From Sphingobacteriia bacterium RIFOXYC2_FULL_35_18 (GTDB lineage: Bacteria > Bacteroidota > Bacteroidia > Chitinophagales > Chitinophagaceae), in contig MIAG01000001.1 of assembly GCA_001829005.1 (NCBI GenBank), positions 709,007 to 773,006 of the forward strand: DNA of 64,000 bases, in the 5' to 3' direction. The position numbers were made by a program, and so were the translations under genes. Below the pieces are notes generated by a model, which saw only the letters and a program-made list of their open reading frames with translations, was not told the DNA's origin and searched no databases. This document shows, in pieces, positions 1-64,000 of the stretch (position 1 is its first letter; each line of letters starts with the position of its first letter).

Positions 1-762
1 GCTAAGCAGTGGTGTGTACTCTGCTTAATGGTACAGGCTGTTTTATTGGCTGAAGGAATATTGGTTATAACAAATAACAGTTTTTCATTTTCTGAGACAA
101 AGGAAGCATTTGCAAACAATTTTATTTTGGCGCTATACGCTTTATTAATACCATCAATATCTTGGTTTTTGGTAAAGCCTTTGTTAAAAAGATTGCAGGT
201 AGCTAAGTACGAAAAGAGAAGTTATTCAATGCTAAAGTTTAACGATCAAGTATTTTGGTCATTGCTTAAAACTCAGCCATCCATTGTTGATCATTCTACA
301 AGTGAATTGGGTATAACTATTGGTAACCCCAATGCAAAACATACTATTATCAAAGTTTGCAATCCTTATTGTGGCCCTTGCGCAACAGCACATCCTGAGT
401 TAGAGAAAATTATTGAACTAAACCATGATGTAAAAGCACAAATCATTTTTACAGCAACTAATCAGGAGAATGATAGAGGTGCAAAACCAGTTAAACATTT
501 ATTAGCTATTGCTGAAAAAGGCAATGAACATATTACTCATAAAGCATTAGATGATTGGTATTTAGCTAAAGAAAAGAATTATGATGTTTTTGCCAACAAA
601 TACCCAATGAATGCAGAACTAGATAAACAAACAGACAAAATCAATCAAATGAAAGATTGGTGTGAAAAGGTGAAAATCGAATACACTCCAACTATTTTTA
701 TTGATGGTTTTCTATTACCAAAAGGATATCAAATAAAGGACATTAATTATTTTCTTTCATGA
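1..762 (+). CDS. VKOR-thioredoxin fusion protein, C-terminal part (5' end lies outside the window); paralog of 2752..4356
   Basis: Frame 1 is open from nt 1. It starts AKQWCVLCL (the VKOR CXXC helix), followed by one more hydrophobic helix and a thioredoxin/DsbA-like domain with CNPYCGPC. By eye there are about 30 substitutions over about 253 aligned residues against the C-terminus of 2752..4356. Confidence 0.85.
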   Translation, partial: AKQWCVLCLMVQAVLLAEGILVITNNSFSFSETKEAFANNFILALYALLIPSISWFLVKPLLKRLQVAKYEKRSYSMLKFNDQVFWSLLKTQPSIVDHSTSELGITIGNPNAKHTIIKVCNPYCGPCATAHPELEKIIELNHDVKAQIIFTATNQENDRGAKPVKHLLAIAEKGNEHITHKALDDWYLAKEKNYDVFANKYPMNAELDKQTDKINQMKDWCEKVKIEYTPTIFIDGFLLPKGYQIKDINYFLS

Positions 763-885
763 AAAAGAAAAAACATATTTCTTTTCGACTAGTACCCGAA
801 AAGAAAAGCCAAATGGTACTACACTTTATCGCGAATGAGTGGTTTGGCAAGCCAATAATCTGCTGATGCTTAAAGCTGCAGAAAC
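763..885 (+). repeat. Duplicated intergenic element, copy A (between the VKOR-fusion stop and the precursor gene)
   Basis: Aligns with 4357..4478. Two near-identical blocks (cgactagtacccgaaaagaaaNgccaaatggtactacactt and agtggtttggcNagccaataatctgctgatgct) flank a diverged patch. It contains inverted repeats TAGTACC(790..796)/GGTACTA(815..821) and TTGGC-N2-GCCAA (844..855). Confidence 0.5.
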
Positions 886-935
886 TCTTTATGTAACCGC
901 TATTTATAAAATAAAAATAGCATAAAATTTAATTT

Positions 936-1115
936 ATGAAACAGAAAGTCGAAAATTTAGGCTTCCTTTTACCTAAGAATGCTCAGAAGAAAATTTTAGG
1001 TGGGAATATTGAAGATGAAACAACACAATGCTATGAATGTACTGCAGGAGAAAAAGAATGGGGATTCGGTTGCCCTAGTCCATTGAGATCTGATTGTAAA
1101 TGCGAGAAGTGTTAG
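936..1115 (+). CDS. Double-glycine-leader Cys-rich peptide precursor P1 (59 aa), absent from the ORF track
   Basis: Hand translation gives MKQKVENLGFLLPKNAQKKILGG/NIEDETTQCYECTAGEKEWGFGCPSPLRSDCKCEKC*. The 23-aa leader aligns with those of 4507..4731 and 10400..10636. The core has 6 Cys. It occupies the same cassette position as P2. Confidence 0.8.
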   Translation: MKQKVENLGFLLPKNAQKKILGGNIEDETTQCYECTAGEKEWGFGCPSPLRSDCKCEKC

Positions 1116-1139
1116 GGGTTGATTTATAAGAATTTTCAT

Positions 1140-1184
1140 AATCAAAAATGATATAAGTGAAGAATACTTATATCATTTTTGATT
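1140..1184 (+). terminator. 19-bp perfect A/T-rich hairpin directly after precursor P1 (partial terminator or processing site)
   Basis: aatcaaaaatgatataagt-gaagaat-acttatatcatttttgatt. It ends in a T-rich run 14 nt before the ATG of 1199..2266. Confidence 0.5.
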
Positions 1185-1198
1185 TTAAATAAAATTTC

Positions 1199-2266
1199 AT
1201 GAATTTCATTATTGCTTTTTTAATGGTTTTGTTTACTAATTTTTCATTGTACTCACAAACCACAGATATTTCGATAAGTGGTAAAATTAATGGCACATAC
1301 CCTGATAAAATATTTTTATTTTTTGATGGAAATATAAATGCTAAAGATAGTCTAAGTTCAGTAATTGCAAATGGGCACTTCCAGTTTAATCTAAAAACAA
1401 AACTTCCAATATTATGTAGATTACATTTTAGCGAAAACACTAATATAGTTGAATTTTATATCGATAACCCAACTACATTAATTTACTTGAATAGTAAAAT
1501 TGAAACCAATAGTGAGAATAAAACAAAACGTACATATTTTGAACTTGACAGTATTAAGGGATCAGTTATCGAAGTCAATAGGCAGTTATTCGAAAAATCC
1601 TTAGCGAAAGTAGAAACACTTAATATTTCTACTATAGAAAAAAGAAATTTGCATTATAATTTATTAGATAGTTTTATCACAAAAAATCCTAAAAGCAAAC
1701 TTGCACTATACTTTTTGGCAACAAATAAAATTCTTTCTTTAAATCAAATTAACCTTCTAAAATCAAATTTTGATACTAGTCTTTTATCATCTTATGAAGG
1801 ACAAAAACTAAATCGATCAATAATATCGCTATTGCGCTTAAAAAATAGATTGATAGGAGAGCAATTTCACCATGTTAGTCTTCCAGATAAATTTGGAAAA
1901 AAGATTGAAACTTCAATATATGCTGGTAAAATTGTTTTAATAAATTTTTGGGCTTCCTGGTGCGCTCCATGTAGGGAAAAGCATCCAGAAGTAGTCAAAT
2001 TATTTAATTCTTATAAAAGATCTCAATTTGATATTATTGGTATTTCCTTTGATGATAATCTAGAATATTGGAGAGCAGCTGTAGTAAAGGATAAGATAAA
2101 ATGGTTACAGTTAATTGACACGAAATATACATATGGTACACTTTCTTCCTATTATGATATAAAAGGAGTGCCATCAAATATCCTTATTAATAGAGATGGA
2201 AAAATTTTGGGCTTTGATTTAACAAATCAAGAAATCAAAAAATTTACTGATGATAATCTTAAATAA
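1199..2266 (+). CDS. Secreted TlpA/redoxin-like thioredoxin-fold protein with an N-terminal DUF4369-like domain
   Basis: Signal-like N-terminus MNFIIAFLMVLFTNFSLYSQ. The C-terminal thioredoxin fold has NFWASWCAPC and the cis-Pro loop GVPSNILI. Confidence 0.85.
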   Translation: MNFIIAFLMVLFTNFSLYSQTTDISISGKINGTYPDKIFLFFDGNINAKDSLSSVIANGHFQFNLKTKLPILCRLHFSENTNIVEFYIDNPTTLIYLNSKIETNSENKTKRTYFELDSIKGSVIEVNRQLFEKSLAKVETLNISTIEKRNLHYNLLDSFITKNPKSKLALYFLATNKILSLNQINLLKSNFDTSLLSSYEGQKLNRSIISLLRLKNRLIGEQFHHVSLPDKFGKKIETSIYAGKIVLINFWASWCAPCREKHPEVVKLFNSYKRSQFDIIGISFDDNLEYWRAAVVKDKIKWLQLIDTKYTYGTLSSYYDIKGVPSNILINRDGKILGFDLTNQEIKKFTDDNLK

Positions 2267-2423
2267 TAGAACAGAATATTAATAACAAAGTCCTTCTAGT
2301 TAGAACCTAGCGTTTTTGGTTAATACTGAGGTTGAATTGTAAGTCCCCCAAATATTAAACAGTTTTATTTAGAGTGTAGTCATTTTTAGTATGGTTGGAT
2401 TTTTTTAAAATCATATTACTATT

Positions 2424-2577
2424 GCGCCCCCACCTGCCTCTATATGATAAGTAGGTACTATGGTCGTGTGTTAATTTTCAAACATCTGGGTTAAAGTTGA
2501 GTTTTGAAAAACTAATAGAAGAAGCTCCAAAGCCTGTAAATCTTCATTGGGGTTTAAACATTCAATTGTTTAGCAAA
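2424..2577 (+). pseudogene. Decayed remnant of the 5' end (C39 domain) of a second ABC exporter gene
   Basis: Nucleotide similarity to 6180..6405 (tatatgataagtaggtaYtatggtcgtgtg...ttttcaaacatctgggttaaagttRagttttgaaaaa...gaagaagc). There are internal deletions and a frameshift leading to a stop. A short stretch just after it resembles the HlyD 3' end. Confidence 0.7.
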
Positions 2578-2616
2578 TGTTCATTATATGAAATTTAATA
2601 GTTGCAGAATTGCTAG

Positions 2617-2632
2617 GGGGTATTTTTACCCC
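2617..2632. repeat. GGGGTA-TTTT-TACCCC hairpin (variant/inverted copy of the locus-specific hairpin element)
   Basis: It has the same stem as the elements at 2675 and 9743, but the loop is the complement (TTTT versus AAAA). Confidence 0.5.
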
Positions 2633-2674
2633 TTGATTTGATTTTTACATCTGAAAATAGCTTTCAATAATCAT

Positions 2675-2714
2675 CGGGGGGTAAAAATACCCCCCGCTGA
2701 TTTTTTTTATTTTG
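2675..2714 (+). terminator. Rho-independent terminator-like hairpin CGGGGGGTA-AAAA-TACCCCCCG plus T-tract
   Basis: 9-bp G/C-rich stem followed by ctgattttttttatttt. It is nearly identical to the element after the HlyD gene at 9743. Confidence 0.6.
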
Positions 2715-2751
2715 AAAATTATAATTGATGTTTACTGCATAATTAGAAATT

Positions 2752-4356
2752 ATGTTAACTGGTGTTTTATTTAATAGTTTACATGAAAATCAACCATTAA
2801 TTGTTGCCGCTTTATTAAAGGGATTAAAAGTGAACGTAAGCATGGAAACGATTAATGATACATTACAATCGCATCCCGACTATCCAAGCTTTTTATCTAT
2901 TTCAGATTCATTGAATAATTGGAAGGTTGAAAATCTGGTTATTCAAACTTCGGTAGAAAAATTATCAGAGATTCCCACACCATTTATTACAAGCTTTAAA
3001 AAAGGTGTTTTTGTAGGAGTATTAGAAGTTCTAGAAAATGAGCTAGTTATTGTAAACCAACAAGGCAAAAAAGAAACGATTGCTAAAAATGTATTTTTAT
3101 CTCAATGGACTGAAAACTTCTTAGTTGCTGAAGCAAATGAGTTTTCTGGAGAAATCAATTACCAACAAAAGATTAATGCTACTAGTGTAAAAACGGTTGT
3201 TTATAGTTTAATCCCACTAGGAATTTTGACTTCTTTATTCATTCCATACTTGAATGGTTCCATTACCCTTTTGCCCACATTGTATTTATTGGTGAAGTTA
3301 ATAGGTTTAACTGCATCTGTACTACTACTATGGTATGATATAGATAAAGGCAACCCTTTATTAAAACAAATCTGTTCAGGTATACAAAAAGCCAATTGCA
3401 GTGCTGTCTTAAATACCAAAGCTGCATCGCTAGGGGGCATAGTAACGTGGAGTGAAGTTGGCTTTGTATATTTTGCAGGGTCATTATTATTCTCAGCGAC
3501 CTCTGGTATTAGTAAGGTATTGCCTGTTTTAAGTATAATCTCCTTATTAGCCCTGCCTTATATCATTTTCTCTATTTATTACCAGTGGAAAGTAGCCAAG
3601 CAGTGGTGTGTACTCTGCTTAATGGTTCAGGCTGTTTTATTGGCTGAAGGAATATTGGTTATAGCAAATAACAGTTTATCATTTTCTGAGACAACAGCAG
3701 CATTTGCAAACAATTTCATTTTTGCACTTTACGCTTTACTCATTCCCACAATATTTTGGTTTTTATTAAAGCCATTGTTGAAAAGATTACAGATTGCTAA
3801 GTACGAAAAGAGAAGTTATTTAATGCTTAAGTTTAACGATGATGTATTTTGGTCATTGCTTAAAAATCAGCCATCTATTGTTGATCATTCTACAAGTGAA
3901 TTGGGTATAACTATTGGTAACCCCAATGCAAAACATACTATTATCAAAGTTTGCAATCCTTATTGTGGGCCATGTGCAACAGCACATCCTGATATTGAAA
4001 AGATTATTGAGAGTAATCCAGAGGTTAAAGCTCAAATTATTTTTACTACAACAAATCACGAGAATGACCGTGGTGCAAAACCTGTTAAACATTTATTAGC
4101 TGTATCTGAAAAAGGAGATGAAAATCTCACCAAAAATGCGCTTGACGATTGGTATTTGGCTAAAGAAAAAAGTTATGATGTTTTTGCCAACAAATACCCA
4201 ATGAATGGAGAAATAGATAAACAAACGGACAAAATCGACCAAATGAAAGAATGGTGTGAAAAAGTGAAAATTGAATACACTCCAACTATTTTTATTGATG
4301 GTTTTTTATTACCAAAAGGATATCAAATAAAGGACATCAATTATTTTCTTTCATGA
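2752..4356 (+). CDS. Three-domain fusion: non-catalytic C39-like domain + VKOR (vitamin K epoxide reductase family) + thioredoxin/DsbA-like domain
   Basis: The N-terminal ~130 aa align with the C39 domain of 6103..8391 (ISDSLNNWKVENLVIQTSVEKLSEIPTPFITSF vs ISDAAEKIGFQTSGLKLSFEKLIEEAPKPAILHW) but lack the catalytic Cys and His. The VKOR loop Cys pair is CSGIQKANC and the membrane CXXC is WCVLC. The C-terminal domain has CNPYCGPC. Confidence 0.85.
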   Translation: MLTGVLFNSLHENQPLIVAALLKGLKVNVSMETINDTLQSHPDYPSFLSISDSLNNWKVENLVIQTSVEKLSEIPTPFITSFKKGVFVGVLEVLENELVIVNQQGKKETIAKNVFLSQWTENFLVAEANEFSGEINYQQKINATSVKTVVYSLIPLGILTSLFIPYLNGSITLLPTLYLLVKLIGLTASVLLLWYDIDKGNPLLKQICSGIQKANCSAVLNTKAASLGGIVTWSEVGFVYFAGSLLFSATSGISKVLPVLSIISLLALPYIIFSIYYQWKVAKQWCVLCLMVQAVLLAEGILVIANNSLSFSETTAAFANNFIFALYALLIPTIFWFLLKPLLKRLQIAKYEKRSYLMLKFNDDVFWSLLKNQPSIVDHSTSELGITIGNPNAKHTIIKVCNPYCGPCATAHPDIEKIIESNPEVKAQIIFTTTNHENDRGAKPVKHLLAVSEKGDENLTKNALDDWYLAKEKSYDVFANKYPMNGEIDKQTDKIDQMKEWCEKVKIEYTPTIFIDGFLLPKGYQIKDINYFLS

Positions 4357-4478
4357 GAAAGAATAATCATATTTTTTTCGACTAGTACCCGAAAAGAAAT
4401 GCCAAATGGTACTACACTTGGTGATCAACAAGTGGTTTGGCGAGCCAATAATCTGCTGATGCTATAAGCTGCAGAAAC
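4357..4478 (+). repeat. Duplicated intergenic element, copy B
   Basis: Aligns with 763..885. It includes TTGGC-N2-GCCAA at 4437..4448. Confidence 0.5.
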
Positions 4479-4506
4479 ATTATTAATAAATTTAATTTTT
4501 TTAAAA

Positions 4507-4731
4507 ATGAAACTGAAATTCGGAAATTTCGGAACTTTACTCACTAGATCACAAGCGAAAAGTATTATTGGTGGATATATGGTAGAAGATCCTAGCTCAT
4601 GTACTGTAGATTGTACTGGATGTCCGCCATATAAATGTACTTCAAATTGCGAAGCAATGAAGAACGGTGAATCTGTAACTTGTGATGGAGTTACCAAAAA
4701 ATGTAAAGCTTACCCAACATGTTGGGAATAA
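4507..4731 (+). CDS. Double-glycine-leader Cys-rich peptide precursor P2 (74 aa)
   Basis: MKLKFGNFGTLLTRSQAKSIIGG/YMVEDPSSCTVDCTGCPPYKCTSNCEAMKNGESVTCDGVTKKCKAYPTCWE. The leader is 23 aa and the core has 8 Cys. Confidence 0.85.
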   Translation: MKLKFGNFGTLLTRSQAKSIIGGYMVEDPSSCTVDCTGCPPYKCTSNCEAMKNGESVTCDGVTKKCKAYPTCWE

Positions 4732-4735
4732 TTTT

Positions 4736-4766
4736 ATGCCGACTATTTTAGTCGGCATACTTTTTT
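4736..4766 (+). terminator. Rho-independent terminator directly after P2
   Basis: atgccgacta-ttt-tagtcggcat followed by acTTTTTT, 5 nt after the stop codon. Confidence 0.75.
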
Positions 4767-4777
4767 AAAACTTTAGA

Positions 4778-6049
4778 ATGTTTAAAATAGTAATATACTT
4801 TTTAATTTTAACGGGTTTTACTCCTTGCTTCTCACAATTTGATAAGGTGAATCTATCTGTTAAGCCTGGGAAAAATGAATTTGATTTTAGTACTTTCAAT
4901 TTTCATTTATCCAAACAAGATATTAATAGTTTTGTAATCCCTCCTTTAAAGTATCTTTTAATTTTTGATTCTTATACAAACGATAATAAATTATTCTACT
5001 TTAATTACAAGAATGGTATTGTACCTGATTCCATTTTTACATTAATTAAAAGCAAAAGAAGTCTTGATTCTGACGATTTTCTTGTCTTAGATAATGATGA
5101 TATTTTAGAAGTATTAGTTGGCATTGACTCATTAGATAATTTAATAATAATCCCTAATGCTAACAATAATAAATCATTTACTGACGACTCTGTTTATGTC
5201 TTTAAAAGAAGTTTACAACAAACTAATCAGTTTGAAATAAGTAATGTTGAATTTAAGAATATCGATTATCGGATAGGTAATAATAGTTCTAACTTGAAAA
5301 CTTACTATAAATTAAAGATAGAAGTTGATTTTGATAGTTTTGACAAGCTAAAAGTAATGTCAACAAATATTTCTTTTTATGAAGGAGTTATAATGATTGA
5401 TAATAATAACTTTATTTTAAAAATTCAATTAAGTGGAACAGGATTAGATTTTAAATATAAATATGGAATTTACTATAAACTCATAAGCCCAATTTTAAAT
5501 ACTGCTGTAAATTTAGTTCCCGAAAGAGAAATCAAGAAAAGCTCAACATTGGAAAAATATACGTTTACCCTAGATAGTGTAAGTCTTTTTGGTGATGTTG
5601 CTTATGTAAAAGTTAAAAAAAATAATAAAATCTTTAGTGAAACTTCTTTTATAAATAATCTTGAAGGTTTTAATTTATTAAATAATTCAACTTTTAAATT
5701 CCTCAATAATAGTTATTATAAAGTCCTTGACTTTTGGGCTTCTTGGTGCTTACCATGTTTGTCAGACCATAAACTATTAATGAATGATATTTTTAAAATT
5801 CAAGCTAAAAATGTATTATTCTTTGGTGTTATTAACGATGAGAATGATTTAATGAATTCAAAAAAATACTTATTAAATTCAAATTATTTATGGAAAAATT
5901 ATTTTATTAAATCCAAAAAGCATATCGAATATTTTAATGTCAAATCATTTCCAACTTATATTGTTTTATCAAAATTTAATCAAATTATTCTCAGAACTAA
6001 TAGTTATCAAGAATTAATGAATTTCATTAACCAATTAGATGTAAAATAA
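4778..6049 (+). CDS. Secreted protein with a large unknown N-terminal domain and a C-terminal TlpA/redoxin-like thioredoxin fold
   Basis: Signal-like MFKIVIYFLILTGFTPCFSQ. The C-terminal ~110 aa contain DFWASWCLPC and the cis-Pro loop SFPTYIVL. The gene is very A+T rich. Confidence 0.8.
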   Translation: MFKIVIYFLILTGFTPCFSQFDKVNLSVKPGKNEFDFSTFNFHLSKQDINSFVIPPLKYLLIFDSYTNDNKLFYFNYKNGIVPDSIFTLIKSKRSLDSDDFLVLDNDDILEVLVGIDSLDNLIIIPNANNNKSFTDDSVYVFKRSLQQTNQFEISNVEFKNIDYRIGNNSSNLKTYYKLKIEVDFDSFDKLKVMSTNISFYEGVIMIDNNNFILKIQLSGTGLDFKYKYGIYYKLISPILNTAVNLVPEREIKKSSTLEKYTFTLDSVSLFGDVAYVKVKKNNKIFSETSFINNLEGFNLLNNSTFKFLNNSYYKVLDFWASWCLPCLSDHKLLMNDIFKIQAKNVLFFGVINDENDLMNSKKYLLNSNYLWKNYFIKSKKHIEYFNVKSFPTYIVLSKFNQIILRTNSYQELMNFINQLDVK

Positions 6050-6102
6050 TTTTTATTGGACTAATTATGATTAACCGCTGCTGAGATTTTTAGCTCCTTT
6101 TA

Positions 6103-8391
6103 GTGAAAACATATATTAACTCAAGCTTTATTAAACAAAACTTCTTTTTCTACCCTCAACAAAACCAAATGGACTGCGGTCCTACTTGTTTGTATATGAT
6201 AAGTAGGTATTATGGTCGTGTGTTTGCATTAGAGAAGCTAAGGGAGTTAACAGAGATAGGTAAGGAGGGTGTTAATTTATTAGGTATTAGTGATGCTGCT
6301 GAAAAGATAGGTTTTCAAACATCTGGGTTAAAGTTAAGTTTTGAAAAATTAATTGAAGAAGCGCCAAAACCCGCAATACTGCATTGGGGGCAAAACCATT
6401 TCATTGTTTTACCACCACAAAAGAGGGCTTTTTTTTCAAAGCCAAAAAACATAATAATAGCTGATCCCGCTAAAGGGATTATTACCATCAGCAAAGAGCT
6501 GTTCTTACAAAAATGGATAAGTGATAAAAATGAGGATGGGGAGTCTACCGGTATTGCCTTAATTCTAGAGCCTGGACAAAACTTTTATAATGCCAATTAC
6601 GGGCATGATTTTAAAGAGTTAACAAACAACCATGCTAACCAACTTTGGGGTTATATAAAGCCACATAAAAAACTGGTATTCCAACTTTTCTTAGGGGTCA
6701 TGCTGGGTAGTTTATTGCAATTGGTATTTCCTTTTCTCACACAAAGTGTAGTTGATGTTGGTATCAACACTCAAAATATTCAATTTGTATATATTGTTTT
6801 ATTAGCTCAACTGGCTTTGTTTATTGGGCGTTTGGGAGTAGAATTTATTCGCAGTTGGATTTTATACCATATCAGTAGTCGAATCAATATTTCTATTCTT
6901 ACGGGTTTTTTGATAAAGCTGATGAAATTGCCATTGGCTTATTTTGATAGCAAAAAAACAGGGGATATTCTTCAAAGAATGAATGACCATAAACGCATTC
7001 AAAATTTCTTGACTGGAACTTCACTTAGTACTTTGTTTTCTCTATTCAATTTATTGGTTTTTTCTGTTGTGTTGCTTAATTATAGTGTACTCATTTTTGG
7101 TGTTTTTACAGCTGCTAGTGTGCTATACATTTTATGGATTTTAATCTTCTTAAAGAAAAGAAAAGAGCTTGATTACCAGCAGTTTGATATTGCTGCTGCA
7201 GAACAGAGCAGTACCATTCAATTGGTACAAGGTATGCAGGAGATTAAGTTGCATGGTAGTGAAAAACAACAAAGATGGCAATGGGAACATTTACAAGCAT
7301 CACTATTTAGGGTAGGAATGAAAGGGCTTGCATTAAATCAATGGCAACAAGCGGGTGCTTTCTTTATTAACGAGGGCAAAAATATATTCATCACATTTGT
7401 GGCAGCAACAGCAGTGATCCAAGGACAAATAACCCTTGGCGCAATGCTTGCAATTCAATATATCATTGGGCAATTAAACTCCCCAATTGAGCAAATGATT
7501 GGGTTCGTTCAAAATTGGCAATTGGCTAAAATTAGTCTGGAAAGATTGAATGAAATACATCAATTGGCCGATGAAGAACAGTTCAATTTGAACAGTGATG
7601 CTTCTTCAGCCTTGGTTACAGAGTTGCCTCAAAACCGATCTATACACCTTCAAAATATCAGCTTTACCTATCCAGGCGCTGGTAATGAGCCTGTACTTAA
7701 AAATATTTCCATGCAAATACCACAAGGAAAAGTAACAGCGATTGTAGGGTCTAGTGGCAGTGGTAAAACCACCTTACTAAAATTATTGCTCAAATTTTAT
7801 GAAGCGAAGTCTGGGGATATATATATTGGTGATCAGGCAGAATCAGCAGGTTTAAATTTGTCAAATATTAGCCATCGTGCTTGGCGTAAACAGTGTGGTG
7901 TAGTAATGCAAGACAGCTTTATTTTTTCTGATAGTATTGCTAAAAATATAGCTGTTGGGGAAGATTATCCCGATAAGGCAAGGTTAAGATATGCTGCAAA
8001 AATTGCCAATATCACTTCGTTTATCGAAAGTTTACCACTGGGTTATAATACCAAAATTGGTGCAGAAGGCACGGGGGTAAGTGCAGGGCAAAGACAAAGG
8101 ATCTTAATTGCTAGAGCTGTTTACAAAAACCCGGATCTAATTTTATTAGATGAAGCTACCAACGCATTAGATTCTAATAATGAAAGTACTATTTTAAAAA
8201 ACTTAAACTTGTTTTTTGAAGGTAAAACAGTTGTAGTGGTAGCACACCGCTTAAGCACTGTTCGTAATGCTGACCAAATAGTGGTATTACACAATGGGGT
8301 GATTACCGAGCAAGGTACACATGCTAAATTAACAGCAATGAAGGGTGAATATTTTACTTTGGTTAAAAATCAATTAGAATTAGGTGATTAA
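6103..8391 (+). CDS. Peptidase C39 domain-containing bacteriocin-type ABC exporter
   Basis: GTG start. C39 motifs QMDCGPTCLYM and NHFIVL. A six-helix membrane domain. Walker A GSSGSGKTT, signature VSAGQRQR and Walker B LILLDEAT. Confidence 0.93.
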   Translation: MKTYINSSFIKQNFFFYPQQNQMDCGPTCLYMISRYYGRVFALEKLRELTEIGKEGVNLLGISDAAEKIGFQTSGLKLSFEKLIEEAPKPAILHWGQNHFIVLPPQKRAFFSKPKNIIIADPAKGIITISKELFLQKWISDKNEDGESTGIALILEPGQNFYNANYGHDFKELTNNHANQLWGYIKPHKKLVFQLFLGVMLGSLLQLVFPFLTQSVVDVGINTQNIQFVYIVLLAQLALFIGRLGVEFIRSWILYHISSRINISILTGFLIKLMKLPLAYFDSKKTGDILQRMNDHKRIQNFLTGTSLSTLFSLFNLLVFSVVLLNYSVLIFGVFTAASVLYILWILIFLKKRKELDYQQFDIAAAEQSSTIQLVQGMQEIKLHGSEKQQRWQWEHLQASLFRVGMKGLALNQWQQAGAFFINEGKNIFITFVAATAVIQGQITLGAMLAIQYIIGQLNSPIEQMIGFVQNWQLAKISLERLNEIHQLADEEQFNLNSDASSALVTELPQNRSIHLQNISFTYPGAGNEPVLKNISMQIPQGKVTAIVGSSGSGKTTLLKLLLKFYEAKSGDIYIGDQAESAGLNLSNISHRAWRKQCGVVMQDSFIFSDSIAKNIAVGEDYPDKARLRYAAKIANITSFIESLPLGYNTKIGAEGTGVSAGQRQRILIARAVYKNPDLILLDEATNALDSNNESTILKNLNLFFEGKTVVVVAHRLSTVRNADQIVVLHNGVITEQGTHAKLTAMKGEYFTLVKNQLELGD

Positions 8392-8400
8392 AGACGAATT

Positions 8401-9738
8401 ATGCCTCAACAAGAAGAATCATATAGTTTAGATGCAATGCTCGAAGCGGCTAATATTGAACGGTTAGATGAGGCAGATCGTATTTATAGCCATGAGGTTC
8501 GCGAAATCATTAGCAGTAAACCTGTATGGATAGTAAGAAATGGCATTGCAATGTTTTTTGGCATTATTGGTTTGTTATTTACGTTAACTTTTTTTATTCA
8601 ATACCCAGATATCGTTAAAGCACCTGTAAAAATTGTTGGGGATAATTTGCCAAAACAAATTATTAGTAAATCTGAAGGACGAATTGTTTATTTAAATGCA
8701 CTTGAAAATAAAAAAGTAATTGTTGGTGACGTTTTAGCCATTTTACAAAGTAATGCAGATTACAAACAAGTGCTGTTGTTTAAAAAATGGATTGATCAAA
8801 CTGAACTTGATTTAAAAGGAAATAATTGGAATGCGATTAGCCAGTTAGCAACACTCAATCAATTGGGAGATTTACAAAAAAATTATCAAGATATTGCCCA
8901 ACAAATCTATCAACTCTCTTGGGCAAAGACTAAAGGGTACTTTAACCAAAAACGTGATGCCATTGCTCAAGACATTAGGCTGATTAATCTGTCTAAGGAG
9001 AACGCGAATAATCAAAAGCAATTGATTCTTCAAGATTTAGCAATGCAACAAGGAGTATTGGACATTAATGAAAAACTGGCTAATGAAAAAGTGATTGCAC
9101 CGCTTGATTTAATTAAGGATAAATCAACCGTATTATCTAAGAAACAACAATTAGTTCAAGTTGATGCTGCGGATATTAATCAGTCTGCTAATATTGTTGC
9201 CAAACAAAAAGAATTATTGGAAATTGAAAAGCTAAATGCGGATATCCAACAAAACTTTATTGCAGCTCTCTTTAATGCCAAAAGTGCATTGACCGAATGG
9301 TCAAATCGATACATATTAGTTGCCAGTGAAACAGGTACTTTACAATTTGCCAGTTACTTTCAAGAGAATAGTTGGATCAAAACGGGTCAAGAGCTCTTTT
9401 ATATTATTCCGAAACAACCCACCTATTTTGCAGAGCTGATTGCATCCCAACAGAATTTTGGCAAATTAAAGCAAGGTCAACAGGTGAATATTGCACTTAA
9501 TAGTTATCAACGAAATGAATTTGGTGTGTTACAAGGAACTATCATTAATATTCCGCAAGTTCCCTATAAAGACACTAGTTTCTTAATTAAGGTTAAGCTA
9601 ACTAAAGGTTTGCAAACAAATTATCAAAAGCCCATCCATTTTAGTAATAGTTTGACTGGCACTGCAGATGTCATTACAGCGGAAGCTAGTTTAGCCGATC
9701 GGTTATTGTATCAATGGAGGGGTTTGTTTGCAAGATAA
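8401..9738 (+). CDS. HlyD-family secretion adaptor (membrane fusion protein)
   Basis: Single N-terminal TM helix, a long coiled-coil middle region and a C-terminal beta domain. It lies directly after the ABC exporter gene (9-nt gap). Confidence 0.85.
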   Translation: MPQQEESYSLDAMLEAANIERLDEADRIYSHEVREIISSKPVWIVRNGIAMFFGIIGLLFTLTFFIQYPDIVKAPVKIVGDNLPKQIISKSEGRIVYLNALENKKVIVGDVLAILQSNADYKQVLLFKKWIDQTELDLKGNNWNAISQLATLNQLGDLQKNYQDIAQQIYQLSWAKTKGYFNQKRDAIAQDIRLINLSKENANNQKQLILQDLAMQQGVLDINEKLANEKVIAPLDLIKDKSTVLSKKQQLVQVDAADINQSANIVAKQKELLEIEKLNADIQQNFIAALFNAKSALTEWSNRYILVASETGTLQFASYFQENSWIKTGQELFYIIPKQPTYFAELIASQQNFGKLKQGQQVNIALNSYQRNEFGVLQGTIINIPQVPYKDTSFLIKVKLTKGLQTNYQKPIHFSNSLTGTADVITAEASLADRLLYQWRGLFAR

Positions 9739-9742
9739 TTTT

Positions 9743-9774
9743 CGGGGGGTAAAAATACCCCCCGGTATTATTTT
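9743..9774 (+). terminator. Rho-independent terminator CGGGGGGTA-AAAA-TACCCCCCG plus T-rich tail
   Basis: Begins 4 nt after the HlyD stop. It is the same element as at 2675. Confidence 0.7.
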
Positions 9775-9791
9775 GGGCTTGATATTAGAAT

Positions 9792-10382
9792 ATGTATGTT
9801 CACGGTATGAACTTATCTATAAAATGGTATATTTTTTTTATTCTTTGTTCCTTCGTAGTTAAAAATTCTTTTTCTCAACAACAATACGAGAATAAAAAAA
9901 TAAAATTTATTGAATCAGTAACTGAATATTCAACTCTGGAAGAATTTTTGTCAAGACCAATTTATAAAGATAAAATTGTTTACATCGATCTTTGGGGTAC
10001 CACTTGTTTACCTTGCCTCAGAGAATTTAAGTATATGAACACATTAAAGAAAAAGCTAAAAAATTATGATATTAGTTTCCTCTTTATATGTCAGAATACC
10101 CAAGGTGATACCAATAATGAGTGGAAACGAAAATGGAAATCAATAGTGAATAAATATCAGTTAGAAGGTACACATATATATACCTACTTAAAACCCCCTG
10201 ATAAATTCGTGCATGAAAAAATTGACTTTGAGTACATGAAAAAAAATATTAATGAACCGTTAGGTTATGGTATACCAAGGTATCTCATTGCCAAAGGCGG
10301 GAAAATATTAATCTATAATGCATACAAGCCTAGTGATGTTTTTAAATTAACACACCAAATAGATTCATTAAATCTTTTTTAA
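9792..10382 (+). CDS. Secreted small TlpA/redoxin-like thioredoxin-fold protein
   Basis: Signal-like MNLSIKWYIFFILCSFVVKNSFSQ (an alternative start at 9807 is plausible). Active site LWGTTCLPC and cis-Pro loop GIPRYLI. Confidence 0.8.
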   Translation: MYVHGMNLSIKWYIFFILCSFVVKNSFSQQQYENKKIKFIESVTEYSTLEEFLSRPIYKDKIVYIDLWGTTCLPCLREFKYMNTLKKKLKNYDISFLFICQNTQGDTNNEWKRKWKSIVNKYQLEGTHIYTYLKPPDKFVHEKIDFEYMKKNINEPLGYGIPRYLIAKGGKILIYNAYKPSDVFKLTHQIDSLNLF

Positions 10383-10399
10383 AAATCAATTTAAGTAAA

Positions 10400-10636
10400 A
10401 TGAAACAAAACTTATCAAAAATCGGAAATGCCCTTTCAAGGCAAATGCAAAAAAGTATTGTAGGTGGTATTGAGTCTGGTTCATGGTTATGTACATTTAC
10501 ATACACAAATGGCTTAACATTGACTCAGGTTTTTACTGAGCCAAATGGAAATGCAGCTCAATGTGCGGCTGATTATGTTTGTTGGTCTGATAATACTTGC
10601 ACAAATGCTGATTGTGCTGGTTCTGGCGAGTGTTAA
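10400..10636 (+). CDS. Double-glycine-leader Cys-rich peptide precursor P3 (78 aa)
   Basis: MKQNLSKIGNALSRQMQKSIVGG/IESGSWLCTFTYTNGLTLTQVFTEPNGNAAQCAADYVCWSDNTCTNADCAGSGEC. The leader is 23 aa and the core has 6 Cys. Confidence 0.85.
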   Translation: MKQNLSKIGNALSRQMQKSIVGGIESGSWLCTFTYTNGLTLTQVFTEPNGNAAQCAADYVCWSDNTCTNADCAGSGEC

Positions 10637-10660
10637 AATCTAATCATTGTCAAAAAAATA

Positions 10661-11143
10661 ATGCAAACAAAGCAGGGACACCATAATAGTACCTATATTC
10701 GGAAATACTATACTGTAAAATCCCGCAATCGTTTGTGTTGTTTTTTTGAGAAGCGGTATGTTGTCAAAAGCATATTTGCTTTATTGTGCTTCTACTTTTT
10801 TAGTTGCCGTTCAAGCCAATACAAAAAAGACTATATCAATAAAAGAGGTGAACGAGTTTTTACTGATTACAATAATAATCGTACAATTATATTTTCAGGC
10901 GAAGCTGCAAAATTAAATGCCATACTACGGAAAGATCAATTTCTTGATACTGTTTCCTTTCGGGAATTGAAAAAAAGAATCAATGTATACGAACGATTTA
11001 TTGCTTTACATCCTGACTCAATTATTGTAAGACAAACTGACTTTCCTCAGAAATTAACTCAGATTGACTCGTTTTATGTAAACAAGTATAAAATAAAGTA
11101 CTTAAAACGAAATAAGATTACATCTCCAAATATTCATTTCTAA
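10661..11143 (+). CDS. Hypothetical protein (possible membrane-anchored or lipoprotein; start uncertain)
   Basis: 160-aa ORF with a hydrophobic segment SIFALLCFYFFSC near the N-terminus. I recognise no family. Confidence 0.45.
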   Translation: MQTKQGHHNSTYIRKYYTVKSRNRLCCFFEKRYVVKSIFALLCFYFFSCRSSQYKKDYINKRGERVFTDYNNNRTIIFSGEAAKLNAILRKDQFLDTVSFRELKKRINVYERFIALHPDSIIVRQTDFPQKLTQIDSFYVNKYKIKYLKRNKITSPNIHF

Positions 11144-11177
11144 GTTCAAATAAATAGTGCCTGCGTGAAAAACTTTT

Positions 11178-12398
11178 ATGTTAAAAACGATAATTAGCAA
11201 ATTAAGAATTAGTATTATAACTTCAGTTCTCTTGCTAATTAATTCAGTATTCCTTCAATTAGCTGTAAAGGGAAATCCTATCAATGTATACAATAATTCA
11301 CTTTTGAATAAAAATTGTGTATCACAGGATAGTCTTATTTATTTTAAAATCATTGATTCTATTTCAAAGGAAACTATTCCATTTGCAACAATCATTTTTA
11401 TTGAGAATGACACAAATAAAATGTCTATTGTTTCAAATGAAGATGGCTCATTTTCTATTCCCAATTCAAGCTTCCCCAAAAAGGTAAAAATTTCTGCAGT
11501 TGGTTATGAAGAACAACTGTTTTATTTGTTTCATGTTAATCGGTTGCTTTTGAAGCCATTAAAGAGCTTATTACCTGAAATTATCGTTAGAAGTAAGGCA
11601 ATGAAATCAAGGAGCGCAAACGCAATAATTAAACAGGTAGCTAATCGCTTTGAGGATAACTATGGCAATTTTTCTTTTAGTCAAAATTTAAAATTTTCCT
11701 CAGTAATTTATAATTACGACACTTTAAAAGAAAAGGCTGAAGAATTTGTAAAGGTATATTATCGAAATGCTGATAAAAGCATGAAATCTCCAAATTGGAT
11801 TAAAGACACTTTATATCAGGATAAACTTTTCACCAATTTTATTGGAGTTTCCCGATTATGTACAGGTGATATTATTCCATGGTTTGATATGCTGCGAAAA
11901 GGGTTGCCAATTGACGGAAATAATAATAAAGGATTAGACTTTAAACTTATTTCCAAATACAAGGATGAAAAATATGGTCTTGTTTATATTGTAAGTTTCA
12001 TGCCAAATAAATCTTTTAAAGATTCATTTTTAGGTCGAACTGTTGGAGGATTAGCAAGAGGATACCTGAAAGGAGAAATCAGGATAAGAGAATTAGATTA
12101 TTCAATTATTAGATTGAAGTATGTCTGGGAAATGAAAGTTGAATCTCTCAATAGAGGTACAACCAATTTATTTCATACTAAAACATGGAAAGCAAATCGT
12201 GTTACAAAAATGATATCAGATAAAATATTTTACAAGTATGATTATATGTATTATAAGGATGTTCATACTGGTAAATACTTTATTGACTCAATCAATGCGG
12301 AATGCTTTAATTCAGGATATCAAATCGAAACTAATCGCAACTTACTTTTAAACATAAAATTTAATGTTAGTAATAATGGAATTGAGATAGATAAATAA
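11178..12398 (+). CDS. Hypothetical secreted/membrane protein with a carboxypeptidase-regulatory-like (CarboxypepD_reg) beta-sandwich domain
   Basis: N-terminal hydrophobic helix. The segment FKIIDSISKETIPFATIIF...DGSFSIP...ISAVGYEE is typical of CarboxypepD_reg domains. Confidence 0.6.
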   Translation: MLKTIISKLRISIITSVLLLINSVFLQLAVKGNPINVYNNSLLNKNCVSQDSLIYFKIIDSISKETIPFATIIFIENDTNKMSIVSNEDGSFSIPNSSFPKKVKISAVGYEEQLFYLFHVNRLLLKPLKSLLPEIIVRSKAMKSRSANAIIKQVANRFEDNYGNFSFSQNLKFSSVIYNYDTLKEKAEEFVKVYYRNADKSMKSPNWIKDTLYQDKLFTNFIGVSRLCTGDIIPWFDMLRKGLPIDGNNNKGLDFKLISKYKDEKYGLVYIVSFMPNKSFKDSFLGRTVGGLARGYLKGEIRIRELDYSIIRLKYVWEMKVESLNRGTTNLFHTKTWKANRVTKMISDKIFYKYDYMYYKDVHTGKYFIDSINAECFNSGYQIETNRNLLLNIKFNVSNNGIEIDK

Positions 12399-12414
12399 GC
12401 CTAAAACCATAATT

Positions 12415-13605
12415 TTAATACATAAACCCAAATAGCCATAACGGAATTTTGGTTCCAATTCCTATTTCAATTTCATCTGCTACAATGATGTGTTTTTCAG
12501 TTGCTTTCACTTGTTTAGCCGTTTTATTTTTTCCGCCTACTTCTATATGATAGCCTTCTGTCAAGAAATCACCTTCTTTAGGCGCAGATACAACCAAACC
12601 AGCATTTTGCAATTGATTAAAGAGAAATGTCTCCCTTAAATTACCTATATCTGGGGAACTCGTTAATGCGTATGATAGATTCGTATTCTCTAAATAGATC
12701 TTTTCCGGTTTTTGCAAAGTTGAAATTCCTTTCCCCGAGGCTTGTAAGGTGTTGATTATTCTTGCCTGTGTTAGTTGAGATATATAAGTATAAAGACTGT
12801 CTCTACTTATGTCTAATTTTTGCGCTAATGCACTAATATTTGGTTTGAATGGAATCGACTCTGCAATTACAGCAATTAATTTTTTCACTTTTAGCGCAGT
12901 GCCTGGTCCATAAGATGCAATAAATGCTAAATCTGTTTCAATTACTGCATTGATGATTTGATTCAGCTTTATAGGATATTCTTTTTCACCTTCCGCTGTA
13001 ATGGGCAAATAACCATACTGTAAATATTTTTTGAATAGCGGTAGGGGGTGTAGGTCTTCTGTTATTTTAACTGCTATTTGGTGATGATTTTTTAGTAAGT
13101 CTTTAAACGAATAAGCTTTTAATTTTTGTTGTGTTGAAAACTCTATGAACTCTCTAAATGATAATCCTGCTAAACTATAATGAATCACTCTTCTGCTTAA
13201 ATCGGCTTCTCCTCTATATATATCTAGTGCACTTGAGGCGGAGAATATTATTTTTAAATCGGCAAACCCATCATAAATATTTTTTAATTCTCTTGACCAA
13301 TTCGGATACTTATGAACTTCGTCAATTATTAAAATACGCCCTCCCAATTTATACCAATCTTCTGCAGTTTCTAGTAAAGAGTGATTATAAAACCATGTAT
13401 GATCTGCTGTTACATACAGCGCATTTGCTGGTTGTTTTAAATCAAATTTTAAATATTGTAGTAATAAGGTTGTTTTGCCAGAACCCCTTGGGCCTTTAAT
13501 ACCAATCATTCGTTGGTTCCAATTAATATTGGCATGTAGGTACCTGCGAAAATTATTGTGAATGCCTTTTAATAAGCCAGCCTGAAAACTAAATAGGGTT
13601 TCCAT
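12415..13605 (-). CDS. AAA-family ATPase (AAA_14/DUF4143-type ATP-binding protein)
   Basis: Walker A GPRGSGKTTLL and Walker B ILIIDEVH. The size and C-terminal region are typical of DUF4143 proteins. Confidence 0.8.
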   Translation of the reverse strand: METLFSFQAGLLKGIHNNFRRYLHANINWNQRMIGIKGPRGSGKTTLLLQYLKFDLKQPANALYVTADHTWFYNHSLLETAEDWYKLGGRILIIDEVHKYPNWSRELKNIYDGFADLKIIFSASSALDIYRGEADLSRRVIHYSLAGLSFREFIEFSTQQKLKAYSFKDLLKNHHQIAVKITEDLHPLPLFKKYLQYGYLPITAEGEKEYPIKLNQIINAVIETDLAFIASYGPGTALKVKKLIAVIAESIPFKPNISALAQKLDISRDSLYTYISQLTQARIINTLQASGKGISTLQKPEKIYLENTNLSYALTSSPDIGNLRETFLFNQLQNAGLVVSAPKEGDFLTEGYHIEVGGKNKTAKQVKATEKHIIVADEIEIGIGTKIPLWLFGFMY

Positions 13606-13608
13606 AAA

Positions 13609-13659
13609 TGTCGTTTGTATTCGACAAATATACTATTAAAATGTCGAATACAAACGACA
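13609..13659. repeat. Perfect 18-bp inverted repeat with a 15-nt spacer (probable metH terminator, or an operator of the ATPase gene)
   Basis: TGTCGTTTGTATTCGACA (13609..13626) and TGTCGAATACAAACGACA (13642..13659). It fills the gap between the metH stop and the ATPase start. Confidence 0.6.
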
Positions 13660-13666
13660 AAAATTC

Positions 13667-16372
13667 TTACATTATAGGCCTCAACCATTTCTCCGCTGTG
13701 GCTTCGTCCATGCCTTTGCGGGCAGCATAGTCTTTAAATTGGTCTTGCTCAATTTTGCCAATTCCAAAATACTGACTCTGCGGATGCGAAAAATACCAAC
13801 CACAAACTGATGATGCTGGATACATGGCCAAGCTTTCCGTTAAAGAGATGCCCGCATTGTCTTGTGCGCTTAACAAATCGAATAACTTGTATTTCTCTGT
13901 ATGATCAGGGCAAGCTGGATAGCCTGGTGCGGGGCGTATGCCCTTGTATTGTTCTTTAATTAATTCTTCTGGGCTTAATTGTTCTTGTGCGTCATAGCCC
14001 CAATATTCTTTACGTGTATGCAAGTGCAACGCTTCTGCAAATGCTTCTGCAAATCGATCGGCCAATGCTTGCAACATAATTTTATTGTAGTCGTCGTGTG
14101 CCGCTTCAAATTTTTCTAAATGTGGTTCTATGCCATGAATGCTTACCGCAAATGCACCAATATGATCTTTTTTATTGGCAGTTGCTGGGCTGATAAAATC
14201 GGCTAAAGATAAATTAGGTTGTCCGGGTGCTTTCTTGATTTGTTGGCGATGAAAACTCAATTGCACTTTGTTATTTCCTGTACGTACTTCTACATCGTCA
14301 TGGTTGCTGGCTGCTTCCCAAAATCCTATCACACCTTTTGCCGTTAACCATTTTTCTGCAATGATTTTATCTAACAAAGCATTGGCATCATTGTACAATT
14401 TGGTGGCTTCTGTTCCTACCACTTCATCGGTTAAGATGGCTGGAAAATTGCCATGCATTTCCCATGTGATGAAAAACGGTTTCCAATCTATGAATGTTCT
14501 TAACTCATTCAAATCGTAATTATCAAATACTTTGGTGCCTGTAAAGCTAGGCGTAGGGGGAGTATAACTGTCCCAATCAATGGCCACTTTATTTTTCAAT
14601 GCCTCTGCATAGGGTAGGTATTGCTTTACGGATTTTTTGTTGTCGAATCCTTCTTTTAGTTTGCTATACTCTTGTACTAATTCATCTAAGAATGGGGTCT
14701 TTAGCTCTTTATTCAATAATGATCCTGCTACTGTTACACTTCTAGATGCATCTAGTACATGCACTACACCATTTTGGTATTCTGGCGCAATCTTAACAGC
14801 TGTATGCATTCTAGATGTGGTAGCACCTCCAATTAATAAGGGCTGTTTCATATTCCTGCGCTTCATTTCTCGCGCTATATGTACCATTTCATCTAAGGAT
14901 GGCGTAATCAATCCACTCAATCCAATGATATCTGCTTTCTCTCTTTCTGCGGCTTCTAAAATCTTATCTGCTGGTACCATTACCCCCATGTCTACTATAT
15001 CATAGCCATTACAACCTAGTACAACACCCACAATATTTTTTCCAATATCGTGTACGTCTCCTTTAACAGTGGCCAATAATATTTTTGCAGCACCAGCGGT
15101 TTCTTCATTCACTGTTCCTGCTGCCAAGTGTGCTTGTTTTCTGTCTTCTTTTTCTTGCTCTATATATGGGGTTAAAATAGCTACACTCTTCTTCATTACG
15201 CGGGCACTCTTTACCACTTGTGGTAAAAACATTTTGCCTGCTCCAAATAAATCGCCTACGATATTCATGCCATCCATCAACGGGCCTTCTATCACATCCA
15301 ATGGTCTTGGATATTTTTGTCTGGCTTCTTCTGTGTCTTCGTCTATATAATCGGTAATACCATTGATTAATGAATGTGCCAATCTTTTTTCTACTGGCTC
15401 TTTTCTCCAGGCTTCATCTTTTACTTCTACTTTGCCCTTGGCCTTAACGGTTTCTGCGTGTTGGATTAATTTTTCTGTGGCTTCATTGTTGTCGTTGTTT
15501 CTATTCAAGATCACGTCTTCACATAAAGCCCTTAGGGTGGGTTCTATTTCATCGTACACTACTAACTGCCCAGCGTTTACAATCCCCATATCCATACCCG
15601 CTTTAATGGCGTGTAATAAGAATACTGAATGGATGGCTTCTCTTACATGGTCGTTGCCTCTAAACGAAAAAGACACATTCGATACACCTCCTGAAACCTT
15701 TGCCAATGGCATCAATCGCTTGATTTCTCTGGTGGCTTCTATAAAATCTACTGCATAGTTATTGTGTTCTTCTATACCTGTTGCAATCGCAAATATATTC
15801 GGGTCGAATATGATGTCTTGTGGATCAAACCCTACTTGCTCCGTTAATATCTTGTATGCGCGATGACAGATTTCTATTTTTCTCTCCTTGGTATCTGCTT
15901 GGCCTACTTCATCAAATGCCATTACAATGACTGCTGCTCCAAAAGATTTACAAATGAAAGCTTGCTCAATGAATTTTTCTTCTCCTTCTTTCATAGAGAT
16001 GGAGTTTACAATACATTTTCCTTGCACACATTTTAATCCTGCTTCTATGATCTCAAACTTTGAGCTATCAATCATGATGGGAATGCGTGCAATATCTGGT
16101 TCACTTTGTAACAGATTTAAATAAGTGGTCATGGCACTTACGCCTTCTAACAAAGCGTCGTCCATGTTCACGTCTAATATTTGCGCGCCGCTTTCTACCT
16201 GTTGTCTAGCAACAGATAATGCTTCTTCAAATTTATTTTCTCTGATTAAGCGTGCAAATTTTTTTGAACCTGTTACATTGGTTCTTTCACCTACGTTTAC
16301 AAAATTGGTCTCTGGTCTAATAACCAAAGGTTCTAATCCGGCAAGCCTTAAATATGGTTTGATTGTACTCAT
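13667..16372 (-). CDS. metH: Methionine synthase, cobalamin-dependent (pterin-binding, B12-binding and AdoMet-activation domains)
   Basis: [11 protein letters not shown] pterin-domain start, B12 motif [11 protein letters not shown] and a C-terminal activation domain. 901 aa. Confidence 0.93.
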
Positions 16373-16375
16373 TGT

Positions 16376-17407
16376 TTAAATGGTTGTTTCAACCACAGGT
16401 AATTGTCTGGGTTGCATTTTTCTTACGTTGTCTGCAATATGTTTAATATGATCGGGTGTTGTTCCGCAACAACCACCTACAATATTCACGAAACCTTCTT
16501 TGGCCCACTCTTCAATAAAATGTGCTGTTTCATGTGGGGCTTCATCGTATTCTCCCATGGCATTCGGTAACCCTGCATTGGGATAGGCCGATGTATAACA
16601 GGCTGCTATTTGTGATAACTCTTCTATATGACTTCTCATTTCTGCTGCACCCAATGCGCAGTTCAATCCAATGCTGATGGGGTTGGCATGTAATACCGAT
16701 GTGTAAAATGCTTCTAGTGTTTGTCCACTCAGGGTTCTGCCCGATGCATCGGTAATGGTTCCGCTGATCATGATGGGTAATTCTGGTATGCCCTTGTCTC
16801 TGAAATATTTTTTGGCTGCGTAAATGGCGCCCTTTGCATTCAGTGTATCAAATATGGTTTCAATTAATAGTATGTCTACACCACCATTAACCAATCCATC
16901 TATTTGTTCGTAATAGGCATTGGCTACTTCGTCAAATGTAACTGCTCTAAATCCTGGATTGTTTACATCGGGTGATAAGCTCAATGTTTTGTTCAATGGG
17001 CCTATGGCTCCTGCAACAAATTTGGGTCCTGTACCTGGATGTTTTTGCATGAACTCCGCTACTGCTTCGCGGGCACATTTAGCGGCGGCTACGTTCAACT
17101 CATAAGCCAAACTTTGCATATCGTAGTCTGCCATAGCAATGGTAGTACTACTGAATGTATTGGTTTCAATAATGTCTGCACCTGCTTCTAAATACAACAA
17201 GTGGATACCCTTAATAATTTGTGGTTGGGTGATGCAGAGTAAATCATTGTTACCCTTTACATCTAAATGCCAGTCTTTAAATTGCTCACCTCTGTAATCG
17301 GCTTCTGTTAATTGATGCCTTTGAATCATCGTGCCCATGGCACCATCTATTACAAGGATTCTTTTCTGGAGTTCTTCTTTTATTAGCATAGCTATTGGTT
17401 CAAACAC
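16376..17407 (-). CDS. Homocysteine S-methyltransferase domain protein (N-terminal module of a split MetH)
   Basis: [13 protein letters not shown] and [11 protein letters not shown] motifs. The track start is GTG at 17407, and an ATG at 17389 is an alternative start. Confidence 0.9.
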
Positions 17408-17607
17408 TTTTAGTGATTAATTAACCAATAAACGCCAGAATGTGTGGGGGAGGTCACTTCAAACGTTTATTAGTTCTAAAAACTAACCCATAGCGGTATA
17501 GTACCGTATTGGCTAGGACCTTGGCTGAACAATAAACAAATCCACCAAAGTCGGTGCAAAGATACACCCATATTGTATTCTAGCAAAATATAGCCCTTCG
17601 TAAATGG

Positions 17608-18129
17608 CTATTGATACACTGCATTGATGTCTGCATTCACTTTTTCTGTAACTGCTGATGCATCAATATTAAAGTCTTTCATTACAATCGGAAATTTTCC
17701 TGTTGCTGAAACCTTGCCTGCTTTCAAAGTGATTAAACCGTTTACTGTTAAAGGTTTAGTTACGCCGTGTAGCGTAAGTGTTCCTTTTACAACCACTTTG
17801 TAAGTTCCATCTTTGGTAAAGTTGACTTCTTTGATATTGCTGATATTTCCTTTGAATTCTGCTCTTGGAAATTTATTGCTCTCTGCATAATCGTTGTTGA
17901 ACTTCTCTTGCATTTCTGCATACTCAAACTTAAACCCTTTAATGAGTAAGCTAAAACTCAATTGTCCATTATCGGATAATCTGCTGGCCACTTCATTGTT
18001 CACTGCTTTTACGTCTTCGTCATTGGTGGCAATGAAACTTACTTTTGCGTTGCGCGTTCCAAATAGTTTTTGTGCGTATAATTGAGTAAATCCGATGGCT
18101 AATGCGGCGAGTAATATTATTTTTTTCAT
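17608..18129 (-). CDS. YceI-family periplasmic protein
   Basis: Signal peptide plus a ~150-aa YceI-like beta-barrel sequence (TLTLHGVTKPL). Confidence 0.8.
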   Translation of the reverse strand: MKKIILLAALAIGFTQLYAQKLFGTRNAKVSFIATNDEDVKAVNNEVASRLSDNGQLSFSLLIKGFKFEYAEMQEKFNNDYAESNKFPRAEFKGNISNIKEVNFTKDGTYKVVVKGTLTLHGVTKPLTVNGLITLKAGKVSATGKFPIVMKDFNIDASAVTEKVNADINAVYQ

Positions 18130-18174
18130 ATCATCTAATTTGTTGGGGTTATTAATTTTTTGCGAAATGGGTGA

Positions 18175-18591
18175 TTACGGTACGAGTACCCCTTCGTTAA
18201 TTACTACATTCGCATCTGGTATATAGCCAGTACAAATTCCTTTGAAACGGATGGTAGTGCCGGGTTTCAGCTCTCCGGGGTTGGTTTTAAACGTACAGTT
18301 AATAACAAAAAATGCATCGTCTGTTTTAAAATTCACCACCGATTGTCCATCTTGATTGGTGCTCTGGTCTAGTACTTCTCCCTCTATTTCAATGGCTTTG
18401 TCTAGGTATTTTGTGTTGGCTGCCGCTTCATCATTTTTAAATGCTTCAAATAATGCTTGTGCCTTGATGGCTATTGCTTTTTCGGTGGTTACGTCACGGT
18501 GCGGCTTGGTGAATATTCTGTAAACGATGATCCCGCCGGTAACGGCGCCCACCAATACCAGGGTTAATATGATTTTAGTCCACTTTTTCAT
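18175..18591 (-). CDS. OB-fold (tRNA_anti-like) membrane-anchored protein
   Basis: N-terminal TM helix. The pattern AEALFEAF..DEAAAN.KYLDKAIEIEGEV is typical of the Bacteroidota tRNA_anti-like family. Confidence 0.65.
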   Translation of the reverse strand: MKKWTKIILTLVLVGAVTGGIIVYRIFTKPHRDVTTEKAIAIKAQALFEAFKNDEAAANTKYLDKAIEIEGEVLDQSTNQDGQSVVNFKTDDAFFVINCTFKTNPGELKPGTTIRFKGICTGYIPDANVVINEGVLVP

Positions 18592-18655
18592 GTGTCTGCT
18601 ATTTTAATGTTTAAACAAAGAAGTTAGGTTTTTGTTTGGAATTGGCTTTCAAAAC

Positions 18656-19270
18656 TTACTGCACATACTGCTGAACCGGTAATCGATTGGCGATGCTGCG
18701 GGCCAATGTCATTTCATCTGCATATTCCAACTCTCCCCCAAATGCTATGCCACGTGCGATGGTAGTGACTTTACATTTTAAATGGGCAATCTTTTTCTGT
18801 ATAAAATAAATGGTGGTATCCCCCTGAATATTGGGGCTAAGTGCAAATACCAGTTCATCTACTTGTTCATGGGTAATTCGGTTCACGAGCAACTCAATGC
18901 TCAACTGATCGGGGCCAATTCCATCCAAGGGCGATATAATCCCCCCCAACACATGATATGTTCCATTGAATTGCTGGGTACTTTCGATGGCTATTACATC
19001 TCTGATATTTTCTACTACACAAATGATTTGTTGATTGCGCATGGTATTGGCGCAAATGGAACAGGTTTCGCCATCACTTACATTGTTGCAGCGTTTGCAA
19101 AATTGTATATCCCTTCTCATTTTTGCAATCGTGTCTCCAAACAATGCTACATCGTTGATGTCTTGTTTTAATAAATGTAGCACCAGTCTTAACGCCGTTT
19201 TTTTTCCAATGCCGGGGAGCTTAGAAAATTGTGCTACTGCATTTTCTAATAAGGTTGATGGGAGTTGCAT
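18656..19270 (-). CDS. recR: Recombination protein RecR
   Basis: HhH LPGIGKKTA, a Cys4 zinc finger CKRCNN...CSIC and a Toprim domain. Confidence 0.92.
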   Translation of the reverse strand: MQLPSTLLENAVAQFSKLPGIGKKTALRLVLHLLKQDINDVALFGDTIAKMRRDIQFCKRCNNVSDGETCSICANTMRNQQIICVVENIRDVIAIESTQQFNGTYHVLGGIISPLDGIGPDQLSIELLVNRITHEQVDELVFALSPNIQGDTTIYFIQKKIAHLKCKVTTIARGIAFGGELEYADEMTLARSIANRLPVQQYVQ

Positions 19271-19313
19271 TATGTAAAGATAATCGGTTTACTTTGTGCT
19301 TTAGATTTTGTAT

Positions 19314-20384
19314 ATGAAGCTGCATAATTTTAATTCTGGTCCTTCCATTTTACCTCAACCCGTTTTAACCCAAGCGGCTGAAGCCGTTTTGAATTATAAT
19401 AATACTGGTTTGTCTTTGTTAGAAATTGGCCATAGAACGGCTTGGTTTCAAGAAATTTTACAAGAAGCCAAAGATTCGGTGAAGCAATTAATGGAGTTAG
19501 ACGACTCCTATGAAATCCTTTTTTTACACGGGGGAGCAACAACGCAGTTTATGCAAGTGCCTATGAATTTGCTCGACACCCATGCTACCGCAGCGTATTG
19601 CGACCATGGTGTTTGGGGCAACAAGGCTTGGAAAGAAGCCAGCTTATTTGGGAAAGTGAAAGTGGTGGCCGATAGCAGTGATCAACAATATCGTTATATT
19701 AATAAAGGGTTCGATATTCCTTCCGATGCTGCTTATTTGCATTTGACTTCTAACAATACAGTAGAAGGTACGCAGTGGCATAATTTTCCTGAAACTGCCG
19801 TGCCATTGGTGGCCGATATGAGTAGTGATATTTTTAGTAGGCCTGCCAACTACAATCGCTTCAGTTTAATTTATGCGGGTGCGCAAAAAAATATGGGTGC
19901 TGCTGGTGTGAACTTGGTGGTGGTTAAAAAAGAGATCCTAGGAAAAGTAGCGCGTACCATCCCAACGATAATGAATTATCAGAAACATATTGAAGCGGGT
20001 TCTTTAATGAATACGCCTCCTGTGTTTGCAGTTTATGTGAGTATGCTTACCCTTCGTTGGATTATTCAAGAAGGTGGGTTAGATGCAATGGGTATTCGCA
20101 ATCAAAAAAAATCATCTTTATTATACGATACCATTGATGCCAATCCTTTATTTGATGCACCGGTTGCGGTTGAAGATCGGAGTCAAATGAATGCGGTGTT
20201 CTTTTTAAAAGACCATGCATTGGAAGCGCCGTTTTTAGACCTTTGTAAAAAAGAAGGCATGATTGGTGTGAAAGGATATAGAACGGTAGGGGGTATTAGG
20301 GTGAGCATGTACAATGCTTTACCTATTGAAAGCGTAACCAGTTTTTGTGACTTGTTGCATTTCTTTACCCAAAAGCATGGGTAA
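19314..20384 (+). CDS. serC: Phosphoserine aminotransferase
   Basis: MKLHNFNSGPSILP... N-terminus and a full-length SerC-like sequence. The track ORF starts at a TTG at 19308. Confidence 0.9.
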   Translation: MKLHNFNSGPSILPQPVLTQAAEAVLNYNNTGLSLLEIGHRTAWFQEILQEAKDSVKQLMELDDSYEILFLHGGATTQFMQVPMNLLDTHATAAYCDHGVWGNKAWKEASLFGKVKVVADSSDQQYRYINKGFDIPSDAAYLHLTSNNTVEGTQWHNFPETAVPLVADMSSDIFSRPANYNRFSLIYAGAQKNMGAAGVNLVVVKKEILGKVARTIPTIMNYQKHIEAGSLMNTPPVFAVYVSMLTLRWIIQEGGLDAMGIRNQKKSSLLYDTIDANPLFDAPVAVEDRSQMNAVFFLKDHALEAPFLDLCKKEGMIGVKGYRTVGGIRVSMYNALPIESVTSFCDLLHFFTQKHG

Positions 20385-20436
20385 TATCCGATTATCATAA
20401 CTTTTCATTTAAGAATATATCACCGATATTTGCCCA

Positions 20437-21672
20437 ATGGCAATTATTAAACCTTTCAAGGCATTAAGACCTCAACCTCAACTTGCTAAACAAGTTGCGA
20501 GTTTACCTTATGATGTATTAAATAGTGTAGAAGCTAAATTGGCTGCTCAAGGAAATTCTTATTCTTTTTTGCATATCACTAAAAGTGAAATTGATTTATC
20601 GGATAAAATTGATATTCATGCACTTGAAGTATATGCACAAGCAAAAGATAATTTAGATGCTTTTATTAAGCGTGATGTATTATTTAGAGAATCTAAAGAC
20701 TGCTATTATATTTATCAGTTGGTAATGAATGGTAGAAGTCAAACGGGTTTGGTTTGTGTGAGTAGTGTGGATGATTATGAAAATGATATCATTAAAAAAC
20801 ACGAGTTTACCCGTCCTGAAAAAGAACAAGATCGCATCAATCATATTAAAACTACGGGCGCTCAAACGGGCAATGTATTTTTAGCTTATCGCAATCACGC
20901 TGCGGTGGATGCCATTATTGATCATTGGAAACAAGCCAAGTCTCCTGTGTATGATTTTACTGCTGAAGATGGTATTCAGCACAGTATTTGGATTGTAAGT
21001 GATTCTGAAATTGTTGCTTCAATAACGGCTGCATTTGAGAAAGAAATTCCTTGCACATATATTGCCGATGGTCACCATAGAGCGGCTTCTGCTGCTAAAG
21101 TGCGTCAACAAATGCAGGAGAAAGCACCTGCTGGAGCTAGTTATTTTTTAACCACCCTCTTTCCTTCGAATCAGTTGCATATCATGGATTACAACAGAGT
21201 GGTAAAAGACTTGAATGGATTATCTGTTTCGGATTTTTTAGCTGCTTTAGGAAAATCATTTGAAGTGAGTTTAGTAGGTAAACAAATGGTGAAGCCCGAA
21301 GAAATTCATACCATGGGTTTATATGTAGATGGTCAATGGTATAAACTTACTGCAAACGAAGGCACTTATTCGAATGACCCAATTGGCGTATTAGACGTAT
21401 CTATTTTACAAGAACAAATTTTGGGTCCTATCTTAGGAATTATGGATCAGCGTACCGATAAAAGAATTGATTTTGTAGGTGGTATTCGTGGTTTGGGTGC
21501 ATTAGAACAAAGAGTAGACAGTGGTGAAATGGCTGCTGCTATTAGTTTGTATCCTGTTACGATTGATCAACTTTTTGCTATTGCAGACAGTGGCAATGTA
21601 ATGCCACCGAAAAGTACTTGGTTTGAACCTAAATTAAGAGATGGTTTATTAACGCATTTAATTGCAGATTAA
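20437..21672 (+). CDS. DUF1015 domain-containing protein
   Basis: MAIIKPFKALRP start and the IADGHHR motif, both characteristic of DUF1015. Confidence 0.85.
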   Translation: MAIIKPFKALRPQPQLAKQVASLPYDVLNSVEAKLAAQGNSYSFLHITKSEIDLSDKIDIHALEVYAQAKDNLDAFIKRDVLFRESKDCYYIYQLVMNGRSQTGLVCVSSVDDYENDIIKKHEFTRPEKEQDRINHIKTTGAQTGNVFLAYRNHAAVDAIIDHWKQAKSPVYDFTAEDGIQHSIWIVSDSEIVASITAAFEKEIPCTYIADGHHRAASAAKVRQQMQEKAPAGASYFLTTLFPSNQLHIMDYNRVVKDLNGLSVSDFLAALGKSFEVSLVGKQMVKPEEIHTMGLYVDGQWYKLTANEGTYSNDPIGVLDVSILQEQILGPILGIMDQRTDKRIDFVGGIRGLGALEQRVDSGEMAAAISLYPVTIDQLFAIADSGNVMPPKSTWFEPKLRDGLLTHLIAD

Positions 21673-21678
21673 TTAAGC

Positions 21679-22695
21679 ATGAAAAAATTATTCTTTATCC
21701 TTTTTGCCTTGGTGCTGGCTGTTGGCGTAAACGCGCAAACGCCTACTGTTAAAAAGTTTCAGGAGTCTGCCATGGCACTGATGCAACAAGGTGATTTTAC
21801 CAATGCCATGGTTGCACTTGAAAAAGCCAAAGCCATTGAGCCGCAAAATTTAGAGACGATCAAGAATATTTCTTTCTGTTTTTATTTACAACGGGAATTT
21901 GCGCAAGCAATTGATGCGGGTAAAATTGCCATTGAATTACCCAATGCAGATCAGCAAAGTTTTCAAATTTTAGGATTGTCTTATAAGTCTATTGCAGACT
22001 ATTCCGCGGCCAATAAAATCTACAAACGTGCATTGAAAAAATTTCCGGATGGGGGAGTGATTTACAGTGAATACGGGGAAAGCTTATTGCAAGAAAACAA
22101 AAAAGACGAAGCCATTGCAACCTGGGAAAAAGGGATAGAATTAGCTCCTTCTTATAGCGGTAATTATTACAATGCGGCTAAATATTATTATAAAGAAATG
22201 AATTGGATCAGGGTATTGATTCATGGAGAACTATTTGTGAATTTGGAGAGTTACTCTGCTAGAACCAATGAGGTAAAAAAAGCCATGTTGGATGCCTATA
22301 AAAATATGTTAAGGCCCATTGTTAAAACGCCTTACCATTTGATTCCTAAATATGCCGATTTTGAAAAGAAGCAATTGGATATTTATGAAAAGACCAAGCA
22401 ACAAGTAGCAGAAGGGTTAACCATTGATCATATTGGTAGTATTAGAACCCGTTTGCTCATGGAATGGATGTCGGACAATGCTAAACTCTATCCTTATCAA
22501 TTGTTCTCGCACTGGCAACATATGATTAGAGAAGGCATTTTTGAAGCCTATAATCAATGGTTATTTGGAGCTTCTTTTGGTGAAGAAGCTTACCAAAAAT
22601 GGCTTAGTACACATGCGGAAGAAGCCAAAAAATTTACGGATTTTCAGCAAAGCAGAATTTATCGACAGCCAGGCGGTCAGTATTATTTAAACTAG
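21679..22695 (+). CDS. Secreted TPR-repeat protein
   Basis: Signal peptide followed by TPR-like repeats (AMALMQQGDFTNAMVALEKA...). Confidence 0.7.
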   Translation: MKKLFFILFALVLAVGVNAQTPTVKKFQESAMALMQQGDFTNAMVALEKAKAIEPQNLETIKNISFCFYLQREFAQAIDAGKIAIELPNADQQSFQILGLSYKSIADYSAANKIYKRALKKFPDGGVIYSEYGESLLQENKKDEAIATWEKGIELAPSYSGNYYNAAKYYYKEMNWIRVLIHGELFVNLESYSARTNEVKKAMLDAYKNMLRPIVKTPYHLIPKYADFEKKQLDIYEKTKQQVAEGLTIDHIGSIRTRLLMEWMSDNAKLYPYQLFSHWQHMIREGIFEAYNQWLFGASFGEEAYQKWLSTHAEEAKKFTDFQQSRIYRQPGGQYYLN

Positions 22696-22713
22696 TTATT
22701 CAAGATAGTTGTT

Positions 22714-22740
22714 AAGCCAGTGCAAACTGGCTTTTTTATT
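22714..22740 (+). terminator. Rho-independent terminator
   Basis: aagccagt-gcaa-actggctt followed by TTTTTaTTTg. Confidence 0.75.
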
Positions 22741-22801
22741 TGTTTTTATTTGCCTAATTTGACTGTCTAAATAAAGTGAATTCACTTTAAACGATTGCAT
22801 T

Positions 22802-24586
22802 ATGAATACGAAGCGTTTATTTGATGCGGTGGCTCATCAGTTGGAAAATTTTCCTAAGAATGATATGTTGGCTGCCAAAGAAAATGGGAAATGGAAAACC
22901 TATAGTACCCAACAAGTAGCGGATACAGTTAATAAATTAAGTGCTGGTTTGGTTTCATTGGGTGTTAAAGCCAATGATTTTACTCCTGAGTCGAGCGATA
23001 AAATTGCTATTATCAGCAATAATAGACCTGAGTGGGTTTTTACAGATCTGGCTGTTCAGCAAGTAGGGGGCATATTGGTTCCTGTTTATCCTACAACCAA
23101 TCCCAACGAATTGGCGTTTATTTTAAATGATGCTGCTGTTAAATTCATCTTTGTAAGTAGTGAAGATTTATTGTTGAAAGTGCAAAGCATTATCGATAAA
23201 GTTCCCTCTATTCAAGGGATTTACACTTTTGATAGTATTGCTGGTGCAAAGCATTGGACCGAAGTAACTGCATTAGCAACCGATGAATTATTGGCTCAAG
23301 TGGATACTATAAAAAAACAAGTTCCTGCTGAACAGTTGGCTACCATTATTTATACTTCTGGTACTACAGGTACTCCTAAAGGGGTAATGCTGTCCCATTC
23401 TAATATTTACACGAATGTGCAGTTTAGTAAAAAGAGTTTTCCTTTTAATGATGCACCTGAATCTAAAGTGCTTAGTTTCTTACCCTTGAATCATATTTTT
23501 GAAAAGACCTGTACCTATATCTACTTATACAGCGGCATCAGTATTTATTATGCGGAAAGCCTTGAAACCATTGGTGATAATTTAAAAGAAATTAAGCCCA
23601 ATGGATTTACTACGGTTCCTCGATTACTTGAAAAAGTGTTCGAAAAAATCATGGCAAAGGGTAGTGAGTTAACTGGCACCAAACGAAAATTGTTTTTCTG
23701 GGCAGTTGACTTAGCAGAAAAATACGATAACAGAGTAAGTGGAGGTGCTTGGTATAATTTACAATTGGCCATTGCCAATAAATTGATCTTCTCTAAATGG
23801 AGAGAAGCATTGGGTGGTAATATTTCCTTTATAATTACTGGTGGTGCTGCCTGTCAGGTAAAACTGTTGCGCATTTTTAATGCTGCGGGAGTGCCTGTTT
23901 ACGAAGGATATGGTCCAACAGAAAACAGTCCAGTTATTTGTGTAAACAGACAAGAGAAAGGCGGAACCAAATTTGGAACAGTAGGGCCTCCAATTGAAGG
24001 CATTCAAGTGAAGTTGGCTGAAGACGGTGAAATCATGGTAACAGGTCCTTGTGTAATGAAGGGGTATTATAAACGCCCAGATCTTACGGCAGAAACCATG
24101 AAAGATGAGTGGTTACTTACAGGTGATATTGGTGTATGGGATGAAGGCAAATTTTTAAAAATAACCGACCGTAAAAAAGAACTCTTTAAAACCAGTGGTG
24201 GCAAATATGTTGCGCCTCAACCCATTGAGAATAAATTAAAAGAGAGTCCATTTGTAGAGCAAGTAATGGTGGTGGGATCGGAGCGCAAGTTTGTTGGAGC
24301 ACTAATTGTTCCTTCTTTTGCTACGCTTAAAGAATGGATGCGCGAGAAAGGTATTCCTTATACTACCAATGAAGATGTGATTCATCATCCTAAAGTATTA
24401 GAACTCTATCGTGAATTGGTAGAGAGCTTTAATAAATTCTTTAATCATGTTGAACAGATTAAGAAGTTTGAATTATTGCCAAGAGAATGGACAGTAGACA
24501 CAGGAGAAATGACACCTAAATTAAGTTTGAAGCGAAAAGTAGTGAATGAGAAATTTAAAGACGCCATAGAAAGAATCTATGCCTGA
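22802..24586 (+). CDS. AMP-dependent synthetase / long-chain-fatty-acid--CoA ligase
   Basis: AMP-binding motif IYTSGTTGTPKGVMLSH plus the GYGPTE and TGDIG motifs. Confidence 0.88.
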   Translation: MNTKRLFDAVAHQLENFPKNDMLAAKENGKWKTYSTQQVADTVNKLSAGLVSLGVKANDFTPESSDKIAIISNNRPEWVFTDLAVQQVGGILVPVYPTTNPNELAFILNDAAVKFIFVSSEDLLLKVQSIIDKVPSIQGIYTFDSIAGAKHWTEVTALATDELLAQVDTIKKQVPAEQLATIIYTSGTTGTPKGVMLSHSNIYTNVQFSKKSFPFNDAPESKVLSFLPLNHIFEKTCTYIYLYSGISIYYAESLETIGDNLKEIKPNGFTTVPRLLEKVFEKIMAKGSELTGTKRKLFFWAVDLAEKYDNRVSGGAWYNLQLAIANKLIFSKWREALGGNISFIITGGAACQVKLLRIFNAAGVPVYEGYGPTENSPVICVNRQEKGGTKFGTVGPPIEGIQVKLAEDGEIMVTGPCVMKGYYKRPDLTAETMKDEWLLTGDIGVWDEGKFLKITDRKKELFKTSGGKYVAPQPIENKLKESPFVEQVMVVGSERKFVGALIVPSFATLKEWMREKGIPYTTNEDVIHHPKVLELYRELVESFNKFFNHVEQIKKFELLPREWTVDTGEMTPKLSLKRKVVNEKFKDAIERIYA

Positions 24587-26420
24587 ACCTAATGCTTTAT
24601 TATGTATTCTGATTGTAGAAGATAATCCTGCAGATTTATTTGTATTAGAGGGACTCTTGTGGAAAACAAGATTACCTATTGGGCAAATTGTAAAAGCGAA
24701 AAGCAATGAAGAGGCAGACTCTTTACTAAAAAAAGAAAAGCCCAACTTAATCTTACTGGATCTTTCTTTACCAGACAGTGTAGGGATTGAATCGTTTAAG
24801 CATATCAATAATATAGCGCCCAATATTCCCATCATAGTCTTAACAGGATTGTCTGATATGGACATGGCCCTTGAAACCATGGCAGCTGGTGCGCAAGATT
24901 ATTTGGTTAAAGCAGAGTTTGATGAAAAGTTGCTTTCTAAATCTATTCAATACAGTATTGAACGTAAACGCAATTTAGAAAATACTCGAGTGAGTAATGA
25001 GCGTTACAATATTGTAGTAAAAGCAACCAATGATGCAGTTTGGGAAATGAATTTAGCAGATCAAACAGTTTTATGGGTCGGCGATAATTTCAAGAAGACA
25101 TTTGGTTACGATTTAGTAGATGTATATGTAGATGCCAACGATTGGATTTATAAAATTCACCCTGAAGATAGAGACCGAGTACAGCAAAGTATTACGGACA
25201 CTTATACAAAATCGGGGAGCCCTTATTGGAAAGAAGAATACCGGTTTTTAAAATCGAATGGTCAATATGCTTATGTACTTGATAGGGGCTATATCATTTA
25301 TGAAAATGAGCAGCCAACAAGAATGATTGGGGCCATGCAAGATATTACCGAGCGAAAGGAAAATGCGGAGATGATTTTGCTTTCCGAAAAAAGGTATCGT
25401 AGTTTGTTCTATTACAATCCCATGGCCATTTTTATTTGGGATTTGCAATCGCACCAAATTGTAGAAGTGAATGATATGGCCGAGAAAGAATACGGCTATA
25501 CCCGCGACGAGTTTGTGCAATTGACTTTGTGGGATCTAAGATCTCCAGATAATTTTGGTAAGCTGAAATTATTTATTGAACATATCGCAACCTCTGATGA
25601 AATGGATTCTGGAGGAACCTGGGAACATATTACCAAAACTGGGGAGCGAATATTCATGAATATTTTTTCGCATCGCATTCAATACAATGGTAAAGATGCG
25701 GTGATGGCCATTGCACAAAATGTAACTGGTAAATTATTGTTGGAGAAAAAATTGGAAGAGGAACGCTTGATCAAGCAAAAAGAAATTGCCGAAGCAGTTA
25801 TTAATACACAAGAGACGGAACGTCACGATATTAGCAGAGAACTGCATGATAATGTAAATCAACAATTAACTGTTGCTATGATGTATATCGCTTCTGCCGA
25901 AAAGAAACAGCAACCTGGATCAGATTTACTTCGTCAATCGGCCGATTTTATTTTACATGCGATTGAGGAAATTAGAAGACTTTCTAAAGGATTGGTTACG
26001 CCGTTAATTAAAGATTTTGGATTGGTAAAAGCGATTGAAAGTGTACTGGAAGACTTGTCTGCAGTGAACGATATGAAGATTGATTTTGTTTCAGATACTT
26101 TTTTTGAAGACGATATCCATTATGATTTTAAGCTCAGCATTTTTAGAATTGTTCAAGAGCAAGTGAACAATGTATTAAAACATTCAGGTGCTACTGAGTT
26201 AAAAATTGATTTGGGTAGAAATAGGAATAGTATTTATTTATCCATTTACGATAATGGGGTAGGCTTTGATTTGGCAGTTCAAAAAAAGGGGATTGGTTTA
26301 TACAATATCACCAGTAGGGTAGAACTGTTTAATGGAACCATCAGCATTCATACTGCACCTACTTCTGGTTGTGCCATGCATATGAGTTTCCCTATCACTC
26401 AGGACATTATGCGTCACTAG
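24579..26420 (+). CDS. Hybrid signalling protein: receiver domain + two PAS domains + HisKA_3/HATPase kinase
   Basis: REC domain (ILIVEDNPAD...DLSLPD), PAS regions, H-box SRELHDNVNQ and the ATPase G-boxes. The ATG overlaps the upstream stop by 8 nt. Confidence 0.85.
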   Translation: MPEPNALLCILIVEDNPADLFVLEGLLWKTRLPIGQIVKAKSNEEADSLLKKEKPNLILLDLSLPDSVGIESFKHINNIAPNIPIIVLTGLSDMDMALETMAAGAQDYLVKAEFDEKLLSKSIQYSIERKRNLENTRVSNERYNIVVKATNDAVWEMNLADQTVLWVGDNFKKTFGYDLVDVYVDANDWIYKIHPEDRDRVQQSITDTYTKSGSPYWKEEYRFLKSNGQYAYVLDRGYIIYENEQPTRMIGAMQDITERKENAEMILLSEKRYRSLFYYNPMAIFIWDLQSHQIVEVNDMAEKEYGYTRDEFVQLTLWDLRSPDNFGKLKLFIEHIATSDEMDSGGTWEHITKTGERIFMNIFSHRIQYNGKDAVMAIAQNVTGKLLLEKKLEEERLIKQKEIAEAVINTQETERHDISRELHDNVNQQLTVAMMYIASAEKKQQPGSDLLRQSADFILHAIEEIRRLSKGLVTPLIKDFGLVKAIESVLEDLSAVNDMKIDFVSDTFFEDDIHYDFKLSIFRIVQEQVNNVLKHSGATELKIDLGRNRNSIYLSIYDNGVGFDLAVQKKGIGLYNITSRVELFNGTISIHTAPTSGCAMHMSFPITQDIMRH

Positions 26421-27966
26421 TTCTTTTGGTGGCTGCTATAAATTTTTGACGAATAATACTTTGAACTGGTTTGCGTTGAATTTTACTTTCAAGCCAAGAA
26501 ATGAAATCGAGGTACATAAATGCCCTGGTTTCCATTCTATCGTTGGCCATTCCTTTAAGTTCGGTTAATAAATTTTGAAACAATGGTTTTACTTTATTGG
26601 GAGAACTATGAAAGGATTGTTTTAAGAAACTAAACACTGCTTCTTCCGCAGCGCTTAAGTTTTGCATTTTTGCCATGAATCGATAAACCGATTTCAGCAA
26701 GTATTTCAATAAGTCAAAATTACCCATTTCGTAATGTGCAATCATATGCAAGAGTCGGGCATAACATTGTAAATCTGTTCTCAAATCTACTTTTAAGTTG
26801 ATGATCTTATTTAAGTAATCAATACTCTTTTCTGCGTCGCCACTTCCAAAATACAAAGAAGCTATTTTGTAGTAAAATACCAATGTTCTGTGTCGGTCTA
26901 AATAAACTTCGTATTCTAATAATCGTTCTTCAATTTCTGGAACCAAGGATAATCCTTTTGTAAATGTTCCTTCCATGAAGTGCTTGTTTAATTTTGCGGT
27001 ATATAAATAAGTAAAGCACTGTACTTTGTTATTGATATTGTTTTGAACCACCGGTGTTTCTATAAACGCTTCAAATTCTTTGATGGTTTCATTAAATTTT
27101 CTATAGTTTCTTAAATCAAAATGTGCTCCCAATAAATTATGCATCCCCTTGATATAATGGGCTGTTTCAATTTCGATCATCTTGGGTTCTGCCTTAAATA
27201 GTTCTGTCCATTTAATACAGTATCGGTAATACATTAAAAATTCTTGGGTAATAAATGCATACCAACAAAAACATTGGTACAAATAGAGTTTTTCATAAAA
27301 TCCTTTTCCTTGCTCACTCTCATGTAAAATTGGATGATTAAAATAAACATCCAATGATTTTTTATCTTCCTCATTTCGAGCATGCCCATTTCTAATATAC
27401 CACTCATACAAAAGCAAAGACAAATTAGATAGGGTGCTGATATTGACCAATCTTTCGTTGGTTTCATTAGATTCGGCACATAATTTTTCTGCCCTATCCT
27501 GCATACTTCTGGTGATATGCAAAGACTCAATTTTTTTCTCCAAAAAAAGCACTTGTTGAATATAAGTCACTTGATTATTGGCTTTGGCCAATTCTTTTAC
27601 CTTGTCTAATATTTTTAAGCTTTGAATATTCAGTCCTTTGTTATACAAGATTCTGGCGAAGTCTAATTGTTCATGTAATTGTAGGTCTATATTTTCCTCT
27701 TGCTTCAATAAACGAACACTTGCTAGTATTTCTTGGTATAAATGTGCTTTTAGGTTAGAGAGTTGTTGCTTTTGTATGCTGGGTGTTTTCTTCAATAAAA
27801 CGGCTTCATCGTATTGAGCCATTTTATCTAATGCATCAAATAGTTGAACCACTTTTAAGTTGCCTGTTCCCGTATTCCGGGTCATATATAGTTTGAAATT
27901 GCGCTTTTCGGCCCTTTCAAGCGATTGAATTAATTGAAATAAGGGGTCTATTGTTCGGTTGGGCAT
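26407..27966 (-). CDS. Hypothetical protein (helical-repeat-like)
   Basis: Long 519-aa ORF with coding-like composition. I recognise no family. Confidence 0.6.
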   Translation of the reverse strand: MPNRTIDPLFQLIQSLERAEKRNFKLYMTRNTGTGNLKVVQLFDALDKMAQYDEAVLLKKTPSIQKQQLSNLKAHLYQEILASVRLLKQEENIDLQLHEQLDFARILYNKGLNIQSLKILDKVKELAKANNQVTYIQQVLFLEKKIESLHITRSMQDRAEKLCAESNETNERLVNISTLSNLSLLLYEWYIRNGHARNEEDKKSLDVYFNHPILHESEQGKGFYEKLYLYQCFCWYAFITQEFLMYYRYCIKWTELFKAEPKMIEIETAHYIKGMHNLLGAHFDLRNYRKFNETIKEFEAFIETPVVQNNINNKVQCFTYLYTAKLNKHFMEGTFTKGLSLVPEIEERLLEYEVYLDRHRTLVFYYKIASLYFGSGDAEKSIDYLNKIINLKVDLRTDLQCYARLLHMIAHYEMGNFDLLKYLLKSVYRFMAKMQNLSAAEEAVFSFLKQSFHSSPNKVKPLFQNLLTELKGMANDRMETRAFMYLDFISWLESKIQRKPVQSIIRQKFIAATKRTSDA

Positions 27967-28092
27967 CGTAATTCGGTTGGGCTATAATTCAATACTGTAT
28001 TGAATTTTATGGTTTTTGAAGGGCTTTACACAGCGTAAAATCACCTTCGTTTTGTTTCAGAACTAAAGATAAGGCAATCTAAATTCGAATAC

Positions 28093-28153
28093 GACAGGCC
28101 GTACTGTTGTTATTAAAGGCAATCAATAGCAATAGCTACGCGCCTGTCTTTTT
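28093..28153 (+). promoter_or_regulatory. Orphan intrinsic-terminator hairpin in the leuA leader (candidate attenuator)
   Basis: A ~22-bp imperfect stem (g28093..t28114 pairs with a28125..c28148, with two 1-nt bulges) and a 10-nt loop, followed by TTTTT. It lies 22 nt upstream of the leuA ATG in a divergent intergenic region where no gene ends. Confidence 0.55.
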
Positions 28154-28174
28154 ATATTAAAAATACCATTGAAT

Positions 28175-29341
28175 ATGGCTGAAAAGATTCACATTTTTGA
28201 TACAACCCTAAGAGATGGGGAACAAGTACCTGGTTGTAAACTGAATACCAAAGAAAAATTGGGCCTGGCTTTACAGTTAGAAGAATTGGGTGTAGATATT
28301 ATTGAAGCAGGATTTCCTGTATCTAGTCCGGGCGATTTTGAGTCGGTTACCCAAATTGCTAAGCATATTAAAAATGCCACTGTTTGTGGGTTAACTAGAG
28401 CAGTTCAAAAAGATATAGAAGTGGCCGCACAAGCGTTAAAATATGCTGTAAGACCAAGAATTCATACCGGTATAGGCACTTCTGATTTTCATATCAAAGC
28501 CAAGTTCAATTCTACACAAGATGAAATTTTAGCAAGAGCCATTCAATGTGTAAAATGGGCCAGGAATTTTACGGATGATGTAGAGTTTTATGCTGAAGAC
28601 GCAGGTAGAACAGACAACGAATATTTAGCCAGAGTGGTGGAAGCAGTCATTGCTGTTGGAGCAACTGTTGTGAATATTCCAGATACAACGGGTTATTGTT
28701 TACCCCATCAGTATGGAGAAAAAATTGCTTTCTTAAGGAACAATGTTTCCAATATAGACAAAGCCATTCTTTCTTGTCATTGCCATAATGATTTGGGTTT
28801 GGCTACAGCTAATTCAATTAGCGGGGTAATGAATGGGGCACGTCAAATAGAATGTACCATTAATGGTTTAGGGGAACGTGCAGGCAATACATCATTAGAA
28901 GAAGTAGTGATGATTATTGCTCAACACAAGCAATTGAATCTATATACCAATATCAATACTCAAATGTTGAATCCATTGAGCAGAGAAGTGTCTGATATAA
29001 TGCGCATGCCTGTTCAACCCAATAAAGCCATTGTAGGTTCTAATGCATTTTCACATTCATCGGGTATTCACCAAGATGGTTTCTTAAAGTCTGCAGAAAC
29101 CTACGAGATCATTAATCCTGAATTGGTTGGTGCCGAAGGGAGCAAAATCGTGTTGACAGCAAGAAGCGGAAGAAGTGCGCTGGCCCACCGTTTTCAAAAG
29201 TTGGGATATGAATTTAATAGAGATGATATAGATGCTTTATACGAAAACTTTTTATTGGTGGCCGATGGCAAAAAAGAAGTAGTAGAAGCCGATTTACAAC
29301 ATTTAGCCACTAACTATAATAAAGTAAGGGCAATAGCATAA
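28175..29341 (+). CDS. leuA: 2-isopropylmalate synthase, short form (no C-terminal LeuA regulatory domain)
   Basis: [11 protein letters not shown] and HCHNDLGLA motifs. 388 aa from the ATG at 28175 (the track starts at a TTG at 28169). Confidence 0.85.
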
Positions 29342-29350
29342 TTAAGAAAA

Positions 29351-30760
29351 ATGGCACAAACATTATTTGATAAAATTTGGGATGCACATGTGGTAGAAAA
29401 AATACCAGACGGTCCTTCTGTTTTATATATAGATAAACATTTTATTCATGAAGTTACCAGTCCTCAAGCTTTCAAGGGAATTGAAAAGCGAGGACTTCCT
29501 TTATTCAGACCAAAGCAAACTATTGCAACAGCAGACCACAATGTGCCTACATTGAATCAGCATTTACCTATTAAAGACCAGCTGAGTAAAATGCAGGTTG
29601 ACCAATTAATTGAGAATTGTGAAAAACATGGGGTTGAATTATATGGACTAGGACATCCTTATCAAGGGATTGTACATGTGATTGGTCCAGAGTTGGGAAT
29701 TACACAACCAGGAATGACCATTGTTTGTGGAGACAGTCATACCAGTACTCATGGAGCATTTGGCACCATTGCATTTGGAATTGGAACCAGTGAAGTGGAA
29801 ATGGTATTTGCTTCACAATGTGTGTTGCAAACCAAGCCCAAAACCATGCGCATCAATATTGAGGGCAATTTGCCAAATGGGGTTGTTTCAAAAGATATTA
29901 TTTTATACATCATTGTTAAAATTTCTGCCAGTGGTGCAACAGGATATTTTGTGGAGTATGCAGGTAGTACCATTCGCTCACTTTCTATGGAAGCTAGAAT
30001 GACCATTTGCAATATGAGTATTGAAATGGGCGCTAGGGGTGGAATTATTGCACCAGATGAAATCACTTTTAATTATATTAAAGGAAGAACCTATGCACCA
30101 AAGGGTGCAGATTGGGATAAGCAATTAGCCAATTGGAAAAAATTGTATTCGGATCAAGACGCAATATTTGATGCAGAAATAAATATTAATGCTGCTGAAA
30201 TTGCTCCGATGATTACCTATGGTACCAATCCAGGATTGGGTATGGCCATTGATGGAAATATTCCATTGACAGAATCAATTCCAAATCCAGGAGAAAAGAA
30301 AAACCTAGAACATGCACTAACTTATATGGGTTTAAACAGTGGTGCGGCTTTATTGGGAATGCCTATTCAGCATGTGTTTATAGGAAGTTGCACCAACTCT
30401 AGAATCGAAGACCTGCGATTGGTGGCCGAATTAGTAAAAGGCAGAAAGAAACACGACTCAGTAAAAGTGATGATTGTACCTGGTTCTCAACAAGTAGCTA
30501 AACAAGTACATGCAGAAGGATTAGATCGAATTTTTGCTGAAGCGGGTTTTCAAATAAGGCAAGCAGGTTGTAGTGCTTGTTTGGGAATGAATGAGGATAA
30601 AATTCCAGCCGGCGAATATTGTATTAGTACCAGTAATAGAAATTTTGAAGGCAGGCAAGGTGCAGGTGCAAGAACATTATTGGCGAGTCCTTTAACAGCA
30701 GCTGCTGCTGCTATTACTGGTGTAGTAACAGATGTAAGAGAATTAATTAATCATAATTAG
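29351..30760 (+). CDS. leuC: 3-isopropylmalate dehydratase large subunit
   Basis: Aconitase-family motifs (VCGDSHT, GSCTNSR, ACLGMN). Confidence 0.93.
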
Positions 30761-30773
30761 TAGTAAATAAAGT

Positions 30774-31358
30774 ATGCAAGCTTTACAGCAAATAAAAAGT
30801 TCTTTTGTTCCACTGCCCATTGAAAATGTGGACACGGACCAAATTATTCCAGCTCGATTTTTAAAAGCAACCACCAGAGATGGATTTGGTAAAAATCTAT
30901 TTAGAGATTGGCGATATGAACAAGACGATGAAACAAAACCCAAGCCTGATTTTGTATTAAATCAAAAAGTATTTTCTGGAGAAATATTAGTGGCTGGTAA
31001 AAATTTTGGATGTGGTTCTTCACGAGAACATGCTGCATGGGCTTTATTGGATTATGGTTTTAAAGCAGTGGTCTCTAGTTTTTTTGCAGACATTTTTAAA
31101 AACAATGCATTAAATAATGGAGTGTTGCCAGTGATTGTATCGGATGATTTTTTAGCGCAAATTTTTGCACTAACTGCCACAGATACCCTTACTATTGATG
31201 TGGCTGCACAAACCATCACGATTGATTCTACGGGCGCAGCAACTTCTTTTGAACTAAACCCGTACAAAAAAACCTGCTTATTAAATGGATACGATGATAT
31301 TGATTTTTTAATCAGTCAAAAACAATCCATTGAAAAATTTGAACTAGAAAAAGTGTAA
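30774..31358 (+). CDS. leuD: 3-isopropylmalate dehydratase small subunit
   Basis: [13 protein letters not shown] motif. It follows leuC. Confidence 0.92.
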
Positions 31359-31359
31359 T

Positions 31360-32472
31360 ATGGAAAAGAAAATAGCAGTCATAAATGGGGATGGAATTGG
31401 CCCAGAAGTAACCGCACAATCCATTAAAGTACTCAATGCAATAGCAGAAGAGTTTGGTCACCAGTTTACTTATACGCATGGATTAATGGGCGCGGTTTCC
31501 ATTGATGCTACTGGATCTGCATTGCCTGAGGAAACCTTGGCAATATGTAAGGAAAGTGATGCCATATTATTTGGCGCCATTGGTCATCCTAAATTTGATA
31601 ATGATCCCTCTGCTAAAGTGAGACCAGAACAGGGTTTATTGCAATTACGCAAAGAGTTGGGGCTATTTGCAAATATTCGTCCAATCAATACTTATCGCTC
31701 TTTACATCATTTGTCTCCTTTAAAAAGCAAACAATTAGAAGGGGTTGATTTTATTATTTTCAGAGAATTAACAGGCGGTATTTATTTTGGTAAACGTACA
31801 CTTACTGAAGATAAAACCTATGCCACTGATGAATGTGCTTACCATGAATTAGAAATTGTTCGGGTTTCTAAAATGGCTTTTCAATATGCACAAAAAAGAA
31901 GAAAAAAATTAACATTGATAGACAAAGCCAATGTGTTGGAAACTTCTAGGCTTTGGCGCAGGATAGTGCAGGCAATGGCCATGCAATTTCCTGAAGTATC
32001 CGTAGATTATATGTTTGTAGACAATGCTGCTATGCAGATCATTGTTAATCCAGCCCAGTTTGATGTGGTACTCACTGAGAATATGTTTGGAGACATTATT
32101 AGTGATGAAGCCAGTGTATTAAGCGGTTCTTTAGGCTTATTACCCTCTGCATCTGTTGGTAAAACAGTAGCTATGTTCGAGCCCATTCATGGATCTTATC
32201 CGCAAGCTGCTGGAAAAGATATTGCCAATCCGTTGGGTTCTGTTTTATCTGCTGCAATGATGCTAGACCATTTTGGATTAGTAGCAGAAGCCAATGCGGT
32301 AAGAGAGGCAGTGAATTGGACACTTACACATGCGTTTGTAACAAAAGATATTGACCCAATTAATAATTATGGTACAGAAGCTGTGGGTGATTTATTAGCC
32401 GATTATATTAGAAAGAAGCATGAAACCAATGAAGGCAACAATGCTTCTTTGAATGCTTCTACTATTATTTAA
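31360..32472 (+). CDS. leuB: 3-isopropylmalate dehydrogenase
   Basis: GDGIGPEV and NMFGDIISDEAS motifs. Confidence 0.93.
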   Translation: MEKKIAVINGDGIGPEVTAQSIKVLNAIAEEFGHQFTYTHGLMGAVSIDATGSALPEETLAICKESDAILFGAIGHPKFDNDPSAKVRPEQGLLQLRKELGLFANIRPINTYRSLHHLSPLKSKQLEGVDFIIFRELTGGIYFGKRTLTEDKTYATDECAYHELEIVRVSKMAFQYAQKRRKKLTLIDKANVLETSRLWRRIVQAMAMQFPEVSVDYMFVDNAAMQIIVNPAQFDVVLTENMFGDIISDEASVLSGSLGLLPSASVGKTVAMFEPIHGSYPQAAGKDIANPLGSVLSAAMMLDHFGLVAEANAVREAVNWTLTHAFVTKDIDPINNYGTEAVGDLLADYIRKKHETNEGNNASLNASTII

Positions 32473-32515
32473 ACCAATCCTTTGTAAAGTCCTTTCCTAT
32501 TTTAAATCAACTGAA

Positions 32516-33397
32516 ATGCATTATTATCAAGCCGATACCATTATATATCACAACGGAACATTTGTAAAAGCAACCGACGCAAAAATGGATTTATATAGCC
32601 AATCACTGCATTATGGCTATTCTGTATTTGAAGGTATTCGTTCATATAAAACGACCAATGACTCTACGGCCATTTTTAAAGCAGTAGAACATTTTGAGCG
32701 TTTGAAAATTTCTGCTGAGTCCATCAATCTTCCTTATTCTTTTAATACACAAGAATTAATTGATGCAACTTACGAAGTACTCAAACAAAATAAGTTGGGT
32801 GATGCTTATATACGACCAGTCGTATATGCTCCTGCGAATATGAGTTTTGCTCGCAATACTGAATCTTATGTTTTTATTGAAGCATGGGAAATGGCGCCTT
32901 TTTTAGGCGATCAATTATTGCGCATTATGACTTCTTCTTTTCAAAGACCGAATCCCAAAGCATTTAAAATTCATGCTAAAGCAGCAGGGCACTATGTCAA
33001 CTCCATATTAGCTAGTCAGGAAGCTAAAGACAAAGGGTATGATGAAGCATTTTTATTAGACATGAATGACCATGCGGCTGAAGGCCCTGGTGCCAATGTA
33101 TTTTTTGAAAAAGACGGTGTATTGCATACGCCTCAAGCCGGTCATATTTTAGCGGGAATCACAAGGGCTACTGTTTTAGAACTTTGTTCGCAATTGAATA
33201 TTGAAGTAAAAGAAGGGGTGTTTTCAATTGATGATATTAAGCAGGCTGATGCTGCTTTTTTCTGCGGCACAGCTGCAGAAGTGATTGGTTGGAAGTCTTT
33301 GGATGAATATGTATTTCCTAAAGCTTGGAATGAAACCAATAGTTATAAAGTACAGCAAGCCTATAAACAGTTAGTAGTAAAACCCTTGTCTGCTTAA
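32516..33397 (+). CDS. ilvE: Branched-chain amino acid aminotransferase
   Basis: Class IV aminotransferase sequence (HYGYSVFEGIR). The ATG at 32516 is preferred over the track start, which overlaps leuB. Confidence 0.88.
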   Translation: MHYYQADTIIYHNGTFVKATDAKMDLYSQSLHYGYSVFEGIRSYKTTNDSTAIFKAVEHFERLKISAESINLPYSFNTQELIDATYEVLKQNKLGDAYIRPVVYAPANMSFARNTESYVFIEAWEMAPFLGDQLLRIMTSSFQRPNPKAFKIHAKAAGHYVNSILASQEAKDKGYDEAFLLDMNDHAAEGPGANVFFEKDGVLHTPQAGHILAGITRATVLELCSQLNIEVKEGVFSIDDIKQADAAFFCGTAAEVIGWKSLDEYVFPKAWNETNSYKVQQAYKQLVVKPLSA

Positions 33398-33413
33398 TTA
33401 AATAGCAATTATT

Positions 33414-35093
33414 ATGGAGTTAAATAAATATAGTAAGACCATTACACAAGATCCAACACAGCCTGCTGCACAAGCCATGTTTTATGGGATTGGATTAACC
33501 GATGCCGATTTAAAAAAAGCTCAAGTAGGTATTGTGAGCATGGGGTATGATGGCAATACTTGCAATATGCATTTAAATGATTTAGCAAAGCTGGTAAAGA
33601 AAGGCGTTTGGGACAATGATTTGGTGGGATTGATTTTTAATACCATTGGAGTTAGTGATGGAATGAGTAATGGAACACCAGGTATGCGTTATTCTTTGGT
33701 GAGTAGAGATATTATTGCAGACTCTATTGAGACGGTATGTGGCGCACAGTATTACGATTCAATTATTGCAATACCAGGATGTGATAAAAATATGCCTGGG
33801 GCTTTAATTGCTATGGGTAGATTGAATAGACCTTCTATAATGGTGTATGGTGGTACCATTGCGCCGGGTCATTATAAGGGGCAAGATTTAAATATCGTTT
33901 CTGCTTTTGAAGCACTAGGCCAAAAATTGGCAGGGCAATTAGACGAGAATGATTTTAAAGGGATTATTCAACACGCTTGCCCGGGTGCAGGTGCTTGTGG
34001 TGGAATGTACACGGCCAATACCATGGCTTCTGCTATAGAAGCATTGGGAATGAGTTTACCTTTTTCTTCTTCTAATCCTGCGTTGAGTATAGAGAAGCAA
34101 CAAGAATGTTTGAATGCAGGAAAAGCCATTCAAATTTTGATGGAAATGAATATTCTTCCTTCCGATATCATGACACGAAAAGCATTTGAGAATGCGATTA
34201 CGATTATCATGGTATTGGGCGGTAGCACCAATGCGGTGTTGCATTTGATTGCTATGGCCAAGAGTGTGGGTGTTGCTTTAACACAAGATGACTTTCAAAC
34301 TATTTCGGATAGGGTTCCTGTGCTTGCAGATTTTAAACCAAGTGGTAAATATTTAATGCAAGACTTACACCAATATGGTGGGGTACCTGCTGTAATGAAA
34401 TATCTTTTGTCTAAAGGATTATTACACGGGGATTGTTTAACTGTAACAGGAAAAACCGTTGCTGAAAATTTAGTGAATGTTCCCGATTTAGATTTTGATC
34501 AACAAAAAATAATTCTACCAGTTGAAGCGCCTTTAAAAGCAACCGGCCATTTGCAAATACTTTATGGCAATTTAGCCACAGGTGGTAGCGTGGCAAAAAT
34601 TAGTGGTAAAGAAGGGGAATTGTTTGAAGGTCCTGCAAGAGTTTTTGATGGAGAATTTGAACTAATTGAAGGCATTAATAGCGGTAAAATAAAAGCGGGC
34701 GATGTGGTAGTTATTAGAAATGTTGGTCCTGTTGGTGCTCCTGGAATGCCAGAAATGTTGAAGCCAACATCCGCCATTATTGGCGCAGGTTTAGGTAAGT
34801 CTGTTGCACTCATTACAGATGGTCGTTTTAGTGGAGGAACCCACGGATTTGTTGTGGGTCATATCACCCCAGAAGCGGTAAATGGGGGTTTAATTGGATT
34901 GGTACAAGACGATGATGTAATTGAATTGAATGTGGCTACTAAAAAAATGACTTTGAAAGTTTCTGATGAAATCATTGCTGCACGTAGGGCTCAGTGGGTT
35001 AAGCCTGCTTTGAATGCAACCAAAGGCGTTTTGTTTAAATATGCTAAATCTGTTAAAGATGCTTCTGAAGGTTGTGTAACCGATGAAGCTTAA
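33414..35093 (+). CDS. ilvD: Dihydroxy-acid dehydratase
   Basis: IlvD/Edd motifs ([18 protein letters not shown]). Confidence 0.93.
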
Positions 35094-35104
35094 ATATTTT
35101 TTGT

Positions 35105-36865
35105 ATGAGTACAATCGTTAAAGAATCCAATCAAAAAGACATTGTTGTTCAACTTACAACTGATATAGCTGTAACTAAAGAATTGTCTGGATCGCAGGCA
35201 GTGCTTGAAGCTTGTATTGCAGAAGGAGTAGACACGATATTTGGTTATCCAGGTGGAGCCATCATGCCCATTTATGATGCTTTATACGATTATAATGATC
35301 GTTTAAAGCATGTACTAGTAAGGCATGAGCAAGGGGGAATTCATGCAGGTCAAGGTTATGCAAGAAGTAGTGGCAAAGTAGGTGTAGTGTTTGCTACTAG
35401 TGGCCCTGGGGCAACCAATCTGGTTACTGGTTTAGCAGATGCAATGATAGATAGTACTCCATTGGTTTGTATTACCGGACAAGTATTTGCTCATCTATTA
35501 GGAACAGATGCTTTTCAAGAAACTGATGTGATTAATATTACGACTCCTGTTACTAAATGGAATTATCAAATAACCGATGCGACCGAAATTCCACATATAT
35601 TATCAAAAGCATTTTATATAGCAGGTTCAGGAAGACCAGGCCCTGTATTAATTGATATTAGTAAGAATGCCCAAATTCAAAAATTTAACTACGAAGGATA
35701 TACTAAGTGCAATCATATCAGAAGTTATAGACCAAAGCCAATTGTTCGAAAAGAATATATAGAAGCGGCGGCTCAATTAATTAATGAAGCAAAAAAACCA
35801 TTTGTCATTTTTGGTCAGGGTGTAATACTTGGAAGGGCAGAAAAAGAATTTAAAGCATTTATTGAAAAAGGCGGATTGCCTGCAGCTTGGACCATATTGG
35901 GGTTAAGTGCTTTGCCTACTGATCATCCGCAAAATGTGGGTATGTTAGGCATGCATGGCAATTATGGCCCGAATGTATTAACCAACGAATGCGATGTATT
36001 GATTGCGGTAGGAATGCGTTTTGATGACCGTGTAACAGGAAGATTAGATAAATATGCCAAGCAAGCAAAAATTATTCATCTAGATATTGATCCTGCAGAA
36101 ATTAATAAGAATGTAACTGCAACTATTCCAGTATGGGGCGATTGTAAAGAAACATTGCCCATGCTTACTCAATTGATTCAAGAAAAGCAGCACAAAGAAT
36201 GGCTGGCTTTGTTTAATCAATATACCAAGGACGAACACGATGCAGTCATTAACGCAGAATTGCATCCAACCAAAGGGGAGTTGACCATGGGAGAAGTGAT
36301 TCATTTATTAAATGAATTAACGGGTGGAAATGCAATTGTTGTAACAGATGTAGGTCAACACCAAATGGTAGCATGTAGGTATGCAAAGTTTAATGAAACC
36401 AAAAGCAATATTACTTCTGGTGGATTAGGAACCATGGGCTTTGCATTGCCAGCAGCAATTGGGGCAAAGTTTGGTGCACTTGATAGAACTGTTGTTGCAG
36501 TAATTGGTGATGGTGGATTTCAAATGACTTTACAAGAGTTGGGCACTATTATGCAAACAGGCTTGAATGTAAAAATCTTGATTTTAAATAATCGCTTTTT
36601 AGGAATGGTACGTCAATGGCAAGAACTTTTCAATGATAGAAGATACTCTTTTGTAGATATACAAAGTCCTGATTTTGTTCAGTTGGCAAAAGCTTATGGT
36701 ATTGATGGGGCATCTGTAGATGATAGAAAACTACTAAAAAATGCTTTACAAACCATGTTAGATCATGATGGGTCTTATTTGTTGGAAGTAATGGTGGGAA
36801 AAGAAAACAATGTATTCCCAATGGTGCCTCAAGGTTGTAGTGTTTCTGAAATCAGGTTAAAATAA
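35105..36865 (+). CDS. ilvB: Acetolactate synthase large subunit
   Basis: ThDP-enzyme motifs (GYPGGAI, GDGGFQM). Confidence 0.92.
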   Translation: MSTIVKESNQKDIVVQLTTDIAVTKELSGSQAVLEACIAEGVDTIFGYPGGAIMPIYDALYDYNDRLKHVLVRHEQGGIHAGQGYARSSGKVGVVFATSGPGATNLVTGLADAMIDSTPLVCITGQVFAHLLGTDAFQETDVINITTPVTKWNYQITDATEIPHILSKAFYIAGSGRPGPVLIDISKNAQIQKFNYEGYTKCNHIRSYRPKPIVRKEYIEAAAQLINEAKKPFVIFGQGVILGRAEKEFKAFIEKGGLPAAWTILGLSALPTDHPQNVGMLGMHGNYGPNVLTNECDVLIAVGMRFDDRVTGRLDKYAKQAKIIHLDIDPAEINKNVTATIPVWGDCKETLPMLTQLIQEKQHKEWLALFNQYTKDEHDAVINAELHPTKGELTMGEVIHLLNELTGGNAIVVTDVGQHQMVACRYAKFNETKSNITSGGLGTMGFALPAAIGAKFGALDRTVVAVIGDGGFQMTLQELGTIMQTGLNVKILILNNRFLGMVRQWQELFNDRRYSFVDIQSPDFVQLAKAYGIDGASVDDRKLLKNALQTMLDHDGSYLLEVMVGKENNVFPMVPQGCSVSEIRLK

Positions 36866-36870
36866 TTGCT

Positions 36871-37458
36871 ATGAAAAAAGAATATACCATTACTGTTTAT
36901 ACGGAGAACCAAGTTGGGTTGCTCAACCGTATTGCGATTATTTTTTCTAGAAGAAAAATCAATATAGATAGTTTGAATGTTTCTCCTTCTGAAGTAGAAT
37001 CTATACATCGCTTTACTATTGTTATTAATGAAACTGTAGAAGTAGTAAGAAAACTCTGCTTGCAAATTGAAAAGCAAGTGGAAGTGCTGAAAGCTTATTA
37101 TAATACCAATGATGAAATCATTTGGCAAGAAATGGCTTTATACAAAGTACCTACCGATGCAGTTGCAGAAAAACTACAAGTAGAACGTTTGCTCAGAGAG
37201 TATGGTGCAAGGGCTGTAGTAATTAGAAAAGATTATACCATTTTTGAAACTACAGGACATAGAGAAGAAACCGATCGATTAATCCAATTTTTAGAACCTT
37301 ATGGGTTGATTGAATTTGTACGCACTGCTAGAATCGCAATCATTAAAGCCAGTAGTGGATTCCATGAAAAGATTCGTGAGTTTGAAGCTGTTGAGCCAGC
37401 AGAAGAACTCATTGAAAATGAATTTCTAGATAAGGGTCAGGCTGTTTTTACTATGTAA
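36871..37458 (+). CDS. ilvN: Acetolactate synthase small (regulatory) subunit
   Basis: ACT-domain start YTITVYTENQVGLLNRI. It sits directly after ilvB. Confidence 0.88.
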   Translation: MKKEYTITVYTENQVGLLNRIAIIFSRRKINIDSLNVSPSEVESIHRFTIVINETVEVVRKLCLQIEKQVEVLKAYYNTNDEIIWQEMALYKVPTDAVAEKLQVERLLREYGARAVVIRKDYTIFETTGHREETDRLIQFLEPYGLIEFVRTARIAIIKASSGFHEKIREFEAVEPAEELIENEFLDKGQAVFTM

Positions 37459-37490
37459 TCTAAATTTTAAAAAATATCAAATTAAACAAT

Positions 37491-38975
37491 ATGGCAAACT
37501 ATTTCAATTCTCTACCGCTACGTGAACAGCTTAATCAATTAGGCGTTTGCGAATTCATGGACCAATCTGCTTTTACAGATGGAATCAATGCATTGGTTGG
37601 GAAAAAACTAGTGATTATTGGATGTGGTGCACAAGGGTTGAATCAGGGATTGAATATGCGTGATTCAGGTTTAAACATTGCTTATGCCTTGCGCAAAGAA
37701 GCCATTGAACAGAAACGTGCTTCTTATATTAGTGCAACTGAGAATAATTTTGCAGTTGGAACATATGAGGAATTAATTCCCCAAGCAGATGTGGTAATCA
37801 ACCTAACTCCAGATAAACAACATAGTTCGGTTATTAATGCAGTAATGCCTTTGATGAAAAAAGGTGCAACCCTTTCTTATTCACACGGGTTCAATATTGT
37901 GGAAGAAGGCATGCAAATCAGAAACGATATTACGGTAATTATGGTTGCCCCAAAATGCCCAGGAACGGAAGTGCGTGAAGAATACAAAAGAGGATTTGGG
38001 GTGCCTACTTTAATTGCGGTTCATCCTGAAAATGATCCGGAAGGAAAGGGCTGGGATTATGCCAAAGCTTATTGTGTAGGAACTGGTGGTCATAAAGCAG
38101 GTGTATTAAAATCTTCTTTTGTTGCCGAAGTGAAGTCAGACTTAATGGGTGAGCAAACCATTCTTTGTGGGTTACTACAAACCGGTTCTATTTTATCATT
38201 CAATAAAATGATTGAAAAAGGAATAAATGCCGGATATGCTGCAAAACTAATTCAATATGGATGGGAAGTTATTACCGAAGCCCTTAAACAGGGTGGTATT
38301 ACTGCAATGATGGACCGATTATCTAATCCTGCAAAGTTGAAAGCTTTTGAATTATCTGAAGAGTTAAAACAAATCATGCGTCCTTTGTTTCAAAAACACC
38401 AAGACGATATTATGAGTGGTGCTTTTTCATCTGGAATGATGGAGGATTGGGCCAATGGAGATAAAAAATTATTGACTTGGAGAGAAGCAACTGGTGCAAC
38501 TGCTTTTGAAAAAACAGCACCAGGTACAATGAAAATTGCAGAGCAAGAATTTTTTGACAATGGGCTTTTGTTGGTTGCTTTTGTAAGATCAGGTGTTGAA
38601 TTGGCATTTGAAACAATGGTAGAAGCGGGGATTAAAGAAGAGTCTGCTTATTATGAATCATTGCATGAAACACCATTAATTGCCAATACCATTGCCAGAA
38701 AGAAATTGTACGAAATGAATCGGGTTATTTCTGATACGGCGGAATATGGATGTTATTTATTTGACCATGCTTGTAAACCGCTATTGGCAGGCTTTATGGA
38801 AAAAATTGGCACAGATACTATTGGTAAAAATTTTAATGAGGGGAAAGACAATGGAGTAGATAACAAAACTTTAATAGCGGTAAACGCGGTTATTCGTTAT
38901 CATCCTGTTGAGATTGTAGGTGAAAAATTAAGACAAGCAATGACCGATATGAAAACCATTGCAACAAACCTTTGA
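37491..38975 (+). CDS. ilvC: Ketol-acid reductoisomerase (long, class II type)
   Basis: MANYFNSL..., [17 protein letters not shown]. 494 aa. Confidence 0.92.
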
Positions 38976-40249
38976 TTCAATCAATCATGATAGGGAACCA
39001 TACAATAAAACAATCTTTTGGTTTAGATATTGAAGCAGCTAGTATAAAACTACGTCAAGTGGTAAAACATACGCCATTAATCTTTAATGCTTCATTGTCT
39101 AAAAAATATGATTGTACTGTTTATCTGAAAAGAGAAGATTTGCAGATTGTGCGATCGTATAAGTTGCGTGGTGCCTACAATATGATTAGTAGTTTATCCG
39201 AAACAGAAAGACTCAACGGAGTTGTTTGTGCAAGTGCGGGAAATCATGCGCAGGGTTTTGCTTATAGTTGTAAACTACTCAATATTAAAGGGGTAGTTTT
39301 TATGCCCATTATTACCCCCAATCAAAAAGTTACACAAACAAGAATGTTTGGAGATGGACATATTGAAATTAAACTAGTGGGTGATACTTTTGATGATTGT
39401 GCTACTGCCGCAAAAGCATTTACAGAAGCCAATGGAATGACTTTTATTCCTCCATTTGATGATGTTAAAATTATTGAGGGTCAAGCAACTGTAGGAGTTG
39501 AAATTTTAGAAGAACTGAAAAAGATTGATTATTTATTTGCGCCTGTGGGTGGGGGTGGATTGATTGCTGGCGTGGGTGCTTATTTTCATGATCAATCTCC
39601 ATCTACTCAAATAATTGGTGTAGAACCTGAAGGCGCACCTTCTATGACAGAAGCCTTAAAAGCGGGTCATCCAATTAAGCTAGATAATATTGATCCCTTC
39701 GTGGATGGTGCTGCAGTTAAAAGAGTGGGAGATGCACCTTTTGAAATTTGTAAGGAAGTAATTGATCAAATGGTATTGGTAAATGAAGGAAAAGTATGTT
39801 CCACAATCTTGAAATTGTATAATGAAGATGCCATCGTAGTTGAACCTGCAGGTGCTTTATCTATAGCCGCATTGGATGATTTTGCTGCTGCAATAAAAGG
39901 TAAAACTGTGGTTTGTATTGTAAGCGGAAGCAATAATGATATTGATCGGATGCAAGAAATCAAAGAACGTTCATTACAATTTGAGGGGCTGAAACATTTC
40001 TTTTTAATCAGATTCGCACAAAGACCTGGTGCTTTAAAAGAATTCGTTAATCATGTTCTTGGGCCTACTGATGATATTGTTCGTTTTGAGTATATGCAAA
40101 AACACAATAAAGAAACGGGTCCAGCTTTGGTAGGAATTGAAATGCAAGACAAAGCAGATTATGAGCGATTGTTAGCAAATATGAAAGAATACCATATCAA
40201 CTTTACCCCTATTAACAAGAATGATAATTTATTTGGGTACTTAATTTAA
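38972..40249 (+). CDS. ilvA: Threonine ammonia-lyase (biosynthetic threonine dehydratase, short form)
   Basis: PLP motif [15 protein letters not shown], and a single C-terminal regulatory domain. Confidence 0.88.
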
Positions 40250-40260
40250 TAACAATTTAT

Positions 40261-42699
40261 ATGCAGGTATTGAAATTTGGGGGGAGTTCTGTAGCCAACG
40301 CAGAAAATATAAGCAAGGTTGCAGTGATTGTTTCAAAAGCGATTCAGAAAGAAACTACGATTCTGGTAGTGTCTGCATTGGGTGGAGTGACCGATCAATT
40401 AATTGAAATCGGAATTAAAGCTGCTACTGGAAACGAAAGTTATAAAGAACAAATTCAATTGCTCGAGCATAAGCATTTAGAAACGGTACGCGCTTTATTG
40501 CATATACAAAACCAAAGTGCAACACTAAGTTGGGTAAAGCAGCAACTCAATGAATTGGAAAGAGTATGTGATGGTATTTTTTTATTAGGAGAATTGTCTG
40601 CTAGAATTAAAGACCGTTTAGTAAGCTATGGTGAATTGTTGTCGTCTTATATCATTACCGCAAAATTGGCGGAAATGAGTTTGCAGCCAGTTTGGACAGA
40701 TTCAAGACAGCTGATATTAACCAATGAACAATATGGCAATGCAACGGTTCAATTAGAAAAAACCTATGCCAATATTGACAGTTTTTTAGCAAGACACCCT
40801 GCACAATTATATGTAGCGCCTGGTTTCATTGCTTCGAATGATAAAAAGTATACGACTACTTTGGGTAGAGGTGGGTCTGATTATACAGGAGCTATTTTTG
40901 CAGCAGCCACCAATGCAAGCACACTTGAAATTTGGACAGATGTGACTGGTATGATGACTGCTGATCCAAGATTGGTACAAAATCCAAAGCCTATAGAAGC
41001 CATTTCTTATCAAGAAGCCATGGAGCTTTCTCATTTTGGGGCAAAAATTATTTATCCGCCTACGATACAACCGGTAATGAAAAAAAATATTCCGGTTTGG
41101 GTGAAGAATACCTTTGAACCTGATGCTGCTGGAACTGTAATTCAACAACATGCAGTTGCCAATAATGATATTGTTCGCGGTATATCTAGTATCAATAAAA
41201 TTGCTTTACTCAGTTTAGAGGGAAGTGGAATGATAGGTATACCAGGCTTTAGTAAGCGATTGTTTGAAGTGCTGGCCATGCGAAATATCAATGTTATTTT
41301 AATTACACAAAGTTCTTCAGAGTATTCTATTTGTGTGGCAATTAACGAAGCAGATGCTTCCCTTGCACAACAATCTATAGATGCTTTCTTTGCTTATGAA
41401 ATAGAAAACGGGAAAGTAAATCCAGTATCGGTAGAAACCAACTTGAGCATCATTGCAGTAGTAGGTGAACAAATGAAGAGTCATCCAGGCATTAGTGGAA
41501 AAATGTTTGGGGGCTTGGGTAGGAATGGCATTAATGTTCGTGCAATAGCTCAAGGTTCTTCAGAAAAAAATATTTCTGCTGTTATAGCAGCTGCTGACGT
41601 TAAAAAAGCCATCAACGTATTACATGAAGATTTTTTTGAAACAACCTATAAGCAGCTAAATGTTTTTATTGCAGGTGCAGGAAATGTAGGTGGAAAATTA
41701 TTGAGTCAATTGCATCAGCAAATGCAATACTTAAAAGAGCATATGCGATTGCAAATACAAGTAGTTGGAATTGCAAATAGCAGAAGAGTGATTTTGGATG
41801 ATGCAGGAATTGACTTAACCAATTGGAAATCTTTATTAGATCAAGCTCCTGAAGCCAATATTCATTCCTTTGTAGCGTCGATTGTTGAAAAAAACTTGCG
41901 CAATAGTGTTTTTGTTGATGTAACTGCTAACGATACAGTTGCATTGGTGTATGGTAGTTTACTATCGAAGAGTATTGCAGTGGTAGCTTGTAATAAAATT
42001 GCTTGTTCAGCATCTTATGCAGATTATAAAAAGCTGAAATCATTAGCCAGAACATTCAATACCCAGTTTTTATATGAAACCAATGTAGGAGCAGGCTTGC
42101 CTATCATTGGAACCTTGAATGATTTACTAAGAAGTGGCGATAAAATCAATAAGATTCAAGCAGTATTATCGGGTACTTTAAATTTTGTTTTTAATCAGTA
42201 TAATGGAACCATTCCTTTTGCACAAGTTGTAAAGCGTGCACAAGAGGAAGGTTATACAGAACCAGATCCAAGATTAGATTTAGGGGGTACAGATGTTATG
42301 CGTAAAATCATGATCTTAGCAAGAGAAGCGGGTGAACCAATGGAAATGAATCAAATTACCAATGAGGCATTCTTGCCAGCTAGTTGTTTTGAGGGCTCTG
42401 TGGAGGATTTTTATGCAGAGATGGAAAAACAAGAACCGCATTTTAAGCAATTATATGAAGCGGCTCAATTAAAAAATGCAAAATTAAAATTTGTTGCTGA
42501 GTTTGATAAAGGACTTGCCAAAGTAGGTTTACAACATATACCCGCTGATTCTGATTTTTATCATTTGTACGGCAAAGACAATTTGGTTTTGTTTTATACT
42601 GAGCGTTATCCAGAACAGCCCTTGGTGGTTAAGGGTGCAGGTGCTGGAGCAGAAGTAACTGCATCTGGTGTATTTGCTGATATTATTAGAGTAGCATAA
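40261..42699 (+). CDS. thrA: Bifunctional aspartokinase / homoserine dehydrogenase
   Basis: MQVLKFGGSSV kinase start, ACT region and a C-terminal homoserine dehydrogenase domain. 812 aa. Confidence 0.92.
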   Translation: MQVLKFGGSSVANAENISKVAVIVSKAIQKETTILVVSALGGVTDQLIEIGIKAATGNESYKEQIQLLEHKHLETVRALLHIQNQSATLSWVKQQLNELERVCDGIFLLGELSARIKDRLVSYGELLSSYIITAKLAEMSLQPVWTDSRQLILTNEQYGNATVQLEKTYANIDSFLARHPAQLYVAPGFIASNDKKYTTTLGRGGSDYTGAIFAAATNASTLEIWTDVTGMMTADPRLVQNPKPIEAISYQEAMELSHFGAKIIYPPTIQPVMKKNIPVWVKNTFEPDAAGTVIQQHAVANNDIVRGISSINKIALLSLEGSGMIGIPGFSKRLFEVLAMRNINVILITQSSSEYSICVAINEADASLAQQSIDAFFAYEIENGKVNPVSVETNLSIIAVVGEQMKSHPGISGKMFGGLGRNGINVRAIAQGSSEKNISAVIAAADVKKAINVLHEDFFETTYKQLNVFIAGAGNVGGKLLSQLHQQMQYLKEHMRLQIQVVGIANSRRVILDDAGIDLTNWKSLLDQAPEANIHSFVASIVEKNLRNSVFVDVTANDTVALVYGSLLSKSIAVVACNKIACSASYADYKKLKSLARTFNTQFLYETNVGAGLPIIGTLNDLLRSGDKINKIQAVLSGTLNFVFNQYNGTIPFAQVVKRAQEEGYTEPDPRLDLGGTDVMRKIMILAREAGEPMEMNQITNEAFLPASCFEGSVEDFYAEMEKQEPHFKQLYEAAQLKNAKLKFVAEFDKGLAKVGLQHIPADSDFYHLYGKDNLVLFYTERYPEQPLVVKGAGAGAEVTASGVFADIIRVA

Positions 42700-42701
42700 T
42701 T

Positions 42702-43631
42702 ATGGCTAATAAAATTACCATACATAGTCCTGCTACTGTTGCCAATATGGTTTGTGGCTTTGATGTATTAGGATTTGCAGTGAATGATCCCTTTGATATC
42801 ATGTATATTGAATTCAAAGTCGAGCCAGGTATTACCATTGTAAATGAAGACGACTTCAACTTGCCTACAGATCCACAACAAAATGTAGCGGGTGCCGCTT
42901 TATTGGCGCTGATGGAAGCTTACGAGAAACCAGTTGGCTTCAAACTCACCATTAATAAACAAATTAAACCTGGTAGTGGAGTAGGGTCAAGTGCAGCCAG
43001 CTCAGCAGGTGCAGTTGTTGGTGCAAATGCCATTTTGGGAAATCCCTTTTCAAAAGAAGACTTGGTACGATTTGCGATGAATGGTGAAAAACTGGCTTCA
43101 GGGGTAAAACATGCAGACAATATTGCTCCCTGTATTTATGGTGGTGTTACTTTAATTCGTTCTGTATTTCCACTAGATATTATTAAACTTACTGTACCTG
43201 ATTTATATGTAACAATTGTACATCCGCAAATTGAAGTGAGAACTGCTGATGCAAGAAGCATTTTGAAACAGCAAATTTTATTGAAAGATGCTATTAAGCA
43301 ATGGGGGAATATCGCAGGTTTAGTTGCTGGTTTAGAACAAGGCAATTATGAGTTGATTGGGAGATCTTTAGAAGATGTTTTGATAGAACCTACCCGGAGT
43401 ATTTTAATTCCTGCTTTTGATCAAGTAAAAAAAATCAGTAAAGAGTTAGGGGCTTTAGGTGGAGGTATATCGGGTTCTGGACCATCTATATTTATGTTGA
43501 GCACCAATGAATTTACTGCTAAGTCTGTTGAAATAGCAATGGGTCAAATTTATGATTCCATAGGTTTAAGTTATCATACTTATGTAACTACCATTAATAC
43601 CAATGGTATTCAATTAATGGAAGCGTCATGA
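42702..43631 (+). CDS. thrB: Homoserine kinase
   Basis: GHMP kinase motif PGSGVGSSAAS. Confidence 0.9.
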   Translation: MANKITIHSPATVANMVCGFDVLGFAVNDPFDIMYIEFKVEPGITIVNEDDFNLPTDPQQNVAGAALLALMEAYEKPVGFKLTINKQIKPGSGVGSSAASSAGAVVGANAILGNPFSKEDLVRFAMNGEKLASGVKHADNIAPCIYGGVTLIRSVFPLDIIKLTVPDLYVTIVHPQIEVRTADARSILKQQILLKDAIKQWGNIAGLVAGLEQGNYELIGRSLEDVLIEPTRSILIPAFDQVKKISKELGALGGGISGSGPSIFMLSTNEFTAKSVEIAMGQIYDSIGLSYHTYVTTINTNGIQLMEAS

Positions 43632-44923
43632 AATATTTTAGTTTAAATAAGCAATCGCCCATAGTCAATTTTAAAGAAGCTACTATACTAGGACAAGCAC
43701 CTGATAAGGGTTTGTATTTTCCTGAACGTATTCCTATTCATACTCCTGATTTTATTGGTCAACTTCAACAACTATCAAAAGAAGATATTGCTTTTCGAGT
43801 GATGGAACCATTTGTGGGCGACACTATACCTGCAGATGAATTATACCGAATTGTTAGTGAAACGGTTAACTTCCCTTTTCCTTTAAAATTGATTAACACT
43901 ACTATAGCATCACTTGAATTATACCATGGTCCTACTTTTGCATTTAAAGATGTAGGTGCCCGATTCATGAGTAGGTGCCTATCCTATTTCTCCAAAAATC
44001 AATCCAACAAGATTACTATTTTGGTGGCTACTTCTGGGGATACAGGTGGAGCAGTAGCTAATGGTTTTTTTGGTGTTGAAGGAATTGAGGTGGTTATCTT
44101 GTACCCATCTGGCAAAGTAAGCCCAGTTCAAGAACTACAGTTGACTACATGTGGAGAAAATATTACTGCTTTAGAAGTTGAAGGAAGTTTTGATGATTGT
44201 CAGGCAATGGTTAAAATGGTATTTGCAGATAAAGACATCAATGACCGGATGCAGTTGTGTTCTGCTAACTCTATTAATGTTGCCAGATGGCTTTCGCAAC
44301 AGATATATTATTTCTTAGCCTATCAACAATGGGAGGATCAAACTGCTCCTGTGATTTCAGTTCCTAGTGGAAATTTTGGAAATCTTTGTGCAGGTATTAT
44401 GGCGTATAAAACAGGGCTGCCTGTCAAACATTTTATTGCTGCTTGTAATGTAAATGATGCCGTGCCTGATTATTTGCTAACAGGTATTTTTAAAACAAAG
44501 CCAACTACTCCTACTATTTCAAACGCAATGGATGTAGGCAATCCTAGCAATTTTGTTAGAATATTGGCTTTAATGAATCAAGATTATACTTCTTTTAGTT
44601 CTTTAGTTTCTGGTTATACTATTTCCGATGAAGTTACCATTGAAACCATAAGAGAGGTGCATCAACAATATGATTATCTATTAGATCCACACGGGGCAGT
44701 GGCATATGCAGCATTAAAACAGTACCAACAATTTCATGATGATGCTAAAGGATATATTGTAGAAACAGCTGACCCTGTAAAATTTCCCGATGCAATTAAA
44801 ATGGCTATTGGTTCGGAGCCCTTAATCCCGCTTGCGGCAATGGAATTATTTGCCAAAGAAAAAAGAAGCATACCCATGTTAAACGAATATGCTTCTTTTA
44901 AAGAGTATTTATTAAGTAGGTGA
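43628..44923 (+). CDS. thrC: Threonine synthase
   Basis: PLP lysine motif TFAFKDVG. It overlaps the thrB stop by 4 nt. Confidence 0.9.
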   Translation: MKYFSLNKQSPIVNFKEATILGQAPDKGLYFPERIPIHTPDFIGQLQQLSKEDIAFRVMEPFVGDTIPADELYRIVSETVNFPFPLKLINTTIASLELYHGPTFAFKDVGARFMSRCLSYFSKNQSNKITILVATSGDTGGAVANGFFGVEGIEVVILYPSGKVSPVQELQLTTCGENITALEVEGSFDDCQAMVKMVFADKDINDRMQLCSANSINVARWLSQQIYYFLAYQQWEDQTAPVISVPSGNFGNLCAGIMAYKTGLPVKHFIAACNVNDAVPDYLLTGIFKTKPTTPTISNAMDVGNPSNFVRILALMNQDYTSFSSLVSGYTISDEVTIETIREVHQQYDYLLDPHGAVAYAALKQYQQFHDDAKGYIVETADPVKFPDAIKMAIGSEPLIPLAAMELFAKEKRSIPMLNEYASFKEYLLSR

Positions 44924-44924
44924 T

Positions 44925-46385
44925 TTAGTCTCTATAATTCAGTGCTGGTTTTCTATCACCTAGCAATGGCTTGTATTTATAATCGCCAACGCTTTTTATA
45001 AATTCTTCTTTTGCCTTAACAATCACAGCAGGTTTACTAAATAAATCAATTGCAGTAAGTGCCATTGTTTTTGATGCAACCAACATTCCTTTGGTACCAA
45101 TTTCAGTACCGCCACATGCAACCGCTTGCCAGCTATGGGCTGATGTTCCAGGAATCCAAGTAGCCGCTTCCAATCCTACTGTTGGAACTACATAGCTTAC
45201 ATCACTCACATCACTTGAACCACCACCCGCATCAATTTCTTTTTGTAATGGTTGAATGGTACTAGCTTCTTCTATTGCAGGGGCTTTATTAAAAAAGCTT
45301 GCTTGTATTTTTTTCCCAAATGCTTTTTCTTCTTCTGTATACACGACCCCACCTACTTTTTCAAGATTTGCTTGCATTAGGGAAGCCAATGTTTTATTAA
45401 TTAATAAGTCATGTGTTCCTCCCACTATTTCAAATTTCATGGTGGTGCCAGTACCCAATGCTGCTCCTTCTGCTGCTTTGGTGATTCTATCAAATACATC
45501 AACTGCAACTTCTCTTTTTGGATGGCGAACATAATAATAGACTTCTGCATAATCGGGAACCACATTGGGTGCTTTACCTCCATTGGTAATTACATAATGT
45601 ATTCTGGTTTCCTGAGGAATATGTTCGCGCATCATATTGGCCATATTATTCATTGCTTCAACCGCATCTAAAGAAGAACGTCCGTTCTCTGGAGACATAG
45701 CAGCATGAGAGGATATTCCATAAAATTTAAATTTAGCAGACTTGTTGGCAATAAAACTGGTCATGATTGTTTCGTTTTGGTTGCCCGGATGCCAATGGAT
45801 TACTGCATCTACATTATTGAATAGTCCTTCCCGAACCATATATACTTTACCACTACCACCTTCTTCAGCTGGGCAACCATACACTTTAATAGTGCCACTG
45901 ATTTTTTTCTCTTCCATCAATTTCTTTATAGCGATGCCTGCAGAAACAGATGCCGTCCCAAATAAATGGTGACCACATCCATGCCCTCCTGCTTTTCCTT
46001 CAATGGATTTCTTTTCTGCAATGGCTTCCTGCGCTAATCCTGGCAATGCATCATATTCTGCTAGTATGCCAATCACTGGGCTACCTGTACCATAAGTGGC
46101 TACAAATGCTGTGGGTATACCAGCCACACCTGTTTCTACGCTAAACCCTGCTTCTTTAAGGTTTTGAACATGCAATGCTGCACTCTTGGTTTCCTTATAA
46201 CCCAATTCGGCGTAATCCCATATTTGTAAGGCGGTCCGCTTATCAGCGGGATATGATCCCTCCAAAAACTGAAGTGTAGACGCTTTTAAATTACTTAAAG
46301 CGGTTTCAGCTTGATTCGGGACCGTTTTCTTTTGAGCGTAACTATTGACAGCAATGAATAATAGTAAAGTAGTAAATCTTTTCAT
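44925..46385 (-). CDS. Secreted M20-family amidohydrolase (AbgB-like)
   Basis: Signal peptide, with the motifs GHGCGHHLFG and GCPAEEGG. Confidence 0.82.
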   Translation of the reverse strand: MKRFTTLLLFIAVNSYAQKKTVPNQAETALSNLKASTLQFLEGSYPADKRTALQIWDYAELGYKETKSAALHVQNLKEAGFSVETGVAGIPTAFVATYGTGSPVIGILAEYDALPGLAQEAIAEKKSIEGKAGGHGCGHHLFGTASVSAGIAIKKLMEEKKISGTIKVYGCPAEEGGSGKVYMVREGLFNNVDAVIHWHPGNQNETIMTSFIANKSAKFKFYGISSHAAMSPENGRSSLDAVEAMNNMANMMREHIPQETRIHYVITNGGKAPNVVPDYAEVYYYVRHPKREVAVDVFDRITKAAEGAALGTGTTMKFEIVGGTHDLLINKTLASLMQANLEKVGGVVYTEEEKAFGKKIQASFFNKAPAIEEASTIQPLQKEIDAGGGSSDVSDVSYVVPTVGLEAATWIPGTSAHSWQAVACGGTEIGTKGMLVASKTMALTAIDLFSKPAVIVKAKEEFIKSVGDYKYKPLLGDRKPALNYRD

Positions 46386-46448
46386 GAAGTGAATTTCGTT
46401 TTGTTCAGCATTTAATAAATGAATATATTACTTTTTATAAAGCTTGCT

Positions 46449-47759
46449 ATGAATAATAAATTAGCCATTTGGTCTATCACCGTTGGGTTAGGAGGATTTT
46501 TATTTGGTTTAGATGTTGCTGTAATCTCAGGAGCTGAACAAGCCATACAAGAATTATGGTCATTGTCAGATTGGATGCATGGAACAGCAATTGCCATGGC
46601 ATTATATGGCACTGCTTTTGGTGCAGCATTGGGAAATATTCCTGCCAATAAAATGGGTAGAAAGCAAACCCTGATCTGGATAGGTATTCTATTCTTAGTT
46701 ACTTCTGTAGGGGCAGCATTGTCTACTAATGTATATCTATTTATGTTTTTCCGTTTTGTAAGCGGACTAAGTATTGGAGCATCTTCAGTAGTTGCACCTG
46801 TTTATATCTCTGAAATAGCACCACCAAAGTACAGAGGGCGAATGGTGATTTCTTTTCAATTAAATGTGGTAGCGGGTATCTTGATTGCGTATTTTTCTAA
46901 TTATTTGTTAGCAGGTGTGGGCGGAGAAAACGATTGGCGTTGGATGTTAGGAGTAGTTGCTATCCCTTCTTTATTTTTCTCATTGTTAATGTTGATTACA
47001 CCCGAAACCCCAAGATGGTTGGTACTATTCAAAAAAGATGATGCTGCAGCAGCAAAGGTATTGGCATTAACTGGGGAAGACGCACCTAAAGTAATTGCAG
47101 ATATTAAAGCTTCTGTTGGTAAAACGAATACGGAACCACTCTTCAATAAGAAATTTTTCAAGCCCTTGCTACTCGCTTTTTTAATAGCTTTTTTTAACCA
47201 ATTATCAGGTATTAATGCCATTATCTATTTTGCACCCAAAGTATTTGAAATGGCAGGTATTGGCCGTGAAGGCGCATTGCTTTCTACTGTTGGAATTGGG
47301 GTTATGAACTTAATCTTTACCATTGCAGGTTGGTATTTAATTGATCGATTTGGAAGAAGAGTTTTGATGTTTATTGGTTCAGTTGGGTATATTTTTTCTT
47401 TAACTATGATTGCTGTTTCTTTTAATAGTACCGATCAAAGTATGGTAGTATACTATGTGTTTGTATTCATTGCAGCACATGCTGTTGGGCAAGGTGCAGT
47501 TATTTGGGTTTTCTTATCTGAACTTTTCCCTAATTCTGTTAGAGCAAGTGGTACTTCTTTTGGCTCTCTAGTACATTGGGTATTTGCTGCATTAATTGCA
47601 CAAGTGTTCCCTTATTTTGCTGCCAATATATCGGGTACCATCATTTTTGGTTTCTTTGCATTGATGATGGTTTTACAATTATTATATGTTTGGAAAATGA
47701 TGCCAGAAACAAAGGGGGTTGCTTTAGAAGATATGGGAGACACAATCATCTTACACTAA
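46449..47759 (+). CDS. MFS transporter, sugar porter family
   Basis: GRKQTL, PETPRWL and multiple TM helices. The ATG at 46449 is preferred over the track start at 46419. Confidence 0.85.
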   Translation: MNNKLAIWSITVGLGGFLFGLDVAVISGAEQAIQELWSLSDWMHGTAIAMALYGTAFGAALGNIPANKMGRKQTLIWIGILFLVTSVGAALSTNVYLFMFFRFVSGLSIGASSVVAPVYISEIAPPKYRGRMVISFQLNVVAGILIAYFSNYLLAGVGGENDWRWMLGVVAIPSLFFSLLMLITPETPRWLVLFKKDDAAAAKVLALTGEDAPKVIADIKASVGKTNTEPLFNKKFFKPLLLAFLIAFFNQLSGINAIIYFAPKVFEMAGIGREGALLSTVGIGVMNLIFTIAGWYLIDRFGRRVLMFIGSVGYIFSLTMIAVSFNSTDQSMVVYYVFVFIAAHAVGQGAVIWVFLSELFPNSVRASGTSFGSLVHWVFAALIAQVFPYFAANISGTIIFGFFALMMVLQLLYVWKMMPETKGVALEDMGDTIILH

Positions 47760-47769
47760 AATTATTGTC

Positions 47770-48429
47770 ATGAAAAAAATCATTATTGCTTTAGTAAGTT
47801 TCTTGTGTTTACATTCTGCCTTTGCACAAGAGGGATTGTATTTGAGAACTCAATTCTGGGGAGGGGGTAGTTTAGATATCAGCTGGTTGTATTTTACAAA
47901 AGATGGAGTAATCTGTAAAAATCCAACTTATGGCATTAATCCCTTCAACTTGCAAAAGGAATTGGAATTAAATAAAGCCAATACTGGTAAATTTAGTATG
48001 GCTGCCAATAAAATGAATATTAACTGGAGTAGTGGTAAATCACAATCTATAAAAGCAGAATTTAATGGTGCATTATTGAAAGGATTAGATGGGGGTATTT
48101 GTACAAAAGCGAAGCCCTTTGCTGCAAAATCTTTGGCTGGTAAAACCTATAGCGGTTATGCTTCTGCAGGTTCAGTGTCTCAATCAACCGTAATTGAGTT
48201 TAAAGAAGACGGCACTTTTATAATGTATAAAAGAGGCGCCATAACGGGTTCCGGAAATATTAGTGGTTCTGCAAGTTCACAAGGAACTAAAACAGGAAAA
48301 TATACGGTAACAGGCAATACCATTGTTTTTAATTACGATGATGGTACAGAATGGAGAACACTGGCACAGCCTTATGACTTAGGTAAAGACGAAATTATTT
48401 TAAATGATAAATTGTTTAGGAAGAAATAA
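47770..48429 (+). CDS. Hypothetical secreted protein
   Basis: Signal peptide MKKIIIALVSFLCLHSAFAQ. I recognise no family. Confidence 0.6.
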   Translation: MKKIIIALVSFLCLHSAFAQEGLYLRTQFWGGGSLDISWLYFTKDGVICKNPTYGINPFNLQKELELNKANTGKFSMAANKMNINWSSGKSQSIKAEFNGALLKGLDGGICTKAKPFAAKSLAGKTYSGYASAGSVSQSTVIEFKEDGTFIMYKRGAITGSGNISGSASSQGTKTGKYTVTGNTIVFNYDDGTEWRTLAQPYDLGKDEIILNDKLFRKK

Positions 48430-48990
48430 CTAATCTTTCCATCCCCATGGTGCTAATTGTGTTTCTATTGGCTGCTTTAAGTTGAAGGAAACGGTAAATA
48501 ATCTATCTGATCCAATTCTTCTTAAGTTATAAGTAAAACTACTGTCGTTAATAGTAATCCACCATACATTAGAAGCTGCAGCGGGGATTGTTTTTTGCGT
48601 TTGTAGATCTGCAGGGAATATTTGCATATTCGAAAAACCTTCATTGGTTGATGTTCCGCCGTATTGAGTTACTGTATCTTCAGAGCCATCTTCATGACGA
48701 TGATCGTGTTTTAGTGTTATGCTTGATTTCTTTTTGGTAAGCACCCATGTTCTAGATCGATTATCACCTACATTAAATGGTATACGAATCCGATTTTCTT
48801 CGCAGGCTTTTACATACATCACGAGTTGTTTGTCTTTGAAATCTGCAGTTGCGCCACTAATAATTATACCTTCATAAGCTTTGCCACAATGCTGTTGAAG
48901 CGCCGTCCAAAAACTATCTAATTTGGTAATCGGTTTTTGTGCAAATCCATTGAGTGAAATTAACAATGCTATAAACGGTATATATTTCAT
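48430..48990 (-). CDS. Hypothetical secreted protein
   Basis: Signal peptide MKYIPFIALLISLNGFAQ (internal ATG of the track ORF). Its stop codon abuts the stop of 47770..48429. Confidence 0.6.
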   Translation of the reverse strand: MKYIPFIALLISLNGFAQKPITKLDSFWTALQQHCGKAYEGIIISGATADFKDKQLVMYVKACEENRIRIPFNVGDNRSRTWVLTKKKSSITLKHDHRHEDGSEDTVTQYGGTSTNEGFSNMQIFPADLQTQKTIPAAASNVWWITINDSSFTYNLRRIGSDRLFTVSFNLKQPIETQLAPWGWKD

Positions 48991-49027
48991 TTTCTTTTTT
49001 GAAACAATATACAGCATCTGTACTCAA

Positions 49028-50443
49028 TTAAAACAAATACCCATAAATCTCATTTCTGAAAATATAGTTCAACCAAACAACGTCATTAATACTCATGATG
49101 GCAAATACTTGATATTGATTGTTTCCTAATAATGCATCTTTTTTATATTGTAGTACATGCAACTTGCCTGCTGAAATATTTCTTGGTTCACTTAAATAGA
49201 ACTCAATGGGTTCATCACCTGGTTTTAAAGCAATATTTGCTTCTTTTGCAACTTGCAATGCCAACTGATATGCTGTTTGTTCGGCATCAAAACGATTAAT
49301 ACTTTTTTCTAGAGGAACCATTAATTGATAAGTGCCCAATTTGTCTTTGCGATGAATAATTTGACCAGCTGCTTTTGGGTCAAGTACGTATAAGTTCGTT
49401 GGAATCATAGAGCCATTTGCATTTACATCCCAAGTACTACCGGGTTTGTAAAGACTCTTAAAGTCTCGGTCTTCAGCATATGCAATCATTCCTTTGCGCA
49501 TCACTTCTATGATATTTTTGATCCTGAAATCTTTAGGAGGTTTGTTTTCTGCCCAGGTGATATAATTACTGTCGTTTTGAATTGTATAGTATAGGTCATG
49601 GTTGGGTATGAATCCGAATTGCGGGAAGATGGCTGCATTCTCTTTCGCGGGTATTCTAATATACAAGTACTCTTGATTCTTTTCCCAAAAGTTAAACAAA
49701 TAATAGGCTTTTAATTTTTTTAAATCTTCTGTACTCAGTGTAGTAATACCTCTAGGCCAAACATTGGCATTTTCAGTTCTAAGCAGCTCTAATGAATCAA
49801 TCTGAAAATTTTTTTTCATCCTGGCTGTTTTTATTTCCTTGGCCGGCAGAAAAGAAGAGAAGCTGGAATTATTTGTATACGTTGATAGTTTATTTAATTG
49901 AACAGGATATTTGGTATATGCCTGCATTTTTTTGATGGAAGTGCTCGTGTCTGCCGTTTGCTGAATTTTTTTATAACTAGTACTTAAAACAACAAAATAG
50001 TGCTCAACTACTAAGCAAAATGGCTTTTTAAATTGATACTGTTCAGGTATATGCTGATTTGAATGCGGATAGAATTCTAAAACCTGATATTCTTTCGTTA
50101 ATGCTTCAACACTCCATCCATTTAAACTTTGAATAATTTCCTCTTCGGCTTCACTAATACCGTCTTGAATCCATAATGGTTGCCCTTCTTTTTCAAGTCC
50201 ATTTAACACTCGTTTTGCAGCAGATGCTGGGAAACCCCATCCTTCTTGTAGGCTATTATTATAACGCTTCCTTGTTTCTTTGTCTTTTACCATGGGGGCA
50301 TCTAATACAATTCCTTTAGAACTGAGTATGCGTAACCGATTAATATAATTTTCAGTTTCGATCCAATTTTTTGCTGTAGCATTTTTACCAATACAAACTG
50401 AAAGGAGAATCAATATTAAATAGAAGGAATATTTAGTAGTCAT
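49028..50443 (-). CDS. Hypothetical secreted protein
   Basis: Likely start MTTKYSFYLILILLSVCIGKNATA. Long ORF with no family I recognise. Confidence 0.6.
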   Translation of the reverse strand: MTTKYSFYLILILLSVCIGKNATAKNWIETENYINRLRILSSKGIVLDAPMVKDKETRKRYNNSLQEGWGFPASAAKRVLNGLEKEGQPLWIQDGISEAEEEIIQSLNGWSVEALTKEYQVLEFYPHSNQHIPEQYQFKKPFCLVVEHYFVVLSTSYKKIQQTADTSTSIKKMQAYTKYPVQLNKLSTYTNNSSFSSFLPAKEIKTARMKKNFQIDSLELLRTENANVWPRGITTLSTEDLKKLKAYYLFNFWEKNQEYLYIRIPAKENAAIFPQFGFIPNHDLYYTIQNDSNYITWAENKPPKDFRIKNIIEVMRKGMIAYAEDRDFKSLYKPGSTWDVNANGSMIPTNLYVLDPKAAGQIIHRKDKLGTYQLMVPLEKSINRFDAEQTAYQLALQVAKEANIALKPGDEPIEFYLSEPRNISAGKLHVLQYKKDALLGNNQYQVFAIMSINDVVWLNYIFRNEIYGYLF

Positions 50444-50526
50444 ATAAATGATTATTAAATAGTAAAAATAAGTTCCATTAACTTTATTCAAGTACCGTTA
50501 ACACGGTATAATAAATCAATCATTTT

Positions 50527-52944
50527 ATGGGAAAATTGTATCAACGGGCAGTATTCATTGCATTGATGTTTTCTAATGGACTACTCTATGCACAAACCAA
50601 CACCAATATCACCATTGCCTCCCTTTTTAAAGTAGCTCCATTTCTGAAAGGGAAGACTTCATTCTTAGGAACTCCTTTTAATACGGCAGGAGACAAATTA
50701 TATATGATTGGCCATCAGGATGGTAGTTTCCCCGATTTAGGTTGGCATGTAAAAGATGAAATGGGAGGCATTTGGCATCATCCAATTAAATTAATGGATG
50801 GTTTTAATGCGAGTATTAAAGTAGGAAAAAAAGCGTATGTTTTAGATAAAGCTATTGGGTTTGTTAATTATCCTTTTGGCAATAAACATATTTATACGGT
50901 GGGATCAACACCGCTGAATATTGAGCGGTATCAGTTTGTTCCAGACCAATTACCAGGCCTGCAGATTGAATATGCAATCAAAAACACCAGTAATCAATCG
51001 ATTCAAATTGAATTTAATATTGAAGCTGTTTCAAATTTAATGCCTGTATGGTTGGGTGAAAGAACGGGAATGATTAACTCCAAGGATCTAGCCAGCTTTG
51101 ATCCCTCCAATAACAGATGGATGGTAAAAGATTCATTGAACCCTTGGTATGTTGTTTATGGTTCTACTGTTAAAGGGGAAGCAAGCAAAATGGTTTTTTC
51201 AAAAACAAATAAGCCCAATACAGCTGTCTCGAATACCACTTACAAAATTGAGATTAAACCCAATGCTGTTTATTATTTACCATTCACTATTGCGGGTTCG
51301 GCTAAGTCTAAAGAACAAGCGATGAGCAGTTATAATCAAATCAAAAATGCAGCTGCTTCCTTACTTGCTATAAAGAAAAAACGGGTATTGAATTTGAATC
51401 AATATTCTACTTTGACTTTAAATGACAATGCAATTGCAACCAGTTTTGAATGGTTGAAGTATAACAGTGATTGGTTAACACAAGATGTTGAAGGAATTGG
51501 CAAAGGGGTAGTTGCTGGATTGCCAGATTATCCTTGGTGGTTTGGCGGCGATATGGTGTACACTTTAAAGGGATTGATTGCAATGGGCAGAAAGGATTTG
51601 GTTTATAGTACCATTGACTTGGTACATGGTATTTCTGAAAAAACAAATGGAAATGGGCGTATTGTTCATGAAGTGTCTACCAATGGTGCTGTTTTTAATC
51701 CTGGTAACGTAAACGAAACTCCTCAGTTTGTCTCTTTAATTTGGGACGTTTTTTGTTGGACAGGTGATACACTGTTTTTACAAAAATATTTTCCTTCAGT
51801 AGTGAAAGGATTGAATTGGGTATTAACCGAAAATGATTCGGATGGTAATTTGTTGCCAGATGGTGCAGGCATGATGGAAATTCATGGATTAACTTCTGAA
51901 ATGATTGATGTTGCTGCTTATACACAGAAAGCTTTTGCCGATGCGGCTAAAATGGCATCGTACTTAAAACAAGAATTATTAGCTAAAGACTATCAACAAA
52001 AAGCAGATTTATTAAAGGTTAAAATCAATACTCAATTTTGGGTAGAGAAAGATCACTCATATGCTGATTTTATTGCTACTAAACAGCAGGCTCTGCACTT
52101 AATGGAAGATGCAATTGTAAGGGCTGATACTTTGGGAAATGGATGGGCTGTTAAAGAATTGACTAAGATGAAAGCTGCAACCGTCTTGGATACTACAAGC
52201 AAGAACAAAGGCTTTGTAATGCACCATAATTGGGTAGTGAATACCCCGCTTGAAACAGGAGTTGCTGAAAATGATCAAGCCATTAAAGCATTAAATACCG
52301 CCAAAAGATTTTCTAATGGGTTCGGAATGTATGTAACGGGAATTGATAAAAATGAAAAAAGAGACATGCAAGAGTATTCATATGCGGCTAGCGTAGGAAA
52401 AAATGATTTTACCTATACTGGTACGGTAATGACTTTACCTACGGCGGTGCAAATTATTGCTGAGAATAATTATGGAAGGCCTGATGAAGCATATGATTTA
52501 TTGAAAAAAGTAAATAAGACTTTTGGATATGCGCTACCCGGTTCCATGTATGAAGTATCTCCCGATTATGGTATGATGACACAAGCCTGGAATGTATATG
52601 CTTATGGAGAGCCAATTGTAAAACAGTTTTTTGGAATTAGACCTTACGCGTTTAAAAAACAAGTAATTATTTCACCACAATTGCCTGCTGCGCTAACTCA
52701 TGGAAGTATTGAACATGTAGTGATAGGCGATAACCAAGTTTCGGTTTCATTTAAACAAGTACAAAACGGTATTGAATTTACCATCACTCAAAAGTCGAAT
52801 GATTGGAATCTTTTATTTCAACAACCCAAAGGAAAGTTTAAAAATTGGAAATTGAATGGAGCAGCTATTAAGCCAGTTATACTAGGAGATATGGAACAAG
52901 TCGAAATATTTATGCAAAAAGCAATTATATCGCTTAATAATTAA
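50527..52944 (+). CDS. Secreted six-hairpin glycosidase-like protein (glycogen-debranching GDE_C-like)
   Basis: Signal peptide. The segment GLPDYPWWFGGDMVYTLKGL resembles amylo-alpha-1,6-glucosidase-type domains. Confidence 0.55.
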   Translation: MGKLYQRAVFIALMFSNGLLYAQTNTNITIASLFKVAPFLKGKTSFLGTPFNTAGDKLYMIGHQDGSFPDLGWHVKDEMGGIWHHPIKLMDGFNASIKVGKKAYVLDKAIGFVNYPFGNKHIYTVGSTPLNIERYQFVPDQLPGLQIEYAIKNTSNQSIQIEFNIEAVSNLMPVWLGERTGMINSKDLASFDPSNNRWMVKDSLNPWYVVYGSTVKGEASKMVFSKTNKPNTAVSNTTYKIEIKPNAVYYLPFTIAGSAKSKEQAMSSYNQIKNAAASLLAIKKKRVLNLNQYSTLTLNDNAIATSFEWLKYNSDWLTQDVEGIGKGVVAGLPDYPWWFGGDMVYTLKGLIAMGRKDLVYSTIDLVHGISEKTNGNGRIVHEVSTNGAVFNPGNVNETPQFVSLIWDVFCWTGDTLFLQKYFPSVVKGLNWVLTENDSDGNLLPDGAGMMEIHGLTSEMIDVAAYTQKAFADAAKMASYLKQELLAKDYQQKADLLKVKINTQFWVEKDHSYADFIATKQQALHLMEDAIVRADTLGNGWAVKELTKMKAATVLDTTSKNKGFVMHHNWVVNTPLETGVAENDQAIKALNTAKRFSNGFGMYVTGIDKNEKRDMQEYSYAASVGKNDFTYTGTVMTLPTAVQIIAENNYGRPDEAYDLLKKVNKTFGYALPGSMYEVSPDYGMMTQAWNVYAYGEPIVKQFFGIRPYAFKKQVIISPQLPAALTHGSIEHVVIGDNQVSVSFKQVQNGIEFTITQKSNDWNLLFQQPKGKFKNWKLNGAAIKPVILGDMEQVEIFMQKAIISLNN

Positions 52945-53055
52945 TACTTGAAATTTAATAATTGATATTTTGAAGCCATTTAAGGTATTTAGCATCTATG
53001 AGCTGTGACGTATTTTTGTAAGAATCCATCTCCTATGAATACCTTATAGCCAATC

Positions 53056-54459
53056 ATGCATACTTATTTTCAATATTTCAATGTAATCGCAATTTCATTT
53101 TCACTCTTTTGTTTGATCATAGTTCTTACAAAAGGAACAAGGAAATTGCCTATGGTTTATTTGTTTATCTCCAACACTATTTTGATTTTAACTTCAATAC
53201 TTTATTGGTTATTTTCGACAAAATTAATTTTTCAATACCCACATTATTTAAGAGTTCCCGGCCCCTTTTTTTATTTAACAGGTCCAAGTATGTTCTTATT
53301 TGTTCGGACATTGCTTTATAGGGAAACTCATTTTAGAAAAAATGATTGGTTGCACACTATTCCTTTTGTAATAAGTGTTATTGAGTTGATACCCTTTTAT
53401 TTTAGTGGAGCAGAACATAAATTGGGAATTCTTCAAAATAGTGATTTAGATTTTGCTACCCATATTACCAATTTCAATGAAGGGTTTATTGGTAAAGATT
53501 TGCATTACTTGTTTAAAGCAGGCAGTTGGGCTATTTATTTTTATTTCTCTCTAAAAGTTTATTTTACTTTTAGAAAGAAAATTAAAACTGATATTATTTC
53601 TGATTACAATAGAAAATTTGCTTTTTTACGATTTTTTTTATTGACTAAGGTAATTGGCTTTTTTCTTTTAAATATAACAACGTTGTTTGCGCATAGCAAT
53701 CAATTATATACAAGCATTTTAATTGCTAGTAATTTCATCAGCTTAATCAATATATTTCTTTTGGCTTTTGAATATCCTGAAATGATATATGGGAAAGACT
53801 TTTACTCTGTCACTGAAAATAATAGAGAGAACTTAATGAAGATTGTGATGAGTCAAACTGAAAACTTGAAGTTTTTAGAAAACAGCAGACACGAGGCAAA
53901 TATTCTATTAGATGTAAATTATAGAGTTATCTATTTTAACAAGTTAGCTGAGATCAAATTTTGTGAACTTTACAATCATTCATTACAATTGAATGACAAT
54001 TTTACGGATTATCTTGATCCGGTTTCTAAGGATAATTTTTTTACGTATTTCCAACAATCCTTGCAGGGGAAAACCATACAGGCAGAAGAAAAATTCATGT
54101 TACATAATGAATCAAACTTTACTTGGTTACAAATTAGTTTTACTGCTCATTATGCTGAAAATGGTAAATTGATTGGTGTTTCTATTGGTGCAACAACTAT
54201 TGATGCAAAAAGAAAAATGGAGCAACTACAAGCTAAATATTTGCAGAGTCTTGATGAGTTGGCATGGAACAGTTCTCATATACTTAGAGCCCCTGTTGCA
54301 AATATGATGGGAATACTTCAACTTTTACAAGAAACCAATATTAGTTTAGACGAAACAGAAAAATCTCATTTTCTGAAACACTTATCTAGCGAGGTAAAAG
54401 GGTTAGATACAGTTATTAAAGATATGGTAGGAAAAGCTAGAAAGGATTTAGATAATTAG
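53056..54459 (+). CDS. Multi-pass membrane sensor with a PAS-like region and a HisKA-like domain, but no ATPase domain
   Basis: About 6-7 hydrophobic helices in the first 250 aa. There is an H-box-like SSHILRAPVANMMG, and the protein ends about 60 aa later without N/G1/G2 boxes. Confidence 0.65.
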   Translation: MHTYFQYFNVIAISFSLFCLIIVLTKGTRKLPMVYLFISNTILILTSILYWLFSTKLIFQYPHYLRVPGPFFYLTGPSMFLFVRTLLYRETHFRKNDWLHTIPFVISVIELIPFYFSGAEHKLGILQNSDLDFATHITNFNEGFIGKDLHYLFKAGSWAIYFYFSLKVYFTFRKKIKTDIISDYNRKFAFLRFFLLTKVIGFFLLNITTLFAHSNQLYTSILIASNFISLINIFLLAFEYPEMIYGKDFYSVTENNRENLMKIVMSQTENLKFLENSRHEANILLDVNYRVIYFNKLAEIKFCELYNHSLQLNDNFTDYLDPVSKDNFFTYFQQSLQGKTIQAEEKFMLHNESNFTWLQISFTAHYAENGKLIGVSIGATTIDAKRKMEQLQAKYLQSLDELAWNSSHILRAPVANMMGILQLLQETNISLDETEKSHFLKHLSSEVKGLDTVIKDMVGKARKDLDN

Positions 54460-54510
54460 TATGCCAATTAACTAGTTTAAGATAAAATTAATTAATCTGT
54501 ATATTTGGCT

Positions 54511-54714
54511 ATGCTTGAAATAAAATTAGATAGAAGTAGTTTTAAGGCCCAGAATGCAATTATGGCTTCTAGTCATGCCCAATACTACAAAAATCTGAGT
54601 TGGGTTCAGCGCTTAGAAATCGCCAATTATCTAAATAGTGTTGCATATAATTACCCCTTAAATAATCCACCTAAAATGGATAAATTTAAATTCTCGAGTC
54701 GTTCAATTAAATGA
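54511..54714 (+). CDS. Small hypothetical protein, translationally coupled to the downstream nucleotidyltransferase-like gene
   Basis: 67 aa from the ATG at 54511. Its stop is 1 nt before the next ATG. Confidence 0.45.
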   Translation: MLEIKLDRSSFKAQNAIMASSHAQYYKNLSWVQRLEIANYLNSVAYNYPLNNPPKMDKFKFSSRSIK

Positions 54715-54715
54715 C

Positions 54716-55168
54716 ATGGCTAATATTTTTAATAATGACTTTAGGGATTTTATTTCAGCACTTAATAATCAATCAGTAAAGTATATTTTGGTTGGTGGAT
54801 ATTCAGTCATTCTTCATGGCTATCCCCGAACAACGGGTGATATGGATATTTGGGTTGAACGAACCTCTGAAAATTATCAAAAAATCAAAAATGCTTTTCA
54901 GCAATTTGGAATGCAAGTATTTGATATGACTTTAGATAATTTTCTTTCACATCCCAATTGGGACGTTTTTACTTTTGGAACACCTCCTGTTGCTATTGAT
55001 TTAATGGTGCAAGTTGAAGGTCTAGATTTTGCATTAGCCTACGAAAAGTCGATATACTTTGAAGATGATGGTTTGTCTATACGAACAATTCATAAAACCG
55101 ATCTCATTCAGACTAAACAGGTAGTTAACCGCCCCAAAGATCAAGATGATTTATTGAATCTTGTATAA
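54716..55168 (+). CDS. Minimal nucleotidyltransferase-fold protein (MNT/AbiEii/DUF6036-like)
   Basis: VGGYSVILHGYPRTTGDMDIW fits the G[GS]-x(9-13)-DxD nucleotidyltransferase signature. Confidence 0.6.
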   Translation: MANIFNNDFRDFISALNNQSVKYILVGGYSVILHGYPRTTGDMDIWVERTSENYQKIKNAFQQFGMQVFDMTLDNFLSHPNWDVFTFGTPPVAIDLMVQVEGLDFALAYEKSIYFEDDGLSIRTIHKTDLIQTKQVVNRPKDQDDLLNLV

Positions 55169-55260
55169 GCCAAGATTGTCCCCACATTTCAGGTGCCAAG
55201 ATTGGCGGCTTTGCTCCGCAAGCCAAGATTGGCGGTCTGCGACCGCCTTCTTCCCGTATT
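55169..55260 (+). repeat. Three tandem ~27-nt units starting GCCAAGATTG; the last two carry small hairpins
   Basis: GCCAAGATTG occurs at 55169, 55195 and 55222. The latter two extend to GCCAAGATTGGCGG. There is a GGCGGTC-tgc-GACCGCC hairpin at 55231..55247. Confidence 0.6.
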
Positions 55261-55280
55261 GAACTTACTCAAAGCCCCAC

Positions 55281-55312
55281 GGCAACCAAAGGTTGCCTGG
55301 TCTTTTTATTTT
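55281..55312 (+). terminator. Rho-independent terminator for the 54511..55168 unit
   Basis: ggcaacc-aaa-ggttgcc followed by tggtcTTTTTaTTTT. Confidence 0.7.
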
Positions 55313-55350
55313 CGTCAACTTACGAACGCAAGCGCTCGACGTTGCCTAAA

Positions 55351-55376
55351 ACAAAAAGACCGCAGCTGTCGCTGCG
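55351..55376 (-). terminator. Rho-independent terminator downstream of the tRNA
   Basis: On the minus strand, CGCAGC-gaca-GCTGCG is followed by gtcTTTTTgt. Confidence 0.65.
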
Positions 55377-55384
55377 AGGGTTTG

Positions 55385-55456
55385 TGGTCTCGCCAAGAAT
55401 CGAACTTGGATCTAGAGTTTAGGAAACTCCTATTCTATCCATTGAACTACGAGACC
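55385..55456 (-). tRNA. tRNA-Arg (anticodon CCT)
   Basis: Minus-strand sequence GGTCTCGTAGTTCAATGGATAGAATAGGAGTTTCCTAAACTCTAGATCCAAGTTCGATTCTTGGCGAGACCA. It folds as a cloverleaf: 7-bp acceptor stem GGTCTCG/CGAGACC, T-arm CCAAG-TTCGATT-CTTGG and anticodon loop TTCCTAA. CCA is not encoded. Confidence 0.9.
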
Positions 55457-55510
55457 ATGATTCAATTATTCCAAAATGCTGGGGTAGAATCGGCGCAAAA
55501 GTAATAGAAA

Positions 55511-57091
55511 TTATTTTACACCCGGTTGCTTTAACTGCCAACCTGTTTTCTTTTTTTCTGCATCCACCATTTCTTTTACATCGGCTAATAATTTCTTAGC
55601 ATCATAAACAATTCCGTCTTTGATGGTGTAGACTACTCCGCCTTTACGAATGATTTCATTCTGGTCATTTAATTCAATAGCTCCTGTGCCATAGAAGTAT
55701 TGTAAATTCTTTAAAGGGTTACCATCTACCACACATAAGTCTGCTAACTTGCCTGGCTCTATCGTTCCTAATTCTTTGTCTACTCCTAATGCTTGTGATG
55801 CGTGCATGGTTGCAGCGCGTATCACTTCTAGCGGCTGAAATCCCGCTTCGCGTAACAATTCTAATTCTCTAACAAATCCAAATCCATACAATTGATAAAT
55901 GAATCCATTGTCTGATCCAGCTGTAACTCTTCCACCTCTATTTTTATATTCATTAATAAATGTCATCCACAATTTGTAATTGTTTTTCCATTCTATTTCT
56001 TGTTCTGTTCCCCAGCTATGCCAATATGATCCGTGTGACACCCTGCTTGGTTCATAAAATTTCCAAAGAGAAGGGAGTGTATAATCTTCGTGCCATTCTG
56101 CTCTACGCGCACGCATCAAATCTCTATTGGCTTCATAAATATTCATCGTAGGATCTAATGTGAAGTCTGCAGCAATTAATTCATTCATTACTTTATTCCA
56201 TTTCTCGCTATAAGGCGCTGCTGCTTGTTTCCACAGCTTTCCTGCTTCTTCAAAACGATGTTGTTCGTTATTGTAATTATAATCGGCTGGATAGTTTTGC
56301 AATGTGCCATTTTCTAACATGGCTTCTGGTAAACCATACCAATGTTCCATGCTGGTCATACCTGCTTTTGCAGACTGTACTACATTCCATCTTGCTACAT
56401 CTAATTGTGCATGATGCGCTGTACTTCTTAATCCCAATTTTTTATTTTCTCTTATTGCTGCATCCATCACTTCTGGCGATGCGCCAAAAAATTTAATTCC
56501 ATCTGCACCTTTTGCTGCATTATCATTTACCCATGCCTTTGCTTGTTCGGCATTGATGATGGGGCTTTTGCTACCTTGTCCAAAAGCAGTATATGCATGA
56601 ATACGCGGTGCAGTAATGCTATTGGCTGCACTTTTCTTTTTATGGTCTAATACCCATTCCAATCCATTACCAGCAGATGGGTCACGTATAGTAGTAATTC
56701 CGTGCGCCATCCATAATTTAAACACATATTCTGCTGGGGTGCCTTGGGCTCTGCCTCCAATATGACCGTGCATATCAATTAACCCTGGTAAAACATATTT
56801 GCCACTGCAATCAATTTCTTTTCCTCCTGCTTTAAGTGCAGGTCTAGATTTAGGGTCTATAGGCATGCCTGGATTACCTACATTGGCAATACGAACAATC
56901 TTATTATTCTCAATGATAATATCAACAGGCCCATAGGCAGGGGATCCAGTACCATTAATCACCATTGCCCCTCTTAAAATCAATTGGGTATAAGGACCCT
57001 GACCCTCTTTAACCAAGGGTGAAGGGGTAATTTGGGCGCCGACTGTAGTCATGAACAATAGACTCAAAATGGCAAGCAGCATTTTTTGCAT
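55511..57091 (-). CDS. Secreted amidohydrolase-family metallohydrolase
   Basis: Signal peptide from MQKMLLAILSLLFMTTVGAQ (internal ATG of the track ORF) and the metal motif GLIDMHGHIGG. Confidence 0.82.
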   Translation of the reverse strand: MQKMLLAILSLLFMTTVGAQITPSPLVKEGQGPYTQLILRGAMVINGTGSPAYGPVDIIIENNKIVRIANVGNPGMPIDPKSRPALKAGGKEIDCSGKYVLPGLIDMHGHIGGRAQGTPAEYVFKLWMAHGITTIRDPSAGNGLEWVLDHKKKSAANSITAPRIHAYTAFGQGSKSPIINAEQAKAWVNDNAAKGADGIKFFGASPEVMDAAIRENKKLGLRSTAHHAQLDVARWNVVQSAKAGMTSMEHWYGLPEAMLENGTLQNYPADYNYNNEQHRFEEAGKLWKQAAAPYSEKWNKVMNELIAADFTLDPTMNIYEANRDLMRARRAEWHEDYTLPSLWKFYEPSRVSHGSYWHSWGTEQEIEWKNNYKLWMTFINEYKNRGGRVTAGSDNGFIYQLYGFGFVRELELLREAGFQPLEVIRAATMHASQALGVDKELGTIEPGKLADLCVVDGNPLKNLQYFYGTGAIELNDQNEIIRKGGVVYTIKDGIVYDAKKLLADVKEMVDAEKKKTGWQLKQPGVK

Positions 57092-57188
57092 ACAAAAGAT
57101 TTTGATGAAGTTAAGGCGCAAAAGCCAATTGCTAATCACTCTTGCCCAATGGGTGATAAGGCTTATCTTTGCCCCCCAAATTAAATAC

Positions 57189-57839
57189 ATGAAGTTTTAT
57201 AATACTATTATCAAGTATCGTTTCTGGCTAAGCCTTTTGGCCTTGGTTGCTGCTGCAGGGGTCAATTATTCAAGTGGTTTTTGGCCTGCTTTCATCCTTT
57301 ATTTTGTTGGGGTGATTGGATTAGCCAGCCATTTTTTCATCGGCCCTTTGCGTTTGATTCAAGAACCAATGGAAAGAGGGGATATGGAAGAAGTAGAGCG
57401 TATCCTCAACACAGTTTGGTACCCTAATTTATTGTACAAGCCTGTACGTTCAACTTATTATACCATCAAGGGCAATATGGCCATGATGAAGCAAGATTTT
57501 GATAGTGCCGAAAAGCATTTGAAAAAAAGTTCTGAGTTAGGATCACCCATGCCTGAAGCAGAAGGTGCAAACAAACTTCAATTAGGAATGATGAGTATGC
57601 AACGTGGTGACCTTAAGCAAGGGGAAAGCTATATTAGGGCTGCTATTAGAGCAGGTATTGCAGACAAAGAAAGTGAAGCGGTTGCATACATTAGTATGTG
57701 TCAAATCTTTATGAATAAGAGAGAATTCAGGGCTGCAAAAGATTATTTTAGAAGAGCAAAAGCTTGCAAGCCTACCACTAAACAAGTGGTTGATCAAATT
57801 AAAGAAGTAGAGAAATATATTTCTCGCATGCCAGGATAA
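57189..57839 (+). CDS. Membrane protein with a TPR-like C-terminal region
   Basis: Start MKFYNTIIKYRFWLSLLALVAAAG (internal ATG of the track ORF), then two TM helices and helical repeats. Confidence 0.65.
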   Translation: MKFYNTIIKYRFWLSLLALVAAAGVNYSSGFWPAFILYFVGVIGLASHFFIGPLRLIQEPMERGDMEEVERILNTVWYPNLLYKPVRSTYYTIKGNMAMMKQDFDSAEKHLKKSSELGSPMPEAEGANKLQLGMMSMQRGDLKQGESYIRAAIRAGIADKESEAVAYISMCQIFMNKREFRAAKDYFRRAKACKPTTKQVVDQIKEVEKYISRMPG

Positions 57840-57841
57840 TC

Positions 57842-58315
57842 ATGCTTCAAATAAAACATATTACAACAGAGGGTGCCGAGCTGGAAACAGCCCGGCATTT
57901 GTTTAAAGAGTATTCCGATGAATTGGCTGTAGATCTTTGTTTTCAAAGCTTTGACGCTGAGTTGAAAGATCCATTAAAAAAATATGGCCAACCACATGGC
58001 AGTCTTTTATTAGCCTATTTCAATGGTGTTGCTGTTGGCTCTGTTGCATTACAGCAACTACCTGAGGAAGGCGCTTGTGAAATGAAAAGATTGTATGTAC
58101 AACCAGCATTTAGAAAATATAAAATTGGAGATGCATTGGTAGCAGAAATAGTCAAAGAAGCAAAAAGAATGGGCTATTCAAAAATGAAATTAGATACTTT
58201 AGAAAGATTACAAGCTGCCATTCATTTATACCTTAAACATGGGTTTGAAATCACTACTGCCTATTACCACAATCCCTTGCCTGAAGTGGTTTACATGGAA
58301 AAAGTACTAAGCTAA
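57842..58315 (+). CDS. GNAT-family N-acetyltransferase
   Basis: An acetyl-CoA-binding-like segment (RLYVQPAFRKYKIGDALV) in a 157-aa protein. Confidence 0.8.
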   Translation: MLQIKHITTEGAELETARHLFKEYSDELAVDLCFQSFDAELKDPLKKYGQPHGSLLLAYFNGVAVGSVALQQLPEEGACEMKRLYVQPAFRKYKIGDALVAEIVKEAKRMGYSKMKLDTLERLQAAIHLYLKHGFEITTAYYHNPLPEVVYMEKVLS

Positions 58316-58879
58316 TTTTTTTAACAAATTCTCAATCACCACAGGAAAATGCACGTGCTCCAATGCATGAATTTTAGTAGCTAAACTAGATGGGGTATCC
58401 GTAGGTTCTATGCTGCATTTGGCTTGAAAAATTATATCGCCTTCATCATAATGTGCATCCACATAATGTATAGTTATACCACTTTCTTTTTCTCCTGCTG
58501 CAATCACCGCTTCATGCACAAAATTTCCATACATGCCTTTGCCCCCGTAATTGGGTAATAATGCAGGATGTATATTAATGATTCGATTGGGGTATGCTTC
58601 AATCAGTGTTTCAGGAATTTTCCAAAGAAATCCAGCCAGTACAATAAAATTAATTCCTCTCAATTTGAGTTCGTTCACACAATCTTCCGTTTCGTAAAAG
58701 CTATTTCGATTAATAAGCAGGGTGTCTATATGAGCGGCGGCTGCAATCCCCAAAACCCCTGCTTCTTTTTTATTTGAAACAATTAGGTTGATCATAACTG
58801 CCTTGTTACTGGCAAAATGTTCAATTATTTTGGCTGCATTAGATCCTGCACCTGATGCAAAAATGGCCAGTTTTACCAT
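58307..58879 (-). CDS. purN: Phosphoribosylglycinamide formyltransferase
   Basis: FASGAGSNA and INIHPALLP motifs. Confidence 0.9.
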   Translation of the reverse strand: MVKLAIFASGAGSNAAKIIEHFASNKAVMINLIVSNKKEAGVLGIAAAAHIDTLLINRNSFYETEDCVNELKLRGINFIVLAGFLWKIPETLIEAYPNRIINIHPALLPNYGGKGMYGNFVHEAVIAAGEKESGITIHYVDAHYDEGDIIFQAKCSIEPTDTPSSLATKIHALEHVHFPVVIENLLKKLA

Positions 58880-58883
58880 GTTT

Positions 58884-59165
58884 TTACTGCTTTTTGGTCA
58901 TTTTTTCCTTGATTCTGCCTAAATATCGCTTGAAAAAGCTGAATTGGCCAAATGGCACACTTACCAGTAAAACGCAGAATGGCCAAAGAATGGTTACTAC
59001 AATTATGTAAATGATAAAGTAGATGATGCCTCGCTCTAAACTGGTAAAAGAAAGCAATTGTCTTCCTAAGTAACCGCATAAGCTGCCTCCTAATGCAAAT
59101 GTGGTAAAGATGAGTGTAAACTGAAGCCAGCTTACTTGCCATTTATTTTTTAAACGATGCAGCAT
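58884..59165 (-). CDS. Small two-to-three-helix membrane protein
   Basis: 93-aa hydrophobic ORF directly upstream of purN on the same strand. The overlapping 58873..59142 ORF is judged a frame shadow. Confidence 0.55.
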   Translation of the reverse strand: MLHRLKNKWQVSWLQFTLIFTTFALGGSLCGYLGRQLLSFTSLERGIIYFIIYIIVVTILWPFCVLLVSVPFGQFSFFKRYLGRIKEKMTKKQ

Positions 59166-59351
59166 GGCTGCAAAAGTGCTTTAAATTTTCCATTTCATGA
59201 CAATTGAAATCGCCTGATTTGTTGAACTCATTGAAAATTAAGTGGCATATAGATAAAAAAATTTTTTCCCTATTGCGTAATTGTCACAATCCTATCATAT
59301 TTTTGCTTCCGTTTAAGGATATTTTTCCACACCAGAACCATCGTTGTGCAT

Positions 59352-60608
59352 ATGATATTGTCTAGATCCATAGCAAAAGCCAGCATTGCCGCTTTTTTAT
59401 TTTTTGTGAGTCTGAGTTTCAGTGTAGCCGCCAATGCTCAGGACGGTAAGGCGCTTTTCAGCGCCAATTGTGCGTCTTGTCATGCTCCACATAAGAAATT
59501 GGCTGGTCCTGCCCTTGCAGGTGTAGAGTCTCGTTGGTCCAGTAAGGAAAACTTATACTCCTGGATTAGAAACAGCGCAGCTTTCCTTAAAACAGGAGAT
59601 GCCTATGCAAATAACTTGTACAATGAGTACAATAAAATTGCAATGAACGCTTTCCCTACCTTAAAGGATGCGGAAATTGATGCGATTCTGACTTACATTA
59701 ATAGCGTACCTGATCCTTCTAAAGCACCTGTTGCTGGTGAAGGCGCTGGAGCTGCTGCTAATGTTGAGGCAGACAATTCTTTACTATTTGGTATTTTAAC
59801 CTTGATTTTAGCTGTTGTTGCTCTAATCATGTTACAGGTTAATTCTAATCTTAAAAAATTAGCCGACGATAAAACTGGCCAACCTGCTTTAGAGCCAATC
59901 CCATTCTGGAGAAACAAAGCGTATATCGCAATGGTTACTGTTGTATTATTTGTAGTGGGTGGTTATTTAACTACAAAAGGTGCAATGGCTTATGGTAGAA
60001 GCCAAGATTATCAACCAGAACAACCTATTTATTACTCTCACGCAGTGCATGCTGGTACCAACCAAATCAACTGTCAATATTGTCATACAGGTGCTGCTCA
60101 AGGAAAGCAAGCAACTATTCCTTCTGTTAACGTTTGTATGAACTGTCACCAAGCCATCAACGAGTACAAAGGAGAAAAAATGTACAATGAAGCGGGCGAA
60201 GAAGTAGATGGTACTGCAGAAATCAAGAAATTATACAAATACGCTGGTTTTGAAGAAGGTAAACCTTGGGATCCTAGTAAGGCCAAACCAATTGAGTGGG
60301 TTCGTATCCACAATTTACCTGATCACGTTTATTTCAACCACGCTCAACACGTAAAAGCAGGCCAAGTTGCTTGTCAAACTTGTCATGGTGAAATTCAGAA
60401 AATGGGTGAAGTAAAACAATTTACCGACCTAAGCATGGGCTGGTGTGTAAACTGTCACCGCGAAACCAAAGTTCAATTCAAAGACAATGGTTTTTATAGC
60501 ATCTACGAAAAATACCATGCAGATTTAAAGAGTGGTAAAATTGATAGCACCAAAGGAATCACTGTTGAAAAAATTGGTGGTACCGAGTGTCAGAAGTGTC
60601 ACTACTAG
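59352..60608 (+). CDS. actA: Alternative complex III ActA-like multihaem cytochrome c with an extra N-terminal monohaem domain
   Basis: Six CXXCH motifs (CASCH, CQYCH, CMNCH, CQTCH, CVNCH, CQKCH) with a TM helix between the first domain and the rest. The track start is a GTG at 59346. Confidence 0.8.
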   Translation: MILSRSIAKASIAAFLFFVSLSFSVAANAQDGKALFSANCASCHAPHKKLAGPALAGVESRWSSKENLYSWIRNSAAFLKTGDAYANNLYNEYNKIAMNAFPTLKDAEIDAILTYINSVPDPSKAPVAGEGAGAAANVEADNSLLFGILTLILAVVALIMLQVNSNLKKLADDKTGQPALEPIPFWRNKAYIAMVTVVLFVVGGYLTTKGAMAYGRSQDYQPEQPIYYSHAVHAGTNQINCQYCHTGAAQGKQATIPSVNVCMNCHQAINEYKGEKMYNEAGEEVDGTAEIKKLYKYAGFEEGKPWDPSKAKPIEWVRIHNLPDHVYFNHAQHVKAGQVACQTCHGEIQKMGEVKQFTDLSMGWCVNCHRETKVQFKDNGFYSIYEKYHADLKSGKIDSTKGITVEKIGGTECQKCHY

Positions 60609-60692
60609 TTCTTAAAAGTTTAAAAAGGGTTGTTTAAATATATCATTCGAACGTGGAGTCCGCTCGCGGTTTCCAACTGTTAATCAATAATT

Positions 60693-63600
60693 ATGGAGCA
60701 AAAAAAGCACTGGCAAAGTTTTGGAGAGCTGAATCAGTCTGCAGCGTTTAACAAGGATGTAAAAGACGAATTCAATGAAGAACTACCTATTGTAGAAGAT
60801 GAAAGCAAAAGCTTTCTCGAAGCAAAGGCTCCCCGTCGCGACTTCTTGAAATATTTAGGTTTTAGTACAGCCGCCGCAGCTGCAGCAGCAAGTTGTGAAA
60901 TGCCTGTAAAAAAGGCCATTCCATTTGCCAATAAGCCTGAAGACGTTGTGCCTGGTATTTCTAAATACTATGCAACCACATATGTACAAGATGGAGATAC
61001 CGTTAGTATCTTGGCTAAAGTACGTGATGGTCGCCCTATAAAAATTGAAGGAAACGATCTTTGTCCTATTACCAAAGGAGGTACTTCTGCTCGTGTTCAA
61101 GCATCGGTACTTGATTTATATGATACTTCACGTTTACGTTTCCCTACCATTGATGGTAAGGAAGTAACTTTTGAAGCTGCTGATAAAGCAGTTGCTGCAC
61201 AAATGGGCGGTAATATTGTTTTATTAACTAGCACAATTAATTCTCCATCAACACAAGCAGTGATTGCACAATTCTTGGCTAAATATCCAGGAAGCAAACA
61301 TGTTACGTATGATGCGGTTTCATACAGCGCCATGTTATTGGCCAATGAAGCTACTTATGGTGTTCGTGGAATTCCTTCTTACCATTTTGAAAATGCAAAA
61401 GCAATTGTAAGCTTAGGTGCAGATTTCTTAGGTACTTGGTTAAATCCAGTTGAGTTTTCTAGACAGTATGCTACTGGTAAAAAATTAGACGAGAAGAATC
61501 CTAGCATGAGCAAGCATATTCAATTCGAATCTGTTGCTTCATTAACTGGGTCTAACGCAGATGAAAAATATTTACACCGTCCTTCTGAAACCCTTGCTAT
61601 TGCTGCTGCTTTATTGAGTGCAGTAAATGGTACTGGAGTTACTGGTATTGCAGATGCAAAATTGAAAGCAGGTGTGGAAGCTGCTGCAAAAGCATTGAAT
61701 GCACATAAGGGTGCGGCATTAGTTGTTGCTGGAAGCAATGATGTAAATGTTCAAATAATTGTAAATGCAATTAACAACGCCATTGGTGCTGGTGGTTCTA
61801 CCATCAACTGGGGTGTTTTATTAAATACACGCGCTGGTGTTGATGCCAATTTTGCTCAACTAGTAGCCGATATGAATGCAGGTTCTGTTGGAACTTTATT
61901 GATTCACGGTGCAAACCCTGCTTATAGCTGGTTTGCGGCTGATCAGTTTAAAGCTGGTTTAGCAAAAGTGAAGACGACTGTATCTTTTTCAGGTAAAGTA
62001 GACGAAACTGCTGAATTATGTAAGTTCGTTTTACCTGACAATCATTTCTTAGAAAGTTGGGGTGATGCGGAAGCAAAAACTGGTCACTTCTCTTTTATAC
62101 AACCTACTATTTATCCTTTATTCAAAACACGTCAGTGGCAAGACAGTCTATTAAAGTGGAGTGGTGCTACTGAAGATTATTTAGCTTATTTAAAGAATTT
62201 CTGGTCAGCTAAATTAGGCGGTGTTAATGGTTGGGATAAAGCTTTGCAAGATGGTGTTGTTGCCTTAGGTGAATCAGCTACTAAACCTGGAACCTTTAAT
62301 GGCACTGCAGTTGCGGGTGCATTGGCAGCTGCTTCTTCTGCTAAGAAAGGTGGTAAAGTAGAATTAGTATTATATGAAAAAGTGGGGATTGGTGCTGGTC
62401 AAGGTGCAAGTAACCCATGGTTACAAGAATTACCTGATCCTGTAACTAGAGCTACTTGGGATAACTATTTAGTTGTTTCTCCAGCAATGGCTAAAACTTT
62501 ATTAGGTATTGATATCAGCAACGGTGGTCAAGCGGATGCTTATGAGGTTAACCCTCCTAAGAAGGTCGTGAAGATTACTGTTGGTCAAAAATCAATTGAA
62601 TTACCTGCCCTAATTGTACCAGGTACACACCCTGAAACAGTAGGTATTGCAGTAGGTTACGGCCGCAGCGAAAAAGTAGGTAAATCTGCAGCTGGTGTAG
62701 GTAAGAATGCTTTTGCTTTGGCATCTTTAAGTGGTTCTTCTGTTAACTTCTCTAATGGTGAAGTAAGCTTAACACTTACTGAAGAAACTTATCCTGTTGC
62801 ATTAACTCAAACACATAGCCGTTATGATACTGAACAAGGTAATCGTACGGAAGTTGTAAAAGAATTAAGCTTAGCTGCATATAAACATCACCCAACTGAA
62901 ATTCGCGATGAGCGTGACAAGGAATTAAAACCTTGGGGTGGTTTAGAAAAATTTGAATCTCAAGGAACCTTATATCCTGTATTTGAAAGACCTGGAATTA
63001 AATGGGGAATGAGTGTAGACTTAAATACTTGTACTGGTTGTGGTGCTTGCGTAGTAGCATGTAACGCAGAAAACAACGTTTCAGTTGTGGGTAAGCCAGA
63101 AGTATTACGTGGTCATGAAATGCATTGGTTGCGTATTGATCGTTACTACAGTGGCGATTTAGAAAATCCAAATGTAGTTTTCCAACCATTAATGTGTCAG
63201 CATTGCGACAACGCTCCTTGCGAAAACGTTTGTCCGGTAGCTGCTACCAACCACAGCAGTGAAGGATTAAACCAAATGACTTATAACCGTTGTATTGGTA
63301 CAAGATATTGCGCCAACAACTGTCCTTATAAAGTACGTCGTTTTAACTGGGCCGATTACACAGGTTCTGATAGCTTTGGTGATAACCAAAAAGGTATCGT
63401 TAACGATGTTGTTTTAGATATGAACGACGACTTAACTAGAATGGTGTTGAATCCAGATGTTACTGTTCGTGCTAGAGGAGTTATTGAAAAATGTTCTTTC
63501 TGCGTTCAGCGTTTACAAGAAGGTAAGTTAAAGGCGAAGAAAGACAGTCGTCCATTAAGCGATAGCGATGTTAAAGTGGCTTGTCAACAAGCTTGCCCTA

Positions 63601-63803
63601 CTAATGCGATTACTTTCGGTAACGCCAACAGCAAGGAAAGTGCTATCACCATTGCAAGACAAGAAAATCCGAATCGTCAGTTCTATGTGTTAGAAATGTT
63701 GCACGTATTACCAGGAGTTACTTATCTAGCTAAAGTGAGAAACACCGATGATATGCCTCATCACGAAGATGCTGAAGCAAAAACAGAAAAAGCACACGGA
63801 TAA
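60693..63803 (+). CDS. actB: Alternative complex III ActB (molybdopterin-oxidoreductase-like + 4Fe-4S ferredoxin domains, Tat signal)
   Basis: Tat motif RRDFLKYLGF and C-terminal Cys clusters CTGCGACVVAC, CQHCDNAPC and CIGTRYCANNCP. Confidence 0.85.
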   Translation: MEQKKHWQSFGELNQSAAFNKDVKDEFNEELPIVEDESKSFLEAKAPRRDFLKYLGFSTAAAAAAASCEMPVKKAIPFANKPEDVVPGISKYYATTYVQDGDTVSILAKVRDGRPIKIEGNDLCPITKGGTSARVQASVLDLYDTSRLRFPTIDGKEVTFEAADKAVAAQMGGNIVLLTSTINSPSTQAVIAQFLAKYPGSKHVTYDAVSYSAMLLANEATYGVRGIPSYHFENAKAIVSLGADFLGTWLNPVEFSRQYATGKKLDEKNPSMSKHIQFESVASLTGSNADEKYLHRPSETLAIAAALLSAVNGTGVTGIADAKLKAGVEAAAKALNAHKGAALVVAGSNDVNVQIIVNAINNAIGAGGSTINWGVLLNTRAGVDANFAQLVADMNAGSVGTLLIHGANPAYSWFAADQFKAGLAKVKTTVSFSGKVDETAELCKFVLPDNHFLESWGDAEAKTGHFSFIQPTIYPLFKTRQWQDSLLKWSGATEDYLAYLKNFWSAKLGGVNGWDKALQDGVVALGESATKPGTFNGTAVAGALAAASSAKKGGKVELVLYEKVGIGAGQGASNPWLQELPDPVTRATWDNYLVVSPAMAKTLLGIDISNGGQADAYEVNPPKKVVKITVGQKSIELPALIVPGTHPETVGIAVGYGRSEKVGKSAAGVGKNAFALASLSGSSVNFSNGEVSLTLTEETYPVALTQTHSRYDTEQGNRTEVVKELSLAAYKHHPTEIRDERDKELKPWGGLEKFESQGTLYPVFERPGIKWGMSVDLNTCTGCGACVVACNAENNVSVVGKPEVLRGHEMHWLRIDRYYSGDLENPNVVFQPLMCQHCDNAPCENVCPVAATNHSSEGLNQMTYNRCIGTRYCANNCPYKVRRFNWADYTGSDSFGDNQKGIVNDVVLDMNDDLTRMVLNPDVTVRARGVIEKCSFCVQRLQEGKLKAKKDSRPLSDSDVKVACQQACPTNAITFGNANSKESAITIARQENPNRQFYVLEMLHVLPGVTYLAKVRNTDDMPHHEDAEAKTEKAHG

Positions 63804-63868
63804 TTTTTTAAGAAATTGAAATAACCAGATGCTGCTCTCGGGCAGATCAAGGACCAAAATAAGAACAG

Positions 63869-64000
63869 ATGCATTTAAAGTACGAATCACAGCTCAGGGA
63901 ACCACTGGTGTATGGAGATAAAACATACAAGCAGGTAACAGAAGACATAGTTCGCCCTATTGAAGCCAAGCCTACCAAATTATGGTATGTAGGTTTTTAT
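63869..64000 (+). CDS. actC: Alternative complex III ActC (NrfD/PsrC-like membrane subunit), 5' part only
   Basis: Hand translation gives MHLKYESQLREPLVYGDKTYKQVTEDIVRPIEAKPTKLWYVGFY, open to the window end. Its position after actB fits the ACIII gene order. Confidence 0.65.
   Translation, partial: MHLKYESQLREPLVYGDKTYKQVTEDIVRPIEAKPTKLWYVGFY

Follow-up and report, generated by a model that had tools for sequence, protein, structure and literature searches.

A C39-like, VKOR and thioredoxin fusion protein in peptide loci of Bacteroidota is a candidate cytoplasm-facing disulfide oxidase

The fusion gene, its neighbours and its domains

The window (the whole 64,000-nucleotide stretch that was analysed) carries two cassettes in which a gene for a three-domain fusion protein is accompanied by genes for a Cys-rich precursor peptide with a double-glycine (GG) leader and for an exported TlpA-like thioredoxin protein, the second cassette being followed by genes for a PCAT exporter and its HlyD-family adaptor (Table 1). 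The first fusion gene enters the window only with its 3' part, which is 89% identical in nucleotide and 87% in protein sequence to positions 3595-4356 of the complete gene, and the peptide beside it also follows fusion genes at three further loci (L007, L014 and L022). The TlpA/ResA-like protein of the first cassette opens with a hydrophobic segment ending in ..YSQ; the matches of the TlpA-like protein of the second cassette and of the short protein ahead of the third peptide lie under their respective cutoffs (Thioredoxin_8, 21.7 bits against 27; Redoxin, 22.4 bits against 26.6), and a TlpA-like gene occupies the same position as that of the second cassette in most related loci. Between the cassettes, blastn aligned positions 2423-2472 with 6175-6224 and 2475-2571 with 6312-6409, each at 84% identity, and this decayed copy of the PCAT 5' end is the scar of a cassette duplication.

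Table 1. Positions of the fusion gene, its domains and its neighbours in the window
Feature	Position	Strand	Basis or remark
Paralogous fusion gene, 3' part, cut by window edge	1..762	+	In frame from base 1 (AKQWCVLCL...); Pfam Thioredoxin_4
Precursor peptide, GG leader (MKQKVENLGFLLPKNAQKKILGG) and 6-Cys core	936..1115	+	Translation
Exported TlpA/ResA-like thioredoxin protein (DUF4369 + Trx, WCAPC), cassette 1	1199..2266	+	Pfam, NCBIfam
Decayed copy of PCAT 5' end (C39-coding part)	2423..2571	+	blastn
C39-like/VKOR/thioredoxin fusion gene	2752..4356	+	534 aa; ORF from first ATG past a stop
C39-fold domain without catalytic Cys/His/Asp, residues 1-137	2752..3162	+	Pfam, hhalign, Foldseek
Extra transmembrane helix H0, residues 137-167, ahead of VKOR bundle	3160..3252	+	AlphaFold2 model
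VKOR four-helix core TM1-TM4, residues 173-305	3268..3666	+	Pfam PF07884; model helices
Loop cysteine pair C208...C216 (CSGIQKANC)	3373..3399	+	Invariant in 61 close and 69 distant relatives
VKOR active-site CXXC, C286-V-L-C289	3607..3618	+	Invariant in 61 close and 69 distant relatives
TM5 running on into strongly basic helix (KPLLKRLQIAKYEKRSYLMLK), residues 322-360	3715..3831	+	Model helix
DsbA-like thioredoxin domain, residues 380-534	3889..4353	+	Pfam PF13462; Foldseek; invariant residues
Precursor peptide, GG leader (..SQAKSIIGG) and 8-Cys core	4507..4731	+	Translation; 150 nt downstream of fusion gene
Exported TlpA-like thioredoxin protein (WCLPC), cassette 2	4778..6049	+	Weak Pfam/NCBIfam matches
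PCAT with intact C39 domain (QMDCGPTC, NHFIVL)	6103..8391	+	Pfam C39 + ABC_membrane + ABC_tran; NCBIfam
HlyD-family periplasmic adaptor	8401..9738	+	Pfam HlyD_3; NCBIfam TIGR01843
Short TlpA/ResA-like thioredoxin protein (TCLPC), upstream of third peptide	9792..10382	+	Weak Pfam/NCBIfam matches
Third GG-leader precursor peptide, 6 Cys in core	10400..10636	+	Translation

An initial annotation, made from the sequence alone, had described the product of the complete gene as a C39-like domain, a VKOR and a thioredoxin domain in one polypeptide, and this composition is borne out both by an AlphaFold2 model (mean pLDDT 87.4) and by Pfam matches to Peptidase_C39 (PF03412; residues 18-128, E 3e-8, 34 bits against a cutoff of 22), VKOR (PF07884; residues 178-302, E 8e-14, 52.3 bits against 27.5) and Thioredoxin_4 (PF13462; residues 383-518, E 1e-10, 42 bits against 23.2). 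The VKOR hallmarks to which it drew attention, the loop cysteine pair and the CXXC motif, are likewise all present, with C208, C216, C286 and C289 invariant in close and distant relatives alike. The CGPC motif of the thioredoxin domain that it placed after the VKOR (C405 and C408; nt 3964-3975) is, together with the cis-Pro motif T510-P511-T512, invariant in the alignment of 61 close relatives, and Foldseek matched the domain, which has the thioredoxin fold with a helical insertion, to ScsC, alpha-DsbA2 and BdbD (TM 0.58-0.67). A structural disulfide between C401 and C502 is unlikely, because neither cysteine is kept in distant members. Searches of the PDB with the family profile and with the VKOR segment alone returned no VKOR match.

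The C39-like domain and the loci of the family

Pairwise BLASTP between the N-terminal domain and the C39 domain of the neighbouring exporter gave a weak match (E 0.001, 28% over 80 aa), and phmmer of the domain against the PDB returned a spurious NapD match only. Comparison of profiles by hhalign, in which residues 16-137 align with residues 28-166 of the exporter, relates the domain to the PCAT C39 family with a probability of 97.6% and an E value of 3e-12, and Foldseek overlays the model on the ComA peptidase domain (PEP, 5xe8; TM 0.76, rmsd 2.6 Å) and on leader-bound LahT150 (6mpz_D; TM 0.76, rmsd 2.2 Å), with PCAT1 also among the matches. The kinship with the exporter's C39 domain proposed at the outset is thus sustained, Pfam, hhalign and Foldseek all indicating a C39 fold.

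The accompanying claim that the catalytic residues are replaced also stands, with two registers for the cysteine. Within the hhalign alignment exporter H98 corresponds to V86 and the catalytic Asp to N102 of the fusion, and exporter C25 reaches N13 only by ungapped extension past the start of that alignment, against I17 in the register of the initial annotation; the Cys-motif region is unmatched in Pfam as well, because the C39 match begins at profile position 18. No conserved Cys or His was found at either former Cys column (N13, I17) or at the His column in the 61 close or the 69 distant relatives, and the catalytic Cys, His and Asp and the oxyanion Gln required of a C39 peptidase are absent from the domain. 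Conservation is only moderate at the former active site, and strong in surface motifs comprising H41, P42, D43, W57, P77, F78, W119, S132, G133 and E134. Degenerate C39-like domains such as that of HlyB bind substrate, and by analogy the N-terminal domain would hold the GG leader of a precursor without cutting it. Similarity between the profiles runs on from the C39 domain into the linker ahead of PCAT TM1, and fragments of PCAT 5' ends adjoin fusion genes, showing that the fusion and PCAT genes have recombined.

The fusion family comprises about 3,100 clusters at 50% identity, nearly all from Bacteroidota, and is common in human-gut Phocaeicola and Parabacteroides. We collected 432 fusion loci from species-representative genomes. 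Where at least 9 kb of downstream sequence is available (n=49), a PCAT gene, mostly followed by one for HlyD, lies downstream in 47 loci at a median distance of 2.8 kb, and an ORF with a GG leader and at least four cysteines occurs within 700 nt past the fusion gene in 58 of 68 cases, as against 6 of 741 control windows; these peptides carry 4, 6 or 8 cysteines, the count being even in 56 of the 58. This genomic context excludes a housekeeping VKOR of the clade, which by the terms of the initial annotation would have refuted its proposal. In gut Bacteroidales the fusion genes adjoin genes for LanC-like proteins and glycosyltransferases, which are cytoplasmic, leader-dependent tailoring enzymes. 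Two apparent departures from the usual architecture proved spurious: P0187 is not a natural variant lacking the thioredoxin domain, a Thioredoxin_4 remnant ORF lying just downstream, and the seemingly separate C39 and Trx genes of L081 (P. distasonis) reflect a frameshift, since H0 carries on in another frame. A search of the literature on VKOR in connection with C39, bacteriocins, leader peptides, bacteroidetocin or RiPPs found no earlier account of such a protein.

Membrane helices and orientation

The model contains six membrane helices (residues 137-167, 173-197, 233-251, 253-282, 287-305 and 322-360), which agrees with the earlier count, the Cys loop being preceded by two of them and followed by four. 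The argument from parity that had been built on this count also holds, in that six membrane helices place the C39-like domain, both VKOR cysteine pairs and the thioredoxin domain on one and the same side. The initial annotation took this shared side to be the periplasm, which is probably wrong: the lack of a signal peptide, the hydrophobicity of H0, an inverted charge bias and a signal-less thioredoxin partner lead us to read the side that carries the N-terminal domain, the Cys loop, the CXXC motif and the thioredoxin domain as, probably, the cytoplasm.

No signal peptide was found on the N-terminal domain, and only 2 of 144 family representatives have a hydrophobic N-terminal extension. H0 sets the parity and thereby decides how the entire VKOR-Trx module is oriented. 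No other segment of the family is as hydrophobic (mean maximum Kyte-Doolittle value 2.42; 99% of the 144 representatives reach 1.6 or more), and H0 is predicted as a continuous helix of 31 residues, connected with TM1 through a loop of some 5 residues that has approximately 0.1 K+R. Over 61 sequences the mean K+R content on the shared side is 3.7 in the N-flank, 4.5 in the Cys loop, 1.9 in the CXXC loop and 7.25 after TM5 (counted over 26 residues past the membrane core), a sum of 17.4, as against 0.1, 0.2 and 0.5 in the three opposite loops, a sum of 0.8; the difference between the sides is at least 13 in all 61. The same bias is seen among distant members from Bacteroidales (n=69; 13.4 vs 1.0) and among the representatives of the 50% clusters (n=144; 17.5 vs 0.98, minimum difference 9), and it still points inward when the flank of H0 is left out (13.7 vs 0.8). 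As a control on topology we used 118 outward-facing relatives of the Synechococcus VKOR-Trx protein, the reference sequence having been verified against 3KP9/4NV2, and these average 4.1 K+R on the Cys-loop side and 9.4 on the other, with the classical pattern in 96%; the window's own PCAT has no K+R in either of its periplasmic loops.

In a subfamily without the fused thioredoxin domain (P0196, P0197) the gene shares 4 nt with, and is translationally coupled to, a gene for a 98-aa thioredoxin (CPHC), which lacks a signal peptide, since it opens directly with the thioredoxin fold and an in-frame stop lies 15 nt upstream. This arrangement was found at two loci only, both on short contigs with no visible PCAT.

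Several considerations run against the inward reading. The positive-inside rule is statistical, and some basic residues, such as the invariant K283 beside the CXXC motif, may have a functional and not a topogenic role. Among solved structures, those nearest to the thioredoxin domain (ScsC, BdbD, alpha-DsbA2 and DsbG) are all extracytoplasmic, and the exported TlpA-like thioredoxin protein in every cassette speaks for thiol chemistry outside and would be explained more simply by a classical pair of VKOR and partner. Oxidation in the cytoplasm would be countered by the cytoplasmic thioredoxin system, and we know of no demonstrated case in which a PCAT exports a pre-oxidised peptide with three or four disulfides.

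Proposed route of peptide oxidation and relation to known systems

With the balance of the sequence evidence tilting modestly in favour, we propose that the fusion may be a quinone-linked disulfide oxidase of the inner membrane that faces the cytoplasm and is dedicated to the GG-leader, Cys-rich peptides of its own locus, which it probably cross-links before export. H0 would insert with its N-terminus in and its C-terminus out, like TM1 of an ABC exporter after the cytoplasmic C39 domain, and the VKOR module would therefore be forced into the membrane upside down. The C39-like domain would grip the leader of the uncleaved precursor without cutting it, the core cysteines would be oxidised by the tethered thioredoxin domain, and electrons would pass from CGPC to C208/C216, on to C286/C289 and from there to menaquinone, after which the oxidised, leader-bearing peptide would be handed to the PCAT for removal of the leader and export with HlyD. 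Addressing through the leader would ensure that a potentially damaging oxidase acts on none but its own substrates within the reducing cytoplasm and, more speculatively, the exported TlpA-like proteins of the cassettes may proofread or isomerise disulfides outside it. The initial annotation had been puzzled that a domain suited to leaders should share a side with the active sites, and had suggested, among other possibilities, that oxidation precedes cleavage; given the evidence for the cytoplasmic side, this is the best-supported resolution. Whether the fusion is, beyond this, the first cytoplasm-facing bacterial VKOR, inverted through one added PCAT-derived N-terminal helix and acting as a leader-guided, menaquinone-driven synthase of two to five disulfides before export, we would put at even chances. 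We reject a DsbD-like transmembrane conduit supplying electrons to the TlpA-like proteins, since every VKOR cysteine is on the same side and the electrons would go to quinone.

A classical orientation, with the VKOR-Trx module and, by parity, the C39-like domain in the periplasm, would have the peptides or the TlpA-like protein oxidised after export, and the C39-like domain binding the cleaved core peptide, the TlpA-like partner or HlyD. It would agree with the periplasmic DsbA-like proteins that are the nearest solved structures of the thioredoxin domain, with the TlpA-like proteins as conserved, exported cassette partners and with the outward orientation of every bacterial VKOR described so far (preprint 10.64898/2026.03.26.714578), but would require translocation of a folded N-terminal domain of 147 aa that lacks a signal peptide and has 3.7-4.5 K+R right before H0, and would leave the cytoplasmic loops with about 0.8 K+R and the periplasmic side with about 17 in every sequence, the reverse of classical VKOR-Trx proteins. 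As the leader would be gone by the time the peptide reached the periplasm, and the subfamily lacking the thioredoxin domain has a signal-less partner, we regard this arrangement as very unlikely. A division in which H0 is interfacial or re-entrant, the C39-like domain cytoplasmic and the VKOR-Trx module periplasmic would put both in their usual compartments and account for the exported TlpA-like partners; the N-terminal domain would then tether the oxidase to the leader or the PCAT, and the peptide would be oxidised as it emerges, possibly through the TlpA-like protein. The confidence of the model is indeed at its minimum around H0 (pLDDT 75-80), but the hydrophobicity of this segment, the highest in the family, its uninterrupted 31-residue helix and the 5-residue turn to TM1 speak against such a placement, as do the signal-less partner and a charge bias that remains inward without H0 (13.7 vs 0.8, compared with 4.1 vs 9.4 in classical enzymes), and we consider it unlikely.

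A further alternative keeps the inward oxidase but not the reading of leaders: the C39-like domain and H0 would be mainly a relic of the N-terminal part of a PCAT, the helix of which inverted the VKOR, or, in another form, the domain would dock on the PCAT or HlyD to channel the substrate, recognition being left to the thioredoxin domain or the core sequence. The extension of profile similarity beyond the C39 domain into the linker, the traces of recombination with PCAT genes and the moderate conservation of the former active site would all suit this account. The domain is nevertheless kept across some 3,000 clusters with strongly conserved surface motifs, which argues for a maintained binding function, and substrate binding is known for degenerate domains of this kind, so that we give an N-terminal domain blind to the leader a low probability.

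Disulfide formation in bacteria is textbook periplasmic chemistry, and a large family of inverted bacterial VKORs addressed by a dead protease domain would, if confirmed, alter that periplasm-only picture. Such a family would amount in effect to a new class of RiPP tailoring enzyme, bringing a membrane quinone oxidoreductase into the set of leader-dependent peptide-tailoring enzymes, and would explain the disulfide-rich secreted peptides of Bacteroidota, including those of gut anaerobes without Dsb machinery. In practical terms, the fusion might serve as a compact, self-targeting means of producing disulfide-rich peptides in the cytoplasm, and as a genomic marker with which to mine thousands of knottin-like bacterial peptides.

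Among known enzymes, the Synechococcus VKOR-Trx fusion (3KP9, 4NV2, 4NV5) has in common with the family the VKOR core, the loop cysteine pair, the CXXC motif, a fifth helix and a C-terminal thioredoxin-like domain, and shares the electron path from thioredoxin through loop cysteines and CXXC to quinone. In contrast to the six helices here, it has five transmembrane helices with the N-terminus inside, neither an N-terminal domain nor H0, and a small thioredoxin domain with CPHC where that of the fusion is DsbA-like with CGPC; the charge bias is reversed, with 9.4 K+R on the non-Cys side vs 4.1 in the Synechococcus type and 0.8 vs 13.7-17.4 in the fusion family. Direct sequence searches found no connection between the two. 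The VKORi of Aeropyrum pernix faces the cytoplasm and is active there, all non-crenarchaeal VKORs facing outward (preprint 10.64898/2026.03.26.714578). The likeness of the Aeropyrum pernix and Pyrobaculum VKORi to the fusion family lies in catalytic cysteines turned to the cytoplasm, a placement that is only predicted for the latter, whereas VKORi is archaeal and general-purpose, was inverted by charge redistribution in a minimal VKOR rather than by an added N-terminal helix, and has neither a substrate-addressing domain nor a fused thioredoxin domain, the fusion having both a C39-like domain, putatively for addressing, and a thioredoxin domain.

The C39 domains of PCAT1, ComA and LahT show the same fold, from which a short linker likewise leads to a transmembrane helix, but the fusion has neither the catalytic triad nor the ABC transmembrane and nucleotide-binding domains of PCATs. 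The C39-like domain (CLD) of HlyB-type exporters is likewise a C39 fold without the catalytic Cys; it keeps the His and binds the RTX part of a large substrate, apparently without cleaving it. It sits in the ABC transporter itself, whereas the domain described here forms part of an oxidoreductase and retains none of Cys, His and Asp.

The closest resemblance in gene order is to the bacteroidetocin loci of gut Bacteroidales, which encode a multi-TM protein, a GG-leader Cys peptide, a thiol oxidoreductase and a PCAT (Coyne et al. 2019, PMC6671954); an HlyD gene goes unmentioned there, and their peptides have four cysteines. Full toxin activity depends on the TM protein as well as on the oxidoreductase, an exported protein of the TlpA-like type is required for toxin production, and Bacteroides lacks general Dsb machinery according to the authors, who describe the TM protein simply as an unknown five-TM protein, with no VKOR, C39-like or thioredoxin annotation (PMC6671954). 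This protein is putatively homologous to the fusion, which may be the oxidase that bacteroidetocin-like toxins have so far lacked, their TM protein of unknown kind being a genetic requirement. Searches that started from a Parabacteroides homologue recovered gut versions of the full fusion and no confirmed bacteroidetocin A or B locus. For sublancin (BdbA/BdbB) and pediocin (PedC), dedicated disulfide-forming proteins are encoded beside the bacteriocin gene and a PCAT-type exporter; these systems act outside the cytoplasm after export, without a leader-recognition domain, and use quinone reductases of the DsbB type, as opposed to the VKOR type of the fusion.

Domain architecture of the fusion protein

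Pfam profiles match the fusion protein as Peptidase_C39 at residues 18-128 (E 3e-8, exceeding the curated cutoff), VKOR at residues 178-302 (E 8e-14) and Thioredoxin_4 at residues 383-518 (E 1e-10). In an AlphaFold2 model (61 homologues as input, mean pLDDT 87.4), the N-terminal domain resembles the C39 peptidase domain ComA PEP (TM 0.76, rmsd 2.6 Å) and leader-bound LahT150 (TM 0.76, rmsd 2.2 Å) and also matches PCAT1; the C-terminal domain superposes on DsbA-like ScsC, alpha-DsbA2 and BdbD. When the N-domain family was compared, profile to profile, with the C39 family of the peptidase-containing ABC exporters (PCATs) from the same loci, the probability was 97.6% (E 3e-12). Inside this alignment the exporter's His98 corresponds to V86 and its catalytic Asp to N102, whilst Cys25 falls on N13 solely by ungapped extension past the alignment start, or on I17 in the register of the initial annotation. 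No conserved Cys or His occupies any triad column among the relatives, whether the 61 close ones or the 69 distant ones; the domain has a C39 fold yet is not a C39 peptidase, and its likeness to the HlyB C39-like domain goes no further than both being dead C39 domains. C208, C216, C286 and C289 (VKOR) and C405 and C408 (Trx CGPC) are invariant among the close relatives, the four VKOR cysteines in the distant ones also, and the protein is a true member of both the VKOR family and the DsbA-like thioredoxins. All of this agrees with the initial description of a catalytically dead C39-like domain joined to VKOR and thioredoxin, and the modelled helices (137-167, 173-197, 233-251, 253-282, 287-305, 322-360) bear out its helix count, two ahead of the Cys loop and four behind it.

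Predicted orientation in the membrane

With six membrane helices, the C39-like domain, both VKOR Cys pairs and the Trx domain share one side. The initial annotation had placed that side in the periplasm, where the leader should already have been removed; five independent observations argue against this and point to the cytoplasm, and the alternative raised at the same time, that oxidation precedes cleavage, would resolve the difficulty. PCAT C39 domains are cytoplasmic, as established from the PCAT1 structures. The 147-residue N-domain lacks a signal peptide, and a hydrophobic N-terminal extension occurs in just two of 144 diverse representatives, both of which look like mis-called starts. H0, the additional helix ahead of VKOR TM1, is the family's most hydrophobic stretch (at least 1.6 in 99% of representatives, 17-residue Kyte-Doolittle window), is continuous in the model with approximately five residues linking it to TM1, and is a genuine transmembrane segment.

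Mean Lys plus Arg counts on the N-domain/Cys side are 3.7 in the flank before H0, 4.5 in the Cys loop, 1.9 in the loop before CXXC and 7.25 in the 26 residues after TM5, compared with 0.1, 0.2 and 0.5 in the opposite H0-TM1, TM2-TM3 and TM4-TM5 loops. Totals are 17.4 versus 0.8, and in none of the 61 sequences is the difference below 13; they are 13.4 versus 1.0 in 69 Bacteroidales members (~26-30% identical), and 17.5 versus 0.98 among 144 50%-cluster representatives (minimum difference 9). All seven segments fit H0 inserted N-in and none fits the reverse. As controls, the outward-facing Synechococcus VKOR-Trx of known crystal structure (its sequence checked against 3KP9/4NV2) and 117 relatives gave 4.1 on the Cys-loop side versus 9.4 on the other, the classical direction holding in 96% of the set, and the window's own exporter has no Lys or Arg in either periplasmic loop. 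By prediction, then, the fusion protein does not adopt the orientation expected of a classical bacterial VKOR-Trx fusion.

A subfamily represented by P0196 and P0197 (335-343 aa) comprises the C39-like domain and VKOR without a fused Trx, and its gene is preceded by one for a 98-aa thioredoxin (CPHC) to which it is translationally coupled, the two overlapping by 4 nt in locus L086. This thioredoxin opens straight with the Trx fold and an in-frame stop lies 15 nt upstream, therefore leaving no room for a signal peptide. Because no PCAT is visible on the short contigs of these two loci, the substrate of this branch may be different. The subfamily gene is followed by an ORF of 52-58 aa that is not Cys-rich.

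Peptide loci and a proposed mechanism

The indexed search returned more than 1,500 family proteins; at 50% identity there are 5,930 clusters under an E limit of 1e-3 and 3,129 under one of 1e-30. Species-representative genomes hold 432 loci, Bacteroidota nearly throughout (Chitinophagaceae, Sphingobacteriia, Cytophagia and Bacteroidales), with Sediminibacterium salmoneum 92% identical to the window. Where at least 9 kb lay downstream, 47 of 49 loci contain a C39-ABC exporter (median distance 2.8 kb), usually with HlyD next. Downstream sequence sufficed for a count at 68 fusion genes, and 58 of them have a small ORF encoding a GG-type leader and four or more core cysteines within the next 700 nt; such an ORF occurs in 6 of 741 control windows from the same loci. 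The core Cys number is even (4, 6, 8 or 10) in 56 of these 58. Coupling to peptide loci is strong, and the protein is not a housekeeping enzyme. Annotated relatives in Emticicia and Parabacteroides carry the same cassette; the gut Phocaeicola fusion (P0163, indexed in 1,132 assembly-collection blocks) adjoins LanC-like and glycosyltransferase genes. The gut clusters L082 and L079 contain LanC-like proteins, glycosyltransferases, DUF3244, DUF5128, a C39 fragment, PCAT and HlyD, and their peptides may be glycosylated besides disulfide-bonded, in the manner of glycocins. An apparent two-gene form in Parabacteroides distasonis (L081 6484-8029), annotated as 'C39 domain-containing protein' plus 'thioredoxin domain-containing protein', was rejected: H0 runs on in another reading frame, and the frameshift is a pseudogene or assembly error.

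We propose that the protein is probably a substrate-addressed, inverted VKOR-Trx oxidase. By inserting N-in, H0 would turn the VKOR-Trx module over. The dead C39 domain would hold the double-glycine leader of the precursor before cleavage, and the core cysteines would be oxidised by the Trx domain, with electrons passing from CGPC via C208/C216 and C286/C289 to menaquinone; PCAT would then remove the leader and export the cross-linked peptide. The N-domain may thus confine a dangerous oxidase to leader-tagged substrates, as in leader-dependent RiPP enzymes, a logic that the LanC-like and glycosyltransferase neighbours fit. For lanthipeptides, PCAT-type transporters are established exporters of cross-linked peptides.

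An all-periplasmic protein seems to us distinctly improbable, and a split topology in which H0 does not span the membrane is also unlikely; neither agrees with the charge counts, with so hydrophobic an H0 or with a partner thioredoxin that has no signal peptide. On the other side, the nearest solved structures of the Trx domain are all extracytoplasmic proteins, and every cassette includes a gene for an exported TlpA-like protein whose N-terminal hydrophobic segment ends in ..SQ, the Bacteroidetes signal-peptidase 'Q-rule'. The three in the window have Trx domains with CxPC, and N-terminal parts of very different length and sequence, with DUF4369 present in the first; they vary along with the peptides, which suggests peptide-specific recognition. 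An inward-facing oxidase would require another role for them, perhaps, speculatively, peptide-specific isomerisation via the variable DUF4369 domains. The bacteroidetocin loci studied by experiment have a similar order, with an unknown five-TM protein, peptide, thiol oxidoreductase and PCAT, HlyD being unmentioned, and full toxin activity needs both TM protein and oxidoreductase (PMC6671954). That TM protein may be a homologue of the fusion family; a classical pair, in which an outward-facing VKOR works with a partner in the periplasm, would account for these requirements more simply. A third reading, to which we give little credence, keeps the enzyme inward-facing with the N-domain as a docking module or fusion relic and not a leader reader.

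A cytoplasm-facing VKOR has one precedent, in archaeal VKORi of Aeropyrum pernix, every other VKOR, bacterial included, being outward-facing according to a 2026 preprint (10.64898/2026.03.26.714578). Database labels for the family go no further than 'vitamin K epoxide reductase family protein' or 'thioredoxin domain-containing protein', and we found no literature linking VKOR with C39 domains, leaders, bacteriocins or RiPPs. An inward-facing bacterial VKOR, and leader-guided tailoring by a membrane quinone oxidoreductase, would surprise specialists.

Cassette organisation in the window

The cassette recurs as a fusion gene, then a precursor peptide and then an exported TlpA-like protein (table).

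Features of the window and of selected related loci
Sequence	Position	Strand	Feature
Window	1-2266		Second cassette, 3' part
Window	1-762	+	Second fusion-gene copy; window starts inside it, in frame from base 1
Window	936-1115		Precursor peptide behind second fusion copy
Window	1199-2266		TlpA-like gene of second cassette
Window	2423-2571	+	Decayed PCAT 5' end (C39-coding), in spacer upstream of fusion gene
Window	2752-6049		Complete cassette
Window	2752..4356	+	Fusion gene, ORF of 534 aa
Window	4778-6049		TlpA-like gene
Window	6103-9738		Exporter pair (PCAT and HlyD)
Window	9792-10382		Short TlpA-like gene with third peptide
Window	10400-10636		Third precursor peptide
L079	6980-14793		Gut Parabacteroides fusion cluster
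L082	4128-13560		Gut Phocaeicola fusion cluster
L086	4708-6176		Trx-less subfamily locus
L088	1-1441		Trx-less subfamily locus

At the nucleotide level the second fusion copy shares 89% identity with 3595-4356, and S. salmoneum (L001) has four copies within 21 kb. The decayed exporter end matches 6175-6224 and 6312-6409 at 84% identity, with an internal deletion, and shows that cassettes spread by duplication. Upstream of fusion genes in L001, L006 and L032 there are likewise short PCAT-like fragments, a sign that the cassette duplication units include the exporter's start.

No TolC-like outer-membrane channel gene was seen adjoining the PCAT-HlyD pair. Downstream of the third peptide lie two ORFs (10661-12398, + strand), one of 160 aa for which no family match was found and one of 406 aa with a weak CarboxypepD_reg-like match. 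Ahead of the fusion gene, 2616-2705 contains an imperfect palindrome (GGGGGTATTTTTACCCC ... GGGGGGTAAAAATACCCCCCG), and a related 41-nt copy, 88% identical, directly follows the HlyD gene (9735-9774); the two could represent a terminator or else a small repeat element of intergenic DNA.
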